The notes under the pieces are model-generated. The model saw only the letters and a list, made by a program, of their open reading frames with translations, was not told where the DNA came from and did no database searches. The position numbers and the translations under genes were made by a program. Positions 1 through 10,445 of a stretch of DNA of 10,445 bases are shown here, piece after piece. This stretch comes from a bacterium. GTDB taxonomy: Bacteria; SAR324; XYD2-FULL-50-16. Numbering within the stretch: the stretch's first letter is position 1; every line of letters starts with the position of its first letter. The stretch covers positions 1 through 10,445 of the forward strand of contig JAVVEA010000027.1 in the NCBI GenBank assembly GCA_032250835.1. Reading direction: 5' to 3'.

Positions 1-134
1 CGGGCCATGTAATAACCCACCTGTTGGATCTCGCGGTCCTCTAGGTTTTTGATCACCTCCGAGGAACCTTCCTCGCCTAAAGCCAGCAACAAGATAGCCG
101 CCTTTTTGGGGCCCGTCAGTTTACCTACCGCCAT
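1..134 (-). CDS. fliG: Flagellar motor switch protein FliG, N-terminal 44 aa (runs off the left edge)
   Basis: Manual translation from ATG at 134: MAVGKLTGPKKAAILLLALGEEGSSEVIKNLEDREIQQVGYYMA. This matches the FliG N-terminal pattern L(T/S)GxxKAAILLLxLGEE. SD-like GAGGTG (complement of 141-146) lies 6 nt upstream. Not in the ORF track because it is truncated. Confidence 0.88.
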   Translation of the reverse strand, partial: MAVGKLTGPKKAAILLLALGEEGSSEVIKNLEDREIQQVGYYMA

Positions 135-181
135 GACCTACACCTCAAATCAAGCCAATAATCAAAATTGAGTGCGCCTCT

Positions 182-210
182 ATTTTGCACCAATTTAATG
201 CGAATGTCCA
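182..210 (-). promoter_or_regulatory. Candidate sigma70-type promoter for fliG
   Basis: On the minus strand TGGACA (210-205), 17 nt spacer, CAAAAT (187-182): 5/6 and 4/6 matches to TTGACA/TATAAT, in an AT-rich intergenic stretch about 48 nt above the fliG start. Confidence 0.35.
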
Positions 211-237
211 AAATCTTTCACCAACCTTTTCCCCATC

Positions 238-261
238 CAGCGGCCCAATGGCGCGCCGCTG
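238..261 (-). other. GC-rich stem-loop immediately after the deacetylase stop codon
   Basis: CAGCGGC (238-244) / GCCGCTG (255-261), perfect 7-bp inverted repeat with a 10-nt loop, abutting the TAG at 262-264. No U-tract. Confidence 0.45.
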
Positions 262-1548
262 CTAACCCTTGGTCAGTTCGCTCGCCCGAACCAACTCAAT
301 GCCCGCCGCCTTTAACAGGGGCAACATTTCTTTTAAAACCGCCAAGGTATCTTCGCGGGGGTGCCCGATGGCAACGGCTATCCCTTGGCTTTTGGCCAGT
401 TCCATCGCCTTCAAAAAGGCGGCGTGCACCGCCTCTTTGCTAGGGTCTTGATCTAAAAACAGGTTGCGACTGAAAAAGGGCACCGCGTATTTTTTGGCTT
501 CCGATAACGAAGTGGTGCTGGCGGCGGTCCGGCTATCTAAAAAGAACATCCCCTGGGCACTCAGTTCCTTCATCACCTCGGCCATGCCCGAAGCGTCCTG
601 GGTAAAGGCCGAGCCCATGTGGTTGTTGACCCCAATAGCGTGGGGCACCGAAGCGAAATTTTTGCGCAACTTCAACATCAAGGTTTCTGGGTTGTCGCTG
701 GTCAACAAAGCCCCAACGCCGGGGTTGATCTCGGGAAACTGCATCGGCTGCATGGGCATATGCAACATCACCTCAAGCCCCATGCGGTGAGCCATTTCGG
801 CGGTGGCGGTGCTGTGGCTTAATTGCGGTAAGACCGAGAAGGTCAAGTTGGAATTCAACTTGGCGAAGCGCTCAAAGACGCCCATATTTTGGCCCATGTC
901 ATCGATGATGATCACCAAACGCCCCTGGGGCCCATTGGCGGCCAATTGTTCGCCAAAAGAGTCGGTGTCGATGGCCGGGACCGCCAACGGGGCGGCTTCG
1001 GCTAAAGGCTTGTCTAGAATCTCCGGCTCCACTTCGGGCTTCTTGCCTATCTTAGCCTGGGCCCCACGCTGCGCTTCGACACGCACCCAAAGATTTCCCT
1101 CTTTTAAAAAGTCCAACTCGTAACGCGGCACCTTGCCGCTGCCCTGGTTGGGTGTCAGTTTTTTGATCTTGATCCCTAAACCTTCTTGTACGGCAAAGGC
1201 CTGGGCTAGATCAAAGAGGCGTTCTTCCTTGATGCGGTTGAACTTTTGTAGGTAAGAAACATAACCATGCCCACCCAAGCCTTCTACCGAAGCCACTCGG
1301 TCGGTTTGTTTGAACAGTAACAGCCCCCCATGACTTTGGCGCAAATGGGCCGACAAACGCCGGGCAAAGTCCTTTTGGGCCTGATAGTTTTCTGTGCGGA
1401 TGTCCAGGTTTTCGGCACTCGGGAGGTCATCAGGAAAACTGGGAGTGCGGGCAAATACCAGCGAGAAACACAACATGAGAGCCAAGACCCCAATTCCGGC
1501 ATAGGCTATTTTGGGGTTACTGAAGAAACTCTTAAATCGGTTCAGCAT
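262..1548 (-). CDS. Divergent polysaccharide deacetylase family protein (YibQ/DUF610-like) with N-terminal membrane anchor or signal peptide
   Basis: 428-aa ORF. The C-terminal half has the family motifs IIIDDMG, HMPMQP, GVNNHMGS, FFLDSRT, RNLFLD and AIGHP. Hydrophobic segment IAYAGIGVLALMLCFSLVFA near the N-terminus, then about 170 aa of unassigned sequence including a Pro/Ala/Glu-rich linker. Confidence 0.9.
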   Translation of the reverse strand: MLNRFKSFFSNPKIAYAGIGVLALMLCFSLVFARTPSFPDDLPSAENLDIRTENYQAQKDFARRLSAHLRQSHGGLLLFKQTDRVASVEGLGGHGYVSYLQKFNRIKEERLFDLAQAFAVQEGLGIKIKKLTPNQGSGKVPRYELDFLKEGNLWVRVEAQRGAQAKIGKKPEVEPEILDKPLAEAAPLAVPAIDTDSFGEQLAANGPQGRLVIIIDDMGQNMGVFERFAKLNSNLTFSVLPQLSHSTATAEMAHRMGLEVMLHMPMQPMQFPEINPGVGALLTSDNPETLMLKLRKNFASVPHAIGVNNHMGSAFTQDASGMAEVMKELSAQGMFFLDSRTAASTTSLSEAKKYAVPFFSRNLFLDQDPSKEAVHAAFLKAMELAKSQGIAVAIGHPREDTLAVLKEMLPLLKAAGIELVRASELTKG

Positions 1549-1570
1549 GGTGATCCAGCAAGATTAGGTT

Positions 1571-1612
1571 GGCAGAGGCCGGGGAAAAATGACGCCCCCC
1601 GGCTCGACTGCC
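1571..1612 (-). other. Intercistronic imperfect stem-loop between the glpX-like gene and the deacetylase
   Basis: GCCGGGG (1578-1584) / CCCCGGC (1597-1603) core, flanked by GGCAG (1571-1575) / CTGCC (1608-1612). Confidence 0.45.
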
Positions 1613-1635
1613 CATTAGAAAAGCAAGGATCGTTC

Positions 1636-2580
1636 CTAGAAGACCGGCATGTGGTCAAAGAAGTGGGTCGTTTCGATCCGGCGGAAGGTTCGGCTTTCTC
1701 CCCTAGCCACAAAAGAATGGGTCACCGCACCGTTACGGGTAAAGTGCACCCCGTTTAAAAACTGCCCTTGGGTGATGCCGGTGGCGGCAAAGGAAACCTC
1801 GTGGCTGTCGGCGAGGTCTTCTACCTTATATACCCGCTCGGGCTGTTCCATCCCAAACTCACGCGCCAGCGCCCGGTCAGCGTCGTTTTCGATGATCAAA
1901 CGGCCTTCTAGGTATCCACCTAAGCAGCGGATCGCGGCGGCGATCATGCCTAAATCAGGGGCCAAACCGATGCCCATAAACAAGTCGGCCTTGCCGGTCA
2001 AAACCGAGAGCGCCCCAGAGATTTCGCCCGCAGCGATTCGCTTGATCCGCGCTCCACAGGACTGGATTTGGGTGATCAATTCATGGTGCCGAGGCGCGTC
2101 TAAAACCACCACCGTGATGTTTTCAGTGTATTTCTTTAAAGACCGCGCCACCCGCTTAATATTAGTCGTCGGGGGTTGGGTTAGGTCCACCACGCCATAG
2201 GCCTCTTGGGGTACCACAATCAACTCGGCCCAAAGCCGCGGGAGAGGCATTAAATTTCCCGGCGTGGCGATGGCGGCGAAGCTGGCGGAGTTGTTTTTCC
2301 CATGGGCAGTGGATTCAAAGCCCTCCACGCTGAGGCTCGCGATTTCCATGTCGTTGGTGCCGAAGCCCGCCGAGGGCGGCAAGGGCATGATCCCTTCTTT
2401 ACCCATAAAGCGGTCGTTGATCACCTGCGCGCGGACATTGATCCGGCCCAACCCGCGCACCAAAGCGGCGCGCGAAGCGTTCAGCAGCCGCTTGGGGTCG
2501 CCTTGACCTTGGTGTAAAGCAGCCGTCAAAGCAGCCAGTTCGGTGGCCCGAACCAGCTCCATCCCGTAGTTTTGGTCCAT
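1636..2580 (-). CDS. glpX: GlpX-family (class II fructose-1,6-bisphosphatase fold) protein with degenerate active site
   Basis: 314-aa uninterrupted ORF, colinear with GlpX end to end: MELVRATELAAL, GxGD, TVVVLDAPRH, GARIKRI, DLFMGIG, AAAIRCLGG, FAATGITQGQFLNGV, THSFV...RTFRRI. Catalytic and metal-binding motifs are altered (see findings). Confidence 0.88.
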   Translation of the reverse strand: MDQNYGMELVRATELAALTAALHQGQGDPKRLLNASRAALVRGLGRINVRAQVINDRFMGKEGIMPLPPSAGFGTNDMEIASLSVEGFESTAHGKNNSASFAAIATPGNLMPLPRLWAELIVVPQEAYGVVDLTQPPTTNIKRVARSLKKYTENITVVVLDAPRHHELITQIQSCGARIKRIAAGEISGALSVLTGKADLFMGIGLAPDLGMIAAAIRCLGGYLEGRLIIENDADRALAREFGMEQPERVYKVEDLADSHEVSFAATGITQGQFLNGVHFTRNGAVTHSFVARGESRTFRRIETTHFFDHMPVF

Positions 2581-2588
2581 AGTGTAAA

Positions 2589-4391
2589 TTAAAGCGCCAA
2601 TGCGCGGATTTGGGTGATCAGCTCGCGGCGTTCCGCCTGTAATTCCTTGGCTTTTGAGGTATCGCGCACCTGTTTGGGGCGGTCGAATTCATCAATCACC
2701 TCAACCCGCAACGGCACCGACTCACTCTTTAGGTTAGCTTCCTTCATCTCTTCGGGCGTCGGTAAGATGATCCCGTACAACATGGTTGGGGTGTGGACCA
2801 GCGCATGCCCACGGTTGTAATAGGCTGCTGCAAACCCGCCGTCCACGTTAATCGCCACGCCATCTTCGCTGGCCATACATTTGCCTTTGGTCACGTCCAC
2901 CGGGGTGTGCCCAAAGATCACCCGATCGGCATGAAATTCCTTTAATATCTTTTGCTTAAAAGATAAGGTATCTAGGTTTTTCTTCCAAAAGAGGCTCGGT
3001 TCCTTGTGGGTTTCTTTATCGTTTAAGTAGTAGCGCTCAAAGGTCTTCATCGCTTCTTTACCAAAGAAAGGACTTTTGGGGCCGCACCAGAGATAAAAGA
3101 ACAACGCCTGATCGGCTTCGGGAACTTGGACACCGGCTATGTATGCCTTTCCAGCCCGCTTGATGCTCGCATCGATATGGTCGAGCAAGGGCTTGCCCCG
3201 ATGGCCCAGAAATTCTTCAAACTCGCCATCTGCCGTACTGGGGATCAAGGCGTGGATGTTGAGTAAGTTGTGGTGCACAAAATAGGTGTGCCCCTTCTCG
3301 AAGAAAAAGGATAAGAGCCGTTTGAGCTGGACATTACTGAGGAACTGACGTTCCAAATCATCAATCACCGCCCTTTCTTCGGGCGTTAGTTGCGCCGGGT
3401 GGTCGGGGTCGATGGTCGGGAAGTGGGTGTCGTTGAGTCCTTGGGTTTGACCGCTTTGGAGCATCTCGCCCAAGAGCCGGATCGAGCGACGTCCCTCCAT
3501 GTTCCATTCGGGATGTTTGCTGATCAGCCTATCTTCTAGTTTAAACTGGATCACGCTTAGGGCTTTTTCCATCGCCCGCCCCAGGTCGGTCTTGGCCTTA
3601 AACTTGGCCGTGGCCAGTTCCACCGGGTAGGTCTTTTTGGCAAATTCAGCTAGCTTGCTGTAGTCGATACCGAGCCGCTTGATCAGCTCAAAGTGATCAT
3701 AGCGGCTGCTGATGCGCATCGCTTCAGCGATCAAGCTACGGTTGCCGGTGGCAGCGCCCATCCAAAGAATGTCATGGTTGCCAAAGACCATCCGCACAAT
3801 GGGCTGGTAATTCTTTGAAGACAAAATCCGGATGATCTTGTCGGGCTGAGAGCCCCGGTCCCAAATGTCGCCTAAGACGATGATCCGGTCGAGCAGGACT
3901 TGCTTGATGGTGTGGCAGAGATGGGTGATGAAGCGCTCGGCAATGGCGGGTTCCTCAAAAACCGGATCGGGCACCTTCTGGTCCGCAATCAGGCGGCGTA
4001 CATATTCGCGATATTCTGGCTGGATCACCTCGTTGAGGTTATAGTCGACGTTGTCCAATTTATATTTGATGATGTCTGCCAGACAAAGGATTACGTCTTG
4101 GCGGTCCATCTTCAGTTCCCGGTCGTCGAAGTAAGACTGTTTGCGGATCACCCGCACCAAATATTGCAGTTTGGCTTCGCTGAAAGTTTTGGGTAAGGCT
4201 TCTTTACAGGTCTGGTAGGTCATCCCGAAACGACCGCGCAGGATGCTTTTGAAGCGGTCCCCTTCGCCGTGCAGGTCGCTGATCCAAAGGGTGGTCGGGA
4301 TGTTGGAGTTCAGGCGGCTGTCGATCTCTAGCAGCCTTTTTGAAAGTTGGTCTAATTGCTCAACGCCGCTTAAGTTGCTGGCCAAATTCAT
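2589..4391 (-). CDS. fbp: Class III fructose-1,6-bisphosphatase (Bacillus Fbp/YydE type, metallophosphoesterase fold)
   Basis: 600 aa. Metallophosphoesterase motifs [23 protein letters not shown] and FGHTPV, plus class III signatures [37 protein letters not shown] and [15 protein letters not shown] about 9 nt upstream of the ATG. Confidence 0.9.
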
Positions 4392-4433
4392 AGGTATTCG
4401 CCTCCAAGGTGAATTTCCCGCGTGGGTGCTCGT

Positions 4434-4799
4434 CTAATGTTGTTCGGCAATAAAGAACAATTCCTGGCGTACCTGTTCGGGGTCTCCGCTATTTAACTCC
4501 ACCAAACGACGCAAATGGGTTAGGCTGTCAATGTTGATTTCATCGAAGCGGAAGCCGTTTTGAAGCCCCTCTTGAAAGACCAAGGTAGCGCTCGTATCAA
4601 TCGAAGCATTAGCCCCATCCAATTGGATCGAAAACTGGCATTTATCTCCCTTGGAAATCTCCAAGGGTGCTTCGCAATGGACCAAAGCCCCTTTCAGGCT
4701 AAGGTCAATCAATTGGCAGATTTGCTCGCCCTTAGGCAGGTCGAGCTTGACCGAATGTTCAAAAGGAATCCGGTGGAAATGGCGGCGTTCTGAACTCAT
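4434..4799 (-). CDS. Single-domain PilZ protein, predicted c-di-GMP receptor
   Basis: 121 aa with both canonical motifs: RxxxR (ERRHFHR) and DxSxxG (DLSLKG). Ends in GFRF...LTHLRRLVELNSGD, typical of stand-alone PilZ proteins. Confidence 0.9.
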   Translation of the reverse strand: MSSERRHFHRIPFEHSVKLDLPKGEQICQLIDLSLKGALVHCEAPLEISKGDKCQFSIQLDGANASIDTSATLVFQEGLQNGFRFDEINIDSLTHLRRLVELNSGDPEQVRQELFFIAEQH

Positions 4800-5058
4800 G
4801 AGGGGCTACTGGATGGGTCACATTACTTATTGTTGTTACCTTGGACAGTTTACTGAAAAAAAACGCAAAGGTCCAATCCTTCTTTTTGCGGTTTGCTGGT
4901 CTCTGGTAGTTGAAACTTTAGAAGAAATTGAAGACATCCCAATATCTGGCTTGTTTTCTTAAAGGCCTCTAGATAGCCTCAGGGCCAGGATCTGCCCGTC
5001 CTCTCCCGATTCCCAGGGGTATCCGCCCTCTTATTATTCATATTAAAGGACTTTTACC

Positions 5059-6654
5059 ATGTCTTTGCGTGACCTTAAAATCGGCTATAAACTCTACGCC
5101 GGTTCGCTATCGATGCTGATCCTCTTTGCCGTTGCTAACGGCATCAACTTTTGGGGTATCAACTTTTCAAATCAGTCTTCAGACCTTTTGGCCACCCGCT
5201 ACCAGCAGATCACCCTGTTCCAAGAGTTGGAACAGCGCAATACGGGCATCATCTTGGTGATGATGGAAATCCTGCTGGATAAGGACACAGGAAAAGTAAG
5301 CGCTGAGCGAAAAACCAAACTGGCCAACATTTTCAATCAGATTGAAAGCGAACACCAGCTTTTACTCGCAGCTGCCGACACCAAGGAAGAAAAAGCGAAT
5401 GTCGAGTTGATCATCAAAAATGCCACGGCTTTAAAAAACCTTGCGGTACAGGACCTCTATCCGGCCATCGAACAGCGGTTGATCACCCCACAGTTCATGG
5501 AGCGCATGGACGCGCAGATCGACGCCAAAGGGGCCCAGAATAGCCAGTTGATCAAGGCGGTCACGACCAGCATCCAAGGCGAGATCGAGGAAGCCCGCCA
5601 GAGCCGAATGTCCGCATTGGATCAAGTAAACCTCTGGTCTACTATCGTATTGGTCGGCGGCTTTGCCGTTGGGGGTTTGGTCGCTTGGCTGTTAACGGCC
5701 AGTTTAAAAACCCCCATCGTCGAAATGATCGGGCTGCTCAAAAATATTGCCGAGGGGGACGGAGACTTAACCCAACGGCTGAACCTCAACCGCAAGGACG
5801 AGATCGGCGAAATCGCCTATTGGAACAACCGGTTTTTAGACAACATCCAACCCATCATCCGCGAGATCCAAGATCTATCGGCCACTTTGGTTTCTTCATC
5901 TGAGGAGCTTTCGGCCACAGCCACCGAGATGAACCAAACCACCGAGCGCATTGCCGAAGACAACGAGCGCAACGCTGCGGCAGTCAACCAGTCGACCACC
6001 TCGCTACAAGAGTTCAGCGCCGCCATTGAGAACATCACGCTCAAAATGCGCGAGATCAAAACCAAGTCCAGCGCCATCAACGATGGAGCCAACCGCGCCA
6101 ATGACGCGGCGCACCAAACGGACCAGTCGATGAAACAGATCGAGCAGTCGAGCCGCAAGATTGAAGGGATCATCCGCGTGATCACCGACATCGCCACCCA
6201 AACCAATCTCTTGAGCCTCAACGCCGCCATTGAGGCGGCCAAGGCGGGGGAATCGGGCAAGGGTTTTGCGGTGGTGGCCGAAGAGGTCCGCAGCTTGGCC
6301 GAGCGTAGCAATAATTCGGTTAGCGAAATCCAAAACCTGATCGAGACCAGCTCTGCTAATGTCTCTCAAGGGATTTCAGTGATCGACCTGACGGTGGAAG
6401 TCTTGCAAGGCATCATCGCGCAGATCAGCGACATCACCGCCGAGATCAACGAAATCACGGTAGGCGTCACCCAACAAGAGGCCAGCGTCCACGAGATGAC
6501 CAAAAGCGCCGACGAAATGGCCGGAACAGCCGAGAATAGCGTGATCTCTCTGCGCCAGCTTTCGGACGCCACCAGCGAGGTCGCCAAGACCACCGAAGAC
6601 CTGAGCCAGATGGCCTTGACCTTAGAATCCAAAGTGGGACGGTTTAAGGTATAA
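5059..6654 (+). CDS. Methyl-accepting chemotaxis protein (TM, periplasmic helical sensor, TM, HAMP, signalling domain)
   Basis: 531 aa. Two hydrophobic segments (about aa 11-33 and 192-213), HAMP motif [12 protein letters not shown]...DEIGEIA, hairpin tip [48 protein letters not shown] at 5045-5050. Confidence 0.96.
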
Positions 6655-6683
6655 CCCAGGCGGGCATTGGGCCAAGCCCCAAC

Positions 6684-6726
6684 GCGCCGCTTTTCGATCA
6701 AGCAAAGCTTGACAGCAAAGCGGCGC
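6684..6726. repeat. 43-bp interrupted palindrome between the MCP gene and the tRNA
   Basis: GCGCCGCTTT (6684-6693) / AAAGCGGCGC (6717-6726) and TCAAGC (6698-6703) / GCTTGA (6707-6712), both centred on 6705. 16 of 20 arm positions are complementary. Confidence 0.85.
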
Positions 6727-6737
6727 CTGGATAAGGT
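6709..6737 (+). promoter_or_regulatory. Sigma70-type promoter of tRNA-Pro
   Basis: Perfect -35 TTGACA (6709-6714), 17-nt spacer, -10 TAAGGT (6732-6737, keeps the T, A and final T), 25 nt upstream of the mature tRNA 5' end. Confidence 0.75.
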
Positions 6738-6762
6738 ATTCGTCTACCCCAAGGGAGAATGT

Positions 6763-6839
6763 CGAGGCGTAGCGCAGTCCGGTAGCGCACTTGTCTGGGG
6801 GACAAGGGGTCGGAGGTTCAAGTCCTCTCGCCTCGACCA
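6763..6839 (+). tRNA. tRNA-Pro (anticodon GGG)
   Basis: 77 nt. Acceptor stem CGAGGCG/CGCCTCG, discriminator A and encoded CCA; D arm GCGC-AGTCCGGTA-GCGC; anticodon arm CTTGT-CTGGGGG-ACAAG with GGG at 6797-6799; T arm with GGTTCAAGTCC. Confidence 0.97.
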
Positions 6840-6976
6840 TTCCCTGCTCTGGCTTCGCGCCAATTCTAAGATTCCAACGTTGTTTGTAAGTTAGCGCCCG
6901 CTGCGCTCGTTAAGTCTGGGGGACAAGGGGTCGGAGGTTCAAGTCCTCTCGCCTCGACCATTCCCTGCTCTGGCTT
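6793..6976 (+). repeat. Exact 63-bp direct repeat (6793-6855 and 6914-6976) of the tRNA-Pro 3' half plus 16 nt of trailer
   Basis: GTCTGGGGGACAAGGGGTCGGAGGTTCAAGTCCTCTCGCCTCGACCATTCCCTGCTCTGGCTT occurs twice with a 121-bp period and a 58-bp spacer. The second copy lacks the 5' acceptor strand and D arm. Confidence 0.95.
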
Positions 6977-7266
6977 TACAGCTAATCTGCCAAGTCCCAA
7001 AAAGCCAAATTCCTTAAAACTTGACTAGTTCATGCCCAATCGGCAGTCCTTTGATCTATAGAGGGGCGCTTGATTGGTTAGGGTGCTGATTTTGAACTAG
7101 GCTGATAACTCACCTATTTTCTTGAATCCATCATGCTGGCCAGCTCGGAGCAGGTGGACCGGCGCTCGCTGCCAAGGAAAAGAGCCAAAACAATCACAGC
7201 CGAACCACCGGCTAATCGTCCTGCCAGTGAACCGTCCTGCCCGCCCAAAACATGGGCTCAGCTGGC

Positions 7267-7289
7267 GCTTGGTGTGATCGCCACCAAGC
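7267..7289 (-). other. Stem-loop downstream of the malic enzyme gene
   Basis: GCTTGGTG (7267-7274) / CACCAAGC (7282-7289), perfect 8 bp with a 7-nt loop, 27 nt past the stop codon. No U-tract. Confidence 0.5.
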
Positions 7290-7316
7290 CTGTACACAGT
7301 CCGAAGGGCCGCTAGA

Positions 7317-8741
7317 TCATTGGTGTTTGTATTGCCGGGCGACACCAGACTCAACAGCGGCCTTGAAGACCGCAGCGGCCACGTTTTCGGCCACATGTCG
7401 GTTAAAGACGCTGGGGACAATGTAGTCGGCAACGGGGCGTTCGGTTCTAATTGAGGCAGCAATAGCTTGGGCAGCCGCCATCTTCATCTGCTCATTGATG
7501 CAGCAGGCATAACTGTCTAGGGCACCGCGAAACAAGCCTGGGAAGCACAACACGTTGTTGATTTGGTTTGGGTAGTCGCTTCTGCCGGTGGCCATCACCG
7601 CCACGATTCCCTGGGTTTCCTCGGGCATGATTTCAGGAATCGGGTTCGCCATGGCGAACACAATCGGGTCTTTGGCCATTTTTTTAATGTCCTCAACCTT
7701 CAACAATCCAGGGGCCGAGAGCCCAATAAAGACATCGGCACCCACTAAAGCGTCGGACAAGGACCCTTGTAAATTGGTCGGGTTAGTCCAGTCGGCGTAA
7801 GCGGCTTTGTCTGAATTAAGGCCCTGTCGACCGCGATAGATTGTCCCTTGCCGGTCACAGCCGATAATGTTTTTGACCCCAATGGTCGCCAACATCTCAG
7901 AGCAGGCGGTCCCCGCCGCCCCCACACCAGAAACCACTACCTTGACCTCACCGGCTTCTTTGCCCACCACCTTTAGGGCGTTGATAAAGCCCGCCACGAG
8001 GACGACAGCCGTGCCGTGTTGGTCATCATGAAACACCGGGATGTCCAACTCCTCTTGCAGCCGCCGTTCTATTTCAAAGCACCGCGGAGCCGAGATGTCT
8101 TCTAAGTTGATGCCCCCGAAGCCGGGGGCAATGGCCTTGACGACCCGCACAATCTCGTCGGTATCTTTGGTGTCTAGACAGATGGGGAAGGCATCGACAT
8201 TCCCAAATTCTTTAAACAACATCGCCTTGCCTTCCATCACCGGCATGGCGGCCTCGGGGCCAATATCGCCGAGTCCCAAAACGGCGGTGCCATCGGAGAC
8301 AATGGCCACCATATTTTTCTTGATGGTCAGCTGGTAGGCTTTGGTTTTGTCTTCATGGATGGCCATACAAACCCGCCCCACCCCTGGCGTATAGGCTCTA
8401 GACAATTGCTCGCGGTTTTTAATCGGGATCTTATTGGTCACCTCGATTTTGCCGCCAAGGTGGATCAAAAAGGTGCGGTCCGATAGGTGGAGTACCTTGC
8501 AGCCTTCCAATCCACCCAGCATTTCGGCAATAGTACGACCCGCCTCATAACTTGTGGTCTCGATAGAGATATCGCGGACCATATGGTCCGCCTCAGCGCT
8601 CACCACGTCAATGGCCCCAATCGCCCCATTTTGCTCATGTACCAAGTTGATTACACGGCTCAATACGTCCAGGTCATTTTGTAACTTGAGCCTAACCACA
8701 ATGGAAAAACTGGGGTCTGTTTTGCTATTTTCAAGGGCCAT
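7317..8741 (-). CDS. NAD(P)-dependent malic enzyme with N-terminal ACT domain
   Basis: Motifs AYTPGVG, SDGTAVLGLGDIGP, PVMEGKAMLFKEF, GINLEDI, FHDDQHGTA, GVGAAG, FAMANP and ATGRSDYPNQINNVLCFPG. The first ~85 aa resemble an ACT domain (IVVRLKL...GAIGAIDVV...RDISI). No C-terminal PTA domain. Start reassigned from the track's 8831 to ATG 8741 (474 aa), which has AGGA 5 nt upstream. Cofactor specificity cannot be called by eye. Confidence 0.93.
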   Translation of the reverse strand: MALENSKTDPSFSIVVRLKLQNDLDVLSRVINLVHEQNGAIGAIDVVSAEADHMVRDISIETTSYEAGRTIAEMLGGLEGCKVLHLSDRTFLIHLGGKIEVTNKIPIKNREQLSRAYTPGVGRVCMAIHEDKTKAYQLTIKKNMVAIVSDGTAVLGLGDIGPEAAMPVMEGKAMLFKEFGNVDAFPICLDTKDTDEIVRVVKAIAPGFGGINLEDISAPRCFEIERRLQEELDIPVFHDDQHGTAVVLVAGFINALKVVGKEAGEVKVVVSGVGAAGTACSEMLATIGVKNIIGCDRQGTIYRGRQGLNSDKAAYADWTNPTNLQGSLSDALVGADVFIGLSAPGLLKVEDIKKMAKDPIVFAMANPIPEIMPEETQGIVAVMATGRSDYPNQINNVLCFPGLFRGALDSYACCINEQMKMAAAQAIAASIRTERPVADYIVPSVFNRHVAENVAAAVFKAAVESGVARQYKHQ

Positions 8742-8855
8742 GGAATTCCTGGGGGTTATCTGGGGGATTGATCTATTCGACCTATGCGCACCGGACTGGC
8801 CATTAAGGACAGGAAAATTGCGGCGCAGCAAGGGGGCACCGAATCAAACGTAGCT

Positions 8856-9248
8856 TTAGGACTCTTTGGAAAAGCCACACTCGCGCATAAAGCCTTCAAT
8901 TTGCGCCAATTCAATGGGCTTTCGGACAAACAAGTCAGTCCCGTTTTTGAAGCCTCTTAAGATGGCATCGGTTTGAACATGAGTGGTAGAAATGACGATT
9001 GAAGGCTGTGTCACTCCATTGGCACGCTCAAACCCTCTGACTTCTTTGGTCATGTCGTTTGCGTCCATATTGTGGGCATCAACATCCGCAAAGATGACGT
9101 CATAGGGAGTTTTGGCGGCGTAAGCCCGAAAGAAGCGGTCCAGCCCGTTCACGCCGTCTATCGCTACATCCACGTTACCATAACAACCAAAAGCATTTTC
9201 AAGAAGGCGGGTGTTTGCATAGCTATTAGTCACCAAGAGTATGTTCAT
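8856..9248 (-). CDS. Single-domain response regulator (CheY-like receiver), atypical
   Basis: 130 aa receiver pattern: MNILLV (beta1), PYDVIFAD (phosphoacceptor D55), IVISTT (beta4 S/T), FVRKP (K110-P111). The acidic pair after beta1 is replaced by Thr-Asn. Confidence 0.82.
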   Translation of the reverse strand: MNILLVTNSYANTRLLENAFGCYGNVDVAIDGVNGLDRFFRAYAAKTPYDVIFADVDAHNMDANDMTKEVRGFERANGVTQPSIVISTTHVQTDAILRGFKNGTDLFVRKPIELAQIEGFMRECGFSKES

Positions 9249-9445
9249 AGACCTCTAAAATGGGGCGGGCTGGGAAAACAGGTAAATCAAAGTTCAAAGT
9301 ATTCCTAATTTTCTAAGTTGCCTACCCGAATCCGCGCAAGAGACCCCGACCCTCATCTAAGCCCAATGGGCCGCAAGAATCCTTTGGCTGAGCGTAAACC
9401 AATGACGGACTAAAATCCAGGCAATGTGGGTTGGTTCTGGCAAGC

Positions 9446-10207
9446 TCAAGCCTGAAGTTGATTGGTAGACCTACCTTTATCGGTCAGGACCTCTCTCAGG
9501 AGGGCCGTCAATTCCTTTCCGGCCATTTGGATTGCGTGATGGAAATGGATGTCTCGGTCGTTGAAGTCATCATAAAAGTAATAGAGTCCTCCAATCGCCT
9601 CGTAGTATTCTTCGTGCATGGTATACATATTCCGGCTCTTATCCAGTAATTGCTTTGCCCTGGCAAACCAACGAGTTGATTGTTCACTTTTGCCAACACA
9701 GGCCTCGTATTTAATGCCCGCTAACGTGTGGCTTACACCTGCGTAAAAAGGAGTGAATAGGAGCGGCGACTGGAATTTCTCATAGAGGTCGTCAAATCGT
9801 TCTATCAAGCCTTCTAATTCGGCTGCGGCCGTACCCTTATCTTCTTGATCGTTTATTACTGGTTCTTCCTTCGGCGCTCGCGTGGTTTCACTTGTTTGTA
9901 TCTTCGTCGACACTTCCTTGGGTTGCGCCCCAGTGCCTACTGCGTCTGAGAACTCTGGACATTTCCGCAGTTTGATTTGCAAGCTTTTGTAATCGATCAG
10001 TACCTTTAAACCATTCAACTGGTTGCTGATTGGAAAATAGTGCAATTCCAGCAACTGATTCAACTGATCAACAAAGAATTGATCACAATCTTGACCGGAA
10101 GACCCACCATCTGGCTTTGCACCGCCTGGACCCGGATCGATTTGACTTCCTGCTTCGTCACTTGTTTTTTTCGTGTCTTGATTCGTCCCAATCAATTTCT
10201 TCAGCAA
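9446..10207 (-). CDS. Hypothetical protein; start uncertain, possibly the C-terminal part of a larger interrupted gene
   Basis: 253-aa ORF from a TTG with no evident SD. Helical-looking segments with two polar low-complexity inserts and an aromatic/acidic C-terminal block (YYEAIGGLYYFYDDFNDRDIHFHHAIQMAG). The frame stays open to 10405. Confidence 0.62.
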   Translation of the reverse strand: MLKKLIGTNQDTKKTSDEAGSQIDPGPGGAKPDGGSSGQDCDQFFVDQLNQLLELHYFPISNQLNGLKVLIDYKSLQIKLRKCPEFSDAVGTGAQPKEVSTKIQTSETTRAPKEEPVINDQEDKGTAAAELEGLIERFDDLYEKFQSPLLFTPFYAGVSHTLAGIKYEACVGKSEQSTRWFARAKQLLDKSRNMYTMHEEYYEAIGGLYYFYDDFNDRDIHFHHAIQMAGKELTALLREVLTDKGRSTNQLQA

Positions 10208-10445
10208 TTCTGCAAATTCATCGATTGTTGGCCCTAGCCGGCATTCCTTGCAGGAATTTTTTTGTTGTTCTGAGTTTTCATGCTTTTGGCAAACTAGCGA
10301 ACAAGCAGCCAGCCCAAGCGAGCAACAAAGGGTAGCCGCCTCGACCGGAAGGTCAACGCCGATATGGTACTTATAGTGGACCGAAAAGTTCAGACAAAAT
10401 TTGAATTAGGCGTTATTTCTGAATTGCGGTAACGAACCTCGATTT

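Follow-up and report, generated by a model that had tools for sequence, protein, structure and literature searches.

Gluconeogenesis is committed at the step catalyzed by fructose-1,6-bisphosphatase (FBPase), and which way carbon flows depends on how this enzyme is controlled. The class II enzymes (GlpX) include E. coli GlpX, M. tuberculosis Rv1099c, Francisella FtFBPaseII, and the cyanobacterial FBP/SBPase. Class III, the least understood FBPase class, is represented by the Fbp/YydE type of Bacillus subtilis (PF06874), an organism in which the GlpX beside the class III Fbp is a redundant second FBPase. The DPxxGT/S signature is common to the whole Li-sensitive phosphatase superfamily. In the HisZ-HisG system, ATP phosphoribosyltransferase has a catalytically dead HisRS paralogue as its regulatory subunit, and the trypanosomatid AdoMetDC prozyme is another pseudoenzyme partner. 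SuhB, an IMPase-fold protein, acts in rRNA transcription antitermination independently of phosphatase activity, and its catalytic residues are kept.

The window, which is the whole stretch of 10,445 nucleotides analyzed here, comes from a SAR324 bacterium (GCA_032250835.1, contig JAVVEA010000027.1) and carries a GlpX-like gene directly behind a class III fbp gene. The encoded protein, here called degenerate GlpX, resembles the known GlpX proteins in fold and length class. It differs from them in lacking Asp33, Asp85-Pro86, Thr90, Tyr119, and the basic residue that opens the R/K-x-R motif, in having EGE (AGE in the window) for DGD and a new NDRF motif, and in scoring below the equivalog cutoff; it is also the only GlpX-family gene of its genome and is tied to the class III fbp gene. 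We consider it somewhat better than an even chance (roughly 55%) that the degenerate GlpX is a non-hydrolyzing partner of a divergent class III FBPase, binding a sugar phosphate or other effector and tuning or stabilizing that enzyme. A literature search turned up nothing published about a degenerate GlpX or a GlpX/class III pair, and the first-pass annotation likewise knew of no described system of this kind.

The degenerate GlpX gene of the window (positions 1636 to 2580, minus strand) encodes a full-length class II FBPase-fold protein of 314 amino acids (P0001), and its reading frame contains no stops or frameshifts, as had been claimed from the sequence earlier. The protein matched the Pfam family PF03320 (FBPase_glpX) with 275.7 bits against a cutoff of 27, over profile positions 2 to 307 of 307. 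Against the NCBIfam equivalog TIGR00330 it scored 184 bits, below the cutoff of 259.3 above which the same function is expected, and its identity to canonical GlpX proteins was 30 to 34%. The intact scaffold proposed earlier was confirmed by the AF2 model (pLDDT 93.4, pTM 0.91), which Foldseek matched to solved GlpX chains (3roj, 6ayv, 7txa, and 3big) with TM values of 0.87 to 0.93. The NCBI label for the degenerate GlpX proteins is "fructose-bisphosphatase class II family protein."

The class III gene fbp is located at positions 2589 to 4391 on the minus strand and encodes a protein of 600 amino acids (P0002), also without stops or frameshifts. This protein matched PF06874 with 356.5 bits over profile positions 14 to 631 of 639, and the Metallophos profile with 39.4 bits. 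It is full-length and, like the B. subtilis type, keeps all the metallophosphoesterase motifs (DxH, GDxxDRG, GNHD, H, and GH); in 49 fbp orthologues, GDxxDRG, GNHD, GH, and H380 are invariant and D39-x-H41 (DxH) is at least 90% conserved, which upholds the earlier statement that the neighboring FBPase retains its metal-binding motifs. From GDxxDRG onward, the motifs align with a typical class III protein (from genome G186) over residues 151 to 597. P0002 differs from that protein in being only 31% identical to it, in its lower Pfam score, and in its pairing with degenerate GlpX; the fbp products linked to degenerate GlpX scored about 340 to 385 bits against PF06874, versus 877 bits for the typical protein. 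The linked fbp is itself a divergent class III subfamily. A sequence search of the PDB with the class III protein gave no match, and no solved class III structure was found. In the genome of the window, which is 97% complete, P0002 is the sole PF06874 gene, and profile searches found no second PF03320 gene, and hence no other intact glpX, and no PF00316 or PF01950 gene. Given its family membership and the lack of any further FBPase-family gene in the genome apart from degenerate GlpX, P0002 probably has FBPase activity.

The stop codon of fbp and the start codon of degenerate GlpX are separated by 8 bp (positions 2581 to 2588, minus strand). No obvious Shine-Dalgarno sequence was present in this spacer, and promoter and terminator counts in positions 1 to 5200 were not above those of shuffles, with none within the spacer. 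Across 79 loci, the spacer was 0 to 5 bp in 27, with a mode of 4 bp. Translational coupling of the two genes is plausible from this layout. A PilZ-domain gene (positions 4434 to 4799, minus strand; PF07238, 62.9 bits) lies 42 bp upstream of fbp. Nine of the 80 public loci and genome G018 have it upstream as well, and it is a neighbor specific to the SAR324/Lambdaproteobacteria-type lineage, outside the conserved two-gene core. Another lineage-specific neighbor, a YibQ-like divergent polysaccharide deacetylase gene (positions 262 to 1548, minus strand; PF04748, 253.7 bits), is located 87 bp downstream of degenerate GlpX and directly follows fbp in relatives without it. A search of public sequencing runs listed no RNA run; the single run listed was of soil-metagenome DNA and shared a small fraction of the sequence words.

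To assess the active site, the window's protein was aligned to E. coli K-12 GlpX (L003:4570-5580) and to the GlpX proteins of Francisella, Synechocystis, and M. tuberculosis. All seven motif changes listed in the first-pass annotation were present in this alignment: relative to E. coli GlpX, GDKNTAD33 is replaced by GDPKRLL, IGE57GE by INDRF, D85PIEGT90 by LSVEGF, DMY119M by RLWA, K164PR by APR, D186GD by AGE, and GGAPE213G by GLAPDL. Asp33, Asp85, Thr90, Tyr119, Lys164, and Asp186 are absent. PMC5892879 lists ten residues as the class II catalytic site; of these, five are lost in the window's protein (D33L, D85L, T90F, Y119W, and K164A), two are identical (E88 and R166), and three are acid-for-acid swaps (E57D, D188E, and E213D). 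The TGxT and GG motifs of GlpX are also kept in the degenerate form. The first-pass observation is confirmed, with one point that it did not make: the sugar/6-phosphate half of the site is conserved or conservatively remodeled.

The degenerate form is not a one-off. The collected homologues form a conserved and well-supported clade, which is found in one SAR324/Lambdaproteobacteria-type order and in part of the Desulfobulbales. Other, scattered clusters of the GlpX family also lack D85 or T90. Residues were tallied across this clade in an alignment of 49 rows (E. coli numbering). Asp33, the second-metal ligand, is lost in all 49 rows and replaced by L in 48. Asp85, the ligand of the M1 metal, is V, I, or L in 49/49 rows (L83-S-V-E86 in the window's protein); DPxE is the M1 metal site of class II FBPase according to PMC10289334 and PMC5892879. 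Thr90 is the class II nucleophile, a position where Ser is tolerated and Ala is inactive. It is occupied in the clade by H (24 rows), Y (18), Q (4), F (2), and L (1), with Phe88 in the window's protein; because the position varies within the clade, it does not represent a new catalytic residue. The loss of these residues indicates that the degenerate GlpX probably lacks FBPase activity.

Other parts of the pocket are retained or changed in a uniform way. E88 is kept in 49/49 rows, R166 in 46/49, H167 in 48/49, and E213 in 46/49. The acidic residues are remodeled, E57 to D and D188 to E in 49/49 rows each and D186 to E in 44/49, so that the furanose-binding D186-G-D188 has become EGE in 44/49 rows, the window's sub-branch having AGE. 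Position 164 of the 6-phosphate pocket (R/K164-x-R166) is Q in 31 rows, K in 6, R in 6, H in 3, A in 2, and V in 1. In the new NDRF motif, D56 and R57 are present in all 49 rows, N55 in 98%, and F58 in at least 90%. Seven "switch" columns (D33L, G56N, E57D, G58R, P86A, D186E, and D188E) are conserved in both canonical and degenerate GlpX with different residues. The kept Glu88, Arg166, His167, and Glu213, together with the remodeled EGE, suggest ligand binding without hydrolysis. This argument is weakest for the window's copy because pocket loss has gone further in its sub-branch, where the E186 equivalent is A and E213 is D. In the degenerate GlpX of locus L016, R166 and H167 are lost as well.

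The median dN/dS of 117 orthologue pairs, limited to pairs with dS < 1.5, was 0.116 for degenerate GlpX, not above that of the neighboring fbp (0.146), and the closest pairs gave values of 0.00 to 0.07. Both the ratio well below 1 and the conservation of the clade agree with the earlier proposal that the gene is retained rather than decaying. Within the window's sub-branch, where dS is saturated, dN was 0.25 to 0.31 for degenerate GlpX versus 0.23 to 0.25 for fbp, and in the tree this sub-branch sits on a long stem (0.47 versus 0.22 for fbp). Trees of degenerate GlpX and fbp have Desulfobulbales subclades in common, indicating that the pair was inherited as a unit.

A first alternative is that the degenerate GlpX is a neofunctionalized enzyme, in which the acidic cluster (D56, E86, EGE, and E213) and the new Arg57 would bind metal or substrate differently and support another sugar-phosphate reaction. 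This could be dephosphorylation with another specificity or, without hydrolysis, a reaction that precedes or follows that of the class III enzyme in the same pathway, and no complex with that enzyme would be needed. Acidic residues that might hold metal (D56, E86, E186, and D209) are still found in the window's protein, so that some chemistry could be possible. Strong purifying selection, switch columns that look like a changed rather than an abolished site, and the frequent occurrence of successive enzymes as operon partners fit the same explanation. However, the DPxxGT/S signature is gone, the nucleophile position varies among H, Y, Q, F, and L, and no new invariant polar catalytic candidate appears besides D56 and R57. 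In addition, the window's sub-branch and L016 show further loss of the pocket in a gene that is still linked to fbp. We therefore regard a new enzymatic activity as rather unlikely, although it is the strongest competitor of the non-hydrolyzing partner.

The genomic association of degenerate GlpX with fbp bears directly on a role beside the class III enzyme. Of 80 public loci, 78 have fbp on the same strand immediately upstream, and the remaining two are cut by contig ends with less than 180 bp upstream, so that fbp directly precedes degenerate GlpX in 78/78 assessable loci. Among 151 sampled Desulfobulbales genomes, a set that partly overlaps the public loci so that the two counts are not independent, the 25 genomes with degenerate GlpX were the same 25 that had a PF06874 gene over the cutoff, and the two genes were adjacent in 25/25. 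The expectation that the degenerate clade stays next to class III fbp was thus borne out in both sets. In the window's order, linkage to fbp was found in 12 of 15 other loci, with two unlinked and one cut, and a class III fbp was present somewhere in all 16 genomes with degenerate GlpX. Each genome with degenerate GlpX had one PF03320-type gene (16/16 in the window's order, 25/25 in the Desulfobulbales sample, and three cultured strains), and canonical GlpX was absent from every examined genome with the degenerate form. These results support a functional tie between degenerate GlpX and class III fbp.

The association is not without exceptions. In two complete single-contig genomes (G001 and G002), the distance between fbp and degenerate GlpX is about 165 kb and 67 kb, and in G002 degenerate GlpX still adjoins the YibQ-like gene. 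Three genomes of the window's family (G018, G020, and G021; 96 to 100% complete) have the PilZ-fbp-YibQ synteny without degenerate GlpX, and their fbp is sister to that of the window in the tree. With G004, which also has fbp alone, four relatives in all have fbp without degenerate GlpX. The role of degenerate GlpX is therefore not obligatory. The window's lineage is an extra-degenerate, fast-evolving sub-branch whose sister genera deleted the gene and kept fbp. A search among longer proteins found no PF03320-PF06874 fusion, the one candidate being a 607-amino-acid protein with PF03320 only and 32% identity, which is weak evidence. A metagenome scan with an "intermediate" GlpX type found four loci, which had a different variant (motif DALECD) and no class III gene within 4 kb.

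Prediction of the Fbp-degenerate GlpX complex, another check proposed earlier, gave a score of 0.37 (runs of 0.42, 0.37, and 0.32) against 0.01 for the best control, with contact agreement of at least 100% and partner pLDDT of at least 86. Of 80 solved complexes, 58 reached the mark for this score, as did 2 of 110 mismatched pairs; those that reached it at 0.60 or less comprised only 7 of the 80 solved complexes but both mismatches. The score thus falls in a range where a pass is more likely to be false than true unless the pairing was already probable. The predictions were run on our own alignments, for which the calibration holds only roughly. Support for the complex from this prediction is weak.

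A second alternative is that the degenerate GlpX, though non-catalytic, has nothing to do with the class III protein itself. It could have a moonlighting structural, nucleic-acid, or transcription role like that of SuhB, or sense sugar phosphates for some other target, with the adjacency reflecting co-regulation only. SuhB shares the Li-sensitive phosphatase superfold with degenerate GlpX (Foldseek TM of about 0.4) and shows that a protein of this fold can have a non-catalytic function, but unlike for SuhB, nothing at the degenerate GlpX locus pointed to RNA or transcription. The retention of the gene in G001 and G002 away from fbp, its position next to the YibQ-like gene in G002, the relatives whose fbp manages without it, and the weak complex support (0.37) would all be in line with such a role. 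On the other hand, the exact 25-with-25 co-occurrence, always in adjacent genes, the adjacency with very short spacers in every assessable public locus, and the lack of any examined genome with degenerate GlpX but without class III fbp (16/16 in the order) speak against it. This explanation is distinctly improbable.

That the degenerate GlpX is still an ordinary FBPase, redundant as in B. subtilis, is very unlikely. Its full-length GlpX fold, the E88, R166, H167, and E213 kept in most members, and the NCBI annotation as a class II family protein are compatible with this, but Asp85, Asp33, and Thr90 are lost in every row of the alignment, and the TIGR00330 score is below the cutoff. Moreover, replacement of the Thr90 equivalent with Ala inactivates the class II enzymes of both Francisella and M. 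tuberculosis, as stated in PMC10289334 and PMC5892879. Decay of a once-active glpX into a relic with no present function, as the deletion in sister genera and the long stem and extra pocket substitutions of the window's sub-branch might suggest, was rejected on dN/dS (0.12 for the clade, with dN in the sub-branch much like that of fbp) and deserves hardly any credence given the absence of stops and frameshifts from all 81 full-length copies, the 73 invariant columns in 49 rows, and the confident model.

For the non-hydrolyzing partner of the class III FBPase, we infer ligand binding, physical association with Fbp, and a regulatory role. The GlpX-derived clade has lost the class II machinery (Asp85, Asp33, Thr90, and Tyr119), retains the fold and the sugar/6-phosphate half of the pocket (Arg166, His167, Glu88, Glu213, and DGD changed to EGE), and has gained the conserved Asn-Asp-Arg-Phe at the former second metal site. 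Under this model, the protein would be made from the same transcript as class III fbp, probably by translational coupling, and would act with the class III enzyme, most likely as a non-hydrolyzing, effector-binding subunit, the class III enzyme being the only recognizable FBPase in these genomes. A more specific form of this model is tentative and, in our estimate, clearly less probable than the general one: a heteromeric FBPase of an undescribed kind in which the dead class II paralogue has become an allosteric subunit that senses substrate, product, or effector for a class III catalytic subunit of unrelated fold. The Arg of NDRF would replace a lost metal ion to grip phosphate without hydrolysis, and sulfate-reducing or sulfur-disproportionating Desulfobulbales and SAR324-type bacteria would thereby have a dedicated switch that prevents futile cycling between FBP and F6P.

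The logic would be the same as in HisZ-HisG: a dead paralogue of an enzyme that recognizes the same metabolite is under selection, and its gene accompanies that of the active enzyme, its proposed target of regulation. As in pseudoenzyme partners, catalytic residues are lost under purifying selection (49 rows; dN/dS of 0.116), and genetic coupling to the active partner is conserved. Unlike HisZ, the degenerate GlpX is a paralogue neither of its partner nor of a tRNA synthetase, but of an enzyme that has the partner's function and an unrelated fold. In further contrast to HisZ-HisG, binding and regulation in the GlpX-Fbp pair are only proposed, and some relatives do without the degenerate GlpX.

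The degenerate GlpX is the only "class II FBPase" match in 41 genomes (16 of the window's order and 25 Desulfobulbales), so automated metabolic reconstructions that count an FBPase there on this basis are probably wrong. Carriers are in culture (Desulfopila sp. IMCC35008, Desulforhopalus vacuolatus DSM 9700, and Desulfoprunum benzoelyticum DSM 28570), which makes the partner hypothesis directly testable. If true, bacteria would offer a clear example of a pseudoenzyme taken over from a family of enzymes that share the partner's function but are unrelated to it.

The GlpX-family gene of the window (1636-2580, minus strand; PF03320, 275.7 bits) encodes a 314-aa protein, P0001, and is separated by 8 bp (2581-2588) from the upstream gene of a 600-aa class III fructose-bisphosphatase (FBPase), P0002 (2589-4391, minus strand; PF06874, 356.5 bits). 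No Shine-Dalgarno sequence was evident in this spacer, and consensus scans for promoters and terminators returned none beyond chance. When P0001 was aligned to E. coli K-12 GlpX and the solved GlpX chains, all motif substitutions listed in the first-pass annotation were present. Ten catalytic-site residues are named in PMC5892879 (D33, E57, D85, E88, T90, Y119, K164, R166, D188 and E213; E. coli numbering), and P0001 has lost five (D33L, D85L, T90F, Y119W and K164A), swapped three conservatively (E57D, D188E and E213D) and kept two (E88 and R166). D186 is replaced by Ala, and the NCBIfam equivalog score of 184 bits is below the cut-off of 259.3. The predicted scaffold is intact: the AF2 model (pLDDT 93.4, pTM 0.91) matched GlpX structures with a TM of 0.87-0.93; SuhB and IMPase came next among the folds, at about 0.4.

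In class II enzymes, according to PMC10289334, the M1 site is 84-DPLE-87, the nucleophile is the Thr89 hydroxyl (T89A is inactive and T89S slow), the R-x-R pocket takes the 6-phosphate and the DGD motif serves the furanose hydroxyls. For T84A of M. tuberculosis, the same outcome as for T89A is given in PMC5892879. Judged from the sequence, the loss of Asp85, Asp33 and Thr90 would strongly disfavor FBP hydrolysis by P0001 through the known mechanism, and the protein is probably non-catalytic, as had been proposed.

The degenerate form, here called GlpX*, is no isolated accident but a clade. Among 5.8 billion proteins searched there were hundreds of relatives (315 aa, 50-71% identity), the named ones being annotated in Desulfobulbaceae, Desulforhopalus or Desulfopila as a "fructose-bisphosphatase class II family protein", and the degenerate signature was common to all full-length relatives among the matches listed. 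In a FastTree phylogeny of 117 family members, the degenerate relatives of the window formed one group of 21 rows with an SH-like support of 100. By PF03320 and fold, P0001 is a member of the GlpX family. An alignment of 49 non-redundant GlpX* rows was compared with 46 canonical rows, which were chosen for D85 and T/S90, a choice that fixes these two columns as canonical. D33 was Leu in 48 of the 49 GlpX* rows, D85 was replaced by V (27), I (20) or L (2), and T90 by H (24), Y (18), Q (4), F (2) or L (1); position 164 (R/K) held Q (31), K (6), R (6), H (3), A (2) or V (1), and Y119 was variable. E88 was kept in all rows, H167 in 48, and R166 and E213 in 46 each; E57 was Asp and D188 Glu throughout, and D186 was Glu in 44. 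G-E-G-E was replaced by N-D-R-F, with Asp and Arg in 49/49 rows, Asn in 98% and Phe in at least 90%. The pattern is asymmetric, the metal and 1-phosphate side being lost or unconstrained and the sugar and 6-phosphate side kept or conservatively remodeled. This pattern suggests that the pocket may still bind a ligand, a sugar phosphate or similar, with hydrolysis lost, and that the new Arg could take the place of a lost metal.

The tie between GlpX* and class III fbp that the first-pass annotation had anticipated is supported. In 78 of 80 public genome loci, the gene immediately preceding GlpX* on the same strand was the class III gene; the other two loci were truncated by contig ends and had less than 180 bp of upstream sequence. 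Among 79 loci, the most common spacer was 4 bp, and 27 had one of 0-5 bp. Among 24 genomes of the window's order, PF06874 was found in 20 and the GlpX-family gene in 16, always as a single copy and always together with PF06874; at 15 other loci of the order, the two genes adjoined in 12, one was cut by a contig end and two were unlinked (G001 and G002). In 151 Desulfobulbales genomes, a sample that partly overlaps the 80 loci and whose related genomes are non-independent observations, GlpX* (540 bits or more) and PF06874 over its cut-off were present in exactly the same 25 genomes, and the genes adjoined by coordinates in all 25. Three cultured strains each have GlpX* as their single PF03320 gene, and PF00316 was not found in them. 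The window's genome (97% complete) contains one PFK, lacks FBPases of classes I and V and has no second GlpX. In the rest of the phylum, GlpX-family matches were only weak (132-203 bits, 10 of 64 genomes).

The metallophosphoesterase motifs of P0002 are conserved, in line with the reported retention of its metal-binding motifs. P0002 shared 31% identity over residues 151-597 with the typical class III protein at a second locus of G186 (Desulfobulbales), and the paired type scored about 340-385 bits against PF06874 versus 877 for the typical protein, indicating that the conserved unit is a divergent class III gene plus an apparently dead class II gene. G186 carries the typical gene standing alone (C4:297480-299393, L107) as well as the divergent pair (C8:202289-205073), indicating that the two types are not simply interchangeable orthologues.

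We estimate a probability of roughly 0.55 that GlpX* would be a non-hydrolyzing, ligand-binding partner or regulatory subunit of the divergent class III FBPase. HisZ-HisG is an example of such pseudoenzyme-partner logic, which the GlpX*/fbp pair would share. No description of a degenerate GlpX of this kind or of the pair was found in the literature searched. The altered pocket could instead be that of a neofunctionalized enzyme, a tentative second choice, and an unrelated non-catalytic role is more doubtful. An FBPase that is still active is improbable, the three losses at Asp85, Asp33 and Thr90 speaking against it. From codon alignments of 81 GlpX* and 74 fbp genes, 117 pairs were obtained whose dS was below 1.5 for each gene; the median dN/dS was 0.116 for GlpX* versus 0.146 for fbp. 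Among the closest pairs, GlpX* had values of 0.00-0.07 and was conserved equally to fbp or more. Between the window and its two nearest relatives, dS was saturated and dN was 0.25-0.31 for GlpX* and 0.23-0.25 for fbp. The GlpX* gene is not decaying but retained, as had been proposed, and with such ratios a decaying relic is hardly credible.

The complex of P0002 and P0001 was predicted on purpose-made 49-row alignments. The score was 0.37 (runs, 0.42, 0.37 and 0.32) and the best of three controls 0.01, with contact agreement between runs of at least 100% and partner pLDDT of at least 86. Of 80 solved complexes and 110 mismatched pairs, 58 and 2, respectively, attained the score mark; with scores of 0.60 or under, only 7 of those 80 solved complexes did so, as did both mismatches. 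Given the strong genomic prior, the prediction weakly raises the odds of association and is no proof.

A small stand-alone PilZ gene (4434-4799, minus strand) lies 42 bp upstream of fbp. This arrangement also occurs at L020, L021, L026, L046, L058, L069, L073, L098 and L100-L102 and is kept across the SAR324/Lambdaproteobacteria-type lineage, genomes without GlpX* included; it may tie c-di-GMP to gluconeogenesis. A YibQ-like gene (262-1548, minus strand; PF04748) follows GlpX*, and the 87-bp spacer between them contains, by eye, a G+C-rich inverted repeat (GCCGGGG ... CCCCGGC, about 1575-1605, minus strand) with no T-run after it and not called by the terminator scan. Elsewhere, a stand-alone response-regulator receiver gene (8856-9248, minus strand) is followed directly by a 504-aa malic-enzyme ORF (7317-8831, minus strand), whose malic N-terminal domain begins only at residue 127, after an unexplained extension of about 125 aa. 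A 253-aa ORF (9446-10207, minus strand) had no Pfam match at E <= 0.01.

In the fbp tree, the window grouped with two "Candidatus Lambdaproteobacteria" genomes, and the sister group (support 99) was the fbp of G018, G020 and G021, which have PilZ-fbp-YibQ without GlpX*, indicating secondary loss of GlpX* in these three genomes. Desulfobulbales subclades agreed between the GlpX* and fbp trees, indicating that the pair was inherited together. The stem of the window's sub-branch was long (GlpX*, 0.47; fbp, 0.22), with the extra pocket changes AGE, E213D and G210L. In G001 (L104; 2.4 Mb) and G002 (L105; 1.6 Mb), both small and complete genomes from family f2, an "intermediate" form has lost D33, D85 and T90, keeps Y119, RxR, DGD and E213 and is unlinked to fbp; it adjoins a 3-dehydroquinate synthase gene in G001, and a YibQ-like gene and a NAD-dependent DNA ligase gene in G002. 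The losses, the long stem and the unlinked forms indicate a looser or different constraint on GlpX* in the window's lineage, and some relatives do not need GlpX* for class III function.

Many other cluster representatives of the GlpX family, spread across its tree (P0130, P0132-P0135, P0142, P0144, P0149, P0156, P0169, P0178, P0215, P0223, P0251 and others), likewise lack Asp85 and/or Thr90; for instance, the marine metagenome contigs L110-L113 encode a GlpX variant with "DALECD". From this list, biased in that the query itself is degenerate, catalytically altered GlpX proteins seem to have arisen several times.
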